Source: Sulfurimonadaceae bacterium (GTDB lineage Bacteria; Campylobacterota; Campylobacteria; Campylobacterales; Sulfurimonadaceae). From it: 64,000 nucleotides of DNA. The notes beneath the pieces are model-generated. The model worked only from the letters and a program-made list of their open reading frames with translations. It had not been told where the DNA came from and searched no databases. Position 1 is the first letter of the stretch; each line of letters starts with the position of its first letter. The stretch is from NCBI GenBank assembly GCA_041571435.1, contig JBFFUI010000006.1, positions 1 to 64,000 of the forward strand, written 5' to 3'. Below are positions 1 through 64,000 of the stretch, one piece after another. The position numbers and the translations under genes were made by a program.

Positions 1-1
1 C

Positions 2-103
2 AATTCAACGTTGAAAGCTACAGCTATCGAGCTTGGCCTTTTAACAGCTGAAGAGTTCGATAAATACGTAAAACCAGAAGAGATGATCGCGCCTAAAGCG
101 TAG
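2..103 (+). CDS. fumC: Class II fumarate hydratase, C-terminal fragment (runs off window start)
   Basis: Manual translation [33 protein letters not shown] matches the FumC/AspA C-terminus; lies directly upstream of sucCD. Confidence 0.8.
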
Positions 104-130
104 TCGTCCATCTTAAATTAAGGAGAGTAA

Positions 131-1300
131 ATGAATATTCATGAATATCAGGCAAAACAGATTTTTGCTAAGTACGGTGTACCAACACCAAGAGGTATTA
201 TTGCGAACACACCAGCTCAAGCGTTGACTAATGCACAAGAGCTTGGCGGAAATGTCTGGGTTGTCAAGGCACAGATCCACGCTGGCGGTCGCGGTCTTGG
301 CGGCGGTGTCAAGCTTGCTAGATCACTAGAAGAAGTAAAACAACTTGCTTCTGAGATACTGGGTATGACTTTGGTAACACACCAGACAGGTCCTGAAGGC
401 AAACTGGTACAGAAAGTTTACATCGAAGAGGGTGCAGACATCGTTGATGAACTTTACCTTGGTGTTGTTCTGGACCGTGCTAAAGAGATGCCGGTTATTA
501 TGGCGTCTACGGAGGGTGGTATGGCGATCGAAGATGTCGCACATGACACACCGGAGAAGATCATTAAAGTTGCTGTTGACCCAGCGATCGGTTTCCAGGG
601 CTTCCACGGACGTGAATTGGCATTTGGCCTAGGTCTTGCTAAAGAAGAGCAGGGCAAGTTCATTAAATTTGCTGCGGCACTTTACAAAGTGTACATGGAA
701 AATGATGCAGAGATGATCGAGATCAATCCACTCATTAAGACAGCTTCTGGTGACTTCCTGGCGCTTGACGGAAAGATGGGCTTTGATGACTCTGCACTTG
801 GACGTCACCCTGATATCGAAGATATGCGCGATATCTCTGAAGAAGATGCCGATGAACGTGAAGCGTCTCAGTACGGTCTCTCTTATATCTCTCTTGACGG
901 TGAGATCGGTTGTATGGTAAACGGTGCCGGTCTTGCTATGGGTACGATGGACACGATCAACTACATGGGTGGTACACCTGCAAACTTCCTGGACGTTGGT
1001 GGTTCTGCCAATGCCGAGACTGTTGCAAAAGGGTTTGAGATTATTCTTAAAAACCCTAAAGTCAAAGCTATTTTTGTAAACATTTTCGGCGGTATCGTTC
1101 GTTGTGATCGTATTGCTAACGGTATTCTAGAAGCGACTAAGCTGGTTGATGTTCATGTACCTGTTGTCGTTCGTCTTGACGGTACTAATGCAGCGGAAGC
1201 GGCTGAGATCTTGAAAAATGCAAATATCCCTAATGTTATTGCAGCTGACGATTTGGCAGATGGTGCAGCTAAAGCAGTTGCAGCAGCGAAAGGAGAATAA
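131..1300 (+). CDS. sucC: Succinyl-CoA synthetase beta subunit
   Basis: MNIHEYQAK, KAQIHAGGRG, NGAGLAM, NIFGGIVRCD motifs; AAGGAG RBS. Confidence 0.98.
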   Translation: MNIHEYQAKQIFAKYGVPTPRGIIANTPAQALTNAQELGGNVWVVKAQIHAGGRGLGGGVKLARSLEEVKQLASEILGMTLVTHQTGPEGKLVQKVYIEEGADIVDELYLGVVLDRAKEMPVIMASTEGGMAIEDVAHDTPEKIIKVAVDPAIGFQGFHGRELAFGLGLAKEEQGKFIKFAAALYKVYMENDAEMIEINPLIKTASGDFLALDGKMGFDDSALGRHPDIEDMRDISEEDADEREASQYGLSYISLDGEIGCMVNGAGLAMGTMDTINYMGGTPANFLDVGGSANAETVAKGFEIILKNPKVKAIFVNIFGGIVRCDRIANGILEATKLVDVHVPVVVRLDGTNAAEAAEILKNANIPNVIAADDLADGAAKAVAAAKGE

Positions 1301-1303
1301 TTA

Positions 1304-2176
1304 ATGTCTATTTTAGTAAACAAAGATTCAAAAGTTATCGTTCAAGGTTTTACGGGTAAAGAGGGATCTTTCCACGCTGAACAGTGTATTGCATACGGTA
1401 CGAACATCGTTGGTGGTGTTACACCGAACAAAGGTGGACAGACACACCTTGGCAAGCCTGTTTTTAATACGGTTAAAGAGGCAGTAGCAGCGACTGGCGC
1501 GACTGTTTCAATGATCTTCGTTCCACCTGCATTTGTTGCAGACGCGGTCATGGAAGCGGCAGATGCAGGTATCGAACTTGCAGTAATTATCACTGAAGGT
1601 GCGCCTGTACGTGATATGCAGGCAGCGAAAGCATTCGCCGTCAAGCATGGCATGATGACAATCGGGCCGAACTGTCCTGGTATTATTACGGCTGAAGAGT
1701 GTAAGATCGGTATCATGCCTGGTATGATCTTCAAAAAAGGAAACGTCGGTCTTATCTCAAAATCCGGTACATTGACATATGAAGGTGCAAACCAGGTTGT
1801 CAAAGAAGGTTACGGGATCACGACGGCAGTTGGTATTGGAGGGGACCCGATCATTGGTCTTTCTTACAAACAACTGCTTCCAATGTTCGAGGCTGATCCG
1901 GAGACTGAGGCGATCGTTATGATCGGTGAGATCGGTGGTGATCTAGAGATCCAGGCGGCAGCGTACATCAAAGAGAACATTACGAAACCTGTTGTCGCTT
2001 TCATCGCTGGTCAAACAGCTCCGGCCGGTAAACGTATGGGCCATGCCGGTGCGATCGTATCCGGCGGTGCAGGTACTGCAGCCGAGAAGATGGCAGCGTT
2101 GGAAGCAGCGGGCGTTAAAGTCGTTGTCTCTCCGGCTGAGATTGGAAAAGCGGTAGCCGAGGTTTTGGCAAAGTAA
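1304..2176 (+). CDS. sucD: Succinyl-CoA synthetase alpha subunit
   Basis: [21 protein letters not shown] phospho-His motif. Confidence 0.98.
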
Positions 2177-2476
2177 ATGCGTGAGACCGTAGAGGTAGCC
2201 AATGTGCGTTGCGGCGGTTGCGCCGCAACGATAGTTAAGACGTTAAAAGAAAAAGGATTCACAGAAGTCTCTGTGGACCTCGAGTGTGAGCCCCGTACAG
2301 TAACAGCAGAAATTGCTGACGAGGCGCAATCAGCACACTTTAAAACGGTCTTAAGAAAACTTGGTTATCCTTTATTTGATGAAAAGACTGGCGTGATCGA
2401 TTTTGCCAGTCTGAAAGCCAAGAGCCTTGTCTCTTGCTCTTTCGGAAAATTTACGGTTAATGATACTACGAAGTAA
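2177..2476 (+). CDS. Heavy-metal-associated (HMA) domain protein
   Basis: N-terminal VxNVRCGGC CxxC motif of the HMA fold, extra C-terminal KAKSLVSC; ATG abuts the sucD stop. Confidence 0.75.
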   Translation: MRETVEVANVRCGGCAATIVKTLKEKGFTEVSVDLECEPRTVTAEIADEAQSAHFKTVLRKLGYPLFDEKTGVIDFASLKAKSLVSCSFGKFTVNDTTK

Positions 2477-2502
2477 TTTCGTATTTTAAAAGAGGAGAAT
2501 AT

Positions 2503-2838
2503 ATGGGAACTGCTATGACTGAATACCCAGGCAATGTAGCTGTATGGGTAAATACTGATAACTGTAAAGCATGCGATATCTGTGTATCTGTATGTCCTAC
2601 AGGTGTACTTGGTATGCGTTACGATTCGACATCAACACTAGGTGCGATGATCTCTGTTGATCATCCAGAAAGTTGTATCGGCTGTAACGAATGTGAACTC
2701 ACATGTCCGGATTTTGCTATCTATGTAGCGGATAAATCACAATTTAAATTTGCAAAACTTACTGACGAGGCTAAAGAGCGTCAGGAAAAGATTAAAGCAA
2801 ACAACTATATGTCACTTGACCAGCAAGGAGTTAAATAA
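2503..2838 (+). CDS. oorD: 2-oxoglutarate:acceptor oxidoreductase delta (ferredoxin) subunit
   Basis: Two CxxCxxCxxxCP 4Fe-4S motifs; precedes oorA. Confidence 0.93.
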   Translation: MGTAMTEYPGNVAVWVNTDNCKACDICVSVCPTGVLGMRYDSTSTLGAMISVDHPESCIGCNECELTCPDFAIYVADKSQFKFAKLTDEAKERQEKIKANNYMSLDQQGVK

Positions 2839-3989
2839 TGGCACTTAGAGAAATAATATCAACTGGTAATGACCTGGCTGCGATTGCAGCAGTTGATGCT
2901 GGTTGTAGATTTTTTGGTGGGTACCCGATTACGCCATCAAGTGAGGTTATGCATACGATTTCAGACCTTCTACCTGCGGTTGGCGGAACAGCTATCCAGA
3001 TGGAAGATGAAATCGCCGGTGTAGCTGCTGCTATCGGTGCTGGTATGGCCGGTGTAAGAACATTGACTGCGACTTCAGGTCCTGGTATCTCTCTTAAAGC
3101 AGAAAACCTTGGACTTGCGCAAATGGCTGAAGTACCATTGGTCGTTGTAAACGTTATGCGTGGTGGTCCGTCAACTGGTCTTCCGACTCGTGTATCTCAG
3201 GGTGATGTTAGACAGGCGAAAAACCCGTCTCACGGTGACTACCGTTCAATTACACTATGTGCAGGTAATCTTGCTGAGTGTTATACGGAAACTGTTCGTG
3301 CATTCAATCTTGCAGACCGTTTCATGCAGCCGGTATTCGTACTTCTTGACGAAACTATCGGACACATGCACGGAAAAGCGATGATCCCAACAGTAGAAGA
3401 TGTTCAAGCAGGTATCGTACCGCGTAAAACATTCGACGGTGCAGCTGAAGATTATCTTCCTTACCAGTGTGAGGCAGATCAACCAGCGGTACTTAACCCG
3501 ATGTTTACAGGTTACCGTTACCACTTTACTGGTCTTCACCACGATGCAAAAGGTTTCCCGACTGAGGAGATCGAGACATGTCGTAAACTGATCCAGCGTC
3601 TCGAAGACAAAGTTATGATGCACACAGATGAACTTGAACTAAATGAAGAGTTCATGCTTGATGACATGACAGGTGAAGAGGGCGAGGTTCTTATCATTGC
3701 TTACGGTTCTGTTTCTCTTTCAGCGAAAGAGTCTATCAGACACCTAAGAGCAGCAGGGATCAAAGCAGGTCTTTTCCGTCCAATTACACTTTGGCCAAGT
3801 CCAGCTGATTCTATCAAAAAATATACTGATATGATCAAAAACGTACTTTGTGTTGAGCTGAACATCAGACAATACACTGAAGAAGTAGAACGCGTTTCCG
3901 GTAGACTTGATATCGAAGGTCTATACAAAGTTAACGGTCGTCCGATTTCTCCATACGAGATCGTAAATAAAGTTAAAGAGGTATTCTAA
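2838..3989 (+). CDS. oorA: 2-oxoglutarate:acceptor oxidoreductase alpha subunit
   Basis: GYPITPS, QMEDEI, TSGPG, MRGGPSTGLPT. Confidence 0.95.
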   Translation: MALREIISTGNDLAAIAAVDAGCRFFGGYPITPSSEVMHTISDLLPAVGGTAIQMEDEIAGVAAAIGAGMAGVRTLTATSGPGISLKAENLGLAQMAEVPLVVVNVMRGGPSTGLPTRVSQGDVRQAKNPSHGDYRSITLCAGNLAECYTETVRAFNLADRFMQPVFVLLDETIGHMHGKAMIPTVEDVQAGIVPRKTFDGAAEDYLPYQCEADQPAVLNPMFTGYRYHFTGLHHDAKGFPTEEIETCRKLIQRLEDKVMMHTDELELNEEFMLDDMTGEEGEVLIIAYGSVSLSAKESIRHLRAAGIKAGLFRPITLWPSPADSIKKYTDMIKNVLCVELNIRQYTEEVERVSGRLDIEGLYKVNGRPISPYEIVNKVKEVF

Positions 3990-3990
3990 C

Positions 3991-4848
3991 ATGGCATTTA
4001 ATTATGATAAATATTTAAGACTTGAAAAGATGCCGACACTTTGGTGTTGGGGTTGTGGTGACGGTGTTATTCTAAAAGCATTTATTAGAGCGATTGACAA
4101 GCTTGGCATTAGCCAGGACGATGTCTGTGTCGTTTCTGGTATTGGTTGTTCTGGACGTTTTTCGTCATATGTGGATTTCAACACAGTTCATACTACGCAC
4201 GGTAGAACAGTAGCGTTTGCAACTGGTGTCAAACTTGTACACCCGGACAAATATGTTATCTGTGTTGCCGGAGACGGTGATGCATTGGCAATTGGTGGTA
4301 ACCACACAATCCATGGTGCAAGAAGAAACATTGATATCACTATGATCATCATCAACAACTTCATCTACGGTTTGACGAACTCGCAAACATCACCGACAAC
4401 ACCACAGGGTATGTGGACAGTATCGCAAAAAGCGGGTAACATTGACCCGACTTTTGATGCTTGTGACCTTGGTATTGCCGCAGGTGCTTCATTTGTTGCA
4501 CGTGAGACAATGCTTGATCCGAAAAAACTTGAGAAAGTTTTTGTTAAAGCACTTCAGCACAGAGGTTTCGCATTCCTTGACATTATGTCTAACTGTCACA
4601 TTAACCTTGGCCGTAAGAACAAGATGGCATCAGCAATGGAGAATCTTGAGTGGATCGACAGCATCACTATTCCTAAAAAGAAATATGATGCGCTATCTCC
4701 GGAAGAGCAGCTTAACAAGTTCCCTACTGGTATCTTGAAAGAAGACACAGAAGTTAGAGAATATTGTGACATGTACGCAGATATCATTGCGGTACACCAA
4801 GGTAAACGTGCAAAAATCACTCAAGACGACTTTGAGAAAAAAATCTAA
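3991..4848 (+). CDS. oorB: 2-oxoglutarate:acceptor oxidoreductase beta subunit
   Basis: WCWGCG, GIGCSGR, GDGD...NN TPP-binding motif. Confidence 0.95.
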   Translation: MAFNYDKYLRLEKMPTLWCWGCGDGVILKAFIRAIDKLGISQDDVCVVSGIGCSGRFSSYVDFNTVHTTHGRTVAFATGVKLVHPDKYVICVAGDGDALAIGGNHTIHGARRNIDITMIIINNFIYGLTNSQTSPTTPQGMWTVSQKAGNIDPTFDACDLGIAAGASFVARETMLDPKKLEKVFVKALQHRGFAFLDIMSNCHINLGRKNKMASAMENLEWIDSITIPKKKYDALSPEEQLNKFPTGILKEDTEVREYCDMYADIIAVHQGKRAKITQDDFEKKI

Positions 4849-4857
4849 GGAGACACA

Positions 4858-5412
4858 ATGGCTAGAACATTAATGAGATTTACAGGTGTTGGCGGGCAGG
4901 GTGTTCTTCTTGCTGGTGAGATCTTTGCTGCTGCAAAGATTAAAACTGGCGGTTACGGTCTAAAGACTGCAACATACACATCACAGGTTCGTGGTGGCGC
5001 TACAGTTGTTGATATTACACTGGACGATGAAGAGATATTCTACCCATACGCAAACGATGGCGAGATCGACTTCATGCTATCTGTTGCACAGGTCAGTTAT
5101 GACCTGTTTAAAAACGGTGTTTCGAAAGGCGGGATCATCGTTGTTGATCCAAACCTTGTTAAACCGACTGAAGAAGACAGAAAAAACTGGAAGATCTACG
5201 AGATTCCAATTATTACAATTGCAAAAGAAGAGGTTGGTAACGTTATTACTCAATCGGTTGTAGCCCTTGCGATTGCAAATACTATGATGAAACCTCTTGA
5301 AAAAGATGTTCTTGTAGAGACTATGCTTTCAAAAGTACCTTCCAAAGTTCACGAAGCGAATAAAAAAGCATATGAACTTGGTGAAAAATACGCTACTGAA
5401 GCAATGGCATAA
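4858..5412 (+). CDS. oorC: 2-oxoglutarate:acceptor oxidoreductase gamma subunit
   Basis: GVGGQGV, YTSQVRGG. Confidence 0.95.
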   Translation: MARTLMRFTGVGGQGVLLAGEIFAAAKIKTGGYGLKTATYTSQVRGGATVVDITLDDEEIFYPYANDGEIDFMLSVAQVSYDLFKNGVSKGGIIVVDPNLVKPTEEDRKNWKIYEIPIITIAKEEVGNVITQSVVALAIANTMMKPLEKDVLVETMLSKVPSKVHEANKKAYELGEKYATEAMA

Positions 5413-5430
5413 GCCAAAGCGAGCGTTTTT

Positions 5431-5455
5431 AAAGCGGTTAAGGCCGCTTTTTTTT
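5431..5455 (+). terminator. Rho-independent terminator after oorC
   Basis: AAAGCGGT-taag-GCCGCTTT stem followed by a T run. Confidence 0.85.
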
Positions 5456-5559
5456 GACCCTTTTTCTAATATTATATAATATCACACCTTGTCTTTTTTA
5501 ATGATCCCGTACTGTACTTATTAAACGTGCAATTAACCGATAATTGTATATCATTGCAC

Positions 5560-5883
5560 AGGTACAACACGTGGTTGCTTGTCACACCTGTGACAAGAGG
5601 AAAGTCCGGGCTGCTGTAAGACAGGGTTCCATCTAACGGATGGCCGACGCAAGTCGAGGGACAGTGCAACAGAGAGTAGACCGCCTCTTAGGAGGTAAGG
5701 GTGAAACGGCGGGGTAAGAGCCCACCAGTTCCTTGAGTAATCTTGGAAGCTATGTAAACCCAACCTGGCAGCAAGAAACAGATGGTTAGCGTCTTACATT
5801 GCTATTGTTTCGCTGGAGCTATATAGTAATATATAGAGTAGATTAATTGCCACATTAACAAAACCCGGCTTATTGTTGTACCT
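5560..5883 (+). ncRNA. rnpB: RNase P RNA
   Basis: Universal GAGGAAAGTCCGGGC and ACAAAACCCGGCTTA motifs; AGTGCAACAGA and GGGTGAAACGGCGGGGTAAGAGCCCACC elements; P1 helix AGGTACAAC/GTTGTACCT closes the ends. Confidence 0.97.
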
Positions 5884-5982
5884 ACTTCAATACGTCAAAA
5901 TTCTACATTATTTTCTCACAAATTATATTCATATTAATTAGTAAAACCCTGAAATAAGCTTGTTGAAATAGGGTGGCTACTT

Positions 5983-6157
5983 TGTGCTTTTGGTCTGATT
6001 TTCTTTGATTATGACTTGTCTTCATACACTCTTTCCTTTTTTTACCGCAAAAAAGGAAACGACAAACTCGCTACGCTCAGACAAGCCGTTTTCTTAACAG
6101 AACTTCGCTCATTTCATTCAGCTCTGCAGATGCCACGAATAACTCAAAAGGTAACAC
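5983..6157. repeat. Structured intergenic element (possible MITE-like or dispersed repeat)
   Basis: 11-bp hairpin 6032-6059, adjacent stem enclosing AAACTCGCTACGCTCAGACA, imperfect terminal inverted similarity; only one copy in this window. Confidence 0.35.
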
Positions 6158-6759
6158 ATTGTTTTATTTAAAAGCTAACGCTTTTATCCCTGGGTTCAAA
6201 GCACTAGCTACTGGAGTCAATAAGTTTAGAGGAGAGTTGTTTAACTACTTTAGAGATTGAATTACAACGTTTGAAAAACAGCGTCTCTCTCTTTTTATCG
6301 TAAACTGTCTCTCTGACGCGACAGAGAGAAAAAGTTCGGTCTATCACGGGTCAAAAATAGAGGGAACATGACATCAGACAAGTGTTTAGTATTTGAAAAT
6401 AGGTTAAAACTTTTTCATAAAATTTGAACTACTATATCCATAAAATATGTATCATACTTCATAATATTAATTAAAAATCCACCGTTAACATCTATCATTC
6501 ATATGTTATAGGGCGCTTGCCTGTTGGATCCAGGATTAGTCTATTTGGATGTCTGTAATACCATCTCGAACACCGGTGAAGTAAATTTTTCATCGTCTAT
6601 GGATCTGATCTTCTGAATTGTAAAGAGATGAAGTATGTTCTTCCAGGGTGAGATGATGAGTGGCGGACAGAGTCAGATTACGATTCTGCTGCGTGCATGT
6701 TGACGAAAAATGTGTTGATATTAATTAATTAAAGTCTGTTTTGCGTTAACAGTAGCGTA

Positions 6760-7374
6760 TTAAAGGGCTACGCTTTCCCAGAAGAAGTCGAGGTGTTTCT
6801 CAAATTGGGTCGATAGAGCCGTTGTAGGCTCGTTATCTATCTTTAGAAGGGTAACTTGCAGCCTGAGGTAGAAAAGAGGGCTCAGGAACTCCGTAGCCAT
6901 TAATTTAGGGTCTCCTGAGCGTATAAGGTCCTCCTGCATCATTACAAAGAAGGCTTCGGAGAGCATTTTGATATTGTTGTTGTGGAATTCGCTCTTAAAA
7001 CTCTCTCTGATAGCACTGTTCTGCAGCAGTTCAATCATGAGTATGCGAAAGAGGCGTTCATTCTTGGCATCAAAGGTCATCAGCTTGTAGCCGACGATAA
7101 AGGAGAAGAGAAACTTCTTGCCTTCTTTGGCACGTTCAGCGATGCTTTTATCGCTCTGTGTTGCCGATGTCGGGGTTGAGAATAGGGTGGCTGCAACGGC
7201 TTTAAAGATCTCTTCTTTGTTGGTAAAGTGGTTGTAGAGCGCGCTTTCTCGTATGCCTACTTTTGCCGCGATCTTACGTACGGACGCCGCCTTGTAGCCA
7301 TACTCCGAGAAGAGCTCCATACTGGCTTTTAGTATAAGATCTTTGGTACTTTTTCCGCTGCCGCTTTCTTGCAT
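6760..7374 (-). CDS. TetR/AcrR family transcriptional regulator
   Basis: HTH: ELFSEYGYKAASVRKIAAKVGIRESALYNHFTNKEEI; start set at ATG 7374 behind GAGGA. Confidence 0.93.
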   Translation of the reverse strand: MQESGSGKSTKDLILKASMELFSEYGYKAASVRKIAAKVGIRESALYNHFTNKEEIFKAVAATLFSTPTSATQSDKSIAERAKEGKKFLFSFIVGYKLMTFDAKNERLFRILMIELLQNSAIRESFKSEFHNNNIKMLSEAFFVMMQEDLIRSGDPKLMATEFLSPLFYLRLQVTLLKIDNEPTTALSTQFEKHLDFFWESVAL

Positions 7375-7386
7375 ATTTTCCTCAGA

Positions 7387-7614
7387 TGAACAGTTGTTAA
7401 TATGTCCCATAACTATATATGAACAGTTGTTAACTTATGCTTAATCTAAGGTGAACAAGTGTTCATATATGGCTGTTTTTCAAGGGTGATAGGTGAACAG
7501 TTGTTCATATGTTTACACCCCTATTTATAGGGATATACACGATATATTTTAGAAGAGTATCTATTGTTTTAGGTGCTTTTTTTAGGGCTAAAAAATGTGG
7601 TGAACATATGGTCA
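7387..7614. promoter_or_regulatory. Array of palindromic TGAAC-N4-GTT(C/A)A operator-like sites
   Basis: Copies start at 7387, 7420, 7452, 7494 plus a degenerate one at 7601, between tetR and the divergent lipoprotein gene. Confidence 0.75.
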
Positions 7615-7665
7615 ATAGCAATGTACGTTAAAATAACGGATGTTCATTTTTCGGAAGTGTATCAG

Positions 7666-8288
7666 ATGCAAGTGTTCATCTGTTTTTTAACCGCAATAGT
7701 GCTGTTGGTTGTCTCCGGATGCGCCAATTCCAAGATACAAATTCACAACGACAATCAACTGATTATCTCCAATGCCAATACAACCATACAGGTCAAGACA
7801 CCTCCTCTGGACACGCACAAAATCAATATGGGTTCGGTCTATGTCGATCAGCATATTATTGCCGCAGATGAAGATCAGTGTATTATCTATGAGAATATCC
7901 GAACGCCGGGTGCCTACGAGTTCAACTTTTCTTATCAACGCAGTATTGAACTTATCTTCAATGCGTACCGTGTAGAGAAACTCAAAAGCTATGGCAACTT
8001 AACTCTGTACCGTGTGACATTGCGAGAAAAGGAGCAGACGACGATTAACCTGTTGGCACTGACAGCGTCTAAAAAATCATTGAAGCTGTGTATGGGTTTA
8101 ATGATGAGGCATTGACAGCGCTAAAGAAAAGTCTTGATCAAAACAACACGGTCATTCATTATACGTTGACGTCATCAACACAACGCAGAGACCACTGCAT
8201 ACAGAGCAGCTGGCAGCCAAAGCTGCTGATCATGGATAATCTTGTGGGCAAAAAGGGTGGTGGGCATATACCTGCCAGAGGTCTTTAG
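7666..8288 (+). pseudogene. Putative lipoprotein split by a frameshift at about 8088
   Basis: Signal peptide with lipobox VSGC from ATG 7666; reading continues in another frame (KSLKL/VYGFNDEAL) at 8088; real lesion or sequencing error. Confidence 0.6.
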
Positions 8289-8289
8289 G

Positions 8290-11200
8290 CTATTTTGCCT
8301 TTCGCTCTTTTGACCTTTCCTGTATCTCTTTCATTGTCTTTTTGAGTCTGCTTTCACTCACCGGTTTCGGGTGCCTGACCGCACCGCTATAAAAAGGTGT
8401 GCACTCCATGGCGGCACTGGATATATCTTTGGGGGCGTCCGTCACGCTGGTCAATGCTTTATCGGTGGTCTCGCCAAGGACAGGGACATAGCTTGCCACG
8501 TCACCGACAACGGACCCGGTACTTTTTACGATGTCTGCACCAAGGTCAAGGATACCGCCTATATTGCCGATGAGAGATTTGGTCGCTCCGCCAACGACAT
8601 TGAACCCTGCAGCTGCCAATTCTATCTGAGGCGCGCTCACATTGCCTTCGACCTGTTGAATAAAGTAGGCACAGTATGTCGGATAGAGTAGGCCGATATA
8701 GAAGTTCTCAAATGTTTGCGTGGTTAGATTGACATCGCCCCGGACAGCGACCAGGTTCTCTTCTGTTGCAACAGCACAATCGACGCAGTGGACAGCAGCG
8801 TTGTCGATGTCGGTCAAAAAGCGCATGTCACCGAAGCGTGTGCTCTTCACATCTTCCTTCTTCATGATGTCGGCAGGGATGTCTTTGAGCGAACGTACGA
8901 TTGGCAGCTCTGCGAAGCTTCCCTGAAAGAGGTTCAAGTCTTGAGAGTTTCGAAGTGTCTCCAGTGTGTCATCGAGATCAACGCCTTTGAGGACCATGTC
9001 TGTGATGCGGATATCACTGCGGCCTTTGATGGTCGATAGGTTCCCATCCGTAAATGAGGGGGAGGAGATGTTTACCGTTGAATCAAGTGTCCCGTCTCCG
9101 ATAGGGATCTTTAGGCCGCTGAATGCGACGAGTATAGGGACAGAAACCTTTGTGGCTGTGAGATGAAGATCTGTATCGGTAAGATTGGCATTCAGTTCAC
9201 CGCCCATCGAATCACTTTTCATGATTGCATACAGTTCGGGTTTGGTCTGCACTCTTCCATTGATGGAGGCTGTTGCGTGATAGGGTGCATTCGGGTAGGG
9301 CTTTAAACGCAGCTGGAACTCTGTGGTCAGGTTCTGCTCTTTGGGTGTATAGTGAAGGTTTTGCAGGCTGATCGTCTCATAGCCTGTTGCGATATCGCCC
9401 TGACTTAGATAGAGATGACCTTTCCGATATGAACCGATGGCAGCGATGTCAGTGTCGTTTGGCCACTGCTTCGTTTTCAGATCGCCGTTGAGATGAAAAT
9501 CACCGCTCTTGAGATCGTAATCACTTTTGCGGAGACGGACTTGAAAGAGCCTGTTATCTACCGTGCCGTTAAGATCTATGAAGCCTTTCGTATTGTAAGC
9601 CTGCAGGGAAGCATTGGTCTCAAGAGGGTCCGTCGCATTGGCATTAAGCATCTTGTGCCACTTTTTTGGCAGTTGAAAGTTAAGCAGATTGAGTGTTAGA
9701 TGTTGATCCCCGTCTTGTTCAAACTCCCCATTGATACGGAGTGGACCTTTCAGCTCTTTTGGGAGTATGATGGTGTTTTTTTCGAGGGCCTTGATATCCA
9801 GTTTATAACGGCTTTTTAACGTCTTTTTTGAAAGATCGAGGACAACATGAGGGACGGTTAAGCGCTCATTGTCGGTTTTAATAGCGGCGTTTCCACGATA
9901 ACGGGAATCTTTGTATTTTAAAGAGAGATTGTGCTCAAGTGAAAAGGGGCGAATCGAGTTGCTTAGATCACCGTAGCCGCTCAGTTTGTCTGATGTGACA
10001 TTCGCTTTAATAGACGATGATGTGTAGCGGAGGTTGTAATCGAGATTCCCTTTCATAACGACAGGTTGGTCTGTCAATCTCAAGATCTCTTCGACAGGCA
10101 GTTTCTTTCCTGCTACGTTGATCTGCTTGTTTTTTTGTTCAAACCTGAGGCTGCCAAGCTCTTTTACATCCAGTTTTACCGTTGTCTTTCGGGGTGTGTA
10201 GTTCAGATAGCTCTTGCCTGAGAGTCTGTAATCACGGTTTAAGCGTGCAAAACGGTCTAAGCGTGCCATTACGAACTCAACATGGCTTCGTATGTCTTGC
10301 TCCGAGTAGCTTAAGTCCTTGACCACTATTGTTTCATAAGGTGTTGTCAGTGTTGTCTTGTTCAATCTGTTCTGTTTGATGTCCAGTGCACCTCTGATGT
10401 TCAGTTTTGGTGCCTGGTAGTAGGTTGTCTTAATCATTTTGGCATTGAGGTTAAAGTAAAGGCGTTGCAAATCCGGTCTGTAACGAAGTGCTGTGTCGTT
10501 GACAATACCGATATTGCTCCAGAGAGCAGGGCGGACAACGATGTCTCCGTCTGTTTCGCTGTTTGCATCTACAGTCAGGGCAATATCGTTTTTAAGCCCC
10601 AGATCCTTTCGATATTTCCATGGCAGTTTCAGATTTTTACTCTGAACTTTAGCCTTCCAAAGCAGCGGCTCGCTGCTTAGGTTGGCATCCGCTTCAACCG
10701 TGGCATTTCCTTGTGCCCTTATCTCTTGATTGGCCATGACCTGAAGCGGTTCCAGTGGCATATTATTTGATATCAAATGGAGCTGATCGTCTTTCAAAGT
10801 AAGTAAAACAGGGCTTTTGAGCGCTTTGGAACTTGCGATGACTGATAAATTGCCATTGGCGTAGTTGAGTTCCCCGAATAGGGCATGGTCGCCCTGGATG
10901 TTAAGCGGTTTCTCGGTCAGGGAAGTGAGTCTGTAGTCAAGATTGAGATCACTGCTGTTAAAGTCATACCGTAAACGGTCTGTCAGAAGGCGATAGTCAT
11001 CGACAGAGAGCAGGTAGCTTGCGTTAAGATCATCCTTCCCCAGTGAACCGTTGAGATCAAGAGCGGCATGTTTTAGTGGTAGGATCTTATCTTTGTGGTT
11101 AAGCATCTCTAGTCTGACCTGGAACCGGCTCTGATCGAAAACATAGGAGAGCTTGTCGAAAGCTACGTCGGTTAATGCGCTTTGTAGCGCCACTTTACTC

Positions 11201-11880
11201 TCCAGTGCATCACTGCCAACGCTGCCGTTGAGCTCCAAAGCCAGAGGAAGAGGGTGCTCCAGTTCAGGTGAAAGAAGTATCGTTGCGTTCTTTTCGAGCT
11301 GGAGGTCACGGCTCTCTAAAAAGAAGTTGACGGTGTAGGGCTTTTCAATAATACCGCTGCCTTTGGCAGACAACCTGCCGGTAGCATAGTCTGGGATCGG
11401 GTTTTTTTGCTGTGTACGAAAGGAGGTCAGGTCAACATTATCCATCTGATAGCGGTAGTCCCAATTCACAAAACTGACATCGCCTTTCAGCGTTCCATCC
11501 AGCAGTGTCGCATTGACTTCAAGCTGGCGGTTCCAGGTTGTAAAGGTGGCATCTAGCACAGCAGCGATACGGGGAAGTTCAACGGTGGCAATATTGGAAA
11601 AGGTGTTGACGTTGCCGTCATAGTGCAGTGTGACGGTCGCCCTCGTCAAACTGTGCGGTTTTGCCGACAGTGTAAAAGAATCGTTCTGATCGAGTCTGCC
11701 GGATGCCTCCAGTCCATGCAGTGAAAGCGATGCCGTGGCAACATCTGCATCCACCTTCAAAAAATAGCGCAAGGAACTTTGAAGAAGAGACTTCGTCACA
11801 GGTGGGACAAAAGGCAGTGAAATAGCTAGGAGAACAACAAAAAGAAGCGAAAAAGAGAGATACTTGATTACTGTTTTCAC
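8290..11880 (-). CDS. Large AsmA-like / TamB-like periplasmic beta-rich protein
   Basis: 1196 aa; single N-terminal TM anchor, beta-strand-like periodicity throughout, AsmA-like C-terminal region followed by amphipathic helices. Confidence 0.6.
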   Translation of the reverse strand: MKTVIKYLSFSLLFVVLLAISLPFVPPVTKSLLQSSLRYFLKVDADVATASLSLHGLEASGRLDQNDSFTLSAKPHSLTRATVTLHYDGNVNTFSNIATVELPRIAAVLDATFTTWNRQLEVNATLLDGTLKGDVSFVNWDYRYQMDNVDLTSFRTQQKNPIPDYATGRLSAKGSGIIEKPYTVNFFLESRDLQLEKNATILLSPELEHPLPLALELNGSVGSDALESKVALQSALTDVAFDKLSYVFDQSRFQVRLEMLNHKDKILPLKHAALDLNGSLGKDDLNASYLLSVDDYRLLTDRLRYDFNSSDLNLDYRLTSLTEKPLNIQGDHALFGELNYANGNLSVIASSKALKSPVLLTLKDDQLHLISNNMPLEPLQVMANQEIRAQGNATVEADANLSSEPLLWKAKVQSKNLKLPWKYRKDLGLKNDIALTVDANSETDGDIVVRPALWSNIGIVNDTALRYRPDLQRLYFNLNAKMIKTTYYQAPKLNIRGALDIKQNRLNKTTLTTPYETIVVKDLSYSEQDIRSHVEFVMARLDRFARLNRDYRLSGKSYLNYTPRKTTVKLDVKELGSLRFEQKNKQINVAGKKLPVEEILRLTDQPVVMKGNLDYNLRYTSSSIKANVTSDKLSGYGDLSNSIRPFSLEHNLSLKYKDSRYRGNAAIKTDNERLTVPHVVLDLSKKTLKSRYKLDIKALEKNTIILPKELKGPLRINGEFEQDGDQHLTLNLLNFQLPKKWHKMLNANATDPLETNASLQAYNTKGFIDLNGTVDNRLFQVRLRKSDYDLKSGDFHLNGDLKTKQWPNDTDIAAIGSYRKGHLYLSQGDIATGYETISLQNLHYTPKEQNLTTEFQLRLKPYPNAPYHATASINGRVQTKPELYAIMKSDSMGGELNANLTDTDLHLTATKVSVPILVAFSGLKIPIGDGTLDSTVNISSPSFTDGNLSTIKGRSDIRITDMVLKGVDLDDTLETLRNSQDLNLFQGSFAELPIVRSLKDIPADIMKKEDVKSTRFGDMRFLTDIDNAAVHCVDCAVATEENLVAVRGDVNLTTQTFENFYIGLLYPTYCAYFIQQVEGNVSAPQIELAAAGFNVVGGATKSLIGNIGGILDLGADIVKSTGSVVGDVASYVPVLGETTDKALTSVTDAPKDISSAAMECTPFYSGAVRHPKPVSESRLKKTMKEIQERSKERKAK

Positions 11881-12044
11881 AAAACTACTTTATTACAGAG
11901 ATCGATTGTACATACAGTTCTATTATACAGAATAAAGTGTTGTTTTTACAGTTGTTGAGAACATACAGAGCTGTCGGATAGAAGCATGCCGTGCGCCAAC
12001 AGCGCAGTTGTCCTATATTGGGTACTGCTTGTAAAATGGCACTT

Positions 12045-12482
12045 TCAGCTTGATGCTCCCTGCTTATTCGCCAATATCGCATAGATATCGGCTATATCGG
12101 CTTTAAGACGGTAAAGTTGATCGATCTCGCCTGACGCCAGCACACGGTTGAGCAGTGCCAGCATCTGTTGCAGTTTTGTTTCGATGGTCATACTGTTCGT
12201 CGAGGTCGAAGCCGGGTCACTTTGAACAGCAGTCTGGCTGGGCAGGGTAGTTACCAGTTTTTCAAACTCCTCTTTAATGGGTTCGATATTGTAGCGGTAA
12301 TAGCGTTCGCCCGTCCGCCCTTCAAACGCTTTTGCAATACCGTGCGTGATAGCCTGCTCAAAGGGAAAGCCCTGTTGTTCAGGATGGTCGGCATCACGTA
12401 TTTTGAGTTTATAGAGAATCTTGCCTACGCTTTTGGCATCGATGTCGTACTCTTTGCCTATCTGTGTCATGGTCTTGAACAT
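12045..12482 (-). CDS. Hypothetical protein, possible N-terminal winged-HTH-like region
   Basis: ATG 12482 behind AAGGAG; TMTQIGKEYDIDAKSVGKILYKL is HTH-like. Confidence 0.6.
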   Translation of the reverse strand: MFKTMTQIGKEYDIDAKSVGKILYKLKIRDADHPEQQGFPFEQAITHGIAKAFEGRTGERYYRYNIEPIKEEFEKLVTTLPSQTAVQSDPASTSTNSMTIETKLQQMLALLNRVLASGEIDQLYRLKADIADIYAILANKQGASS

Positions 12483-12852
12483 GATTGACTCCTTGATCGT
12501 ATTTACCATACAGTAATGCAAATAAATATTTTTAAACAAAATTATGACAATCTGACATATTGTATGCTTTATGAGGGAGCAAGGGTATTCGTCTGTTTGG
12601 TCCAAAGGGTTTTAGCAAGACATGGACTAGAGCTGTTTGATGATGACTGATGGCTACAACGTCATATCATCAAGAAAAAAACCAGTAACTACAAGAGAAA
12701 GCAGTACAGCCGTTGGTACACGAGACTTGATGCCGCTATGATCAAATAAGTGAAGTTTGTAAACAAGTGTAACTTTACAGAGGGCAGAATGGCTTAAACT
12801 ATTTTCAAGAGAATATACATTATGTTAACCAATGTCTGTTTCACTCTTCATA

Positions 12853-12876
12853 ATATTCCCATTAATACGGGAATAT
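12853..12876. terminator. Hairpin downstream of the 12892-13563 gene
   Basis: ATATTCCC-N8-GGGAATAT perfect 8-bp stem. Confidence 0.5.
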
Positions 12877-12891
12877 GACATTGTCTTAAAT

Positions 12892-13563
12892 TTACAGTGT
12901 ATCAATAAGGCGAAAATGCTGCATGCTGAGCACTGACTGTATTGAGGCAAGCCCATCTATTGTATAGGGAAACTCTAGCTGACTAAAGTCAATCCAGTGG
13001 CCGGTAATACGCCGCTTTAACGTAATACGCAATTGTGATGCCTCTTTAAAGATATCGATACGTGTCGAAACCTTGTTGACTCCGTGATAGTCTGGGAAAA
13101 GCGGATCATCAGTAACATCTTCCATTTTATTAAGGTAGTGGCTCTCCAGAACTCCCGTCCCGGGTTCACCCCACTCGAAACCGTGTTTCTTCAGCCACTC
13201 GTAAAGATGTTCCAAAATCTTCTGTTTGATGATACTGGCATCCTCGGCGACGTTCTCATCGCTTAACGCTGTTTCAACAAAATGGGTGTTTGATCGCTTG
13301 TCGATCTCATTGATCAGTTTTTGCAGTTTAGGCGGCTGGGCAACACGATCGTAGGCTCTTGTGAAGTAGATATGCTCTTCTTCCTCTTCGTCACTTTTGA
13401 GATGCGTGCTGTTCACCATTTTCCAGCCATCCAGACCAAGATAGTCCAACATTGCCGTGAGATAGGTATCCCTGGGATAGATCTCGTTAAGATACTCGAT
13501 GACCCACCCTCTTTCCTCTGTCTTCTTAAGGTTTAAAATCAGGTATTCTTGCGTTTCAGACAT
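12892..13563 (-). CDS. Hypothetical protein (DUF4177-like N-terminal motif)
   Basis: 223 aa ORF with AAGGAG RBS; LDYLGLDGWKMV resembles the LNxLGxxGWELV motif. Confidence 0.65.
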   Translation of the reverse strand: MSETQEYLILNLKKTEERGWVIEYLNEIYPRDTYLTAMLDYLGLDGWKMVNSTHLKSDEEEEEHIYFTRAYDRVAQPPKLQKLINEIDKRSNTHFVETALSDENVAEDASIIKQKILEHLYEWLKKHGFEWGEPGTGVLESHYLNKMEDVTDDPLFPDYHGVNKVSTRIDIFKEASQLRITLKRRITGHWIDFSQLEFPYTIDGLASIQSVLSMQHFRLIDTL

Positions 13564-13741
13564 TCTGTTCTCCTTTCCCTCGTATTTCTGCTTTTATATA
13601 TGTTAACATAAAAAATGACGAAAGTTGTGATCATACGGTCTAAGCTATGACTGTTCTTTTTTAGCGCATGCCTCTGGTTTTAGCCCCCTGTAAATCGATC
13701 TATGATAATTTGTTACGATAAAGTGTCCTGAAGGAGCGAAT

Positions 13742-15010
13742 ATGGCAACGGTGACTTTGATAGACAACCGCGATGGCAAGCGTTATGACTTTCCTATTTT
13801 ACGACCGACCAAAGGTCAAGATGTAATCGATATACGCAAACTTTACGGTGAAACGGGCATGTTCACCTATGATCCCGGATTTACATCGACGGCTAGCTGC
13901 AGTTCAAACATCACCTATATTGATGGGGAGAAGGGTGAACTGCGTTATCGCGGTTACGCCATTGAAGACCTTGCCGACAGAAAGAGCTACCTTGACACCT
14001 GTTATTTGCTTTTGGAAGGCAACCTCCCCTGCCAGAACGAGCTGATCGTTTTTGATCAGGAGCTCAGGAAACGCTCTTTTATTCACGAAGGGCTCAAAAA
14101 CCTCTTTTATGCCTTCCCTGATCAGGCACATCCGATGGCGATGATGGCCTCTGCTGTCGCGGCGCTTTCAACTTTTCATTTTGAGCATCTTAATCTTAAA
14201 GACAATGAAGCGTTCCAGGTGATGTCGCGTAGGCTCGTCGCCAAGATGCCTACGCTTGCGGCCTTTGCTTACCGCCGCTCTTTGGGTATACCGTTTATCT
14301 ATCCTGATATAGAGCGCTCTTTTACAGAAAATTTTCTCTATATGATGCGGGCCTATCCCGGCCAAGACCTGGAGATCCCCGAGGTAGAAGTGCGGGCACT
14401 TGACACTATCTTTACCCTGCATGCCGACCATGAACAGAACGCTTCGACCTCCACCGTACGTGCTGTCGCTTCGACCGGTGCCCACCCCTATGCCGCGATC
14501 TCTGCAGGTATAAACGCCTTGTGGGGACGTGCCCATGGAGGTGCCAACGAGTCGGTCATCGCGCAGTTGGAGTTTATCGGTTCACTGGAAAATGTAGACG
14601 ACTTTATAGCACGCGCAAAGGATCCGGACGATGAATTCAGGCTGATGGGCTTCGGGCACCGTGTCTATAAAAACTTTGATCCGAGAGCCCGTATCTTAAA
14701 AGGTCTACTCGATGAGCTTGAAGGCGAACTCAAAGTAAACAGTACGCTTTTGGCCATTGCGAGAAAAATTGAAGAGGTCGCCTTAAATGATGACTATTTT
14801 ATAGAGAGAAAGCTCTACCCCAATATTGATTTCTATTCAGGCCTGATCCTGACGGCACTCAGGATCCCCAAAAGTATGTTTACCAATATATTTGTGATCG
14901 GTCGTACAGCAGGATGGATCACACAATGGATGGAGCTCAAACACGACAATGAGATGAAGATCGCCCGCCCGCGCCAACGATACACAGGACCAATAGAGGA
15001 AAAAATATAG
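13742..15010 (+). CDS. gltA: Citrate synthase
   Basis: YDPGFTSTASC, LHADHEQNAST, AHGGANE, LMGFGHRVYK, YPNIDFYSG. Confidence 0.97.
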   Translation: MATVTLIDNRDGKRYDFPILRPTKGQDVIDIRKLYGETGMFTYDPGFTSTASCSSNITYIDGEKGELRYRGYAIEDLADRKSYLDTCYLLLEGNLPCQNELIVFDQELRKRSFIHEGLKNLFYAFPDQAHPMAMMASAVAALSTFHFEHLNLKDNEAFQVMSRRLVAKMPTLAAFAYRRSLGIPFIYPDIERSFTENFLYMMRAYPGQDLEIPEVEVRALDTIFTLHADHEQNASTSTVRAVASTGAHPYAAISAGINALWGRAHGGANESVIAQLEFIGSLENVDDFIARAKDPDDEFRLMGFGHRVYKNFDPRARILKGLLDELEGELKVNSTLLAIARKIEEVALNDDYFIERKLYPNIDFYSGLILTALRIPKSMFTNIFVIGRTAGWITQWMELKHDNEMKIARPRQRYTGPIEEKI

Positions 15011-15223
15011 ATGAGTAGCACAAAAAAAGAGCTTATACACGATATCGAGACACTGCTTAACAGTTATGGGGAAAAGGTCCCTACTACGGTCATTAACCCT
15101 GCACTGCTGGAGTTTATGGATGAAGAGACGCTTAAAAGTATTATCGACTCGCTGTTGCGTCAAAAAGAGACCGTCAATGAAGACAGTATCGAGTGGTTGG
15201 AACAATTTAAAAAGTATGATTAA
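15011..15223 (+). CDS. Small hypothetical protein abutting gltA
   Basis: 70 aa; ATG immediately after the gltA stop, GAGG upstream. Confidence 0.7.
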   Translation: MSSTKKELIHDIETLLNSYGEKVPTTVINPALLEFMDEETLKSIIDSLLRQKETVNEDSIEWLEQFKKYD

Positions 15224-15452
15224 TACAACGCTTTTCGGCGGGTTGATCGCATGGTTTTGTTCCGACAACTCCCCCTCTGCCCTGTTGAATAACAGGACTT
15301 TTTCTTTAATTTTTATCATTAATATTTAACAGTAGATAAAGTAACAATAGTTATTGGAGGTCTTTAAGTTAAATATAACATTAACATTTTATAATTCGAA
15401 CATAAATTAACATTGTAGTTAAAATAACAAAATTGATGAAAGCGAGTTTATT

Positions 15453-16001
15453 ATGGCAAATGTAGATCTGGTTCAACTGACTGAACAGACAAAAAAAATG
15501 ACAGCAATGGTTGTCGAAGATGAAAAAGTAGCGAACGAGCTGTTAAGCTCAACATTCAAAAACTTTTTTTCAGATGTGAGCTCGGCTTTTAACGGTAAAG
15601 AAGCGTTAGAGATGTATGCTAAAAATGTGCCTGACATCGTATTTGTCGACATTATTATGCCTGAGATGGACGGTATCGAACTGGCACGCCGTATTCGTGA
15701 GATCAACCCAAATCAGATCATTATCGTCATCTCTGCGTCAAATGATATTCAGAAGATCTCTGAATCGATCGAGATCGGTGTCAACAGCTTCATCCAGAAG
15801 CCAATCGATACTAAGAAGATCATTGAACTTCTTACCAATGTAACGGCGTTGATCTCTAAAAAGAAAAAGATCGAGACGAAAACATTCTCTATCTCTCTTC
15901 CGCTTGATCTTTATGAGCTTGTCGATGACAACGCAAAGTCTGAAAGCATCTCTAAAAATGCGGTTATTATCCGCGCATTACGCGACTTTTACAACGACTA
16001 A
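15453..16001 (+). CDS. Response regulator: receiver domain plus C-terminal ribbon-helix-helix domain
   Basis: VVEDE, DIVFVDIIMPEMDG, ISA, FIQKP receiver motifs; C-terminal KTFSISLPLDLYELVDDNAKSESISKNAVIIRALRDF is CopG/Arc-like. Confidence 0.85.
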   Translation: MANVDLVQLTEQTKKMTAMVVEDEKVANELLSSTFKNFFSDVSSAFNGKEALEMYAKNVPDIVFVDIIMPEMDGIELARRIREINPNQIIIVISASNDIQKISESIEIGVNSFIQKPIDTKKIIELLTNVTALISKKKKIETKTFSISLPLDLYELVDDNAKSESISKNAVIIRALRDFYND

Positions 16002-16024
16002 AACCATTTTTTAGTCGATCTCCT

Positions 16025-16049
16025 CTGCCTGTTATCGTTATGCAGGCAG
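16025..16049 (+). terminator. Hairpin after the response regulator
   Basis: CTGCCTG-N11-CAGGCAG stem; no strong T run. Confidence 0.5.
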
Positions 16050-16242
16050 CGTGATCACCTCCCTCTTCTCCTTAAATTATACAAAACAGTTATTTTTCTC
16101 ATCCCGCTTTTTGCGTCAAAAAAGCAAATTTCTATTTCGTATTAAAAAGCTGTTGATATTGCAGCTGGAAAAATATCTGTTTTATTGTAATTTAAGAATC
16201 TCGCCTGTATACTTCCGGCCAAGAAGCAATTCTTACTAGAAC

Positions 16243-16317
16243 GGCCCCATCATCTAATGGTTAGGATTCATGGTTTTCATCCATGCCATAGGAGTTCGAA
16301 TCTCCTTGGGGTCACCA
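16243..16317 (+). tRNA. tRNA-Glu (TTC)
   Basis: Cloverleaf: acceptor GGCCCCA/TGGGGTC, anticodon arm CATGG-TTTTCAT-CCATG, GTTCGAA T-loop, encoded CCA. Confidence 0.97.
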
Positions 16318-16437
16318 CTTTTACAACATATTTCCTCAAACAAAATTACCAAAACCACACTTTAAAAACAGCATTTTTCTTATGCTAAATACGCGCTAAA
16401 CCGATACAAAATGAGATGACTGTCGTCACGCAGCTGG

Positions 16438-16710
16438 TTACATGTACCCCGTGTCTTTCAGGGCTTTTTTCATCCCCTCCTTATAAACAGAGTCGTCAAG
16501 AGTCTCTATCCACGCTATCAACTTTTCGATGCTTGCCTCAAAGTCACGTAATATCTCTCTGTCTTTGTTCATATATTCGCTGCAGAGAGCGTCCATCCAG
16601 GTGTTGACTTTCAAATAACCTCTGTCAAAACTGTTCTGTTCTTTTTTAAATCGATGCGGTGTTGACTGAATGTAGAGCTGTGCGCTGAGTTTTTCTATTT
16701 TTTGTTGCAT
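16438..16710 (-). CDS. Hypothetical protein
   Basis: 90 aa ORF filling the intergenic space; no recognised motif. Confidence 0.6.
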   Translation of the reverse strand: MQQKIEKLSAQLYIQSTPHRFKKEQNSFDRGYLKVNTWMDALCSEYMNKDREILRDFEASIEKLIAWIETLDDSVYKEGMKKALKDTGYM

Positions 16711-16772
16711 AAAAGAAGTGTAGCTTTTTATCGTCTGTCAGATAAAAAATATTGCAAGGTGACAGGGCTCTC

Positions 16773-17030
16773 TTACAAACCTTGCCGTATGAAGTGAAAC
16801 AGTGCCGTGTAGGTAAATGAGGTGATGCGTGCAGTGTGTTTCATGAGAGCTTCTTCGGCTGGAATACCATCTGCCTCACAGTGCTTAAAGAGCCTTACAA
16901 GTTCCTCTTTCTCCTCTTTCACTGCACCCTTATTGTCGTTATTTACTGTCTTGAACATCATGTAGAGCATATCGTAGGTCAGTTCATCCTTTATGATATG
17001 CCCTGCTTTGCCCAATAGCGTTACGAGCAT
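16773..17030 (-). CDS. Hypothetical protein
   Basis: 85 aa ORF with AAGGA RBS. Confidence 0.65.
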   Translation of the reverse strand: MLVTLLGKAGHIIKDELTYDMLYMMFKTVNNDNKGAVKEEKEELVRLFKHCEADGIPAEEALMKHTARITSFTYTALFHFIRQGL

Positions 17031-17186
17031 GAAATATCCTTCTTTTTTTATAATCGTTCAATCCTGATCGGATAAAGTGTGAAAATTGTGCGAAAGGGCC
17101 CTTGCGTGGCTTTTGAAACCCCGAAGATTGTCCGCGTGTTAAGGAAGTTTGGCTAAAATTCTAGGACTAAACAATCAGGATAATTT

Positions 17187-18485
17187 ATGTTACGTTTTGC
17201 CCCGAGCCCAACCGGTGATATGCACATCGGAAACTTACGAGTCGCCCTTTTTAATTATATTGTTGCAAAACAGCGCGGTGAAGAGCTGATCGTCCGTATC
17301 GAAGACACCGACAAAGAACGCAATATTGAGGGTAAAGATAAAGAGATCTTAGATATTCTGGGCCTTTTTGGCATTGAATACTCGAATGTTCTGCACCAGA
17401 GCGAACAGCTCCGTTATCACCGTATGATGGCAATACAGCTGTTACAGGACAAAAAAGCGTTCAACTGTTTTTGTACCCCTGCCGAACTGGAAGTCAAGCG
17501 TGAAATTGCCAAAAAATCGCGCAAGCCATTCCGTTATGATGACGTCTGTACACACCTACCGGCCGAGCAGACGATCGACAATGAAAACCCGTTTACGATC
17601 CGTCTGCGTCGCCCTGAAGAGCCTGTCGTAACGAACGACCTGATCAAAGGGGAGATCAGCTTCGCACCCGAAGAGATCGACTCCTTTATCATCATGCGTG
17701 CGGAAAAATACCCTACCTACAACTTTGCCTGCGCGATCGATGACATGCTGAGTGACATATCGATGGTCATTCGCGGCGAAGACCACATGAGCAATACACC
17801 CAAACAGATAGCGGTACGTAATGCACTCGGTTACGAGAAGGCTATGGAGTATGCCCACTTGCCGATCATCCTGAACGATGAGGGTAAAAAGATGAGTAAG
17901 CGCGACGACGCCTCCTCGGTCAAATGGCTTCTTGAGGAGGGCTACCTCCCTTCTGCTATCACCAACTACCTGATCCACCTCGGCAACAAGACGCCTGCGG
18001 AGATCTTTACGCTGGAAGATGCTTTGGAGTGGTTTACGCTTTCAAGTATCTCAAAGTCTCCGGCCCGTTTCGATATCGACAAGCTGAAGTTCATTAATGG
18101 ACAGCACCTGCGAAACCTTGATGCAAAAGAGCTCTCACGTTATGTCGGTTTTGCTGATGAAGCGATCGGTCAGGTGGCCAAGATCTATCTTGAAGAGGCA
18201 CGTACACTTAAAGAACTCCGACCAAAGATCGAAGCGATCTTTGCCGAGAAAGTTATCCCGGAAGAGTTTGCAGAACAGGCGGAAGTGATGCGAAAAGTGA
18301 TCATGGCCGCACCGTATTTTGAGTCCTTTGATGACTTCAAAAACCACATTATGAATGAGAGCGGCCTTAAAGGCAAGAACTTTTTCAAACCGCTTCGCCT
18401 TCTTCTGACGGGTGCTGATAACGGTCCGGAAGTAGCAGACCTGTACGTCTACCTTAAAGACTTTATGGGCGAGATCGTAAAATGA
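17187..18485 (+). CDS. gltX2: Glutamate-tRNA ligase, GluRS2 type
   Basis: [16 protein letters not shown] start as in Helicobacter GluRS2; HIGN and KMSKR motifs; short length (432 aa); synteny with yggT-slt. Confidence 0.88.
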
Positions 18486-18778
18486 GTGCGCTGGCAAACA
18501 TCTTTGTTGGCATCGGCGGTATTGTCCATTCACTGCTGACGATCTATATCTGGGTCGTTATCATCGCTGCATTGCTTTCATGGGTGCGCCCCGACCCCTA
18601 CAACCCTATCGTGCAGTTCCTGACGCGTATCACGTCGCCGGCGTATCAGCTGGTTCGACGCATGATGCCGACATACTTCAACGGCATAGACTTTGCGCCG
18701 TTGATCATTATCATCGCTCTGCAAGTGATCGATATCGTGCTGGTCACTCTTATTAATACGGTTGCGAGCGCGTTCTAA
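18482..18778 (+). CDS. yggT: YggT family membrane protein
   Basis: [17 protein letters not shown]...GIDFAPL. Confidence 0.92.
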
Positions 18779-20427
18779 TGCGTCCCCTTTTAGCATTGCT
18801 TTTGAGCACACTGCTTTATGCAGAGGTGTCACTTGATGAGATCAACACGAAGCCCAGCTCTTTGGCCAAAAACTTTATGATCTGGCGTTTCCTGCACCAG
18901 GACATCACGCCGGCTCAGGCAGATGAAGCCTTTTACCAATACCGTGATGTCGATACCCGTCTGTTTAAAGCGTATGCCAAAAAGTCTGACCGGGAAGAGG
19001 TGATCTACACGGCAGAGTGCCTCTCTATGTCGGCCAAAGAGCTGGTCAAGAGCAACGACATCTCTTGTGTCAAGATGGCCTTCTCTCCCTCTAAAGCAGC
19101 CACGATCAATGAAGTAGATCGTAACCGTCTTGCGAGACTTCTGGGCAGTGAGAAGACCTATACGTGGGTTGAGTTGATGAACGATCTGCTGCAGACCCAA
19201 CGCATTACCGACCTGAAACGCTATAAACCTGCAACGTTTATGTACCTCTTTTTGAGTGCCGGTGCGAAGTTTCGACAAGAGAACCTTAACCGCGCTCTTC
19301 CCTCCGAATACATTACCGCGATCCAAAAACATTGGGGTTTCAACCGTTTTGTGGTGATGGTCGTCACGGACAACCGTTACGCAAACCTCCAAAAAGAGCT
19401 GTTGAAGATCCCCTCTTCCGCGAAGTTGAACTCGGAGACACATTTTTATCTGGCGATGAACGCGATCGAGCATGCACAAGACGACAATGCTCTTGCCTAC
19501 CTCAAAAAGGTATATGAACTTGCCTACTACCGTTCGCATAAAGACAAGGCCCTCTTCTGGCAATATCTGCTGACCAAAGACAAAGGGATTTTGACACAGC
19601 TGGGTGAGAGCGTCGATATCAACATGTACTCGCTCTATGCCAAAGAGAAGCTCGGCATAGAGGTGACAAACTTCTATACTACACTGCCTACGCGCGAAAA
19701 CAACACCACCAAAGCGGACCTGACAGACCCCTTTGTCTGGAACGACCTCCTCATAGAGATCAGAGAGACCCCGAAAGAAGATCTGCCGAAACTTGCGGAT
19801 AAGTATGCCAATGAAGAGATGCTGCCGCTGCACTCTTTTATCTATGAGAAAGCCTCGGGATACAAGGAGATGGGGTACATCATGCCGTATGACAAGTACA
19901 TGCATGACCTCTCAAACGAGGACAAGGCGATCTACTATGCGCTGATGCGTCAGGAGAGCCGTTTCATCCCTGCGGCACTTTCACGTTCGTATGCTCTTGG
20001 TCTGATGCAGATGATGCCATTTCTGGTCAAGGCTCTGGATAAAAGTTTTAAAGACAAACGCCACTCCTTTGAGGAGATGTTCGATCCGGAGAAAAACATC
20101 ACCTACGCCAAGAAACATATCGCCTGGCTTCAAAAAAGCCTTTACCATCCGGTGCTGATGGCGTATGCCTACAATGGCGGCATCGGTTTTACCAAGCGCT
20201 ACATCACCAAAGACAACTGTTTTACCAATACCAAGTACGAACCGTTTATGAGTATGGAGATGATGGCCAATTCCGAGAGCCGTGAATACGGTAAGAAAGT
20301 GTTGAGCAACTATGTGATCTATAAAAAGATCCTGGGTGAAGAGGTCTCTATTGTTGCGCTTTTTGATAAGTTATTACAGCCTGCTCAGTGTGACCGCTTT
20401 CGAGCACCAAAACAGGCTGCTCGCTAG
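18778..20427 (+). CDS. slt: Soluble lytic transglycosylase
   Basis: RQESRF catalytic Glu, ALGLMQMMP, AYNGG. Confidence 0.9.
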   Translation: MRPLLALLLSTLLYAEVSLDEINTKPSSLAKNFMIWRFLHQDITPAQADEAFYQYRDVDTRLFKAYAKKSDREEVIYTAECLSMSAKELVKSNDISCVKMAFSPSKAATINEVDRNRLARLLGSEKTYTWVELMNDLLQTQRITDLKRYKPATFMYLFLSAGAKFRQENLNRALPSEYITAIQKHWGFNRFVVMVVTDNRYANLQKELLKIPSSAKLNSETHFYLAMNAIEHAQDDNALAYLKKVYELAYYRSHKDKALFWQYLLTKDKGILTQLGESVDINMYSLYAKEKLGIEVTNFYTTLPTRENNTTKADLTDPFVWNDLLIEIRETPKEDLPKLADKYANEEMLPLHSFIYEKASGYKEMGYIMPYDKYMHDLSNEDKAIYYALMRQESRFIPAALSRSYALGLMQMMPFLVKALDKSFKDKRHSFEEMFDPEKNITYAKKHIAWLQKSLYHPVLMAYAYNGGIGFTKRYITKDNCFTNTKYEPFMSMEMMANSESREYGKKVLSNYVIYKKILGEEVSIVALFDKLLQPAQCDRFRAPKQAAR

Positions 20428-20848
20428 GCAGTTTGTAGCGGACATAGTAGTGACGGCTCCAGTTGTTGCTGACAGGCATCAGTTCCACCAAAAGATCATC
20501 ATTGTCCAGAGGTTCTGACGCCAGCGCCTCTTCACCGTTCAAGAGCAGAAGATAGCTGCTTTCATCTACGGCTTCATTTCGCGTAAAATATAGGATGTTT
20601 TCCTGCTCCGGGTTATAAAAAGCGACCAGGAAGTGGGCCATCCCATCTGTATAGTTCGGATAGACATCGTTAAGGTAGATGGTGGATAGAATAGCTTTGG
20701 TCTTGTTGTTGGTGCCGAGAAGGCGTACATTTTGAAAGCTGGTTGTTGCTTTTTCGTTTTCCGAAGTGAGTGTGTAGCTTTCGAAGTGTCTGCTGCACCC
20801 GTTGAAAATTGTCAAAGAGAGTGTAAAAAGTATGATGAACTGTTTCAA
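20348..20848 (-). CDS. Putative lipoprotein
   Basis: Signal peptide with FNGC lipobox; overlaps the slt 3' end convergently by 80 bp. Confidence 0.75.
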   Translation of the reverse strand: MKQFIILFTLSLTIFNGCSRHFESYTLTSENEKATTSFQNVRLLGTNNKTKAILSTIYLNDVYPNYTDGMAHFLVAFYNPEQENILYFTRNEAVDESSYLLLLNGEEALASEPLDNDDLLVELMPVSNNWSRHYYVRYKLPSEQPVLVLESGHTEQAVITYQKAQQ

Positions 20849-20992
20849 TTAAAAACCTAAATTATAGTGTGGCCAAAAGTATAGCCTATTCACTATGAAA
20901 CTCCCTACTCACTGCTCATAACGCACTATTCAAGAGATTTTTACTGACATTTGTCTATAATCACTTAAAATTTAAGAGCATTCCTGAATGCC

Positions 20993-21514
20993 GTGACGAT
21001 GGATATAGATTTGCATAAACGTCTAGCAGTTGCTTTTACCGGCCCCTCAAACAGCGGTAAAACGACACTGATATTAAAAGTGGCCAGAAAGCTTATTCAT
21101 GATCACAAGATGGACGTTGCGATCATTAAGCACGACCCTAAAGACAAGGCGAGGTTTGACACACCGGGCAAAGACAGCTACAAGTTTTCGGATACGGGGG
21201 CCAGGGTGGTGGTCACTTCGCCAAACAAAACAACCTACTTTTCAAACCGACATCAGGAATTTGAAGAGATCGTCGATATGTTTGGTGACGTTGATATCGT
21301 CTTGGTAGAGGGGCTGAAGAACCTCCCTCTTCCACGCATCAGCATCTTCCGTAACAAGATCGATGAAGAGTACTTTCCATACATGAATGCTCTGGCTGTG
21401 GATGAAAGTATTGATCTAGGCGCATATACACTTCCAGAAGGTGTCAGTGTGTTGGATCTGAACAATGAAGATAGCGTGATAACGTGGATCTTAAATAATG
21501 CAAAGGCTGTGTAG
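20993..21514 (+). CDS. mobB: Molybdopterin-guanine dinucleotide biosynthesis protein B
   Basis: GPSNSGKTT P-loop, IKHDP, GKDS, LVEGLK. Confidence 0.92.
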   Translation: MTMDIDLHKRLAVAFTGPSNSGKTTLILKVARKLIHDHKMDVAIIKHDPKDKARFDTPGKDSYKFSDTGARVVVTSPNKTTYFSNRHQEFEEIVDMFGDVDIVLVEGLKNLPLPRISIFRNKIDEEYFPYMNALAVDESIDLGAYTLPEGVSVLDLNNEDSVITWILNNAKAV

Positions 21515-22357
21515 ATGAAAGAGATATTTAGTGCAATAGAACGTGCTGCAATACGTATTAAAGAGGAGATCGATACCAAAGACATCGGCTACTCTCAACA
21601 GCAGAACGCGACAGGCGACACGCAGTTGCAGCTTGACATCAAATGTGACCTTGTCTGTGAGGAAGAGTTCTCCAAGGCGGCGACGATCAATACGATCGTA
21701 AGCGAAGAGCAGGACCATAAGGTCGTTATGAACGAAGAGGCGCAGTATTTTGTCGCGTTTGACCCGCTGGACGGCTCATCGCTTATTGATGTGAATCTGA
21801 GTGTCGGTTCGATCTTCGGTATCTACAACGGTTCATTCGGTGTCAAAGACCTGGTTGCGGCCTGTTATGTTGTCTATGGCCCGCGTACCGAGCTTGTATT
21901 CGCCTATGAAGGCGAAGTGAAGTTCTATCTCCTTCAAAACGGTGCGTTTGAGTTTGTCAAGAACATCACGCTCAATGAAAAGGGTAAACTGAATGCACCT
22001 GGGGGTACACAGCAGAATTGGCCGGCACACCACAAGGCGATGGTCGATGGACTTTTCCAAGAGGGGTACCGTCTGCGCTACTCCGGCGGAATGGTCCCTG
22101 ACCTTCACCAGATCCTTCTTAAAGGGGGCGGACTGTTCTCATACCCGTCGACGTCCGACAAACCTGAGGGTAAACTTCGTATGCTGTATGAAGCCCTTCC
22201 GTTCGCCTTTATCTTCGTGATGGCCGGTGGTGACCAGACCGATGGTAAAAACGACCTTCTGACCTTGGAAGCGACGCATATCCATGACACAACACCATGT
22301 TTCTTCGGTTCAAAGTACGAGATAGCAAGAGTCAAAGATGTCTATGCAAGAAACTAG
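21515..22357 (+). CDS. fbp: Class 1 fructose-1,6-bisphosphatase
   Basis: [25 protein letters not shown]. Confidence 0.95.
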
Positions 22358-22535
22358 CGTCTTTGAAGAGAAGCTTGATGCCGCATTGGCCAAGGTGCAG
22401 CAGTGCCAAGTCGAAAAAACAGTGAAAAGCTGCAGCCTATGTGAGTTTTATATCGGCTGTGACACCCGAAGAGCCTATGTCCAAGCCGTTTATGACTCAA
22501 TGTCAAAAGGCGAGACCGGCGGATTTGAATTTTAA
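22338..22535 (+). CDS. Small Cys-rich hypothetical protein
   Basis: CQ...SCSLC...GC...YV.AVY.SMSKG..GGFEF; between fbp and metG as in Campylobacter. Confidence 0.8.
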
Positions 22536-22549
22536 CAGAGAGAGAACAT

Positions 22550-24502
22550 ATGAGCAACTATTACACAACCCCTATTTACTACGTTAACGGTGAGGCACAT
22601 ATCGGCCATGCCTATACAACTTTCATCACTGATATGCTGGCGCGCTATTCACGTCTAAAAGGTGAAACCACCTATTTCCTGACCGGTACCGATGAGCATG
22701 GTCAGAAGATCGAAGAGTCAGCACTTAAAGCGGGTAAGACGACACAGGTTTTTGCTGATGAGATCTCAGCACTGTTTAAAGGCCTCTGGGATGAATTTGA
22801 GATCTCATACGATCAATTCATCCGCACAACGGATGAGGAACACAAGATAGGCGTGCAGCACGCGTTTAAAAAGATGTACGACAAGGGCGACATCTATAAG
22901 GGCGAGTATGAGGGGAACTACTGTGTCAGCTGCGAGACCTTCTTTCCTGAGTCTCAGCTGATCGACGGCGAATTCTGCCCGGACTGCGGCCGTTCGACAA
23001 ACACGGTCAAAGAGGAGAGCTACTTCTTCAAGCTCTCCAACTACGAGCAGCAGCTTCTCGACTACTACGAAGCGCACCCTGACTTTATTTTGCCGAAATC
23101 CCGCCGCAACGAGGTGGTCAACTTTGTCAAAGGGGGACTGCACGATCTCTCTGTGACCCGTACATCGTTCAGCTGGGGTGTGCCTCTGCCTAAAGAGCTT
23201 AATGACGACAAGCACGTCATGTATGTCTGGCTGGACGCACTGCTCAACTATGTGACGGCGCTCGGTTACGGACGTGATGAGGCCAAAATGGACCTTTGGC
23301 CGGCCCATATGCAGGTTGTCGGTAAAGACATCCTTCGTTTCCATGCCATCTACTGGCCGGCATTTTTGATGAGTCTTGACCTCCCTCTTCCGAAACATAT
23401 CGCTGCGCACGGGTGGTGGACACGCGACGGTGAAAAGATGTCAAAATCCAAAGGCAACGTGGTTTCGCCAAAAGAGGTATCGGACCACTACGGTGTTGAG
23501 AACCTTCGCTACTTTATGATGCGTGAAGTGCCATTCGGACAAGACGGCGACTTCTCACAGCGTGCGTTTATCGACCGTATCAACTCGGACCTGAGCAATG
23601 ACTTGGGCAACCTGCTTAACCGCATTATCGGTATGAGCGGCAAATACAGTGACTTTGTGATCGACTCTTCAGATGTTGAGAAATACCACAGTGCCGAGCT
23701 TGAAGAGATGTATGCCATCTTGGACGATGTAGAGAAATATCTGGACGAAGTGCAGACGCACCGCTTCCTAGAAGAGCTCTGGAGGGTCTTTACGATCGGT
23801 AACAAGGCTATTGAAGCCCATGCACCGTGGGTCAAGATCAAAGAAGGCAAGAAGGACGAGGCGTTGGCCACCGTTTCATTGGTTGCAAACGTATTGGCAA
23901 AAGCCTCTATTCTGCTGCACGCTTTTATGCCTAAGACAACCAATACGATCGCCGATACACTGGGCTTTGAGATCAACACCGAGAGCTACAGACTCCTTCT
24001 CAAAGAGAAAAAACTGCTAGAGACCTTTACGATCAAAAAAGTCGGTCCACTTTTCCCTCGTGTCGAGGAACCTCTTATGGAAGAGGCACCGAAAGCGATG
24101 ATGGAAGAAACACCGAAAACCGAGAAAAAAGCCAAAGAGAGCAAAAAACCTGAAGCTTCCAAAGAAGAGAGTGCCGGCCTGATCACCTTTGACGAGTTCT
24201 TCAACACGACATTGAAAATCGGTACGGTCGTCGAAGCGGAAGAGGTGCCAAAAAGCAAAAAACTCCTTAAACTGCAGGTCGATCTCGGCGAAGATGAGCT
24301 TCGTCAGATCGTTGCCGGGATTAAAGACTACTACTCTGCCGAAGAGCTTGTCAACACACAGGTCTGTGTCGTCGCCAACCTCAAACCGGCCAAACTGATG
24401 GGGATTATGTCTTCGGGGATGCTGTTGGCTGCAAAAGATGACGATGGCCTCTGTCTTGTCCGTCCTGAGAAACCGCGCAAAACAGGTTCTTCTATTGGTT
24501 AA
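22550..24502 (+). CDS. metG: Methionine-tRNA ligase with C-terminal tRNA-binding domain
   Basis: HIGH, KMSKS, zinc knuckle, C-terminal Trbp111-like domain. Confidence 0.98.
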   Translation: MSNYYTTPIYYVNGEAHIGHAYTTFITDMLARYSRLKGETTYFLTGTDEHGQKIEESALKAGKTTQVFADEISALFKGLWDEFEISYDQFIRTTDEEHKIGVQHAFKKMYDKGDIYKGEYEGNYCVSCETFFPESQLIDGEFCPDCGRSTNTVKEESYFFKLSNYEQQLLDYYEAHPDFILPKSRRNEVVNFVKGGLHDLSVTRTSFSWGVPLPKELNDDKHVMYVWLDALLNYVTALGYGRDEAKMDLWPAHMQVVGKDILRFHAIYWPAFLMSLDLPLPKHIAAHGWWTRDGEKMSKSKGNVVSPKEVSDHYGVENLRYFMMREVPFGQDGDFSQRAFIDRINSDLSNDLGNLLNRIIGMSGKYSDFVIDSSDVEKYHSAELEEMYAILDDVEKYLDEVQTHRFLEELWRVFTIGNKAIEAHAPWVKIKEGKKDEALATVSLVANVLAKASILLHAFMPKTTNTIADTLGFEINTESYRLLLKEKKLLETFTIKKVGPLFPRVEEPLMEEAPKAMMEETPKTEKKAKESKKPEASKEESAGLITFDEFFNTTLKIGTVVEAEEVPKSKKLLKLQVDLGEDELRQIVAGIKDYYSAEELVNTQVCVVANLKPAKLMGIMSSGMLLAAKDDDGLCLVRPEKPRKTGSSIG

Positions 24503-24528
24503 TTGTTGCTAGAGGTGCTTAGAAAGTA

Positions 24529-25533
24529 ATGCGCCTCGAAAACCTTCTCGCCCTTACCCAGGGAATCTTACAGAACCAACCTTTTGTCTCACGCTTTGAC
24601 GGCATCAGTTTTGATGCCAAAAAGGTGAAACGCGGCAACCTCTTTATCGCCTTTAACAACAGTGATATCGACGAGGCTATTTTGCATGGTGCCTACGGGA
24701 TTATCTTTGACAAACCTACGCAGATCACAGACAACGAGATCGCCTGGATCAAAGTCGGTGATGTCGATGATGCATTGATGCGGCTTCTGCGCTTTCATCT
24801 CATTGAAAAAGAGCTCGATGTCTACGAGACAGACCTGATTACGATCAAGCTGGCCCAGCAGGTCATGACAGACAGTAGTTTTTTGGTCCTGGGGAAGTCC
24901 ATCAAAGACGACTTTATGACACTCTGGGAGGTACCGCACGGGGCGAAAGTCCTCTATTGTTCCAAGCTGATCGACAGGGACACCTTTGTGGACTCAAAGA
25001 CCCTGCCCCATGCCTATAAGGATGAGATCACGATCGTTGAGCAGACGCTATTTGAGACCTCGTTTATCTTTGATGACATTTTTTATGAACGTCAGCTGCT
25101 CTCCCCTTTTTTCATCTCGTACCTTGAGCGGCTGCTCAACTTTTACAAGATGCATGAGATCAACTACCGCTTGCGCACATTTACCCCGATCGACAACTTC
25201 GAAGCGGTCTTTACCAACAAAGACCTCTCTGTGAAAGAGTTCGGTGCAAGTGACCGTGTTCTCATCTTTGAACCTGATTTTGAGTTGATCCACTCCCAGA
25301 TCTCATTTTTGAGGCGACAAGCCAATTGGGCCAAGATCATCTACATCCTGCCTAAGGCAAAAGCACTCCCTTTTGAAAACATCGAAGGCATATTTACTTA
25401 TGAGTCGCAGCAGGATATAATCAGCATACTCAAATCAACACCGTTCCACTTTGCTCTGATCGCCGAGCAGAACAAAACATTGTTGGATCACAACGATCTG
25501 AAGCGGCCGGCAGAACAGTTGACACTGTTTTAA
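24529..25533 (+). CDS. Hypothetical protein with Mur-ligase-like N-terminal domain
   Basis: FDAKKVKRGNLFIA...AILHGAYGII resembles the MurE/F N-domain; no P-loop seen. Confidence 0.7.
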   Translation: MRLENLLALTQGILQNQPFVSRFDGISFDAKKVKRGNLFIAFNNSDIDEAILHGAYGIIFDKPTQITDNEIAWIKVGDVDDALMRLLRFHLIEKELDVYETDLITIKLAQQVMTDSSFLVLGKSIKDDFMTLWEVPHGAKVLYCSKLIDRDTFVDSKTLPHAYKDEITIVEQTLFETSFIFDDIFYERQLLSPFFISYLERLLNFYKMHEINYRLRTFTPIDNFEAVFTNKDLSVKEFGASDRVLIFEPDFELIHSQISFLRRQANWAKIIYILPKAKALPFENIEGIFTYESQQDIISILKSTPFHFALIAEQNKTLLDHNDLKRPAEQLTLF

Positions 25534-25568
25534 AGGCACGTTTTGATGCACACTAAAGGACAAACACT

Positions 25569-26723
25569 TTGAAACCACTTCCCAGTAGGCAGAGTATCAT
25601 ATCTCTGATCCTTGCAAATCACGCTACGGCTGTTGCCGGTATCGGCTTTGGACTGCTTACTTTTCTTTTTCACTTTTACCACAACCCCTACCTGGCAACA
25701 CTGTTCGCAGCGATCAGTATTACTCTGCTCTCATTAACGGTCTCTGAAGTCGCTGAAGTTCTGGCTGAACGCCTGGATGAGCCTTATGGCAGTTTTGTAC
25801 TCACCTTCTCGGCCGTCATCGTCGAAATCATTCTTCTCTTTTTGATATTGCTGCAGGCGACAAACAACCCGTATGCGATGGAGACGGTAAAAGGGGGGAT
25901 CATCTCGGCAGTCATCGTCGATATGAACGTTCTACTGGGTCTTGCGGTGTTTATCGGTGGTCTCGCCTTTAAAGAACAGGAACACAACGAAGACACATCG
26001 AGCACCTACACGACGATCCTGCTAGTGGCTTCATCGGCCCTGCTGGTACCGAGCATCCTTCACTTTACAACGGGTGAAACAGATGATCTTCAGAGTGCCA
26101 GTATGCTCATTGCGGCGGTGCTCTTTATCTTCTATATCGTTATTTTTATCTTCCAGACCAAGACGCACACACACTTCTTTAAAGCGACAGCCAGAAGCCG
26201 CATATTCCGTTACAAGAACAGGCAGAGCGAAGAGGACGAGGAGGAAGAACAGCAGGACCTTTTTGAGGAGATGGGTACGACGTTCAACTTTATCGCCATC
26301 TTTATGCTTATCGCCGTTATCGGCTATATTGCAGAGATCTTTGCACACGAAGGGATGCAGCTCGTCACCGAGTACAGTTTCCCTGTCGGTCTTGCCGGTC
26401 TTCTAATCGCAATCATCTCCGTTGCACCGGAGATCATCACCGCCATCAAAGCGGCCAAGAATGATCAGATCCAACGCGTTGTCAATATTGCCATGGGGGC
26501 CTCAACCGTCTCGATCATGCTGACGGTGCCTGTGCTGCTTGCTCTCTCTTACGCTGCGGGCAATCCGTTGACGCTCGATTTCAATACGCTGCAGATCGGT
26601 GCACTGATCCTGACGATCATCCTGGCGTGGAAAACAACGGATGACGGACAGACCAACTACTTTGAAGGTACCTCGCACCTGATCTTTTTTGCGTGTTACG
26701 CTATCGTTCTGGCATTTTTATAG
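25569..26723 (+). CDS. Ca2+/H+ antiporter (CaCA, ChaA/CAX-like)
   Basis: Multi-TM; AEVLAERLDEPYGS, APEIITA repeats; acidic loop EEDEEEEQQD. Confidence 0.85.
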   Translation: MKPLPSRQSIISLILANHATAVAGIGFGLLTFLFHFYHNPYLATLFAAISITLLSLTVSEVAEVLAERLDEPYGSFVLTFSAVIVEIILLFLILLQATNNPYAMETVKGGIISAVIVDMNVLLGLAVFIGGLAFKEQEHNEDTSSTYTTILLVASSALLVPSILHFTTGETDDLQSASMLIAAVLFIFYIVIFIFQTKTHTHFFKATARSRIFRYKNRQSEEDEEEEQQDLFEEMGTTFNFIAIFMLIAVIGYIAEIFAHEGMQLVTEYSFPVGLAGLLIAIISVAPEIITAIKAAKNDQIQRVVNIAMGASTVSIMLTVPVLLALSYAAGNPLTLDFNTLQIGALILTIILAWKTTDDGQTNYFEGTSHLIFFACYAIVLAFL

Positions 26724-26731
26724 GAGAGCAC

Positions 26732-27868
26732 ATGAAACGTAGAGATTTTTTGACAACGGCTGCGGCGACAACGGCTGCCGGTCTTTTGGGCGGTTGTAAC
26801 GACTCTGGCCGACAGGCCATCGATTATACAAAACATCCCCAGAAAAAAGATGTTGCAGACAAAGAGGTCTACGTCAACAAAAACAGAAAGACCAAAATCA
26901 ACCTTGCTACATCTTGGCCGGGCCACTTTCCGATTATGGGGACCGGTGTTGAGCGTTTTGCTGAAAATGTCAACAAGGCCAGCGGCGGCACGTTGGAGAT
27001 CAAGGTCCATCCCAAAAATACTTTGATCCCTGCTCTTGCCGTTTTTGACGCAGCGAGCAGCGGTCAGATCGATGCCTTTCACTCCGGTCCCTATTACTGG
27101 AAAGGCAAAAACTCCGCTTTTTCGCTTTTCAGCGGTTTTCCTTTCGGCATGACAGCCGAAGAGATCAACTCATGGATGACCTTCGGCAACGGTATGACAC
27201 TCTGGCGCAAACTCTACGGCAAATACAACCTGCACCCTCTTATGGGCGGTAATACCAATATTCAGATGGGTGGATGGTACAGAAAGCCTTTGGAGTCGCT
27301 GGCCGATATGCAAGGACTCAAAATGCGTATTCCGGGGCTTGGGGGCGAACTCTTCTCCAAGCTGGGCGTCAACCCTATTCTCCTTCCGGCCGGCGAGATC
27401 TATACCTCCTTGGAGCGCGGCGTGATCGATGCGACGGAATGGGTCGGTCCGGCGCTCGACATGAAGATGGGGTTTTACAAAGTCGCTCCGTACTACTACT
27501 CGGGCTGGCATGAACCCGGATCTATTCTTGAATTGACCTTTAACAAGCACAAATGGGAGAAGCTCCCCTCTGAGCATCAAGCGATCATAGAGATGGCCGC
27601 TTCGCAGATGAATGCAGACATGGCAAGCGAGTTCCATTACGAAAACATGAAATCACTTGACCTGCTGACGAAAAAAGGGGTGGAGATCCTAAGTTACCCT
27701 GATGATGTCATCGTTGCCGCCAAAAAGGCTCTAGTTGAAGTCATACGTGAGCAGAGTGCGCTAAACAGTGACTTCAAAGAGGTCGCTGAAGATGCCAATG
27801 CATTTTTGCTTCAATCCAAGGCGTGGTCAAAAGCGAGTCTTCACTACTTCTTAAACACACGGGAGTAG
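26732..27868 (+). CDS. TRAP transporter substrate-binding protein (DctP, TakP-like)
   Basis: Tat signal MKRRDFL with lipobox LGGC; GLKMRIPGLGG, ERGVIDATEWVGP; ATG 26732 behind AGGAG. Confidence 0.92.
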   Translation: MKRRDFLTTAAATTAAGLLGGCNDSGRQAIDYTKHPQKKDVADKEVYVNKNRKTKINLATSWPGHFPIMGTGVERFAENVNKASGGTLEIKVHPKNTLIPALAVFDAASSGQIDAFHSGPYYWKGKNSAFSLFSGFPFGMTAEEINSWMTFGNGMTLWRKLYGKYNLHPLMGGNTNIQMGGWYRKPLESLADMQGLKMRIPGLGGELFSKLGVNPILLPAGEIYTSLERGVIDATEWVGPALDMKMGFYKVAPYYYSGWHEPGSILELTFNKHKWEKLPSEHQAIIEMAASQMNADMASEFHYENMKSLDLLTKKGVEILSYPDDVIVAAKKALVEVIREQSALNSDFKEVAEDANAFLLQSKAWSKASLHYFLNTRE

Positions 27869-27924
27869 CGCTTTTATAAAGTCCAGTAGTGTTATAATTT
27901 GATATCTATAACAAATGAGACTGC

Positions 27925-29142
27925 ATGCGTTTCTGGACTTTACTCTTCCCATTTTTCCTATTTGCCCAGGATCTGATCATTGTCGACAAAACCACGCAAC
28001 AGCCCCTTTCAAACGCACAGTTCATTCAACACGATAAAATGACCTACAGTGACACGGCTGGCAAGGTCAGTTTCGATGAAAACCGCACAAAGAGCATACA
28101 TGTCAAAGCGTACGGCTACCGTCCTTTCCATTGGGATGTGAACAGTACGGTAAAGCGTTTGGAGCTGGAACCTATCAAGGTCAAAGGGGTGTATCTCTCT
28201 TTTTGGGGTGCCAATCCAAAGACCAAGACCTTCAATAATGCCATGGACCTTATCGAGACGACAGAGGCTAATGCTCTGGTCATCGATGTCAAAAGCGAAC
28301 AGGGGCAGATGTCCTATAAGACAGATGTCAAAGAAGCCAGCGAGATGGATGCACACTACTACCGCACCATCAAAGATATTGACAGCTATATGAAACGACT
28401 GAAAGAGAAGAAGATCTACACCATTGCGCGTATCGTCTGTTTCAAAGATGAGCTGAGTGCTACAAATCACCCTGAGCGCGCTGTAAAACGTACAGACGGT
28501 ACGGTGTGGCGCAATGCCGCCAAGATGGCATGGGTCGACCCGTTCAACCCTGACGCGCAGGATTACATCATCAGTATAGCGATTGACGCCGCTCAAAAAG
28601 GGTTTGACGAGATCAACTTCGACTATGTCCGTTTCCCGGCAAAAGAGGATCTGATGTTTTCGCAAGAGAACAATCAGGCAAACCGCCTACTCGCAATCGA
28701 CTACTTTATCAAAAAAGCATCCACCCGTCTACGTCCCTATGGCGTCTTTTTGTCCGTCGACACATACGGCTATGTGGCATGGAACACCGACAATGATACG
28801 AATATAGGACACCAGACCGATGTACTTGCCCGGCATGCCGATTACCTTGCGCCGATGCTCTACCCTTCAGGTTTTAATGCGGGTATTTTGGACATTGAGG
28901 ACCCAGCAGCCGAACCGTACCGCATCGTCAAGGCAACACTTTTGAAGATGCAGGAGAGCGTTGAGCCTGTACGGCTGCGTCCGTGGCTGCAGTACTTTAA
29001 AGACTACGCTTTTTCGCGCAAGCACTACAATGATTTTGAGATCAAAGAGCAGATCCGCGCCAGTGATGACACCAACTGCAGCGGTTGGCTGCTGTGGAAC
29101 CCGTCAAGCCGTTATAACCGCGGTGGATTGCTGCAAGAGTGA
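27925..29142 (+). CDS. Secreted putative glycoside hydrolase (DUF4015-like)
   Basis: Signal peptide; NALVIDVK, IARIVCFKD, GFDEINFDYVRFP, PMLYPS, RPWLQ.F. Confidence 0.8.
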   Translation: MRFWTLLFPFFLFAQDLIIVDKTTQQPLSNAQFIQHDKMTYSDTAGKVSFDENRTKSIHVKAYGYRPFHWDVNSTVKRLELEPIKVKGVYLSFWGANPKTKTFNNAMDLIETTEANALVIDVKSEQGQMSYKTDVKEASEMDAHYYRTIKDIDSYMKRLKEKKIYTIARIVCFKDELSATNHPERAVKRTDGTVWRNAAKMAWVDPFNPDAQDYIISIAIDAAQKGFDEINFDYVRFPAKEDLMFSQENNQANRLLAIDYFIKKASTRLRPYGVFLSVDTYGYVAWNTDNDTNIGHQTDVLARHADYLAPMLYPSGFNAGILDIEDPAAEPYRIVKATLLKMQESVEPVRLRPWLQYFKDYAFSRKHYNDFEIKEQIRASDDTNCSGWLLWNPSSRYNRGGLLQE

Positions 29143-29217
29143 TTGACAGGGTTTCGTCCTTCTAGTCTATGTTATGACAACGTCCCTTCAATCTCTTTGT
29201 ACCTACTGTTATCTGCG

Positions 29218-29979
29218 TTAGTCGTCCGCTGGAAACCGTTTTTTCCACTGTTCGACATTTATACCTTTAATGAGAAGCCACAGCCCAAAGACGATTTCAA
29301 AAAGACCGCCAGGCGCATAAAAGGCCATTCTAATGCTCTCTGACAGATCGGGTGTGAGCATACTGACGAAAGAGAGTATCAGCATCGTCATATACGTTAA
29401 CATTCCCCACATTGCCAATATTCGTGGAACGTACTGTGATTTATAGAACAGATAGCAAAAGAGCGTTCCACCCATACCAATGAAGATAAGAACAACGTCG
29501 AGTCCGCTGTGGCGAACATCAAGAAACAGTCCTGCCAAGGCCTGTGTCTGTTCAGGTGAAAAGGATGCTTCACTGTGTAAGAGCAGCAGCGGGAATAAAC
29601 CGCTGAACACCGTAACGCTGCCGCCTACTATAGCCTCTGCGGTTCTCCATAGCAGCGCGAGCAAAGCGAGGTTTCTGTTTACCGTTTTGAGTACGACATA
29701 AAGAGAGAAGGCAAGTAGTATGACCAGTGTATACATCAAAATCTCGCCGGCAACGCCGAAACGAAAGAGGATCTCGTGCGACAATATATTGTTGGCCGTT
29801 GCGGCACTGTTATTGGTCACGATAAGTGCAGATGCCACGAAATTGACGCTGAATATACCCAGTAAAATAGTGGCTAGGTAGGTAAAGCCGGCAACTCTAG
29901 CATAGACAAACGGTGATGTATTGTCGCTACGCGTTCTCATCTCATGTCTCTCAATGGCTTTTCTCACAAGTCGCTCCAT
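29218..29979 (-). CDS. DUF4386-like membrane protein
   Basis: ARVAGFTYL, AATANNILSHE.LFR, YVPRILAMWG, GLWLLIKG; start uncertain. Confidence 0.75.
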   Translation of the reverse strand: MERLVRKAIERHEMRTRSDNTSPFVYARVAGFTYLATILLGIFSVNFVASALIVTNNSAATANNILSHEILFRFGVAGEILMYTLVILLAFSLYVVLKTVNRNLALLALLWRTAEAIVGGSVTVFSGLFPLLLLHSEASFSPEQTQALAGLFLDVRHSGLDVVLIFIGMGGTLFCYLFYKSQYVPRILAMWGMLTYMTMLILSFVSMLTPDLSESIRMAFYAPGGLFEIVFGLWLLIKGINVEQWKKRFPADD

Positions 29980-30119
29980 CTCTGTTGATTATCTATGTTA
30001 AACCTATCGGCCGATGTCTATATTTTATAGTGAATCGCTTAAAACAAAATATACCTACCTGTCCGTTATCTGTCTGATGCGTGCCTTAGAAGACTTGTAT
30101 TTATCGAAACAAGCGATTG

Positions 30120-31208
30120 TTACGGAGAGGCACTATTGAATATTTTTGGCTGTTTTACTCTTTTTTTCTCAGCATACATAAGATGGTCTGCCTTATGGAT
30201 CAACGCATCCGGTTCAAGGTATTCCTGAGGGCCGGTCTGTACGATACCGATACTGAGTGAGATATCATGGGCACTTTTCTTGATCTCGTCGATAAGACGT
30301 TTTGTATAGATCTCTTTGGCCAACTCTTCACTGCAGTTGGGTAATATGACACAGAATTCATCGCCACCGTAGCGAAAGCAGCTGTCCTCCTGGCGTGAGA
30401 CCTGCTTAAGGCTGCTGCTGACAATACAGAGTATCTCATCACCCTGTTGGTGCCCATGGGTGTCATTGATAAGCTTGAAATCATCGATATCGATATAGAC
30501 CATGGAGACGGGCTCACCGCGGCGTTCTGCAGAAAGAAGCGTCGCGGTGAGCGTCTCGGTCAATTGCCGTACGTTGAGCAGCCCCGTCAGCGGATCGGTG
30601 CGGGACAGCTCTTCAAGCTGCTGTGTCCGCTCTTTGACCTTCTCTTCGAGGATATGCGAGTATTGGTCGGACCTCTCTTTTGCGATCTCGAGCTCCGAAA
30701 GCAGACTTCTGATGTAGGTGTCAAAAACGAGAGAGATGTCAAATAGTAAAAGCTTTTCAAATGCATCAAGAACACGGTTGCGCTCTTCAACCTCTTCCAT
30801 GTTTCTGGAAATGACATCAAAGAGTATTTTTTTAAGGGTGTAGATCCCCGAGAGGTAGAGCTTTGGATCGACACCGATACGCTTGTGCACAAGACCGATC
30901 CTGAGTCGGTTGTTGACATACTCCACACCATAGAGGCCGCTGACCAGGTCAATGAGGTATTTGTGCTGGGCCTCTTTAAGACGCTCCAGGGTATCTGCAT
31001 CACCGATGATAAGGGCGATCTCGGGTATGCTTGTCTGCTGTTTGTAAAAGCGGTCCACGATATCATCAATATGGAGCATGAGGAGCTCTTTGGCTGATTT
31101 GAGCGCTTCCACATCATCTTTTGCCAGGTAAAATAGGTGTTTGCGCTGATCAATCTCAAACTCGTTGATCCGCATCTGCTCTAGAAGTGTTTTGTTCGCC
31201 CGGTCCAT
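30120..31208 (-). CDS. Globin-coupled diguanylate cyclase (DosC-like)
   Basis: Sensor globin (IVDRFY, RLRIGLVHKRIG), DPLTGL, RQED I-site, RYGGDEF; ATG 31208 behind GGAG. Confidence 0.92.
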   Translation of the reverse strand: MDRANKTLLEQMRINEFEIDQRKHLFYLAKDDVEALKSAKELLMLHIDDIVDRFYKQQTSIPEIALIIGDADTLERLKEAQHKYLIDLVSGLYGVEYVNNRLRIGLVHKRIGVDPKLYLSGIYTLKKILFDVISRNMEEVEERNRVLDAFEKLLLFDISLVFDTYIRSLLSELEIAKERSDQYSHILEEKVKERTQQLEELSRTDPLTGLLNVRQLTETLTATLLSAERRGEPVSMVYIDIDDFKLINDTHGHQQGDEILCIVSSSLKQVSRQEDSCFRYGGDEFCVILPNCSEELAKEIYTKRLIDEIKKSAHDISLSIGIVQTGPQEYLEPDALIHKADHLMYAEKKRVKQPKIFNSASP

Positions 31209-31412
31209 CGCATCTCCTTGTGACAACCCATAAACATATATCTATTCTATACCTATTAACTTGAATAGAAATTAGGTAAGCTGAAGTGGTTTTTACTTTA
31301 AGAGAGACGGAGATTAAATGCAGGAAGCAGACCAACCCTGCCACATAGACGTGACTATGGGTTGAATGTGCTTTTAGGAGTAGACAAAGACGATTGGTGT
31401 CGGTGCGCCGTC

Positions 31413-31757
31413 TTACGCTTTTTTTACAAATTCTTGTTTGAGTTTGATAGCTCCAACACCAGGGACTTTACAGTCAATATTGTGTCCATCACTCCCCTCA
31501 ACAAGACGGATACCCTTGACCTTAGTCCCTACTTTGATCCCATCGCTGCTTCCTTTGACCTTAAGGTCTTTTATGACAGTGACCGTATCGCCATCCTGAA
31601 GAATGTTACCATTAGCATCTCTTACGATCAACCCTTCCTCTTCTTCTGCTGCATCATTTTTAGACCACTCGTGTGCACATTCCGGGCAGACATAAAGCTC
31701 GCCGTCTTCGTAAGTATATTCGCTGCCGCACTGAGGGCATTTTGGTAGTTGTTCCAT
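31413..31757 (-). CDS. phnA: PhnA/YjdM zinc-ribbon protein
   Basis: [12 protein letters not shown]...[30 protein letters not shown]. Confidence 0.93.
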
Positions 31758-31875
31758 AGATGTTTCCTTAAATAGTTTCTAAAACGTATTATAGTGTTTT
31801 GACAAAAGAATTTGGCTTTAGCCGTGTTGCAATCTGCCCTAAACAGTTTGAAAATGCGGTTTATAGTCTTGTATG

Positions 31876-32382
31876 TTAGATGACGAGATAAGCAAGCGTG
31901 CTTACCGTTATGTAGCCGTATTTGACTATTGTGCGTATGATATCGTCTTCTCTGGCATTGAAGAGATCTAAAACAGCCTGTCGAATGGTAAAGGTATAGA
32001 GTATAAAGTAGAGTGTCGGGGTGATGTGGATATGCAGCGGATACTGGTCGACCCTTTTGCCAAAGTGTGACAAGACCGCATCTAACTGCGTGTAGATACC
32101 TAAAATTCCGAGTCCAGCATTGATAAACATCCACTTGACCTCTTCGTGGCCAAAGACCCCCAGATATAAGAGGATGTAGATGAGGAGGGCAAAGCCATCA
32201 AAAAAATAGAAATATGGTAGTATGCCTAACGGCACCAAACCCGAATACCATATTAGAAAACTCGTACCGCCAAATATCAGCATATGCAACAGAATGAAAG
32301 GGTAGATAAACCAAGGCCCATCTTCATTCTCACTAGTTTTAAACTATTTGCCGTTTATCGTGGTATAGCCGTCTAGTTTCAT
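31876..32382 (-). pseudogene. Membrane protein interrupted by an in-frame TAG at codon 13
   Basis: AAAAGGA RBS and ATG 32382: MKLDGYTTINGK*FKTSENEDGPWFIYPFILLHMLIF..., in frame with the ORF ending 31876; TAG at 32344-32346. Confidence 0.65.
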
Positions 32383-32414
32383 ATACGTCCTTTTATCAGA
32401 GTATACACTAACTG

Positions 32415-32939
32415 TTATGAAATAAACTCCAGCAGAGCGTTACGCGCTTCCGTGATCTGAACAAAATGTTCGTGGCTGCCGCCGACGTCGGGATGCGCCT
32501 TCTTGGCGAGCCGACGATAAGCGGCTTTGATCTGTGATGAGTTAAGCAGGCCACTGCTCGGTAGTTCCAGCAGTTCCCGATGCTGCTTCTCATCGAATTG
32601 CTTGAATTGGCTTGGGCGCCTACTTTTTTCTCTGTTGAACCGGGAAAGGTCTTCAAACAGCCGTTGCTGCGCTTCACGGCGTCTTTCGAGCGCTTCCTGA
32701 CGCAATCCTACCTGATCGTCTTTCCATTGTTGACGGGACATGACGGTACAGGCAGCGAAGTCGATCTGACCGTTTGTCTCGAGCGCATCAAGACTGACTG
32801 GGCCGACCATGTCGTAAGGCGCATCCAGCCAGGCATTTCTGCCGTCTGGGTCGTCTTCAATCCGGCAGATCGTGACGGTATCTACGATACCGTAAGCGCC
32901 ATTCCAGATGACCCATAGTTCTTCTTACTCATCATGCAT
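32415..32939 (-). pseudogene. J-domain protein interrupted by an in-frame TAA at codon 5
   Basis: GGAG RBS and ATG 32939: MHDE*EELWVIWNGAYG..., in frame with the C-terminal J domain (IKAAYRRLAKKAHPD); TAA at 32925-32927. Confidence 0.65.
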
Positions 32940-33040
32940 GATCTATCTCCAGCTGGACGTGTAAACGCGTTATCTATGATATGCAATATACGTACTAACA
33001 ATAGGAGCACACATCACAAGCTGGGCTGATCGAAATAGGG

Positions 33041-33691
33041 TTACAGCGAGGCGCTGAAGCGTTTGAGCAACGCCCTCTTCTCTTTGCTCTGCGGCAGATA
33101 CTGTTCAACAAGCGCATGAAAAGCGGCAGAGTGGTTCATGTGGACCATATGGGCAAGTTCGTGCACGACGACGTAGTCAATGCACTCTTTGGGTGTCTGT
33201 ATGAGGTGGATGTTGAAGGTGATGACGCCGCTGCTGCGGCAGTTGCCCCACTGGCGCTTCATGTGGCGCAGTTTCATCTCTTTTGGACTGAGTCCCATGA
33301 TGACCGAGAAGTACTCCAGACGCTCCTGCAGGTAGCATTGAGCCTCTCTCTTGTAGAATTTGTGGTAGTGTGAAGGTATCTGCTCTTCGGTGCTCTTGTC
33401 GCACTTCTCTTTGAGGTCGGCAAACCTGGGGTGGTACTCAAGCGGATAGGTCTCGCCGAAATAGAGGATCTCTTTTCCCTTGATGAGTCTCGGTTTTTCT
33501 GTGACTTTTTGAAGCGCCTTGCGTATCCACGCTTCTTTTTCATCGATGAGCGCAAAGACCCTTCGCTTACTGATCCTGTTGGAGCTTATCGTTACCTCGC
33601 CGTTGTCTGTGATGCGAAAATAGATGTTCTTTATCCTCGGTTTGACGATGTGTTCTACCGTAAACCCTTTGTAGCTGTACCTAGTCTTCAA
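33041..33691 (-). CDS. YgjP/DUF45 family zinc metallohydrolase
   Basis: MKRQWGNC, DYVVVHELAH..HMNHS..F; TTG 33691 behind AAGGAG. Confidence 0.88.
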   Translation of the reverse strand: MKTRYSYKGFTVEHIVKPRIKNIYFRITDNGEVTISSNRISKRRVFALIDEKEAWIRKALQKVTEKPRLIKGKEILYFGETYPLEYHPRFADLKEKCDKSTEEQIPSHYHKFYKREAQCYLQERLEYFSVIMGLSPKEMKLRHMKRQWGNCRSSGVITFNIHLIQTPKECIDYVVVHELAHMVHMNHSAAFHALVEQYLPQSKEKRALLKRFSASL

Positions 33692-34187
33692 GCATCTCCT
33701 TGATAACACGGTAGTGACACTCTTTCTCGTCGCGTTTCATGGCGGCATGGGCAGGCGAAGTCGAGGGAAGCAGTGTCGTCGGGATAGCGATGTCGCTGAA
33801 GTGTTTTTTGTACCCCTGCTCCGCTTTTCGGCCTGTGAAGAAGATATGCTTTATGTTCGGGTACTGTTTGAAAAAGGCATGAAAGTCGTTGGGCACAAGG
33901 TCTTTGAGGTTGGTGTCGCTTGAGTTGCCCTCTTCGCGGCGAAGGGACCCGTAGGTGTCCCACATGGCGATCCCTTTCTCGAGCGCAAATTCGCGCTTTT
34001 TTTCGTTGGAGTCGAGTTTGACATCGAAGAGACTCTCCATGATCGGCCAGAAAAGGTTTCTTGGGTGCGCGTAGTAGAAGTTCTCTTCAAACGACTTGAT
34101 GCTGGGAAAGGAGCCGAGAATGAGGACTTTGGAGTACTCATCGACAATGGCATCAAAAGGGTGGTCAAGTCGTTCGTTGGACATCAT
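33681..34187 (-). CDS. DNA-deoxyinosine glycosylase (UDG superfamily)
   Basis: LILGSFPS..S, YYAHPRN.FW, SSD, LPSTSPA. Confidence 0.88.
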   Translation of the reverse strand: MMSNERLDHPFDAIVDEYSKVLILGSFPSIKSFEENFYYAHPRNLFWPIMESLFDVKLDSNEKKREFALEKGIAMWDTYGSLRREEGNSSDTNLKDLVPNDFHAFFKQYPNIKHIFFTGRKAEQGYKKHFSDIAIPTTLLPSTSPAHAAMKRDEKECHYRVIKEMLED

Positions 34188-34212
34188 TACTCAATAATTT
34201 ACTATATAGTAA

Positions 34213-34884
34213 TCAATCGATCTCATAGTCGATCGGGTCTCTGACACCGGCGATCTTGAAACCGTTAAGGCGCAGTCGGCAACTGTCGCAGACACCGCAT
34301 GCTTTGTCTTCATTTTTGTAGCAGCTCCAGGTCATATGAAGCGGCACGTGGTGCGCCAGTGCCTCCTGGACGATCTCGGACTTTTTAAGGTGGACAAGCG
34401 GCATCTCTATGGTGATGTTAGTGCTCTCTTTGGTGCCGAGGTTGATGCTCTCTTGCATGCTTTTGATGTAGGACTCACGACAGTCCGGATAACCGCTGCT
34501 ATCCTCTTCGACGACACCGATGCAGATCACCTCGGCCACCTCTTTTTCAGCGATAGCTGCCGCCATGCTCAAAAAGATACCGTTGCGGAAAGGAACATAG
34601 GTTACGGGAACACCCTCTTCCACACCACCCGTCGGTACCTCGATGCTTTTGTCGGTCAGTGCCGACGCCCCAAGTTCTTTAAAAAACCCGATATCAAGGT
34701 CGTACTTGCTAACGGCACCGATGGTGTCGGCAATGGAATGAAAGGCCTCACGCTCTTTTTTCTCTGTGCGCTGGTCATAATTAAAATGGACCGCGATGAT
34801 CTCATAGCCCTTGTCCTTCATCAGGTAGGCACCCAGGGTCGAATCCATCCCACCGCTCATTATACAGACCGCTTTTTTACTCAT
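34213..34884 (-). CDS. queC: 7-cyano-7-deazaguanine synthase
   Basis: SGGMDST, YVPFRN, YPDCR, TWSCY...CGVCDSC. Confidence 0.96.
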   Translation of the reverse strand: MSKKAVCIMSGGMDSTLGAYLMKDKGYEIIAVHFNYDQRTEKKEREAFHSIADTIGAVSKYDLDIGFFKELGASALTDKSIEVPTGGVEEGVPVTYVPFRNGIFLSMAAAIAEKEVAEVICIGVVEEDSSGYPDCRESYIKSMQESINLGTKESTNITIEMPLVHLKKSEIVQEALAHHVPLHMTWSCYKNEDKACGVCDSCRLRLNGFKIAGVRDPIDYEID

Positions 34885-35165
34885 TCTTGACCTTCGCTGT
34901 TTTTATGGGCTAATTTTAGCACATCATAGGCCTCTTTGATACGTATGAACTGCTCAGGGTCGCTATTTGTCTTGGTATCGGGATGATAGAGCTTGGAGAG
35001 GTTCTTAAACTGTGTTTTAACCTCTTCAAAGTTCGCCTCTTTCGAGAGACCGAGCAACTTGTAGGCGTCGAGTATCTCCTGCGATGTAGGGGGCGCTTCG
35101 TAAAGACCTTCGTAAAAGGCCTCCTTGGTCTCTTTGACGAGCTTTTTAAAACGATCAAACAGCAC
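34881..35165 (-). CDS. Small J-domain protein
   Basis: AYKLLGL...LSKLYHPD...F.RIKEAY.VL. Confidence 0.88.
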   Translation of the reverse strand: MLFDRFKKLVKETKEAFYEGLYEAPPTSQEILDAYKLLGLSKEANFEEVKTQFKNLSKLYHPDTKTNSDPEQFIRIKEAYDVLKLAHKNSEGQE

Positions 35166-36840
35166 TGTTTTTTAGCCTCTCTAGTATTTTGTCAGCCACA
35201 CGAAAGGAGTTGGCGTAGATGGTCCATGTGTAGGGGACGCTGCCGCCGGTCGGCATAAAGCTGGCGTCGGTGACATAAAGGTTGGCCACTTCGTGCGCCT
35301 TGCAGTTAACATCCAGGACCGACGTTTCGGGGTCCTCTCCAAAACGGCATCCCCCGGCAACAAGGTTCGGCGGCGGTGCATCGGAGATGTTGGAAGCGAT
35401 CTCTTCACAACCGAGCGCTTCGAGCACTTTGACGGCTTTCTCTGCCAGGTAGTGTCCTACACGCAGGTCATGCGGATGGCCGTAGAGACGGACTTTGCCA
35501 ACAGGCATGCCCCACTTGTCTTTGACATCCTCATCGATACTTACAAAACAGTTGTCTGTCGGCAGCCAGTCGTTAAAGACCTCAAAGGTCATCACACGGG
35601 AACGCTCAAAAGCGTAGTGAAGATTTTTTGACAGTGTTTTGCCCCAGACAAGATCACCGCTGTCGTCATAGACCTGGTCCAAAGCTCTCGGAATGGCGTT
35701 AGCGTGCTCGAAAAGGAAGTCGATAGTCCCCCCTTTTAAGCGTCGGCCCCCCTCGTCATACTCATACCAGTCCTGAAGCGACCGGTTGACAAAGGCACCG
35801 CGCAGCAGCAGTGACTCCTGTCGTTCTTTTGGCAATTTCTCAAAGTTCAAACGTCCTGTACCGCTGCCGCCGGCAGAAAATATGAGGTTCTTGCCGACCA
35901 GCCCGCTGTTGTTAGCGAGACCGTTCGGAAAATGGGCGCTTTTCGAGTTCAGCAGCAGTCGTGAGCTCTCTATGGCTTGAGCCGCCAGCACATAGATCGT
36001 GGCCTCAACGGTGTGTGCATCACCGTTTTTGTCGTAGTAATGGACACCGCTTGCGCTGTTGTCACTGCTTTCGATCCTGTAGACAAAGGAGTCGGGCAGG
36101 ATCTCACAGTTTCCGGTTGCCACCGCTTTATCGAGCAGCGCCGATTTGGCATGGCTTTTCGCCCCTGTAGCACAGCCGTAACTGCCGCAGAGGTTGGAGT
36201 AAGAGCAGCCTCTGCGCTCCAGCGCGTCAAAAGGGATAATGGCGCGGGGTGTCGGCATGGCATAATAGCCGAGCTTGGCGCAGGATTCGTCAATCCATGA
36301 GGCGATAGGATGTTCCCATGTCGGCGGATAAGGGTAGTCGGCCGTAGACCGTCGTTCAAGATAGGGGTGGTAGACCATCTTGCCGGAGACGCCGACAACC
36401 TCTTCGACTTTGGTGTAGTATGGTTCCATCGTCTCATAATCGATGGGCCAGTCAACAACATTGGCACCTTCGACCTCGCCAAAAGCTGTTTTGAGTTTGA
36501 AATCGTTAGGCTTCATGCGGTGAAAGTAGCCGCTCATCAGATTTGAGGAGCCGCCGACCATGGAGCCGTTCCAGAAGTTCCATCCGCTCTCTCCGCCCGT
36601 CTCTTTGACGATGTTGCCCTCTCTATCAAAGGTCTCGACAACATGCTGTTCGTCCTTGAGGTTCGGCGTGTAGAGACTGCGTCTGGCAACGGCGATCTCA
36701 TCTTTTTTAAAATCATTCTCATTGTAGAGCGGCCCTTTTTCGAGGACAACAACCTTGAAACCGGCCTGTGCAAGCGTATAGGCGACAGGCGAACCGCCCG
36801 CTCCGCTGCCGATGATACAGATGTCTGCAGTTTTGATCAT
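35155..36840 (-). CDS. GMC family flavoprotein oxidoreductase, large subunit
   Basis: IIGSGAGG FAD motif, WPIDY, ESSRLLLNS, NLYVTDASFMPT. Confidence 0.92.
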   Translation of the reverse strand: MIKTADICIIGSGAGGSPVAYTLAQAGFKVVVLEKGPLYNENDFKKDEIAVARRSLYTPNLKDEQHVVETFDREGNIVKETGGESGWNFWNGSMVGGSSNLMSGYFHRMKPNDFKLKTAFGEVEGANVVDWPIDYETMEPYYTKVEEVVGVSGKMVYHPYLERRSTADYPYPPTWEHPIASWIDESCAKLGYYAMPTPRAIIPFDALERRGCSYSNLCGSYGCATGAKSHAKSALLDKAVATGNCEILPDSFVYRIESSDNSASGVHYYDKNGDAHTVEATIYVLAAQAIESSRLLLNSKSAHFPNGLANNSGLVGKNLIFSAGGSGTGRLNFEKLPKERQESLLLRGAFVNRSLQDWYEYDEGGRRLKGGTIDFLFEHANAIPRALDQVYDDSGDLVWGKTLSKNLHYAFERSRVMTFEVFNDWLPTDNCFVSIDEDVKDKWGMPVGKVRLYGHPHDLRVGHYLAEKAVKVLEALGCEEIASNISDAPPPNLVAGGCRFGEDPETSVLDVNCKAHEVANLYVTDASFMPTGGSVPYTWTIYANSFRVADKILERLKNSAV

Positions 36841-37349
36841 ATCGCCACCTCGTTAGGACGAGGAAAACCGGGTTCGTACGCCAGCCATTTCCAGCCGGCA
36901 CCGTCGACGTTGCCGCCATAGATCGGGTCGGAAAAGACCGTCTCAAAATAGTAGCTCATCACTCTGTAGAGCCACCGGTCGCCCCACCGCAGCATCGAGA
37001 TCTTTTTCAGCAGCGTCTCTATCTGCTCATGGTCGAGTTGAACAAAGTTCCTGTTGAACTCTTCGTTGGCAGTCTCGTTCAACCAGCGAGTACCGTTGAT
37101 AAGGTGTTCTCTCTCCTCGATATCAATGCGCCGGTCGCTCAAAACACCTTTAAAGTAACCGATGACGTTCAGTTTAGAGGTAACATAGCCGTCGGCATCG
37201 TTGAACATATGGTTTACAAGGACGTCGAAGATCTTATAGGTGTCGGTACCGACGTTGTTGGTTAAAGCGTACTTTTTGGCAGCGATACCGATAAGAAGTG
37301 CAGCGCCTGCAGCGCCGCCGTACTGGAAGAAGTGACGTCTGGTTATCAT
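36837..37349 (-). CDS. Gluconate 2-dehydrogenase subunit 3 family protein (Tat signal)
   Basis: TRRHFF twin-arginine signal; FSDPIYGGN...GWKWL.Y. Confidence 0.9.
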   Translation of the reverse strand: MITRRHFFQYGGAAGAALLIGIAAKKYALTNNVGTDTYKIFDVLVNHMFNDADGYVTSKLNVIGYFKGVLSDRRIDIEEREHLINGTRWLNETANEEFNRNFVQLDHEQIETLLKKISMLRWGDRWLYRVMSYYFETVFSDPIYGGNVDGAGWKWLAYEPGFPRPNEVAI

Positions 37350-37485
37350 CTGTTGATTGTAGCATAATGAAGATGACTTTGTATGGTTATAATGAAAGAT
37401 AAGACAGTTTTTGCTCCCGAAAACAGTGCCGACACATTAAGCAAATTTCTGTACCATTTCACTACTTAAAGAGAGAGGAAAAACG

Positions 37486-37899
37486 ATGCGACTTTCAGTT
37501 TTTACCAACACCAGACTTTTCACCCTTGAAGGCAGTGCCAAAGATATCTTTATGAACCTTGTTTTGACGCCAGATGAAAACAACCGGGTTCTGCCGGTGC
37601 AGGAGATCGACGACATGATGCGGTTGCGGGCCAAGAACCTGACATTGGGCGACGGCATCGACCAGATGATCAAAAACGAGATCATCGAGGCCTTTGAGGA
37701 CCTTAAAGAGGGCGACCGGTTTTTGATGAACCAAGCCTTTATTACCGATATCAAAAGTGCGGAAGCCGCTTACTACTGGCGGATAGTCGCCCTTTTAAAT
37801 GATGGTTCTAAACGGACACCGACTGAGGCTCAGGGGATCGCGCGTATGGGCGAACGCGAATTTGACATTCGCTATAAGAGTGCTGACGAAGCGAAGTAG
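37486..37899 (+). CDS. Hypothetical protein
   Basis: 137 aa ORF with GAGGA RBS. Confidence 0.7.
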   Translation: MRLSVFTNTRLFTLEGSAKDIFMNLVLTPDENNRVLPVQEIDDMMRLRAKNLTLGDGIDQMIKNEIIEAFEDLKEGDRFLMNQAFITDIKSAEAAYYWRIVALLNDGSKRTPTEAQGIARMGEREFDIRYKSADEAK

Positions 37900-37932
37900 G
37901 CCTTTTTAGTTGCACTTGGATAAAATACGCGC

Positions 37933-38355
37933 ATGATTGATTTAGATAATAGAACCGCCGTTAGCGTGGATATCGAGATGCTTGAGCGTATCGCGGCAAC
38001 GTTGAGCGATAAAGATATAGAACTGATCCTGACAGATGATGCGGAGATGGCAGCACTTAACCAAGAAAGCCGCGGCATTGCCAAGTCGACTGATGTACTG
38101 AGCTTTCCGATGATGGAGATGCCCGGAGCACCGCTTGGCAGCATCGTGATCTCTGAAGATTTTGTCACAGCCGGGGCTGAGAAGTTCGGACACACAAAAG
38201 ATGACGAACGTGCCCTGCTCTTCATTCATGGCATGCTGCATCTTATGGGGTATGACCATGAGGTCGATAACGGCGAAATGCGTGAAAAAGAGCATGAAAC
38301 ACTTCAGGCCTTTGGTCTGCCTGAGAGTTTAATCGTAAGAACGGAGAAGATGTAA
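37933..38355 (+). CDS. ybeY: rRNA maturation endoribonuclease
   Basis: TDVLSFP, IHGMLHLMGYDH. Confidence 0.96.
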   Translation: MIDLDNRTAVSVDIEMLERIAATLSDKDIELILTDDAEMAALNQESRGIAKSTDVLSFPMMEMPGAPLGSIVISEDFVTAGAEKFGHTKDDERALLFIHGMLHLMGYDHEVDNGEMREKEHETLQAFGLPESLIVRTEKM

Positions 38356-39287
38356 TGGATTTTGTAATATTTATAGCGGCGATGAGCGCACTGATCTTCG
38401 GTGCAGATTTTATTATCCGAGAGTCGGAGCGTATTGCCCTGCACTTTAACATCTCCCATTTTGTGATCGGTGCAACGTTGATCGCCCTTGGAACCTCTCT
38501 GCCCGAAATGGCCGCTTCGATGATGGCGAGCTATGAAGGCAAAAGTGACATGGCCGTTGCCAATGTGATCGGTAGTGTCACCTTCAACATCACCTTGGTT
38601 CTGGGTGTTGTGTTTCTGATCGCCAAGAAGATCATGCCTTCACGTGATCTCTTTTCACTTGACAGCGCTTGGATCATTATGCCGCCGATGATCTTTTTTC
38701 TCATGATCCAAGACGGTGTTATCAGTCGTGTTGACGGAGCACTCTTTATATTGATCATGGTCGCTTACCTGGTCTTCTTGTTTACCAGTGCCAAAGATGA
38801 GTTTGAGGTTGAGATTGATGAGGAACTTGAAAAAGAAAAGTTTAACTGGTTCAAGACTATGCTGCTACTGAGTGCGGGTTTTATACTGACGATCGGCGGT
38901 GCAAATTTTGTTGTCGAGAGCGGCAGTAATATTGCCAGAATGTTTGAGGTCAGTGAATGGATCATCGGTCTCTTGCTGATCGCATTGGGGACGTCACTTC
39001 CGGAACTTGTCGTCTCTTTAGTGGCGATCAAAAAAGGCAATGCCGACATGAGCATCGGTAATATTATCGGCTCCAACGTCGCCAACTTTTCAATGGTTAT
39101 CGGTGGTGCATCACTGCTCAACCCTTTGAACACAGCAGGTGCTTCCAATTTTGACCTTTATATCCTGGCGGCTGCCAGTGTCGCGCTCTTTTTACTGCTT
39201 GCCAATAAACTCTACAACAAAGCAGGTGCAATATTTCTACTGACCATTCTCGTACTGTTCCTTCAAAACGCCCTTGTCAACCTCTAG
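38355..39287 (+). CDS. Calcium/sodium antiporter (YrbG-like)
   Basis: Two GTSLPE alpha repeats, GNIIGSN. Confidence 0.92.
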   Translation: MDFVIFIAAMSALIFGADFIIRESERIALHFNISHFVIGATLIALGTSLPEMAASMMASYEGKSDMAVANVIGSVTFNITLVLGVVFLIAKKIMPSRDLFSLDSAWIIMPPMIFFLMIQDGVISRVDGALFILIMVAYLVFLFTSAKDEFEVEIDEELEKEKFNWFKTMLLLSAGFILTIGGANFVVESGSNIARMFEVSEWIIGLLLIALGTSLPELVVSLVAIKKGNADMSIGNIIGSNVANFSMVIGGASLLNPLNTAGASNFDLYILAAASVALFLLLANKLYNKAGAIFLLTILVLFLQNALVNL

Positions 39288-39457
39288 AACAATGTTCTTC
39301 TCCGGCATCCCGGTTCAGGGGTGTTTATACCACTTTTTCATGGGCTAAATTATAGACAGCATTGTTATCAAAACGGTTAAATAACGTGGTATACTACACG
39401 CATAAAATTAAAACATACTTCCGATACAATGGGGAGTACTCTAAAGAGGAAATTATT

Positions 39458-39736
39458 ATGAAATTGATCAAAGTAAGTCTAATTGCGGCAACACTGCTGT
39501 TTACAACTTCTGTCTACGGCGGCGCTGAAGAGGGAAAAGAGATGTTTAACGAAGCCAAGTGTATCGAGTGCCACAATACAAGTGACTTCAAAAACTCTAA
39601 AAAAGTCCACTCCTTTAAACAGCTGGAGGCACGTGTTCAGGCGTGTCAGTTGAACTCGGATGCAGGCTGGTTTGATGAAGACGTTACCGATGTGGCCGAC
39701 TATCTGAACCATGACTTTTACAAATTTAAAAAGTAA
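39458..39736 (+). CDS. Small periplasmic monoheme cytochrome c
   Basis: Signal peptide, CIECH; ATG 39458 behind GAGGA. Confidence 0.88.
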   Translation: MKLIKVSLIAATLLFTTSVYGGAEEGKEMFNEAKCIECHNTSDFKNSKKVHSFKQLEARVQACQLNSDAGWFDEDVTDVADYLNHDFYKFKK

Positions 39737-39753
39737 TCACCACGATACCCTGC

Positions 39754-39781
39754 AAAACGCCTGCAACGACGGCGGCGTTTT
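39754..39781. terminator. Probable bidirectional terminator between the cytochrome c gene and mrdA
   Basis: AAAACGCC-N12-GGCGTTTT between convergent genes. Confidence 0.6.
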
Positions 39782-39800
39782 CGCTGCTTCCCCCCCCCTG

Positions 39801-41585
39801 CTACTTCTTAATGTAACCCAACTCAATCAGCTTGTTATAGATATCAGAGACCATGCCCCCGGCGGCTGCACCCCCGTGACCACCATGTTCCACAAGGACC
39901 GTCACGATGTACTGAGGGTCATTCGCCGGCGCATAGGTCGTAAACCAGGCATGCGAACGTGTATAGTAGCGCATATCTCTTTCATTCATACGCTGTTTGA
40001 CCTCTTGCGAGATACCAATAACCTGAGCCGTTCCCGTCTTTCCGGCTACGGGGACCTTGGCATGCATAAAGTTAACCGCTGTACCCTTACTGTGTTGGCA
40101 GACCTGACGCATCGCCTGCTGTATAATCGGTAGTTCTTTGTGCTGTTCCGGTGTCAACACGTCTCTGTATTCAGGTACATACTCCTCATCACCGATCTTT
40201 TTAGCCAAATGCGGCGTTACCAGCAGACCGGTTGCCATAAGGGCTGTAAACTGCGTTATCTGCATCGGCGTAGTCAGGAAATCACCTTGACCGATAGAGG
40301 TGTTGAGCGTCTCACCGATATACCACGGCTGGTTAAAACGTTTGCGCTTCCACTCGCGGCTAGGTACCGTTCCGATGAACTCATTCGGAAGATCAACACC
40401 TGTCTTGGTGCCGAGACCGAACTGTTTAAGGCCAAAGCTCATGTCGGCAATACCGACTTTTAGACTCCCTTTGTAAAAATAGTCATCACAACTTTCGCGT
40501 ATCGCTTTGCGGATGTCCGTTGTACCGTGACCGGTATGTTTCCAACAGCGGAAATTACGTTTACCCAGTTTCATCGTACCCTTGCAGTCGACATTCCACC
40601 ACTGACTGATACCGGAGCTCAGATAGACAAGACCAAGACCCGTTTTAATGGTCGAGCCCGGTGGATAGAGTCCGTTGATCAGTTTGTTGGTAAACGGTGT
40701 GTCGATATTATCGATAAGCTCTTTCCAGCGCGTTGATGAGATCCCGGAGACAAATGTATTAAGATCATACTCGGGGAAACTGCCGGCTGCAAGGATCTCT
40801 CCGTTAATGCTCATGATTACAACGGCTCCTGCTCTGGCATCAAAACGCTCACTGACAAACTTCTGCAGACGCATATCGAGTGTCAGGGTTAGATTGCGGT
40901 TTTCGATCGCTTTGGTATGGCTCAGCTCTTCAATAACCTCATTCTGCGCACTGACCTTTACCTTACGCTCGCCTGCAACACCTTCAAGATAAGTGTTGTA
41001 GTACTTCTCGACGCCGCTTTTACCCGTCGAACCGATCAGCTTGGCAAGTTCATCGCGTTCAACATCTTTTATATTGGCCTTGGCAACATACCCGATAGTA
41101 TGCGCAGCCAGACTGTTATATGGGTAGTGACGCTTTGGCGCAGGAATGACAAGGATATTGTCATCGAGGTGAAGCGGAGAGTAGACAGGCATGATCTTCT
41201 CATAGGAGATAAAGTCGACAACACGGATCTCATTGTGGTTATAGTAGGAGTCATTTCGTATGTATTTGTTTCGGATCTTTGTCGCGTTCAGTTCAGGCAG
41301 ATAGCTCACAAGCAGGTTGATCGTCCTGTCAAGTTCACTGGGCTTGCCGTTCTTGTCCAGGTGTGGCTGCAGTTTGATCGAAAAACCGAGTTTATTGATG
41401 GCAATAGGCTCATTGTTACGGTCCAGGATCTCACCGCGTATCGGCGCGATCTTCTCTGTTTTTATGGTGTTGTGCGATGAAAGTGTCTCGTAATAGGTGT
41501 TCGACTGGATCGCAAGGTAAAAAACGCGTATGAGCAGCGAGACCCATATGATAAAGAAAAACGTTATAAGCAGACGTGTTCTCAT
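39801..41585 (-). CDS. mrdA: Penicillin-binding protein 2
   Basis: RGEILDRN, PPGSTIK (SxxK), SCD, KTGTAQ. Confidence 0.96.
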   Translation of the reverse strand: MRTRLLITFFFIIWVSLLIRVFYLAIQSNTYYETLSSHNTIKTEKIAPIRGEILDRNNEPIAINKLGFSIKLQPHLDKNGKPSELDRTINLLVSYLPELNATKIRNKYIRNDSYYNHNEIRVVDFISYEKIMPVYSPLHLDDNILVIPAPKRHYPYNSLAAHTIGYVAKANIKDVERDELAKLIGSTGKSGVEKYYNTYLEGVAGERKVKVSAQNEVIEELSHTKAIENRNLTLTLDMRLQKFVSERFDARAGAVVIMSINGEILAAGSFPEYDLNTFVSGISSTRWKELIDNIDTPFTNKLINGLYPPGSTIKTGLGLVYLSSGISQWWNVDCKGTMKLGKRNFRCWKHTGHGTTDIRKAIRESCDDYFYKGSLKVGIADMSFGLKQFGLGTKTGVDLPNEFIGTVPSREWKRKRFNQPWYIGETLNTSIGQGDFLTTPMQITQFTALMATGLLVTPHLAKKIGDEEYVPEYRDVLTPEQHKELPIIQQAMRQVCQHSKGTAVNFMHAKVPVAGKTGTAQVIGISQEVKQRMNERDMRYYTRSHAWFTTYAPANDPQYIVTVLVEHGGHGGAAAGGMVSDIYNKLIELGYIKK

Positions 41586-42034
41586 AACAGACCTACCAAC
41601 AAAAATTCAGCAAAGATATACCAGAGAACATGCCAATCCACTGTCGAGTGCTCCAGCCATAACATCTGCTCCAAAAGCATCGTAAAGAAGAAAAAACCGA
41701 TGTAGGCAAGAACGATGTAAATGAAGTGAAGACAGCGTCTACACTGTATCATCTGCTCGAGCTTTGGAATAATGAACTTATAAAGAAAAGAGAAGTAGAC
41801 CAAAGAGCTTAAAAAGAGGTATCCCTTGTCGGCCTCATAAACCAGCAGCATCGCCACAACAAGCAGCAAAAGTGAGATATCCTGTTTGTCCAGTGAACGG
41901 ATGAAGTAGAAAAAAAGCAGACCAAAAAGCGGCGGCAGAAAGAGGTAGATATTGCTCAGACTTTCGTATGCAAGATACGCGGCAAAAAGCAGCAGTGCTT
42001 TTAAAGCGAATGGATAAGGGATACTTCGTTGCAT
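41582..42034 (-). CDS. Membrane protein, possible divergent MreD
   Basis: 150 aa, about 5 hydrophobic segments, stop overlaps the mrdA start. Confidence 0.7.
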   Translation of the reverse strand: MQRSIPYPFALKALLLFAAYLAYESLSNIYLFLPPLFGLLFFYFIRSLDKQDISLLLLVVAMLLVYEADKGYLFLSSLVYFSFLYKFIIPKLEQMIQCRRCLHFIYIVLAYIGFFFFTMLLEQMLWLEHSTVDWHVLWYIFAEFLLVGLL

Positions 42035-42462
42035 ATCGGAAAGTGTTTACAGTTAATACAATCGGCCCAGATCTTGTGCTCAGGCAGAGACTCTTTGGGT
42101 ATTTCTTTAAAGCCGAGACGCTCAAAAAAGGCCTGCTGATAGGTGAGTGCGAGGACCTCTTTAAGGCCCAGGCTTTTTGCTTCCTCCAGCGCATGGCGCA
42201 CTAGTCCCGTTCCCACGCCCTCTCCTCTGACACTCTCGTCAACGATAAGCGAACGGACTTCCGCCAATGTCGTAGTGTGGATGTGCAGTGCGCAGAAACC
42301 GACCAGTTTGTCACCGTCAAAGGCAAGAATGTACGAACGGATGTTGGTCGCCGTTTCATCGTTATTACGTTTTAAAATAACGCCGCTTTCAACCTCGGGC
42401 TCAACAAGGAGCTGCATCGCAGGAATGTCAAGAAGTGTTGCTTTACGGTACTTAAGACTCAT
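42001..42462 (-). CDS. GNAT N-acetyltransferase (short ArgA-like)
   Basis: LAEVRSL, RGEGVG, LTYQ..FF..LGF, LPEHKIWADC; ATG 42462 behind AGGAG. Confidence 0.85.
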   Translation of the reverse strand: MSLKYRKATLLDIPAMQLLVEPEVESGVILKRNNDETATNIRSYILAFDGDKLVGFCALHIHTTTLAEVRSLIVDESVRGEGVGTGLVRHALEEAKSLGLKEVLALTYQQAFFERLGFKEIPKESLPEHKIWADCINCKHFPICNEVSLIHSL

Positions 42463-43087
42463 GTTGCTCCTCCTTATACTCTGCACCTTCCTGCAGTGTG
42501 TTGTAAAGTATCGAGATAAGTTTGTGCATGCCGCGTTTTTTTGCGCTGGAGACCAGGATGGCACCCGGATAGTCTCGCAGCAGTCTGCCCTGCTCCTTTT
42601 GGTTGAGCTTGTCTATCTTGGTGAAAACCCGTATGATGACCTGATCCTCACGACAGACTTGATCGAGATAATCAGCTACCGATTGATCGATCTCAAGGTT
42701 CGGATGACGGCAGTCAATAAGGTGCATAAAGACCTTGATCTGTTTGCGCTGAGCAATAAAATCAGTAAGATTTTTCTCCCAATCCGATTTGATGGACTTT
42801 GAGACCTTTGCATAACCGAATCCCGGAAGGTCCACGAACTTGGCCTCCAGTTTCTGGTCATTGTCACGGTCCATAAAGGTGACGTCGAAAAAGTTGATCA
42901 GGCGTGTCTTACCCGGTGTTGCAGAGACTTTTGCAAGGCTTTTTCTATTACTGAGGGCATTGAGAAGAGAACTTTTACCGACGTTTGACCGTGCCATAAA
43001 GACGACCTCGTTCAGGTACTCGTTCTCCGGTGCAAGGGTGACATCCGGTGCAGAGGTTACAAACGCTGAATTTATTATCTCGACCAT
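42452..43087 (-). CDS. engB: Ribosome biogenesis GTPase YihA/EngB
   Basis: RSNVGKSS, TPGKT, DLPGFG, TKID. Confidence 0.95.
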   Translation of the reverse strand: MVEIINSAFVTSAPDVTLAPENEYLNEVVFMARSNVGKSSLLNALSNRKSLAKVSATPGKTRLINFFDVTFMDRDNDQKLEAKFVDLPGFGYAKVSKSIKSDWEKNLTDFIAQRKQIKVFMHLIDCRHPNLEIDQSVADYLDQVCREDQVIIRVFTKIDKLNQKEQGRLLRDYPGAILVSSAKKRGMHKLISILYNTLQEGAEYKEEQHES

Positions 43088-43554
43088 TATTTACTCTCTT
43101 CTTCGATCTCAAATGTCATAATGACCGGCTTTGTGCTGCCGCCTTTAGCATGTGCTTTGCCCTCAACAGTATTGATCACGACCTCTTCGCCATTGATCTC
43201 TTTTTTATCGTCTAGCTGCTCAATATGAACATTCATGTAAAAGAGGTACTCTTTTTTTGCTGGTATAAAGATGACTTTGCCGGCCGTACCCTGGTACGCT
43301 GTCTTGTTCTCGGTCTCAATAAAGAACGAGACACTCCCCTCGGCAATATACTTGGTCGGTTTTCGCTTTGCATCGGTGTGGACAGTGACCTTTGAAGCGT
43401 TCAGTTCGTCGGCGTCCTTTGTTATCTGTACATCACCGCTGAAGACGGTGACGCCGCTCTTCTCGTTGGTATTAAAACTTTTTGCAACAACTTTGAGTTG
43501 CGATGCATGTACAGAGAACAGTAAAAAAAATGATAAAAGGAATAGATGTTTCAA
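43087..43554 (-). CDS. lptA: LPS transport periplasmic protein
   Basis: Signal peptide, OstA-like beta jellyroll pattern, follows kdsC-lptC. Confidence 0.85.
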   Translation of the reverse strand: MKHLFLLSFFLLFSVHASQLKVVAKSFNTNEKSGVTVFSGDVQITKDADELNASKVTVHTDAKRKPTKYIAEGSVSFFIETENKTAYQGTAGKVIFIPAKKEYLFYMNVHIEQLDDKKEINGEEVVINTVEGKAHAKGGSTKPVIMTFEIEEESK

Positions 43555-43563
43555 GGATAATCC

Positions 43564-44091
43564 TTATTTTGTTAAAGTAAATAAAGCTGTGACATTTTTG
43601 GCCTTTATCTTGCCCTGCCTGCTGTCATAGTAAAGGTCTGTTCCGACAAAGCTGTCGGATGCCCTGGTCATCGTAAATGGGCCAACCGCCTGGATAGATT
43701 CATTCTCTTTATTGATGACAGCTTTGTCTGACCTGAATTTCATACCGTCTTCACGATAGTAACGGACATTCCCTTCAAGGGTGATAAGGTCTTTGTTGTC
43801 ATAGACGCCATAGTCTGCCTGCAGATTGTTGCGCTGCCGACGCGTACTGTCGGTATAATCTATGTCTTCGACTTCGATACGGTCAGGATAACGAAACCCG
43901 TAACGTCCTATCATGATATCCTTCAGGCCGTTTGCATCGAGTTCATAAAGGGTGAAGTTTCGCAGTTCAAGTTCCGCAACCTGGACATTATCTTCAATGG
44001 TCTGGCGAACCGGATCGGGCTGAAAGAACAGGAGCATTGATGCTAGCACCAACGCAATGAAAATAAAGAAGTAGTTTACGTTTACTGCCAT
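43564..44091 (-). CDS. lptC: LPS export protein LptC
   Basis: N-terminal TM then ITLEGNV beta pattern; between kdsC and lptA. Confidence 0.8.
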   Translation of the reverse strand: MAVNVNYFFIFIALVLASMLLFFQPDPVRQTIEDNVQVAELELRNFTLYELDANGLKDIMIGRYGFRYPDRIEVEDIDYTDSTRRQRNNLQADYGVYDNKDLITLEGNVRYYREDGMKFRSDKAVINKENESIQAVGPFTMTRASDSFVGTDLYYDSRQGKIKAKNVTALFTLTK

Positions 44092-44576
44092 AGCGCTAAA
44101 AATTCACCGACTTCATCATTGATCTTGAAAAGTTCTTCGATCATCTCTCGAACAGCACCGTCGCCACCGTTTGCCTTGCAGACACGTTTGACAACATTTT
44201 TTACATGCTCGGAACCATCTTGCGGGGTAAACGAAAGACCGGCAATCGAGAGCATTTTGTAATCATTAAGATCGTCGCCCATAACGGCGATATGGCGCAA
44301 TGGAACATTCAGCTCCTCACTCAGTTGTGTCAACAAGGCAGCCTTGTCCTTAACGCCCTGATGAAGTTCTGTAATACCGAGCTCTTTGGCACGTCTCTCG
44401 ACAAGTTGAGAACGTCGGCCTGTGATAATGACTGCTTTATGGCCCATTCGGATCCATGAACTGATCGCAAGGCCGTCTTTGACATCAAAATGCTTGACCT
44501 CGTCACCCGAGTTGGTGTAGATGATCTTGCCATCCGTCAGACAACCATCGACATCAAGAATGATCAGATCGATCAC
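44082..44576 (-). CDS. kdsC: KDO-8-phosphate phosphatase
   Basis: LDVDGCLTDG, IITGR, MGDDLND, GGDGAVRE. Confidence 0.95.
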   Translation of the reverse strand: MIDLIILDVDGCLTDGKIIYTNSGDEVKHFDVKDGLAISSWIRMGHKAVIITGRRSQLVERRAKELGITELHQGVKDKAALLTQLSEELNVPLRHIAVMGDDLNDYKMLSIAGLSFTPQDGSEHVKNVVKRVCKANGGDGAVREMIEELFKINDEVGEFLALWQ

Positions 44577-45145
44577 AGTACACCTTTAGTGCTTGGAATA
44601 CCGGCACGTTCATTTTTAGCAGTCGCCCGTCGCAGTGCGACAGCAAAAGCTTTGAATGCCGCTTCGAGGATGTGGTGTTTGTTACGTCCGCGCTTCATGA
44701 CGATATGTGTCGTAATACGTGCATTCAGAGCGACCGCATGGAAGAACTCTTCAGCTAGTTCGGTATCAAAATTGCCTACTTTGCCATTTACATCAACTTC
44801 ATAATGGAGGTAAGGACGTCCGCTTAGGTCCATATCGCACTCAACAGCAGTCTCATCCATCACAACAGTCGCATTGCCGTAGCGCTCAACTTTTTTGATA
44901 GGATAGATCGCTTCGGCCAAAGCCTGACCGATGACAATACCGACATCTTCGACACTATGATGGTCATCAATGTGCGTGTCGCCTTTACAGCTGACGTTAA
45001 GATCGATCAATGCATGTTTGCTAAAGGCCTCAAGCATATGGTCAAAAAAACCGACGCCTGTACTGACATTGCTTTTTCCTGACCCGTTAAGTTCAAGCTC
45101 TACTGAGATCTCGGTCTCTTTGGTGGCTCTCTGTTTTGATATCAT
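44573..45145 (-). CDS. hisB: Imidazoleglycerol-phosphate dehydratase
   Basis: FFDHML, IDDHHSVED, NKHHILEA. Confidence 0.97.
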   Translation of the reverse strand: MISKQRATKETEISVELELNGSGKSNVSTGVGFFDHMLEAFSKHALIDLNVSCKGDTHIDDHHSVEDVGIVIGQALAEAIYPIKKVERYGNATVVMDETAVECDMDLSGRPYLHYEVDVNGKVGNFDTELAEEFFHAVALNARITTHIVMKRGRNKHHILEAAFKAFAVALRRATAKNERAGIPSTKGVL

Positions 45146-45147
45146 AT

Positions 45148-45969
45148 TTACTCTCCAACTATAAATGCATTTTCGAAAGGTGAATTGACTTTGAAGTCTC
45201 GTGCTTCAGCCTCAGACTTAAACCCGCTGAGCCATACACGGAAAACCCGTTTGTTATTATACTCAGTATCCTTGATGATTGTACGATATCCTTGATAACC
45301 GTCGTATTTGCTCTGTGTCATGAGCGCACCGTCGATCTTGGAGAACGAACCGATCTGAAGGGCATAGTTGTTATAGGCCAGCATCTCCTGATGATCCCTT
45401 TTCAGCTCTTTTTTCGTTGCGGCTTTATTGGTCTGTTTATTCTTAAAACCGACGACCTCAAGTTTCACATTGGCCGTCCCTTTTTTTACCATGTCGATCT
45501 TGTGAGCAGCCTTATTTGAGAGATCGATAATACGCGTTCCGACAAAGGGACCGCGATCGTTGATGCGGACAACAACACTCTTGCCGTTCTCACGATTCGT
45601 TACTTTAACCATAGTGTTCATAGGAAGTGTTTTGTGCGCTGCTGTCAGTTCGTGCATGTCATAAATCTCGCCGCTGGAAGTCGCTTTACCGTCAAAGTCC
45701 GGTCCATACCAGCTTGAGATACCGTAAAATGTCTCACCCACTCTAACCTTGGTTGGGTAATAACGTTTGCCGAATATCGAGTACGGGCGCATAGTAGGAT
45801 GGATGTATGTGCCATCTTTGCCCGATGCAGAAACTGTATGACTTTTTGGTGCCTTGACGTTGGAACGTTTTGCACTGTGACTTTTCACACCACGGGTGCT
45901 GCACCCGGCGACCATGACAGTGACTATGAAGATTACAATAACTCTAGTATACACGTAGCTTTTCTCCAA
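45148..45969 (-). CDS. rlpA: Septal ring lytic transglycosylase lipoprotein with SPOR domain
   Basis: VAGC lipobox, SWYG, TAAHKTLP, RINDRGP, IDLS. Confidence 0.93.
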   Translation of the reverse strand: MEKSYVYTRVIVIFIVTVMVAGCSTRGVKSHSAKRSNVKAPKSHTVSASGKDGTYIHPTMRPYSIFGKRYYPTKVRVGETFYGISSWYGPDFDGKATSSGEIYDMHELTAAHKTLPMNTMVKVTNRENGKSVVVRINDRGPFVGTRIIDLSNKAAHKIDMVKKGTANVKLEVVGFKNKQTNKAATKKELKRDHQEMLAYNNYALQIGSFSKIDGALMTQSKYDGYQGYRTIIKDTEYNNKRVFRVWLSGFKSEAEARDFKVNSPFENAFIVGE

Positions 45970-47338
45970 TCCTGATAGTATCAGAGAGTTTGTTGTTTCG
46001 TTCCTTAAGTGTACTCACACTCACCTTATAACGTTGTGCGATAGAGCTAAGATTGTCGCCTGCACGTACGATATAGAGTTTTTTTGTGTGTGGCATCGGA
46101 GGAACGATCAGCTTTTCACTTACGTGTATAACGTTGCTCTTCTTGTCATTCATTGCTTTGAGCTTTTTGACACTCGTTTTAAAGCGCTTTGCTATGCCGA
46201 GCAGTGTGTCTCCTGGGCGAACGACATAACTGTTTGCCGCGTACTTGAACTTGTATTTGTTGATCAGTGTCGGTGTCGTTGGAATAATAAGCTTTTGACT
46301 AACGCGAAGATAGTTGCTTTTGAGTTGGTTGAACTCTTTGATAATCCTGTACGGCACATGATATTTGGCACCGATACGTGATAGGTTTTCACCCGGTTTT
46401 ACAATATGGACAAGGTATATCTTTTTAAGATCGCACGGCTTGTAATTTTGTTTGAATCTGTTGAGCTTGTCGTAAGGTATATAAACAGCGCAGCTCTTTG
46501 AGAACGGCGGTACGAAATCATACGTAAGATGGCGGTTGAGTCTACGCATCTCATCTTTATCAATGTCAAGTAGTTCGGCGACGCGGCTGATCTTTTCACC
46601 TTTGGGAAGTGTTATTGTCGCAATTGTGTTGTGGTTGGCACGGTTTAACAGGTATCCGTAACCGTTGTTGTTGATGTCATACTCATCGATTCCCATCAGG
46701 GCGAAAGAGAGGATTTTTCGAACATAATTGCGCGTTTCTCTGGGAAGGTACTTTTTCTCTTCGCTCAAAAGGGTAAAGATGTCATCCTTGCCGTCGGCTT
46801 TCTCTATTGCCCGCTGGACACACCCTTCACCACAGTTATAGGCCATTGCGGCCAGATACCATTTGCCAAAACGATCATAGAGTGATGTGAGATACTTTGC
46901 GGCCGCCTCAGTCGACTTGATGGGATCACGTCGCTCATCAAGATAGTCGTCTATATGAAGACCGTATTGGCGTCCTGTTGCCGGCATAAACTGCCATATC
47001 CCGGCTGCCCTTTTTCTGGAAAACGCTTTAGTCGTGAATGACGATTCGGCCATCGCAAGATAGATAAACTCCGGCGGAACGTCTGCATTGTAAAGGATCG
47101 TCTTGATGGTTGGAATATAAAGACGGGCACTCTGCATGGCGTTATAGTACTGCTTATAGGCTTGCGGCGATTTTTTTGACTGTAACATCTTGTTTAGATA
47201 TTCGTCATTGATGTAGTTGGGATCGACATCAAACGCGGACAAAAGCATGATCTGTTTGTTGTGATTGCCTTCAAACTCCAAGCCTCCGAATAGAAGCATT
47301 GGCAAAAGCAGCAGAAAAAGTGTTAGACTGTATCTCAA
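45944..47338 (-). CDS. mltD: Lytic transglycosylase with three LysM domains
   Basis: AMAES, AAGIWQFM, AYNCGEG, LPRETRNYV; three LysM repeats. Confidence 0.9.
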   Translation of the reverse strand: MRYSLTLFLLLLPMLLFGGLEFEGNHNKQIMLLSAFDVDPNYINDEYLNKMLQSKKSPQAYKQYYNAMQSARLYIPTIKTILYNADVPPEFIYLAMAESSFTTKAFSRKRAAGIWQFMPATGRQYGLHIDDYLDERRDPIKSTEAAAKYLTSLYDRFGKWYLAAMAYNCGEGCVQRAIEKADGKDDIFTLLSEEKKYLPRETRNYVRKILSFALMGIDEYDINNNGYGYLLNRANHNTIATITLPKGEKISRVAELLDIDKDEMRRLNRHLTYDFVPPFSKSCAVYIPYDKLNRFKQNYKPCDLKKIYLVHIVKPGENLSRIGAKYHVPYRIIKEFNQLKSNYLRVSQKLIIPTTPTLINKYKFKYAANSYVVRPGDTLLGIAKRFKTSVKKLKAMNDKKSNVIHVSEKLIVPPMPHTKKLYIVRAGDNLSSIAQRYKVSVSTLKERNNKLSDTIRIGEKLRVY

Positions 47339-47451
47339 ATAAAAACCCCTGATATAAGCTTCTATTATAGCCTAAAAACCCCTAAAAAGAACTGCCTGAG
47401 CGGTTTTATGCGAGCAAGTGTGCATAAACGTTTCCAAATGCCATAATATTA

Positions 47452-48225
47452 TTAAATATTAAACAATTTACGTGCATTGCGCGTTGTTATCTCTTCGACT
47501 AAATCCCGCTCAAGACCAAGCAGCTCAGCCATTTTGTCCCGGACCAATGTCGTGTAGTACGGTTCGTTGCGCTCACCTCTGTGAGGGTGCGGCGTAAGGT
47601 AGGGACCGTCAGTCTCGATAAGCAGTTTTTCCTGCGGGATTTTGGGCAATACGTTAACAAGCTTTTTCGCATTTTTGAAGGTAAGTACGCCGCCTATTCC
47701 GAAATAGAAGTTATCGTTGGCAAGGGAGAGCAGCTCTTCATCGGCATTATAACAGTGCAGGACACCGCCCACTTCCGACGCACCGTTCTCCAGCAAGATC
47801 ACTTTCGCATCATGGCTGGCATTGCGTATATGAACGATCAATGGTTTTTTGTAACGTTTCGCCAGTGCGATCTGTGCGGAAAACACCTCTTTTTGAGCCT
47901 CTTTCTCTGCCGCTTTTTCGGCATCGCTCCCCTCAAGTCGAAAGTAGTCTAAACCGCATTCGCCGACCGCAACACACTTGGGGTGCACTATGTAACGTTC
48001 AAGCGCTTTCTCGTAATACTGCTCTTTATCATAGGGGTGTATACCGACCGAAAAGTATATTGGCGTATATTGCTCGGCCAAGGCTACGGCACGCTCCAAG
48101 GTGGTGATATCAGCACCGGGAATGATATAACGCTCTACACCGCCCTCTTTCGCCCGCAGAAGCACCTCGTCAAGGTCCGATCTATAGCGTTCATCGTCCA
48201 GATGTATATGGGTGTCTATAATCAA
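47452..48225 (-). CDS. tatD: TatD family hydrolase
   Basis: IDTHIH, GIHP, GECGLD, HCY, ETDGPY. Confidence 0.95.
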   Translation of the reverse strand: MIIDTHIHLDDERYRSDLDEVLLRAKEGGVERYIIPGADITTLERAVALAEQYTPIYFSVGIHPYDKEQYYEKALERYIVHPKCVAVGECGLDYFRLEGSDAEKAAEKEAQKEVFSAQIALAKRYKKPLIVHIRNASHDAKVILLENGASEVGGVLHCYNADEELLSLANDNFYFGIGGVLTFKNAKKLVNVLPKIPQEKLLIETDGPYLTPHPHRGERNEPYYTTLVRDKMAELLGLERDLVEEITTRNARKLFNI

Positions 48226-48398
48226 GATGCTTCCTTTGTCTTATTGTTTCGTGTTTTATTGACATTTATAATGTTCTTGACCATCATAAGGGTAAATACA
48301 AGTGCTATTACTACGGCAACCGAGCCGGATACACCTTCACCCACGCTAAAGGCAGAAACAGCATATATTGCAGCCAATACGCCAATGACAAGACACAC
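48222..48398 (-). CDS. Small two-TM membrane protein (58 aa), not in the ORF track
   Basis: GTG overlapping the recN stop; MCLVIGVLAAIYAVSAFSVGEGVSGSVAVVIALVFTLMMVKNIINVNKTRNNKTKEAS*; TGA overlaps the tatD TTG. Confidence 0.6.
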   Translation of the reverse strand: MCLVIGVLAAIYAVSAFSVGEGVSGSVAVVIALVFTLMMVKNIINVNKTRNNKTKEAS

Positions 48399-49930
48399 TA
48401 GGAGGCACTTTCGAGCAGCTCTTTTGCGAAGCTTCTCGCCTCTGTCGTGACGGTCTCGCCGCTGATCATGCGTGCGATCTCTTCAATGCGCTCATCTAGC
48501 GAAAGTTCGCGAACCGTACTCGTTTCATCTTTTTCAACCATAAAATGCTGTTCACCCATGGAAGTTAGCTGTGGCTGATGGGAAATGACAAAGATCTGAA
48601 AATATTTGGATAACTGCCGCAATACTCGGGCGACACTCATAGACTCTTCACCACTGAGGTTGGCATCGATCTCATCAAGCATCAGAACACCGCCCTGGCC
48701 CTGCATTGATTCGGATTGAACGGCCAAAAGTGCGAGACGCAGACGGTTGAACTCACCGGCACTTACTTTCTCCAAAGGGGCGCCCTTAAGGTTAAACTCC
48801 AACACATCCTGACCGGTCACGCCGCAGTCACCATGACTTAGCGACATCTCTGCCCCGCTTAGATAGAGCTGCTTAAGGTAACTGTTGATCGCCTCATTGA
48901 AGTCATAGAGCGCATTGCTGCGTTTCATCGATATATCACGAGCAAGCTCCATCATGTCGTTATAAAGTCTGTCAACCTCTTTGCCCAAACGTTCCTTCTC
49001 AAAATCAAAGTTTTCGTACTTATGCACTTCGAGCGCCTTCTCTTCACGGTAGAGCAGCGCCTCTTCGATCGAGCCATAACGACGTTTAAGCTCTGAGAGC
49101 TCTTCAAGACGGTTCAGAACCGATTCGATGTCTTCATTCTCCAACTCTTCAAAGTTTGTTCTCGCCTCATCAAACTGCGAACGGAGCTGGTTCATGGTGT
49201 CATCAAAAAAGGCACTGTCGATATCAAGGGAGCTGAGTGCCTCGGAAACAAGGTGCTCATTTTCAAATATCGACTCCGCAAGTGCCAGTTTCTCTTCCGC
49301 CTTCTCTTTTTGAGAGAGCGTCCGCTTGATCTCCAAAAGTTCTTCATATTCGCCGGCTTTGGGGTTGATGCCGTCGATCTTTTCTAGTTCAAACTCTGCG
49401 AACTCTTTATGCTCCTGCATCTGTTTTTCCTGCGCCAAAAGCTGCTCAAGGTCATGTTTGGCTTTTTGATAGGCATAAAACTCATTGCGGTAGATATCAA
49501 GCGTCTCAAGGTGATTCGGCTCCTTTTTGCTTACCTGCTTGTCAAGTACGCTAAGCATATTCGCCTGTTCGAAGTCGCTGTAGTCTTTAAGGCTAAGAAG
49601 GCGCAAATGGTGTTTTGAGATATTTTGCAGGGCCTTTTTGGAGATGCTTTGGGCATTCAGAAAGTAACGCACTTTCTCTTTTCGGACCTGCTTGAAGATG
49701 TTTGTCTCTTCGTTCTCAAATCCGGTAGACTCCTCATCAACCTGCCAGCTGACACTGGATTCACTGACCTCTGCCAAGGCGTCATCAAAACCGACGGAAC
49801 CGAGTATCGAACGCATCAAAACTGATTTTCCGCTGCCGCTGGGACCGGAAAAGACGATGAGACCACCCTGGAGTTCAAGCTCCACCTCGTTAAAAGTGAG
49901 ACAGTTTTTAAGATAAAAACGTTCTATCAT
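48398..49930 (-). CDS. recN: DNA repair protein RecN
   Basis: GPSGSGKS, SAGEFNR signature, LDEID, ISHQPQ; follows nadK. Confidence 0.93.
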   Translation of the reverse strand: MIERFYLKNCLTFNEVELELQGGLIVFSGPSGSGKSVLMRSILGSVGFDDALAEVSESSVSWQVDEESTGFENEETNIFKQVRKEKVRYFLNAQSISKKALQNISKHHLRLLSLKDYSDFEQANMLSVLDKQVSKKEPNHLETLDIYRNEFYAYQKAKHDLEQLLAQEKQMQEHKEFAEFELEKIDGINPKAGEYEELLEIKRTLSQKEKAEEKLALAESIFENEHLVSEALSSLDIDSAFFDDTMNQLRSQFDEARTNFEELENEDIESVLNRLEELSELKRRYGSIEEALLYREEKALEVHKYENFDFEKERLGKEVDRLYNDMMELARDISMKRSNALYDFNEAINSYLKQLYLSGAEMSLSHGDCGVTGQDVLEFNLKGAPLEKVSAGEFNRLRLALLAVQSESMQGQGGVLMLDEIDANLSGEESMSVARVLRQLSKYFQIFVISHQPQLTSMGEQHFMVEKDETSTVRELSLDERIEEIARMISGETVTTEARSFAKELLESAS

Positions 49931-50785
49931 CTATTCACCCCAGCTTAGTTTCTCTTTGAGTACCTCAAAGTAGTTAAATTCGTTTCTGTGTATCAGACGT
50001 GCAGACTCTTTGGCGAGGTGGATCTTGATGATATCCTCTTCGCCGAATTCATACATATCCTGTCCGTCAACAACAGCCAGGGCACTTTTGTCAGGTGTTT
50101 TGACCTCGATCTCATATTGGCCCGGAAGCACAACCGGACGCTGTGTCAGTGAGTGCGGCGAAATGGGTGTAACGGCGAAAACCTGAGTCAAAGGAAAAAG
50201 TACCGGCCCGCCGCAAGAGAGATTGTACGCTGTGGATCCTGTCGGTGTCGAAACAATGACGCCGTCACCGTAATAGGTGTTAAACGCTCTGCCGTCAACA
50301 AAGGTCTCCAGATGAATCATTTTGGAGATCGAGGGACGCGTCATCACGATATCATTAAAGGCAACAACCTCTTTAACTTCATCTTTTGAGTGAATACTTG
50401 CTCGCAGCATAGCGCGTTTATCAATGCGGAAATCACCGCTTTTGAGCTTGGGAATAAAGGCATCAAGTTCATCCATGTCAAAGTCGGCAAGAAAACCGAG
50501 TTTACCGGCGTGTACGCCCAGAACAGGCATTTTCCATTTAAATGAACGTCGCACAGCAGAGATAAGCGTACCGTCACCACCCAGGGTGACCAGCATGTCC
50601 ACACTCTGACACATAAGGTCAAACTCCTGTCCCATAACATCGATCATCCCGCCGCTGATATTGTCGATGACGACATCGATATTATGCGATTCAAAAATCT
50701 CTTTAATCTGATAAAACTTATCTTTAAGTTCGGGAGTTGAGGGTCGCAGAACAACCCCTATGCTCTTAATAGTTAATGGTTCCAA
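49931..50785 (-). CDS. nadK: NAD kinase
   Basis: LGGDGT, G.LGFL, TPTGSTAY..S.GGP; start set at TTG 50785. Confidence 0.94.
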   Translation of the reverse strand: MEPLTIKSIGVVLRPSTPELKDKFYQIKEIFESHNIDVVIDNISGGMIDVMGQEFDLMCQSVDMLVTLGGDGTLISAVRRSFKWKMPVLGVHAGKLGFLADFDMDELDAFIPKLKSGDFRIDKRAMLRASIHSKDEVKEVVAFNDIVMTRPSISKMIHLETFVDGRAFNTYYGDGVIVSTPTGSTAYNLSCGGPVLFPLTQVFAVTPISPHSLTQRPVVLPGQYEIEVKTPDKSALAVVDGQDMYEFGEEDIIKIHLAKESARLIHRNEFNYFEVLKEKLSWGE

Positions 50786-50950
50786 ATCAGTTAGCCTTTG
50801 ACTTTTATAGTGATGATTATAGCTTATTCTTGTAAAACCACTGAAAAATATGTCGTATAACCGCACTGCTTCAATCATTATCTCAAATACTTTTAGCTAT
50901 AATCGCGAAAAATATTACGGGCACATTTGTCCTTAAAAAGGATATTCTCG

Positions 50951-52705
50951 GTGAGAAGTCATTACTGTACAGATTTAAGTGAAAAAAATATAGGCGACAA
51001 AGTTGAGCTTGCCGGTTGGGCGAACAACTACCGTGACCACGGCGGTATCATCTTTATTGACCTGCGTGACAAAAGCGGTTTGATCCAGCTGGTATGTGAT
51101 CCTGCTGACAATGCTGCTGCACACAAAACAGCAAATGAGGTCCGTGACGAATTTGTTCTTCTTGTCAAAGGAACTATCCGTGCCCGCGGTGAAGGTCTGA
51201 CCAACCCGCGCCTTAAAACAGGTGCTATTGAAGTCGTTGTCGATGAACTTGTTATCGAAAACCGTTCTGCGCCGATGCCGTTTGTTATCGGTGACGACAA
51301 GGTCGGTGAAGAGACAAAGCTCAAGTACCGTTACCTTGACCTTCGCGCACCAAGTTCGTATGAGACCTTCCGTTTGCGTTCAAAAGCGGCTATTGCTGCG
51401 CGTAACTCTTTGGACAAGCTTGGTTTCCTTGAAGTAGAAACACCGATCCTCACCAAGTCGACACCGGAAGGCGCCCGTGACTATCTTGTCCCTTCACGTG
51501 TCCACGAGGGCGAGTTCTATGCGCTTCCGCAGTCTCCGCAGCTTTTTAAGCAACTGCTTATGGTGGGTGGTTTTGACCGTTATTTCCAGATCGCAAAATG
51601 TTTCCGTGACGAAGACCTACGTGCAGACCGCCAGCCTGAATTTACACAGATAGATGTCGAGATGAGCTTCTGTGACCAGGAAGATGTCATCAGTGTTGCC
51701 GAGACACTGATTGTTGACATGTTTGAAGCCTGTGGCCACGAAGTCAAAGCACCGTTTAACCGTATGACACACGCCGAAGCGATGGAGTCTTACGGTTCAG
51801 ACAAGCCAGATATGCGTTACGGTCTCAAGATGGTCGATGTCATCGATATTTTTGAGCGTTGCGACAATGCAATCTTTACCGAGATCGCTAAAAACCCTAA
51901 GATGAACCGTATTAAAGCGCTTCGTGTTCCGGGTGCTGACCTGGTCTTCTCAAAACGTGAGATGAAATCTTTCGAAGACTATGTACGTAAATTTGGTGCA
52001 CACGGTCTAGGGTATTTCCAGATGAAAGAGGACGGTCTTAAAGGACCGCTAACGAAGTTCTTCTCTGATGAGGATATCCAGCTAATCATCGAGCGTACAG
52101 AGCTTGAAGTGGGCGATGTCGTATTCTTCGGTGCCGGTGAGAAGAAGACAGTATGGGACTACATGGGCCGTTTCAGAATCTTTATCGCCGAACATGAAAA
52201 GATGAACCTTGTTCCGGAAGGTACATTTGAATTCCTGTGGGTTGTCGACTTCCCGATGTTCGAGATCGAAGATGGCCGTGTCAAAGCTTTGCACCACCCG
52301 TTCACACAGCCTAAAGACCTTGTACACGAGCATATCGAGGATATCGAGTCAATTGCGTACGATATCGTGCTCAACGGTGTCGAGCTCGGCGGAGGATCTA
52401 TCCGTATTCACCAGGAACATGTTCAGTCTGAAATCTTCAAGCTTCTCGGTATCGAAGAGGAAGAAGCACATGATAAGTTCGGCTTCCTGCTTGACGCGCT
52501 TAAGTTCGGTGCACCGCCACACGGCGGTTTTGCACTTGGTTTTGACCGCTTCATGATGCTGCTTGCCGGTAAAGACAGTATTCGTGATGTCATCGCCTTC
52601 CCTAAAACACAAAAAGCTTCATGTATCCTGACACAGGCACCAAGCGAAGTGGACAACAACCAACTGCGTGACTTGCACATCCGTCTACGCGAATCGTCAA
52701 AGTAA
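50951..52705 (+). CDS. aspS: Aspartate-tRNA ligase, probably non-discriminating (Asp/Asn)
   Basis: [37 protein letters not shown] 50951 behind AAGGA. Confidence 0.97.
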
Positions 52706-52709
52706 CGTT

Positions 52710-53279
52710 TTGAAGAAACTTTTTCTTATCATCGGCGCACCGGGATCGGGAAAGACAACGGATGCTGAGCTGATTGCAAAAAACAACGACGCAATCACCC
52801 ACTACTCTGCCGGCGACATGTTCCGTGCAGAAGTGGCCAGCGGTTCAGAACAGGGCAAGATCATTGACAGCTATATCTCAAAAGGCAATATCGTGCCGAT
52901 AGAGATTGCTATCGAGACCATTGTTTCCGCCATCAAAAAAGCCCCGACCGATGTCGTAATCATTGACGGTTACCCACGTTCACAGGAGCAGCTGGAAGCA
53001 CTCGACAACTACCTTACCCCTGATCACGGTGTGGCATTGATCAACGTGATTGAGGTCGTTGTCAGTGAAGATGTCGCTCGTGACCGTGTATTGGGACGCG
53101 CTCGCGGTGCTGATGACAATACGGAGGTCTTCAACAACCGCATGAAAGTCTATACGGAACCACTGAAGCTTATTGAAGACTTTTATGAAGCAAAACAGAT
53201 GCTTGTCAAAATCGACGGCGAGCGAAGCATTGAAGCGATTGTTTCCGAGATGCAGTCGTTCATCGCGTCAAAAATATAA
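52710..53279 (+). CDS. adk: Adenylate kinase (short LID)
   Basis: GAPGSGKTT, IDGYPR, RGADD; TTG start. Confidence 0.93.
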   Translation: MKKLFLIIGAPGSGKTTDAELIAKNNDAITHYSAGDMFRAEVASGSEQGKIIDSYISKGNIVPIEIAIETIVSAIKKAPTDVVIIDGYPRSQEQLEALDNYLTPDHGVALINVIEVVVSEDVARDRVLGRARGADDNTEVFNNRMKVYTEPLKLIEDFYEAKQMLVKIDGERSIEAIVSEMQSFIASKI

Positions 53280-53290
53280 TTCCATTCAGC

Positions 53291-53316
53291 AGCAGTTATG
53301 CTGCATATTAACTGCT
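53291..53316 (+). terminator. Hairpin after adk
   Basis: AGCAGTTA-N10-TAACTGCT. Confidence 0.5.
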
Positions 53317-53542
53317 CGTCCAGCACATCCTCTCAATTGACGTCAATATGCTTTTTCGGGTGATCTGTACAGATGGGTTGTTTATGTAATTAAGATAAGA
53401 TATTTTTAGGATATGCCAAAGAAGTATCGCAAGCGTGTTGCATAGTAAGCATCTTTTCTATTTTATGCACTGTTTGACTTTATTCATAGGTTAAAAGAAG
53501 TGGCTATTACGGTAGGAATAATCTAGAAATGGAGTCAGAAAG

Positions 53543-54289
53543 ATGACAGAACCTCACATCTACGCCGTTATCATCGGTTCAGAAATCTTGAACGGCCGCC
53601 GAACCGATAAGCACTTTGACTTTCTTAAAAGCGCCCTTGCTGCACGAGGCTACAGTCTATACTGTGTCGAAATCATAAAAGATGATGCGGCATTGATCAA
53701 GAGCAGTTTTGAACGCGTTAAAGCGGATAAACAGAGCTTACTATTCAGTTTCGGCGGTATCGGTTCGACACCTGACGATCTCACACGTCCTATTGCAGCG
53801 GATGTATTTACGTCTGGTCCGCTGATCCGACATACGCAGTTTGAAAAAGATATCATTGAACGGTTTGGCGAAAGCGCTTTTCCCAACCGTATCCATATGT
53901 CGGATTTGCCTTCCGGTGCCTCCCTTTTGAAAAACCCCGTCAACAACATGTCCGGCTTTTACCTCGATGAACGGTTCTTTTTCGTCCCCGGGTTTCCGGA
54001 GATGGCCCACGCCATGGTTGAGGAGGCAATAGAGCGTTTTTTGCCTCAGAACAGACCTCTATATCGCAAAACCGTTCTGGCACATTGCAGCGAAGAGCGG
54101 TTTATCCCGATCATGCGCAGTATCCCAAAAGAGGTCGAGTGTTCCTCTTTGCCGATGTTTGTCGGCGGCAAGGCCAAAGTCGAGATGTCGGTAGCCTCTT
54201 ATGACGAAGCGATCAGCCGCAAGTACTTTACGATGTTTGTCGACTTTCTCGAAGAAAACAATATCGGCTACGAGGTCAAGGCGCAATGA
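53543..54289 (+). CDS. CinA-like molybdopterin-binding domain protein
   Basis: IIGSEILNG, GGIGSTPDDLT, PGFPEMA. Confidence 0.88.
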   Translation: MTEPHIYAVIIGSEILNGRRTDKHFDFLKSALAARGYSLYCVEIIKDDAALIKSSFERVKADKQSLLFSFGGIGSTPDDLTRPIAADVFTSGPLIRHTQFEKDIIERFGESAFPNRIHMSDLPSGASLLKNPVNNMSGFYLDERFFFVPGFPEMAHAMVEEAIERFLPQNRPLYRKTVLAHCSEERFIPIMRSIPKEVECSSLPMFVGGKAKVEMSVASYDEAISRKYFTMFVDFLEENNIGYEVKAQ

Positions 54290-55425
54290 GCACGACACTC
54301 TTTCCTCTGGCCTTTATCGGTGTCATGTATTTGATGAACACCTATATCCATAAACGCCTTTTTAAACGTCTGCATTTCAATGTTCGCAGGTTCAGTTTTT
54401 TATTTCTCTCAGCTGTCTTTGTTTTTGAGATATTTTTTGTTGTTCAGATACTCTTCCACCCTATCCCGGGTTCGCAGTCCCTCTATTACATATTCAGTTT
54501 ACCTGTAGCGTTCACCGTGACACTTTTTTTCATCACACTCCTTTATGACCTAATCCATACTACAGCTCAACAGATCCCTTTTGACCAAAGCCGCAGACGT
54601 TTTATGAAGATCGCCTTTGACGTAACGATGTTGATCCTCGCCGTTTCTTACATGCTCAAAGGGATGATTGGTGGCATCAAAAAGCCTGTACTCAACAAAA
54701 TCGATGTTTTTATCAAAGATCTTGGCTTTGAGGCGTTGACAATCGTCCAGCTGACCGATGTCCATGTTGGCAATACGATCGGAAAATCATTTGTCCAGGA
54801 TTGCGTCAACCGGATCAATGCACTTAAACCCGATATTGTTGTTATAACCGGCGATCTTATCGACAGAGAGATAGAGGATGCCAAAGATGATCTCATGCCC
54901 TTAAAAGAGCTGCAGACAAAATATGGCACCTATTTTATACTCGGTAACCATGAGTACTATCATGGCCCCCAGGAGGCGGCTGACTTTATGCCTGAGTTGA
55001 ACATTACGCCTCTGTTAAATGACAGTGTTGTCATTCGTGACGGTGAAAATGCTATTAACCTTGTCGGGATCAATGATTTGCAGTCCCTGCGTTTTGATAC
55101 TCTTCCTGTAGACACCTATGAGGCGTTTGGCGGTATCGACAAATCACTTGCTACGGTCCTTCTTGCGCATCAACCTAAAAGTATTGAGATCGTTGAAGAG
55201 CATAACTATGATCTTATGATCAGCGGCCACACACATGGCGGTCAGATCTTCCCTTTCGGCTTTTTGGTGATGCTACAGCAACCTTTTCTCGCCGGACTGC
55301 ATTATATCACTGACAGAAAACAGATCTTTGTCAGCCGGGGAACGGGGTTTTGGGGACCTCCGGTACGCGTTTTCGCCCCAAGCGAGATATCGGTGCTGAC
55401 CTTAAAACCAAAAGTGACTATTTAG
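54286..55425 (+). CDS. Membrane-anchored metallophosphoesterase (YkuE/YaeI-like)
   Basis: DVHVG, TGDLID, GNHE, SGHTHGGQ. Confidence 0.93.
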   Translation: MSTTLFPLAFIGVMYLMNTYIHKRLFKRLHFNVRRFSFLFLSAVFVFEIFFVVQILFHPIPGSQSLYYIFSLPVAFTVTLFFITLLYDLIHTTAQQIPFDQSRRRFMKIAFDVTMLILAVSYMLKGMIGGIKKPVLNKIDVFIKDLGFEALTIVQLTDVHVGNTIGKSFVQDCVNRINALKPDIVVITGDLIDREIEDAKDDLMPLKELQTKYGTYFILGNHEYYHGPQEAADFMPELNITPLLNDSVVIRDGENAINLVGINDLQSLRFDTLPVDTYEAFGGIDKSLATVLLAHQPKSIEIVEEHNYDLMISGHTHGGQIFPFGFLVMLQQPFLAGLHYITDRKQIFVSRGTGFWGPPVRVFAPSEISVLTLKPKVTI

Positions 55426-55550
55426 CCTCTTTTTTTAAACTGCATAAATGTTCTTTAACTCCCTTAAACATGGCAATTTGTCATCAAAATCTCTTGTAAT
55501 AAAATACATATTACTATATAATAAACTATATAATTGAGCAAGGAAAAGAT

Positions 55551-55739
55551 TTGAAGCCAAAAGACGAAGTGACACGTTCTCTTGTGATTGACAGACAAAC
55601 ATGGGATGAGGCGATGAAATATTCACGTAGCCGGTACAAGATGAGCTTGAGCAAAGTGACTGAAAAGCTGCTGCAGGAGTGGTTGGCTAAAGAGCGTCGC
55701 AAACCACTCGAAAATGAAAACCAGAAACAGTTCTTCTAG
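55551..55739 (+). CDS. Small protein, probable ribbon-helix-helix DNA-binding protein
   Basis: AAGGA RBS with TTG; VTRSLVID strand, helix, then SLSKVTEKLLQEWL. Confidence 0.6.
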   Translation: MKPKDEVTRSLVIDRQTWDEAMKYSRSRYKMSLSKVTEKLLQEWLAKERRKPLENENQKQFF

Positions 55740-55849
55740 ATTAGAGGTGCAGGTTATATTTTCTACTCTTTGATTGGCATACGGTTATTCGGTATTTATG
55801 AATATATTATGTTATGATTTATCATACTCTATCGATGAAGGAAAAAAAG

Positions 55850-56203
55850 ATGAACGATGAAAATCAAGAATCCCCTGAAGAAAAAAGCGGCTCCATCTGG
55901 CAGTATGGCAAGGATATCGGCCATCTGGCATCATCAAGCGGGAGTATGTCCCAAGTACGAAAAGATATCATCAAATTTTCGTTGGGTTTTGAGATCAAAG
56001 ATATACGGACCTATGCGGGGTATAAGGGTGATCTTCTTGTTGAGATCATGGCCACAGACCCAGAAGTCATTCAAACGATAAAGAAATGGGCTGAAAACCT
56101 TGGTATGGAGACCGTGCTAAAAGAGAATCAGATGACGATGATTTATGAGCTTTATTGTATTACACCCGATGAAGATGTCTATGGTCTGGCTGCCCCTAAG
56201 TAG
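55850..56203 (+). CDS. Hypothetical protein
   Basis: ORF with AAGGA RBS before ATG 55850. Confidence 0.65.
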   Translation: MNDENQESPEEKSGSIWQYGKDIGHLASSSGSMSQVRKDIIKFSLGFEIKDIRTYAGYKGDLLVEIMATDPEVIQTIKKWAENLGMETVLKENQMTMIYELYCITPDEDVYGLAAPK

Positions 56204-56242
56204 TAGTTCTGCGTTATCTAAACTGTCAGGTCTTTGCAACGG

Positions 56243-56632
56243 TTATTGAATCGTGAACGTCGTTGAGACCTCTTCTTCCTCCAGCTCAGCTGTAACTGTC
56301 CACTCTCCTTTTGTGCGTCCCTTCTTATAGCGCATATCATAGATACTGGCGTGGTTGGCAGGCAAGGCTGTTGCGCGTTCACGGTCATCTTTCCCATTGG
56401 GTGATTTCCATATAAATTCGACGTCACGCTCTCTGTTTACACGCTCTGCCATCAACTTACAGGTGATCTTCTCATCCTCATCAAGACAGATAAGCGCGCC
56501 TTTTTTGCCAGCGCTTTTCTCAACCTTTTTCGCTACTTTTAGACCAGTTTCACTCGTTTTGCCACCGTGGTCATCTTCAGAACAAGCAGTAAATAGTACT
56601 GCTATAAGTATTGCTATAATGTACTGTTTCAT
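56243..56632 (-). CDS. Putative lipoprotein
   Basis: FTAC lipobox; beta-sandwich-like C-terminus (F.WKSP.G...GEWTV). Confidence 0.8.
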   Translation of the reverse strand: MKQYIIAILIAVLFTACSEDDHGGKTSETGLKVAKKVEKSAGKKGALICLDEDEKITCKLMAERVNRERDVEFIWKSPNGKDDRERATALPANHASIYDMRYKKGRTKGEWTVTAELEEEEVSTTFTIQ

Positions 56633-57102
56633 TGCATCTCTTCCAAAATTTTTATCATACTGTTTTTATGCATTTTTTTGGCAAAGCCCAATGCTGTCAA
56701 CCCTTTACTCTCTACGGCATTAACATCGGCGCCCGCTTCAAGCAGCAGTCTTAATATGTCATGTCTGCCGTAGCATACAGCGGCCATCAGTGGCGTGAAC
56801 CCGCTTTTACGCGTGGTCTCATTGATATCTTTACCTTTTGCAATCAGCAGTTTGATAATGTATATATTGTTGTAGGTAATAGCAAAATCAAAGATGCTTA
56901 CACCTTCATCGTCTTGGTAAAAAAGGTCCGCACCATTATCTATCAGCAGTTCCAGCATATCCTGATCAACACGGGACTTAAGGGCATATGCCAGAACGGA
57001 CTCCCCTGATTCTGTCTTGGCATTGAGATCAGCCCCCTCTTTAATCAGCTTTTTAGCTGCCAGATAGTCATTGTTTTGTAATACTGTGATCCATTTTGTC
57101 AT
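56629..57102 (-). CDS. Ankyrin repeat protein
   Basis: GADLN, GFTPLMAA, LLEAGADVN repeats; ATG 57102. Confidence 0.9.
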   Translation of the reverse strand: MTKWITVLQNNDYLAAKKLIKEGADLNAKTESGESVLAYALKSRVDQDMLELLIDNGADLFYQDDEGVSIFDFAITYNNIYIIKLLIAKGKDINETTRKSGFTPLMAAVCYGRHDILRLLLEAGADVNAVESKGLTALGFAKKMHKNSMIKILEEMQ

Positions 57103-57282
57103 TCGCTGTTCCGCTAATAAAATATTATATCCAGAAAGTATATCAAAGATGTCTAAGACAAAGTGCATACAGGTAGAGGTTTGCATATGTTTGAGTTTAC
57201 TTTAAGTAGCGTGTCTGGTTCCTCCCCCTAAAGAAAGTCATGGTAATATTTCACAACTAAAAATCCTACAAAGCGAGAACCA

Positions 57283-58479
57283 ATGGAAATTATTCAAACT
57301 GCTGATGCGTTTAAAGCACTAATTGACAACATTAAGACGATGGAGGGGTACAAAGACCCTCTGGCATTCGGTATCTGTCGTGTCGATCTTGGCCAAAAGA
57401 ACAGTGACAAAGTACTTCAGGCTACCTATCCTGTTATCAACTGGAATGAGAATTTTGGTTCTGCCGCAATCTTCATCGAGGCCCTTCGTGAACAAGGTAT
57501 TGCCGTAGACTTTTCTGAAAGTGAAGTCGTTTGTAATGTCAACCTTGCTTTCTTGGAATCATGCCTGAACGCATTTACACCATACGCCGATGAAGCGTTT
57601 GGTGATGCACACAAGAACATCCAGGTCATCTCTGCACTGTACAGTCAGCTAAAAACCGAAGGTGCACGTGAGGGAGAGTTCCGCGTTGCCTTTATCTTTG
57701 ACGATGTCGCCATTAAAAGTGTTGAAGCTGCCTATTTAAAGCTGTATGCAATGTCTCTCGCAAAAGTTGAACTTCGCTCGATCTGTCTTGACGGTGCTTT
57801 TGGTACACTTCCTAACGTTGCATGGTCTGACGGCCAGCCGATCGAACTAGACTGGCTTCGTGAAAACGAGATAGAGCTTAAATTCGCCAACGCCTATCCG
57901 CACATTGACTTTGTAGATAAGTTCCCACGTTTCCTTCAGCACATCATCCCTGCGGACAACACGCGTATTCTTGAAACATCCAAAGTACGTTTCGGTGCAC
58001 AGCTTCACGCCGGTACAACAGTTATGCCGGGTGCTTCTTACATCAACTTCAATGCCGGTACGACAGGTGTCAGTATGGTTGAAGGACGTATCTCTAGTTC
58101 AGCTATCGTTGGTGATGGTTCGGATGTTGGCGGCGGTGCTTCCATTCTAGGTGTCCTGAGCGGTACAGACGGCAACCCGATCTCTATCGGAAAGAACTCG
58201 CTTTTGGGAGCCAACTCTGTTTGTGGTATTCCTTTGGGTGATGCCTGTATCATTGATGCCGGCATCGCTATCCTCGAAGGTACAAAGGTCGGTATCTATC
58301 CGGAACAGCTTGTAAAGATCCAAGAGGTCAACAAAGGTGTTACGATGCAAGGCGAGGTTTTCAAAGGTAAAGACCTTGCTGGTCTTAACGGTCTGCACTT
58401 CCGTCAGAACTCACTGACAGGTGAGATCACCGCATCACGATCGACTCGCGAGATCAAGCTCAACGCTGATCTTCACTAA
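57283..58479 (+). CDS. dapD: Tetrahydrodipicolinate N-succinyltransferase
   Basis: VDKFPR, YINFNAGT, EGRISS, hexapeptide repeats, FRQNS.TG. Confidence 0.95.
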   Translation: MEIIQTADAFKALIDNIKTMEGYKDPLAFGICRVDLGQKNSDKVLQATYPVINWNENFGSAAIFIEALREQGIAVDFSESEVVCNVNLAFLESCLNAFTPYADEAFGDAHKNIQVISALYSQLKTEGAREGEFRVAFIFDDVAIKSVEAAYLKLYAMSLAKVELRSICLDGAFGTLPNVAWSDGQPIELDWLRENEIELKFANAYPHIDFVDKFPRFLQHIIPADNTRILETSKVRFGAQLHAGTTVMPGASYINFNAGTTGVSMVEGRISSSAIVGDGSDVGGGASILGVLSGTDGNPISIGKNSLLGANSVCGIPLGDACIIDAGIAILEGTKVGIYPEQLVKIQEVNKGVTMQGEVFKGKDLAGLNGLHFRQNSLTGEITASRSTREIKLNADLH

Positions 58480-58486
58480 TCCCTAA

Positions 58487-58506
58487 AACGGGGTGTGAGC
58501 CCCGTT
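58487..58506. terminator. Hairpin between convergent dapD and the NlpC/P60 gene
   Basis: AACGGGG-tgtgag-CCCCGTT. Confidence 0.65.
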
Positions 58507-58527
58507 GTCTACGCGGCTTCGTCATCT

Positions 58528-60057
58528 CTATCCATTTGCCTTCTTTTTACTTTTCACTTTGCGCTTTTTCTTTTTTTTCGCTGGCTTGTAGGTAAAGATA
58601 TTCATGCGGTCCAGGCTAGGCATCAGTGAACTGTTGTAGTCGTAGCCATTTTGTTCGCTACCGATATCCAATGTGCTGATGACGACTTTACCGACGATTA
58701 CCCGCCCCTCTTCCGCATTATCGTCAACAGTTTTGATCCCCCACATGTTGTGCAGTATCATGATATTGTCATCATAGGTCCCAAGGTAGAGCATTATATG
58801 CCCTTTGCGGTGCAAAAAGGTCTCAAACGGTATAGCTTCCGCTTTGATCAACTCCTCTTTTTCGGTTATATTGAGATCAGCAAGCGATATAACTTTTCCG
58901 ATACGTGACTGCTGTCTGGAGTTGCGGGGCATCCAGATACCGAATGGCGTATAGATGTCACGCAGTGTCGAAGAGCAGTCTCTCTCTTCATACAGTCCTC
59001 CCCAACCGTAATTGCTTTTCATGACACCGGATGTTATCCGGGTAAGGTTCTCTTGATTAAGGAAAAGCGGTTTGGTTGTCACGTCACTGTGTTTAAATCT
59101 GATCGTGACGAAGGTCGGTCTGTTAAAGGCACCGGGTGCAACAGCACGTGCATACGTATACAGCCCTCTTTTTTTCACGAAACTAAGGCGCATGCCCACA
59201 CGGGAATAAAAGAGGAAATGTCCCTCGGTGTCCGTGAGTGCGACCTTCTCTTTCAAAAGATAGACCGGTTTCGCCTTCATCCATTTTTTACGCTCTTTTT
59301 TGTTCATGAAAGCGATCGTATAGCTAGGCAGCCATCCGGAAGCGTAAGAGGTATAGACATAGGCCCATGCTTTATCTTTCGAATAGTGCGAGATGAAGAC
59401 AGGCTCATTGGCATGGATAGCACTGTTTTGAAGGTAGTCAAACGGAAAACCTTCGCCCGCAAGGTTTGGGTCTCTAAAGAGCGGCTTTTGGGTCGGAAAG
59501 TTGCGCAGTGATGAAAAATGCAGGGTTATACCGTAGCGGCTTACCTTTCCGAAATGTTCAAAATTGGCCTGCTCGAGCATCTCGTCAAACCAGGACGGTT
59601 CGAGGAGTTGCAGGTTTTCACCGTACGAACATCCTTTCGTGTAGACACGAAACGGCCAGCGGGCCGTTGAGACCCTTTCCGGAGGGCGCTTATAGCTCCA
59701 GACCGAAAAGTAGTTTTTATCAAAAGTTTTTTGGACGTCATAATACCGTTTATGCGTCGCTGAGCTCTTTTCGGCATAGACATCTATCTCTTGCGGAAAA
59801 CGGTAAAGATCCTCTACAAAATGGGGATAGACCGGTGTAATACAGAAACCATCACCGGATCCTGTCTCCTTTTTGGCAGTTGACAGTTTAAGCTGTTTCA
59901 GCTCTTTTACCGCCTTGGCGTTGCTTTGCGCGTTTATAAGCGTAAGTGTTTCGTTTTCTTGTCTTGCCTCTGTACCATACGCGTTAAAAGAGAGTAGAGC
60001 TGCCAGGCCTGTAAGCAAGAGAGCGAAACGTAAACCTTTGTTTTGATGCAACTGCAT
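58528..60057 (-). CDS. SH3-domain NlpC/P60 (C40) peptidoglycan peptidase
   Basis: YGWGG...RDCS, MPRNS..Q, GHIMLY; Lys-rich tail. Confidence 0.88.
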   Translation of the reverse strand: MQLHQNKGLRFALLLTGLAALLSFNAYGTEARQENETLTLINAQSNAKAVKELKQLKLSTAKKETGSGDGFCITPVYPHFVEDLYRFPQEIDVYAEKSSATHKRYYDVQKTFDKNYFSVWSYKRPPERVSTARWPFRVYTKGCSYGENLQLLEPSWFDEMLEQANFEHFGKVSRYGITLHFSSLRNFPTQKPLFRDPNLAGEGFPFDYLQNSAIHANEPVFISHYSKDKAWAYVYTSYASGWLPSYTIAFMNKKERKKWMKAKPVYLLKEKVALTDTEGHFLFYSRVGMRLSFVKKRGLYTYARAVAPGAFNRPTFVTIRFKHSDVTTKPLFLNQENLTRITSGVMKSNYGWGGLYEERDCSSTLRDIYTPFGIWMPRNSRQQSRIGKVISLADLNITEKEELIKAEAIPFETFLHRKGHIMLYLGTYDDNIMILHNMWGIKTVDDNAEEGRVIVGKVVISTLDIGSEQNGYDYNSSLMPSLDRMNIFTYKPAKKKKKRKVKSKKKANG

Positions 60058-60098
60058 CTCCTTTTATACCACCTCAGAGACCGTTAGAAGTGTAAAGC

Positions 60099-60764
60099 TT
60101 ACTCTACTCCGCCGTAACGCCCGACAACACGGCCGAGAATGTTGATCTGTTCCGGTGCAGCGACTTGCGGCAGATAGAAATCTTTATTGTCTGAAATTAT
60201 ATCGATTTTACCATCTATACGCTTTTGTAATCGTTTAACAAGCAGCATATCTTCTGTTTGGATCGCAAAAACACCGCCGCGGGAAATGTCGACTTTCGAA
60301 CGGTTTAAAAAGATGATGTCACCATTTAAAAAAGTGGGTTCCATCGAATCCCCGGTCACGTTGATGGCTTCTATGTTCTTCAGTTCGCTCTCACCGCCTA
60401 AAGTCGCCAGAAAGTGTGGCTCAATCGCGAGGTTTTCAGCCTCTTCGCCTTCATCCGCAAAGCCGCCGCCGCCTGCCGAAGCATTAACGGCATTAAAATA
60501 ACGGACCATATAAAACTGGTTGGTCGCCTCGACCAGGGACTCGGGACTCTGGTCGTACAAGAGCCAGTTAATGGCAATAGAACGTTTGGCGCAGAAATTC
60601 AATAGCTCCTCATAAGGGATCTTTTCGCGTTTTTTCATCGTCGCAAAATTCATCTGTGAAATCTCCAGTGCATTTGCCACATCTTTGTCAAATACTTTTT
60701 TACCCGGGATATCTGATGAGATGATATCTTTTATCTCTTCTACGATCTCGCTGAAACTTTTCAT
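60099..60764 (-). CDS. CI/LexA-like repressor: HTH plus S24 autopeptidase
   Basis: HTH DKDVANALEISQMNFATMKKR; ASAG cleavage site; GDSMEP Ser; VKRL Lys; AAAGGA RBS. Confidence 0.9.
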   Translation of the reverse strand: MKSFSEIVEEIKDIISSDIPGKKVFDKDVANALEISQMNFATMKKREKIPYEELLNFCAKRSIAINWLLYDQSPESLVEATNQFYMVRYFNAVNASAGGGGFADEGEEAENLAIEPHFLATLGGESELKNIEAINVTGDSMEPTFLNGDIIFLNRSKVDISRGGVFAIQTEDMLLVKRLQKRIDGKIDIISDNKDFYLPQVAAPEQINILGRVVGRYGGVE

Positions 60765-60809
60765 ATTCCATCCTTTTTATGGACACCTCATTGCATCGCT
60801 CTCTTCAGG

Positions 60810-60882
60810 TGCCATACTTTTTATACCAGCATCATAAGATGTTGCCATACTTTATCCAAATAATATGTCAAATTGCAATATT
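60810..60882. promoter_or_regulatory. Candidate operator sites in the divergent intergenic region
   Basis: TGCCATACTTT at 60810 and 60843; imperfect inverted repeat AATATGTCAA-A-TTGCAATATT at 60862-60882. Confidence 0.45.
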
Positions 60883-60945
60883 TTATACAACACAGTTACA
60901 AAATTCATAGAATGTGCCTATAAAAGTGATTCAAAAGGATGACAG

Positions 60946-61029
60946 ATGGCAAGAATAATCAAAACTGCGGATTCATTTCTGGGCAGATCGTTAGCGTCGC
61001 TAAATCGTTGGGCAGACAAAATTTTATAA
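60946..61029 (+). CDS. Micro-ORF, 27 aa amphipathic peptide
   Basis: AAAAGGA RBS; MARIIKTADSFLGRSLASLNRWADKIL*. Confidence 0.55.
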   Translation: MARIIKTADSFLGRSLASLNRWADKIL

Positions 61030-61042
61030 TCAAGGAGAGGTG

Positions 61043-61153
61043 ATGAATATCAACAGCAGAGAGTACCTATTAATCAAAAAAGTGATCAAGACCAACCCGA
61101 ATATCTCCGTGGGCGATATGGGGCGATTGATAAAACTGATCTACAACAGCTAA
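61043..61153 (+). CDS. Micro-ORF, 36 aa, HTH-fragment-like
   Basis: AAGGAG RBS; MNINSREYLLIKKVIKTNPNISVGDMGRLIKLIYNS*. Confidence 0.6.
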   Translation: MNINSREYLLIKKVIKTNPNISVGDMGRLIKLIYNS

Positions 61154-61167
61154 ATATCGTTTTCAGC

Positions 61168-61214
61168 AGAGAGCGCTGTTCTACCCTTTTAGATCAACTC
61201 CAGCGTTCTCTTTA
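61168..61214 (+). terminator. Stem-loop after the micro-ORFs
   Basis: AGAGAGCGCTG (61168-61178) pairs with CAGCGTTCTCT (61201-61211), one G-U. Confidence 0.5.
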
Positions 61215-61329
61215 TCATTCTGAAGCTTTGTCTCTTCACGCTCTTCGAGCTTGCTCTGATGGTAACCTCGAAAGATAAAGAACAAAAAGAGGATAAACAG
61301 CCCCGTCATAACATAATCCATAAAACTGC

Positions 61330-61800
61330 TCACATCAAAGCCTTGTATGCACTAAAGTTCTGTTTGATCGCCTCATAGAGAATGATCCCGGTACTTACGG
61401 CAAGATTCAAGCTGCGTCCCTCTTTGGTCATGGGGATGGTCATACAGTGTTCCGGGTTTGCCGCAAGCAGTTCAGCAGGAAGTCCTTTTGTCTCAGAACC
61501 AAAAAAGAGGAAGTCGTTCTCCTGGAATTTCTGCTCAAAATAGGGTGTATCCGTTTTAGTGGTGCCGTAAAAGTAACGGGCATTGGCATCCTGGGCGGCA
61601 AAGAAGCTCTCAAGGTCCTCCCAGACATGAAGGTCAAGTTTATGCCAATAGTCCAATCCTGCCCTGCGGACCGCCTTTTCGTCAATATCAAAACCGAGCG
61701 GTTTGATCAGGTGCAGTGTTGAACCGGTGTTGACACAAAGACGACCGATACTACCTGTGTTGTTGGGGATCTCCGGACGGACCAATACAATATTAAACAA
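61330..61800 (-). CDS. trmL: tRNA (cytidine(34)-2'-O)-methyltransferase
   Basis: PEIPNNTG.I.R, RRAGLDYW, FGSETKGL, RSLNLA. Confidence 0.95.
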   Translation of the reverse strand: MFNIVLVRPEIPNNTGSIGRLCVNTGSTLHLIKPLGFDIDEKAVRRAGLDYWHKLDLHVWEDLESFFAAQDANARYFYGTTKTDTPYFEQKFQENDFLFFGSETKGLPAELLAANPEHCMTIPMTKEGRSLNLAVSTGIILYEAIKQNFSAYKALM

Positions 61801-61824
61801 AAAGGCTCCTGTCTGTTTTAGGGT

Positions 61825-62661
61825 TTAGAAAATCACTGTTTTATTGGCATAGACAAAGATACGGTCTTCCAAAGCAAGCTTCAAAGCCCGTGAGAGAACA
61901 ATCTTCTCGACATCACGGCCCGAACGTTGCATGTCGCGCCAGCTGTAGGCATGGTCGATATGCTTGATCTCTTGTGAGATGATCGGACCTTCATCGAGAT
62001 TGTTGTTGACAAAGTGTGCCGTTGCACCGATAATCTTAACACCACGTTCAAAAGCCTGTTTGTAAGGGTTCGCCCCAATGAATGCAGGCAGAAACGAGTG
62101 GTGGATGTTGATGATCTTGTCTTCATACGCTTCGACGAATCGAGGTGTCAAGATACGCATATATTTGGCGAGGACGATATAATCGACATCTTTGTATTGA
62201 CCAAGAACGTCTAAGATCGCCTCTTCATGCGCCTCTCTGTCTAGTCCTTCATGCGAAACGGTGACAAAAGGTATATCAAACTTGCTGACCAGGGGTTCCA
62301 AAAGATCATAATTAGAGACAACGGCCAGAATATTGGCATCCAGCTCCCCTGCTTCATAACGGATCAGGATATCACCCAGGGCATGGGACTCTTTGGTCAC
62401 CATCAAGATAATGTTCTTCTTGCCGGGCTTAACGATATCAACGCTGGAGTTTTCCGGAAGTACGGCTTCAAGTTCGCTCTCGAGCTGATCTGCATCGACC
62501 TTGCCTTCAACAACGGAACGCATGAAGAACTTATCGTTCTCTTTATCAACGAACTCGTTATTGGACATGATGTTCAGTTCATGCTTATAGAAGATACTGG
62601 CGATCTTGTAGACCAGACCTTTCTCATCTTTGGCATCGATTAATACGCGGTATTGCTTCAT
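61825..62661 (-). CDS. purU: Formyltetrahydrofolate deformylase
   Basis: ACT domain, LAKYMRIL, INIHHSFLPAF.GA.PY, LDEGPII. Confidence 0.96.
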   Translation of the reverse strand: MKQYRVLIDAKDEKGLVYKIASIFYKHELNIMSNNEFVDKENDKFFMRSVVEGKVDADQLESELEAVLPENSSVDIVKPGKKNIILMVTKESHALGDILIRYEAGELDANILAVVSNYDLLEPLVSKFDIPFVTVSHEGLDREAHEEAILDVLGQYKDVDYIVLAKYMRILTPRFVEAYEDKIINIHHSFLPAFIGANPYKQAFERGVKIIGATAHFVNNNLDEGPIISQEIKHIDHAYSWRDMQRSGRDVEKIVLSRALKLALEDRIFVYANKTVIF

Positions 62662-62731
62662 TCTTTGGCTCTCTTGAAAACTGTTTTATAAAACCTGTAC
62701 ATGATGTACAGGCTCTAAAAAGAGTTGGTTG

Positions 62732-63799
62732 TTATTTAACGGCGTAGTTGGCGATAATAGAACCCATCTCGCTCGTTGAGCAGATCTCTTTTGCATCAAA
62801 CTGTGCAAGATCCTGGGTGCGGTAACCTTCGGCAAGCGCCTGCTTGATCGCCGTATCAATACGGTCCGCTGCCTCGTTTTCATTCAATGCATAACGAAGC
62901 ATCATCGACGCACTCGCGATCGTTGCGATCGGATTGGCGATCCCCTGTCCCGCGATGTCCGGTGCAGAACCGTGAATCGGCTCATATACGCCGATCTTGC
63001 TGCCGACAGAGGCAGATGGAAGCAATCCGATAGAGCCGGAAAGCATACTTGCCTCATCGCTTAGGATATCGCCGAATATATTTCCCGTCAGCATGACATC
63101 GAACTGCTTTGGATCACGGATAAGCTGCATTGCCGCATTGTCTACATACATGTGACTCAGTTCCACCTCAGGATATTGGGCAGCCACTTCAGTTACGACA
63201 TCACGCCATAGCTGGGAGACATCAAGGACATTGGCTTTGTCAATTGAACAGACACGTTTTGAACGTGTCATAGCGATCTTGAAAGCATTGTGCGCAATAC
63301 GAACGATCTCGTCACGTGTGTAGACCATTGTGTTAAAACCGCGGTTCTCGTCACGGCCTTTCGGTTCCCCGAAATAGATACCGCCGATCAGTTCACGGAC
63401 GACCATAAGATCAACACCCTGTACGATCTCTGGCTTCAATGAACTTGCATTGACCAGCTCATCATAGACGACTGCTGGGCGCAAGTTGGCATAAACGCCT
63501 AAGGCTTTACGAAAACGCAGAAGACCTGACTCCGGGCGTTTTTCACGCGGAAGGCTGTCCCACTTTTCACCACCAATGGCACCAAAAAGGACAGCATCAG
63601 AGTTCATTGAAGCATTGATCGTCTCTTGAGGAAGTGGATCGCCCGTCACATCATAGGCACAGCCGCCCATCAACAACTCTTCATATTGAAAGTCAAAGTC
63701 TGCCGTTGAAGCAACAGCGTCAAGAACCTTAACCGCCTCATCAATGATCTCAGGGCCAATTCCGTCACCTTTGATAAGTGCGATTTTATAGTTTTTCAT
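62732..63799 (-). CDS. leuB: 3-isopropylmalate dehydrogenase
   Basis: [44 protein letters not shown]. Confidence 0.97.
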
Positions 63800-64000
63800 T
63801 ATTTCTCTCCTTGAGCAATTTCTTTGGCTGCATAATTCATTAAACCGCCTGCATTGATGAGCTCTTGCATAAATTCTGGGATAGGCGTAAATTTGTAAAC
63901 TCTACCGTTGGTTTTATTGGTAATCGTCCCTTCGTCCATGTTGATGCTGACCACATCGCCTTTCTTGATCTCTGTACTCTCCGGAAGCTCAAAAATAGGC
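63799..64000 (-). CDS. leuD: 3-isopropylmalate dehydratase small subunit, C-terminal fragment (runs off window end)
   Basis: Manual translation [15 protein letters not shown]...[19 protein letters not shown]...*; stop overlaps the leuB ATG. Confidence 0.88.

Follow-up and report, generated by a model that had tools for sequence, protein, structure and literature searches.

A CI-type repressor of a sulfur-oxidising marine bacterium appears, judging from sequence, to stand in for the missing LexA; the locus that it shares with two micro-protein genes probably controls a non-canonical SOS system, in which the co-opted repressor would be the non-canonical LexA of the Sulfurimonadaceae. According to the available text of PMC2390758 and PMC13114513, Epsilonproteobacteria lack a LexA orthologue and Campylobacter jejuni is without a typical SOS response. 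The LexA_DNA_bind domain (PF01726) was found in 0/41 genomes with a search that was positive in the E. coli and B. subtilis controls, SulA was likewise found in 0/41, and a full-text literature search returned no description of the module. Within the window, the 64,000-nt stretch of DNA analysed, the locus comprises:

60099-60764, minus strand: repressor gene, 221 aa, with a CI-type HTH N-domain, a linker with Ala97-Gly98, and an S24 C-domain with Ser140 and Lys177
60831-60858, minus strand: promoter-like site of the repressor, TGGATA-16-TATGAT, its -35 lying 4 nt off the operator (consensus scan)
60863-60881, no strand assigned: operator ATATGTCAAATTGCAATAT, candidate SOS box, a 19-bp palindrome between the two divergent promoters
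60884-60913, plus strand: promoter-like site of ORF1-ORF2, TATACA-18-TAGAAT, its -35 lying 2 nt off the operator (consensus scan)
60946-61029, plus strand: ORF1, a 27-aa amphipathic micropeptide, with Shine-Dalgarno AAGGA at 60935-60939
61043-61153, plus strand: ORF2, a 36-aa helix-loop-helix, with Shine-Dalgarno AAGGAG at 61032-61037
61168-61211, no strand assigned: stable stem without a T-run (dG -18.9 kcal/mol, z -4.0), between the convergent ORF2 and a 50-aa ORF

The original prediction had placed the repressor and both micro-ORFs, with their ribosome-binding sites, at these positions, all of them correctly.

The repressor and its operator

The 221-aa protein matches Peptidase_S24 (PF00717) with an E value of 6.3e-19 and the Phage_CI_repr HTH (PF07022) with 23.0 bits against a cut-off of 22, and so has the CI-type HTH fused to S24 that is typical of non-canonical CI-type S24 SOS regulators. 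Its best full-length family is phrog_4, "transcriptional repressor" (E 1.5e-34, PHROG), and its fold matches are 186 CI, LexA, and lambda CI, with which it shares the two-domain architecture and the S24 fold. From canonical LexA it has the S24 domain with the Ser/Lys dyad and the Ala-Gly site but not the winged-helix N-domain: the Pfam search gave no PF01726 match, and the NCBIfam model TIGR00498 reached 30.4 bits against a cut-off of 110.95, covering the C-domain only. Across 20 orthologues, with identity as low as 34%, Ser96-Ala97-Gly98, Gly138-Asp-Ser140, and Lys177 do not vary; in an alignment with E. coli LexA, Ser140 pairs with Ser119 and Lys177 with Lys156. The genome has no S24 domain besides that of the repressor. 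Domain matches, invariant residues, and the LexA alignment together bear out the claim of an intact HTH+S24 repressor with an Ala-Gly site and catalytic Ser and Lys.

The palindromic operator is present in 26/26 repressor/ORF1 spacers, and its copy here is the genome's top match (30.2 bits) to a position weight matrix (PWM) trained solely on such spacer sites; in 71 of 79 further loci it scores at least 14 bits. A dimer of the co-opted repressor, which would replace the LexA not found in Sulfurimonadaceae, is predicted to bind this palindrome, and because the palindrome sits between the divergent -35 regions, a single dimer bound there would repress the gene that encodes it and, at the same time, the ORF1-ORF2 operon. 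The same putative box recurs in the recA promoter, usually twice, and before a 145-aa HRDC-associated gene. On DNA damage, we infer, RecA filaments would bring about self-cleavage of the repressor at Ala97-Gly98, and recA, the repressor gene, and the micropeptides would then be de-repressed. The strong operator lies directly upstream of the putative -35, with its centre near -48 from the guessed start; this placement is unusual for a repressor, and activation would also fit. Spacer sequences of other genera retain a TAnAAT -10 about 30 nt upstream of ORF1. A second operator overlapping ORF1's -10, sought by eye in the spacers, is not conserved.

Downstream of the micro-ORF pair, where stem-loops had been proposed, there is one stable stem at 61168-61211; the consensus scan found no intrinsic terminators at the locus, and the stem may possibly be a bidirectional transcript end. 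No Rfam match was obtained over 60000-61900. A 50-aa membrane ORF, absent from the original prediction, lies on the minus strand between ORF2 and trmL (61181-61333).

Two micro-protein genes

ORF1 (consensus MAKIIKxAxSFxDRFExSLxRWADKIL) is divergent from the repressor in 26/26 loci, and in all of them the ATG, the Shine-Dalgarno sequence, and the stop are preserved, as is the length, at 27, 28, or 30 aa. An HMM of the peptide matches in 44 of 51 further Sulfurimonadaceae-type loci, and 18 of 25 Arcobacter/Sulfurospirillum-type loci have a counterpart of 31 to 33 aa at the corresponding position. We regard one more ORF1-like tblastn match, on contig C31 (39% over 23 aa, E 0.03), as fortuitous. 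The hydrophobic moment of 0.62 fits the amphipathic helix that had been proposed, and because the maximum 19-residue Kyte-Doolittle mean is only 0.56, the peptide is predicted to have no membrane helix. ORF1 would therefore be a 27-aa cytosolic amphipathic helix, and it is the sole predicted target always kept beside the repressor.

ChiZ and DivS are among the SOS cell-division inhibitors. The available parts of PMC13689564 and PMC6851548 describe small, lineage-specific division inhibitors whose genes diverge from that of the SOS repressor; ORF1 resembles YneA, SosA, and SidA in being small, in being non-homologous between lineages, and in adjoining a repressor from which it diverges, under that repressor's putative operator. 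By analogy with YneA, SosA, and DdrR, we tentatively suggest that ORF1 may be a checkpoint effector that inhibits cell division; because it is locked to the repressor across families, and SulA was not found in the group, it is a concrete candidate for the missing effector. The idea is weakened because the known small inhibitors are membrane proteins (PMC13689564, as far as its available text goes), of 29 to 165 aa in the YneA/SosA/SidA group (PMC13689564, PMC6851548, likewise in part), and ORF1, at 27 aa, has neither their membrane anchor nor the hydrophobic character of TisB/DinQ-type toxins.

A soluble amphipathic helix is also suited to docking on a protein, and ORF1 could instead modulate the system by feedback, binding either RecA or, as a co- or anti-repressor, the repressor itself, a reading that we hold to be rather unlikely while taking it seriously. 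In its favour, no target other than ORF1 stays physically linked to the repressor gene from family to family, although such adjacency is equally typical of division inhibitors. Phage GIL01 gp7 with LexA offers a parallel. Another is DdrR with UmuDAb (PMC11332147, in its available part), and DdrR is described as corepressor and division inhibitor alike in the accessible text of PMC11332147 and PMC13689564. Complex prediction for a repressor dimer with ORF1 gave a score of 0.00, with a partner of under 30 residues and a task outside the method's calibration, and this score carries no weight for or against an interaction.

ORF2 occurs in 12 of 15 assessable genus loci, and its tblastn matches are confined to loci of the genus. 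In its predicted structure (pLDDT 88.8), residues 6-17 and 23-35 form the two helices of a hairpin, and this model offers too little for the peptide, which had been proposed to resemble a minimal HTH-like element, to be called a DNA-binding HTH; the ESM Atlas gave no usable match.

Predicted regulon and chromosomal setting

With the operator PWM, the recA upstream region ranks third of 1992 in the genome. The operator stands at a fixed position upstream of recA, with at least 10 bits, in 24/24 family loci, where related genomes, as in all our counts, are not independent samples; a second box of at least 12 bits lies 28 to 30 bp from the first in 16 of the 24, and the recA-proximal box overlaps a TAGAAT -10. 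Outside the family, the site is missing from five of six recA loci. Elsewhere in the window, two further features were found:

12542-12560, no strand assigned: second copy of the operator within the window (15.6 bits), which precedes the 145-aa gene by 60 nt
12045-12482, minus strand: 145-aa gene that fits no known family, a candidate for the regulon

Orthologues of this gene carry the operator at -77 to -86 in 11/11 loci, and in one genus the gene is fused to an HRDC domain. The operator is also found upstream of radA in one genome and, in another, upstream of a gene for an integron integrase (TIGR02249, 408 bits); the best site at the radA of our own genome scores 9.9 bits, below the scan's 10-bit cut. 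In five genomes the box pattern was counted 12, 31, 8, 15, and 13 times, against 4, 10, 4, 0, and 5 times for a reversed-pattern control, and was thus higher in 5/5. As a contrast, a box upstream of rpoB in our genome (G000:C34:1789, 21.3 bits) is not conserved and was rejected as a core target: among the 14 genus loci that could be assessed, 8 carry it with 14.5 bits or more (one further locus, cut at its upstream end, was left out), and none of 15 loci outside the genus does.

The original prediction had called the module stand-alone; the operator at recA and at other DNA-metabolism genes contradicts this, and we therefore regard the module as the hub of a small SOS-like regulon. As judged in silico, a palindromic box is present in the regulator's own promoter (26/26) and before DNA-repair genes (recA in 24/24, radA in one genome). 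By its predicted sites the regulon of our own genome is tiny: 26 sites reach 10 bits or more, and next to them, with downstream genes read as ORF starts only, recA was the one recognised repair gene found.

So small a regulon would suit a purely local, autoregulated regulator that senses no DNA damage, uses its S24 domain for dimerisation only, and has boxes of some other meaning at recA. Phage 186 CI, a repressor not known to self-cleave, is the best full-length fold match, and one genome of another family (G031) has no recA site, the best score there being -4.8 bits, although it has repressor, operator, and an ORF1 of 30 aa. We nevertheless consider such a regulator improbable, given an Ala-Gly site, Ser140, and Lys177 that do not vary among the 20 orthologues, a repressor dN/dS of 0.037, and boxes that stand at recA, radA, and the integron integrase.

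The repressor is found in 24/24 same-family genomes and 35 of 41 relatives, the synteny with trmL is maintained across genera, and the G+C of the locus resembles that of the flanking DNA, all as in a chromosomal core gene. The flanks encode an NlpC/P60+SH3 protein and TrmL; the neighbours also include a formyltransferase+ACT protein and DapD. Family searches revealed no integrase or phage structural genes nearby, and no phage family in PHROG was matched at the locus except by the repressor itself. The flanking genes named in the original prediction are thereby upheld, as is its view of the repressor as domesticated, chromosomal rather than prophage-borne. A decaying prophage immunity region, with a CI/Cro-like switch and the small ORFs as remnants, might account for the Phage_CI_repr-type HTH and the phrog_4 match; it is very hard to sustain against the housekeeping flanks, the same trmL-adjacent position across genera, the operator at recA, and the strong purifying selection on repressor, ORF1, and ORF2 alike, and already stands contradicted. 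In contrast to lambda and 186 CI, the repressor lies outside any prophage and has no cro-like partner; lytic and integrase neighbours of a prophage switch are absent from the locus as well.

TisB and DinQ are LexA-controlled type-I toxins that are hydrophobic and span the membrane. That the micro-ORFs are very short and have no protein-family match in Pfam, PHROG, or NCBIfam might suggest an untranslated RNA or promoter element, or such a toxin in the case of ORF1; this is highly improbable against an in-frame dN/dS of 0.14 for ORF1 (1.40 and 1.50 in shifted frames) and 0.037 for ORF2 (1.36 and 4.15), a third-codon-position entropy about three times that of positions 1 and 2, the lack of an Rfam match, the low hydropathy, and an ATG, Shine-Dalgarno sequence, and length that persist while ORF1 amino-acid identity falls to 19-41%. 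The divergent outputs of the repressor, which had been proposed to be micropeptides, are accordingly genuine genes.

Relation to known SOS systems

Other systems are compared here as described in the available parts of the cited papers, and by description or arrangement rather than sequence. The non-canonical LexA of Bacteroidetes (PMC8565304) is likewise a chromosomal S24 repressor with a CI-type N-domain, and it governs the SOS response of a phylum in which LexA is said to be absent; it belongs to another phylum, and by comparison the regulon here looks far smaller and has a fixed divergent micropeptide as its hallmark. The available text of that paper contains no mention of Epsilonproteobacteria, Campylobacter, Sulfurimonas, or Arcobacter. 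Francisella FddR (PMC13148647) is another S24 repressor co-opted from phage, and its box too is palindromic, but the sequence, GTG-N11-CAC, is unlike that here, FddR is described as not controlling recA, which here has a box in 24/24 family loci, and the divergent gene here encodes a 27-aa micropeptide. Closest in arrangement to ORF1 and its repressor is the UmuDAb-DdrR pair of Acinetobacter, a LexA-less genus where the gene of an S24 regulator diverges from that of a small protein specific to the lineage (PMC11332147, PMC13689564); DdrR is damage-induced and inhibits cell division, but it has about 71 to 78 aa against the 27 of ORF1, and UmuDAb is an UmuD homologue, not a CI-type protein like the repressor here.

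These results suggest that free-living families (Sulfurimonas- and Sulfuricurvum-type) have an inducible DNA-damage regulon in which a captured phage repressor controls recA, and modules related to it occur in genomes of the Arcobacter and Sulfurospirillum types. If so, this would be a further independent SOS network rebuilt on a heterologous S24 repressor, after those of Bacteroidetes, Francisella, and Acinetobacter. The locus also provides a defined 19-bp box usable for regulon prediction and two unannotated micro-protein families under strong selection. More speculatively, and with considerable doubt, ORF1 and its 31- to 33-aa Arcobacter- and Sulfurospirillum-type counterparts could be an ancient family of soluble SOS micropeptides that has so far gone unannotated. 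Each would dock, by its one amphipathic helix, on a protein of the divisome or of the RecA pathway, and with the CI-type repressor they would provide a true SOS response to free-living Campylobacterota, a phylum for which the absence of such a response has been stated. Were this true, no smaller DNA-damage checkpoint effectors would be known, and among those encoded divergently from the repressor they would be the first without a membrane anchor.

The repressor and its genomic setting

On rechecking, the coordinates originally predicted for the repressor and for the two micro-ORFs divergent from it were all correct, and the locus, together with one further candidate target, comprises the following features.

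Features of the repressor locus and of one further candidate target
60099-60764 (-): repressor, 221 aa; CI-type HTH N-half, Peptidase_S24 C-half
60863-60881: operator, ATATGTCAAATTGCAATAT
2 nt from the operator, facing ORF1: promoter-like TATACA-18-TAGAAT
4 nt from the operator, facing the repressor: promoter-like TGGATA-16-TATGAT
60946-61029 (+): ORF1, 27 aa, divergent from the repressor; AAGGA(G) box 5-6 nt before the ATG
61043-61153 (+): ORF2, 36 aa, divergent from the repressor; AAGGA(G) box 5-6 nt before the ATG
61168-61211: stable stem past ORF2; dG -18.9 kcal/mol, z -4.0
61181-61333 (-): small single-pass membrane ORF, 50 aa, between ORF2 and trmL; absent from the original prediction
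12045-12482 (-): 145-aa gene, no Pfam, NCBIfam or PHROG match; box at 12542-12560

The C-half of the repressor matches Peptidase_S24 (E 6.3e-19) and the N-half lies barely above the threshold of the Phage_CI_repr HTH model (23.0 bits; cut-off, 22). Its top full-length family is phrog_4, "transcriptional repressor" (E 1.5e-34), and the LexA equivalog was not reached (30.4 bits versus the required 110.95). Twenty aligned orthologues, with identities down to 34%, all share Ser96-Ala97-Gly98, Gly138-Asp-Ser140-Met-Glu-Pro and Lys177, and HMMER alignment pairs Ser140 and Lys177 with Ser119 and Lys156 of E. coli LexA. In Foldseek, the AlphaFold model (pLDDT 84.7) hit full-length phage 186 CI, LexA and lambda CI at E values of 2.5e-10 to 7e-07. 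This CI-type S24 repressor retains the residues for both cleavage and catalysis. A 125-aa paralogue of its HTH half, without an S24 domain, is encoded on another contig of the same genome (G000:C22, ~18407-18783 (-); L038:1407-1784), ~14 kb from recA; it is ~38% identical to repressor residues 1-107, is kept within the genus and could represent either a remnant or a competitor that cannot be cleaved.

Apart from the repressor, no protein with an S24 domain is encoded in the genome (2.16 Mb; 100% complete by marker count). A full-length orthologue was present in all 24 same-family genomes, some match was found in 35 of 41 relatives, and the gene order repressor, ORF1, small membrane ORF, trmL is conserved in other genera. 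Presence throughout the family and synteny across genera mark the repressor as a core gene and not a prophage relic, in line with the original suggestion that it is domesticated. The flanking genes are housekeeping ones (an NlpC/P60+SH3 protein, TrmL, a formyltransferase+ACT protein and DapD), and the G+C content of the locus resembles that of its surroundings. A scan of named genome records gave at least 506 relatives, the best 80 of which bear the labels Sulfurimonadaceae, Sulfurimonas, Sulfuricurvum, Arcobacter, Aliarcobacter, Halarcobacter, Sulfurospirillum or plain Campylobacterales. No LexA DNA-binding domain was detected in any of the 41 genomes searched; the identical search was positive in E. 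coli, B. subtilis and other controls. The GTG start of the 50-aa membrane ORF overlaps the trmL stop by 4 nt, and tblastn matched this ORF in 77 loci across the family.

The operator and its recurrence at recA and other genes

One 19-bp palindrome (half-site ATAT[GT][TGA]CAA) lies in all 26 repressor-ORF1 spacers, at a nearly constant ~80 nt from the ORF1 ATG and a variable ~20 to ~100 nt from the repressor start. A weight matrix was built from these spacer sites only and scanned over the whole window genome; scores are in bits. An operator of at least 14 bits was found in 71 of 79 further loci. In one relative (G022; L018, L184, L189) the spacer measures 412 nt versus the usual ~150-190 nt, and in it at least two boxes fit the pattern perfectly, separated by 123 nt.

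In the whole-genome scan the highest score, 30.2 bits, went to the locus's own operator. Two boxes 30 bp apart (20.8 and 16.7 bits) lie 72-102 nt upstream of recA, whose best upstream box ranks 3rd among 1992 upstream regions. A box of at least 10 bits stands at a fixed offset in all 24 family recA loci, 16 of which have a second of at least 12 bits 28-30 bp off, and in the genus loci the proximal box overlaps a TAGAAT -10-like hexamer. Judged by conservation, the recA boxes are a phylogenetic footprint. Outside the family, a 28.9-bit recA box occurs in one genome with a 52%-identical repressor. A genome of another family (G031; L027, L218) has no recA box (best score, -4.8 bits), although its repressor (52% identity) is accompanied by an ORF1 counterpart of 30 aa and by a perfectly palindromic box; the recA link is therefore not universal. 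The recA box was also absent from five other out-of-family loci and from four genomes without the repressor. As a contrast to the recA boxes, a 21.3-bit box in the rplL-rpoB spacer (G000:C34:1789-1807), 132 nt before rpoB, is probably unrelated to the regulon, since it reaches 14.5 bits in just 8 of 14 genus loci and in none of 15 outside the genus.

With up to 2 mismatches, the degenerate box occurred 12, 31, 8, 15 and 13 times in five genomes of five genera, versus 4, 10, 4, 0 and 5 times for a reversed-pattern control. It lies 59-68 nt upstream of the 145-aa gene both in the window and in three genera; this gene is found in 11 of 41 relatives, all 11 with a box at -77 to -86 (8.8 to 29.0 bits), and one genus encodes it as a fusion with an HRDC domain. 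Two further candidate targets, each in a single genome (loci L194 in G022 and L201 in G016), are an integron integrase (TIGR02249, 408 bits; cut-off, 265) 145 nt past a 22.1-bit box and radA 62 nt past a 21.5-bit box. Integron integrases are under LexA control in other bacteria. The best site upstream of radA in the window's own genome scores 9.9 bits. There, 26 sites reach 10 bits or more and, with downstream genes read as ORF starts, recA is the one recognised repair gene adjoining any of them; the predicted regulon of this genome looks small.

Two side observations concern similar sites. A ~150-nt repeat in another relative (G018; L180, L185, L196) is present in three copies, each with a strong box (26.9, 20.8 and 21.4 bits) followed by similar promoter-like sequence; it may represent an SOS-controlled unit that is mobile or has been duplicated. 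In the window, a 14.1-bit box-like site (55468-55486) lies 65 nt before a 62-aa ORF at 55551-55739 (+) with a faint CcdA-like match (E 0.05).

The divergent micro-ORFs

ORF1 is present in all 26 loci (that of the window, 24 from family genomes and one from a different family), each with its ATG, AAGGA-type Shine-Dalgarno sequence and stop. Twenty-four copies encode 27 aa, one 28 aa and one 30 aa, and amino acid identity with the window's copy is as low as 19-41% at the most distant loci. Over 16 genus loci, pooled Nei-Gojobori dN/dS was 0.14 in frame versus 1.40 and 1.50 in the shifted frames, and entropy by codon position was 0.39, 0.33 and 1.03. Of 51 further Sulfurimonadaceae-type loci with enough upstream DNA, 44 gave an ORF1 HMM match in the corresponding position, and a 45th copy is broken by a run of N. 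At ORF1's distance from the repressor, 18 of 25 Arcobacter- and Sulfurospirillum-type loci have a 31-33-aa ORF with a Shine-Dalgarno sequence and an ORF1-like C-terminus, G[DTEN]K[IV][LF]; here the coding signal is weaker (pN/pS 0.57 in frame versus 0.75 and 1.43), and synonymous sites are almost saturated.

ORF2 occurs in 12 of the 15 genus loci that could be assessed, and tblastn located it in no further genus. Its dN/dS is 0.037 in frame versus 1.36 and 4.15 shifted, and it is modelled as two helices (6-17 and 23-35; pLDDT 88.8). Conservation and codon selection thus indicate that both micro-ORFs are real genes. Neither matched Pfam, NCBIfam or PHROG, and no Rfam match was found at the locus. 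The amphipathic helix originally proposed for ORF1 was recovered (hydrophobic moment 0.62, strongly amphipathic), and hydropathy of its sequence revealed no membrane segment. The stem-loops proposed after the pair were upheld in part: there is one stable stem, and a consensus scan found no canonical terminator.

Predicted regulation, ORF1 function and related systems

Contrary to the original claim, the module is not stand-alone: sequence analysis places the palindromic box in the repressor's divergent promoter region, in recA promoters (24 of 24 family loci) and before a few DNA-metabolism genes, with two micropeptide genes under selection downstream of the predicted divergent promoter. By analogy with LexA, CI and UmuD, a repressor dimer on the box would repress both divergent promoters and recA; RecA filaments on damaged DNA would trigger self-cleavage at Ala97-Gly98, and cleavage would induce recA, the repressor gene and ORF1-ORF2. 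A weak point of this repression model is that the strong operator is centred near -48, immediately before the guessed -35, instead of covering the core promoter; at recA, the -10 is covered by a second box.

ORF1 is the sole target that always adjoins the repressor. According to PMC13689564 and PMC6851548, small, mutually non-homologous cell-division inhibitors (YneA, SidA, SosA) are transcribed divergently from SOS repressors and more probably await discovery; DdrR, beside UmuDAb, is a recent addition (PMC13689564). Because ORF1 shares this constant position and SulA was found in none of the 41 genomes, our first choice, held tentatively, is that ORF1 may be a checkpoint effector, although the known inhibitors are described as membrane proteins and ORF1 has no such segment. 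That ORF1 modulates the repressor or RecA is about as likely, and likewise doubtful.

The closest kinds of system are the CI-type non-canonical LexA of Bacteroidetes (PMC8565304), Francisella FddR, a co-opted phage S24 repressor (PMC13148647), and Acinetobacter UmuDAb-DdrR. The core FddR network consists of FddR itself and one divergent gene of unknown function (PMC13148647); FddR does not control recA, whereas here a box precedes recA throughout the family. PMC8565304 makes no mention of Epsilonproteobacteria, Campylobacter, Sulfurimonas or Arcobacter, nor PMC13148647 of Epsilonproteobacteria, Campylobacter or Campylobacterota, and LexA is stated to be absent from Epsilonproteobacteria in PMC2390758 and PMC13114513. 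A full-text search of LexA/SOS literature on Sulfurimonas, Arcobacter, Aliarcobacter, Epsilonproteobacteria and Campylobacterota, covering main texts outside subscription journals, returned no description of the system.

The original prediction was sound at its core, a domesticated module with micropeptide outputs; damage sensing we infer, as we do whatever goes past sequence, conservation and motif statistics. Kindred S24 systems are already known elsewhere; what is new here is a locus best read as the predicted hub of a non-canonical SOS regulon of the Sulfurimonadaceae, with ORF1-type peptides best read as a new micropeptide family.
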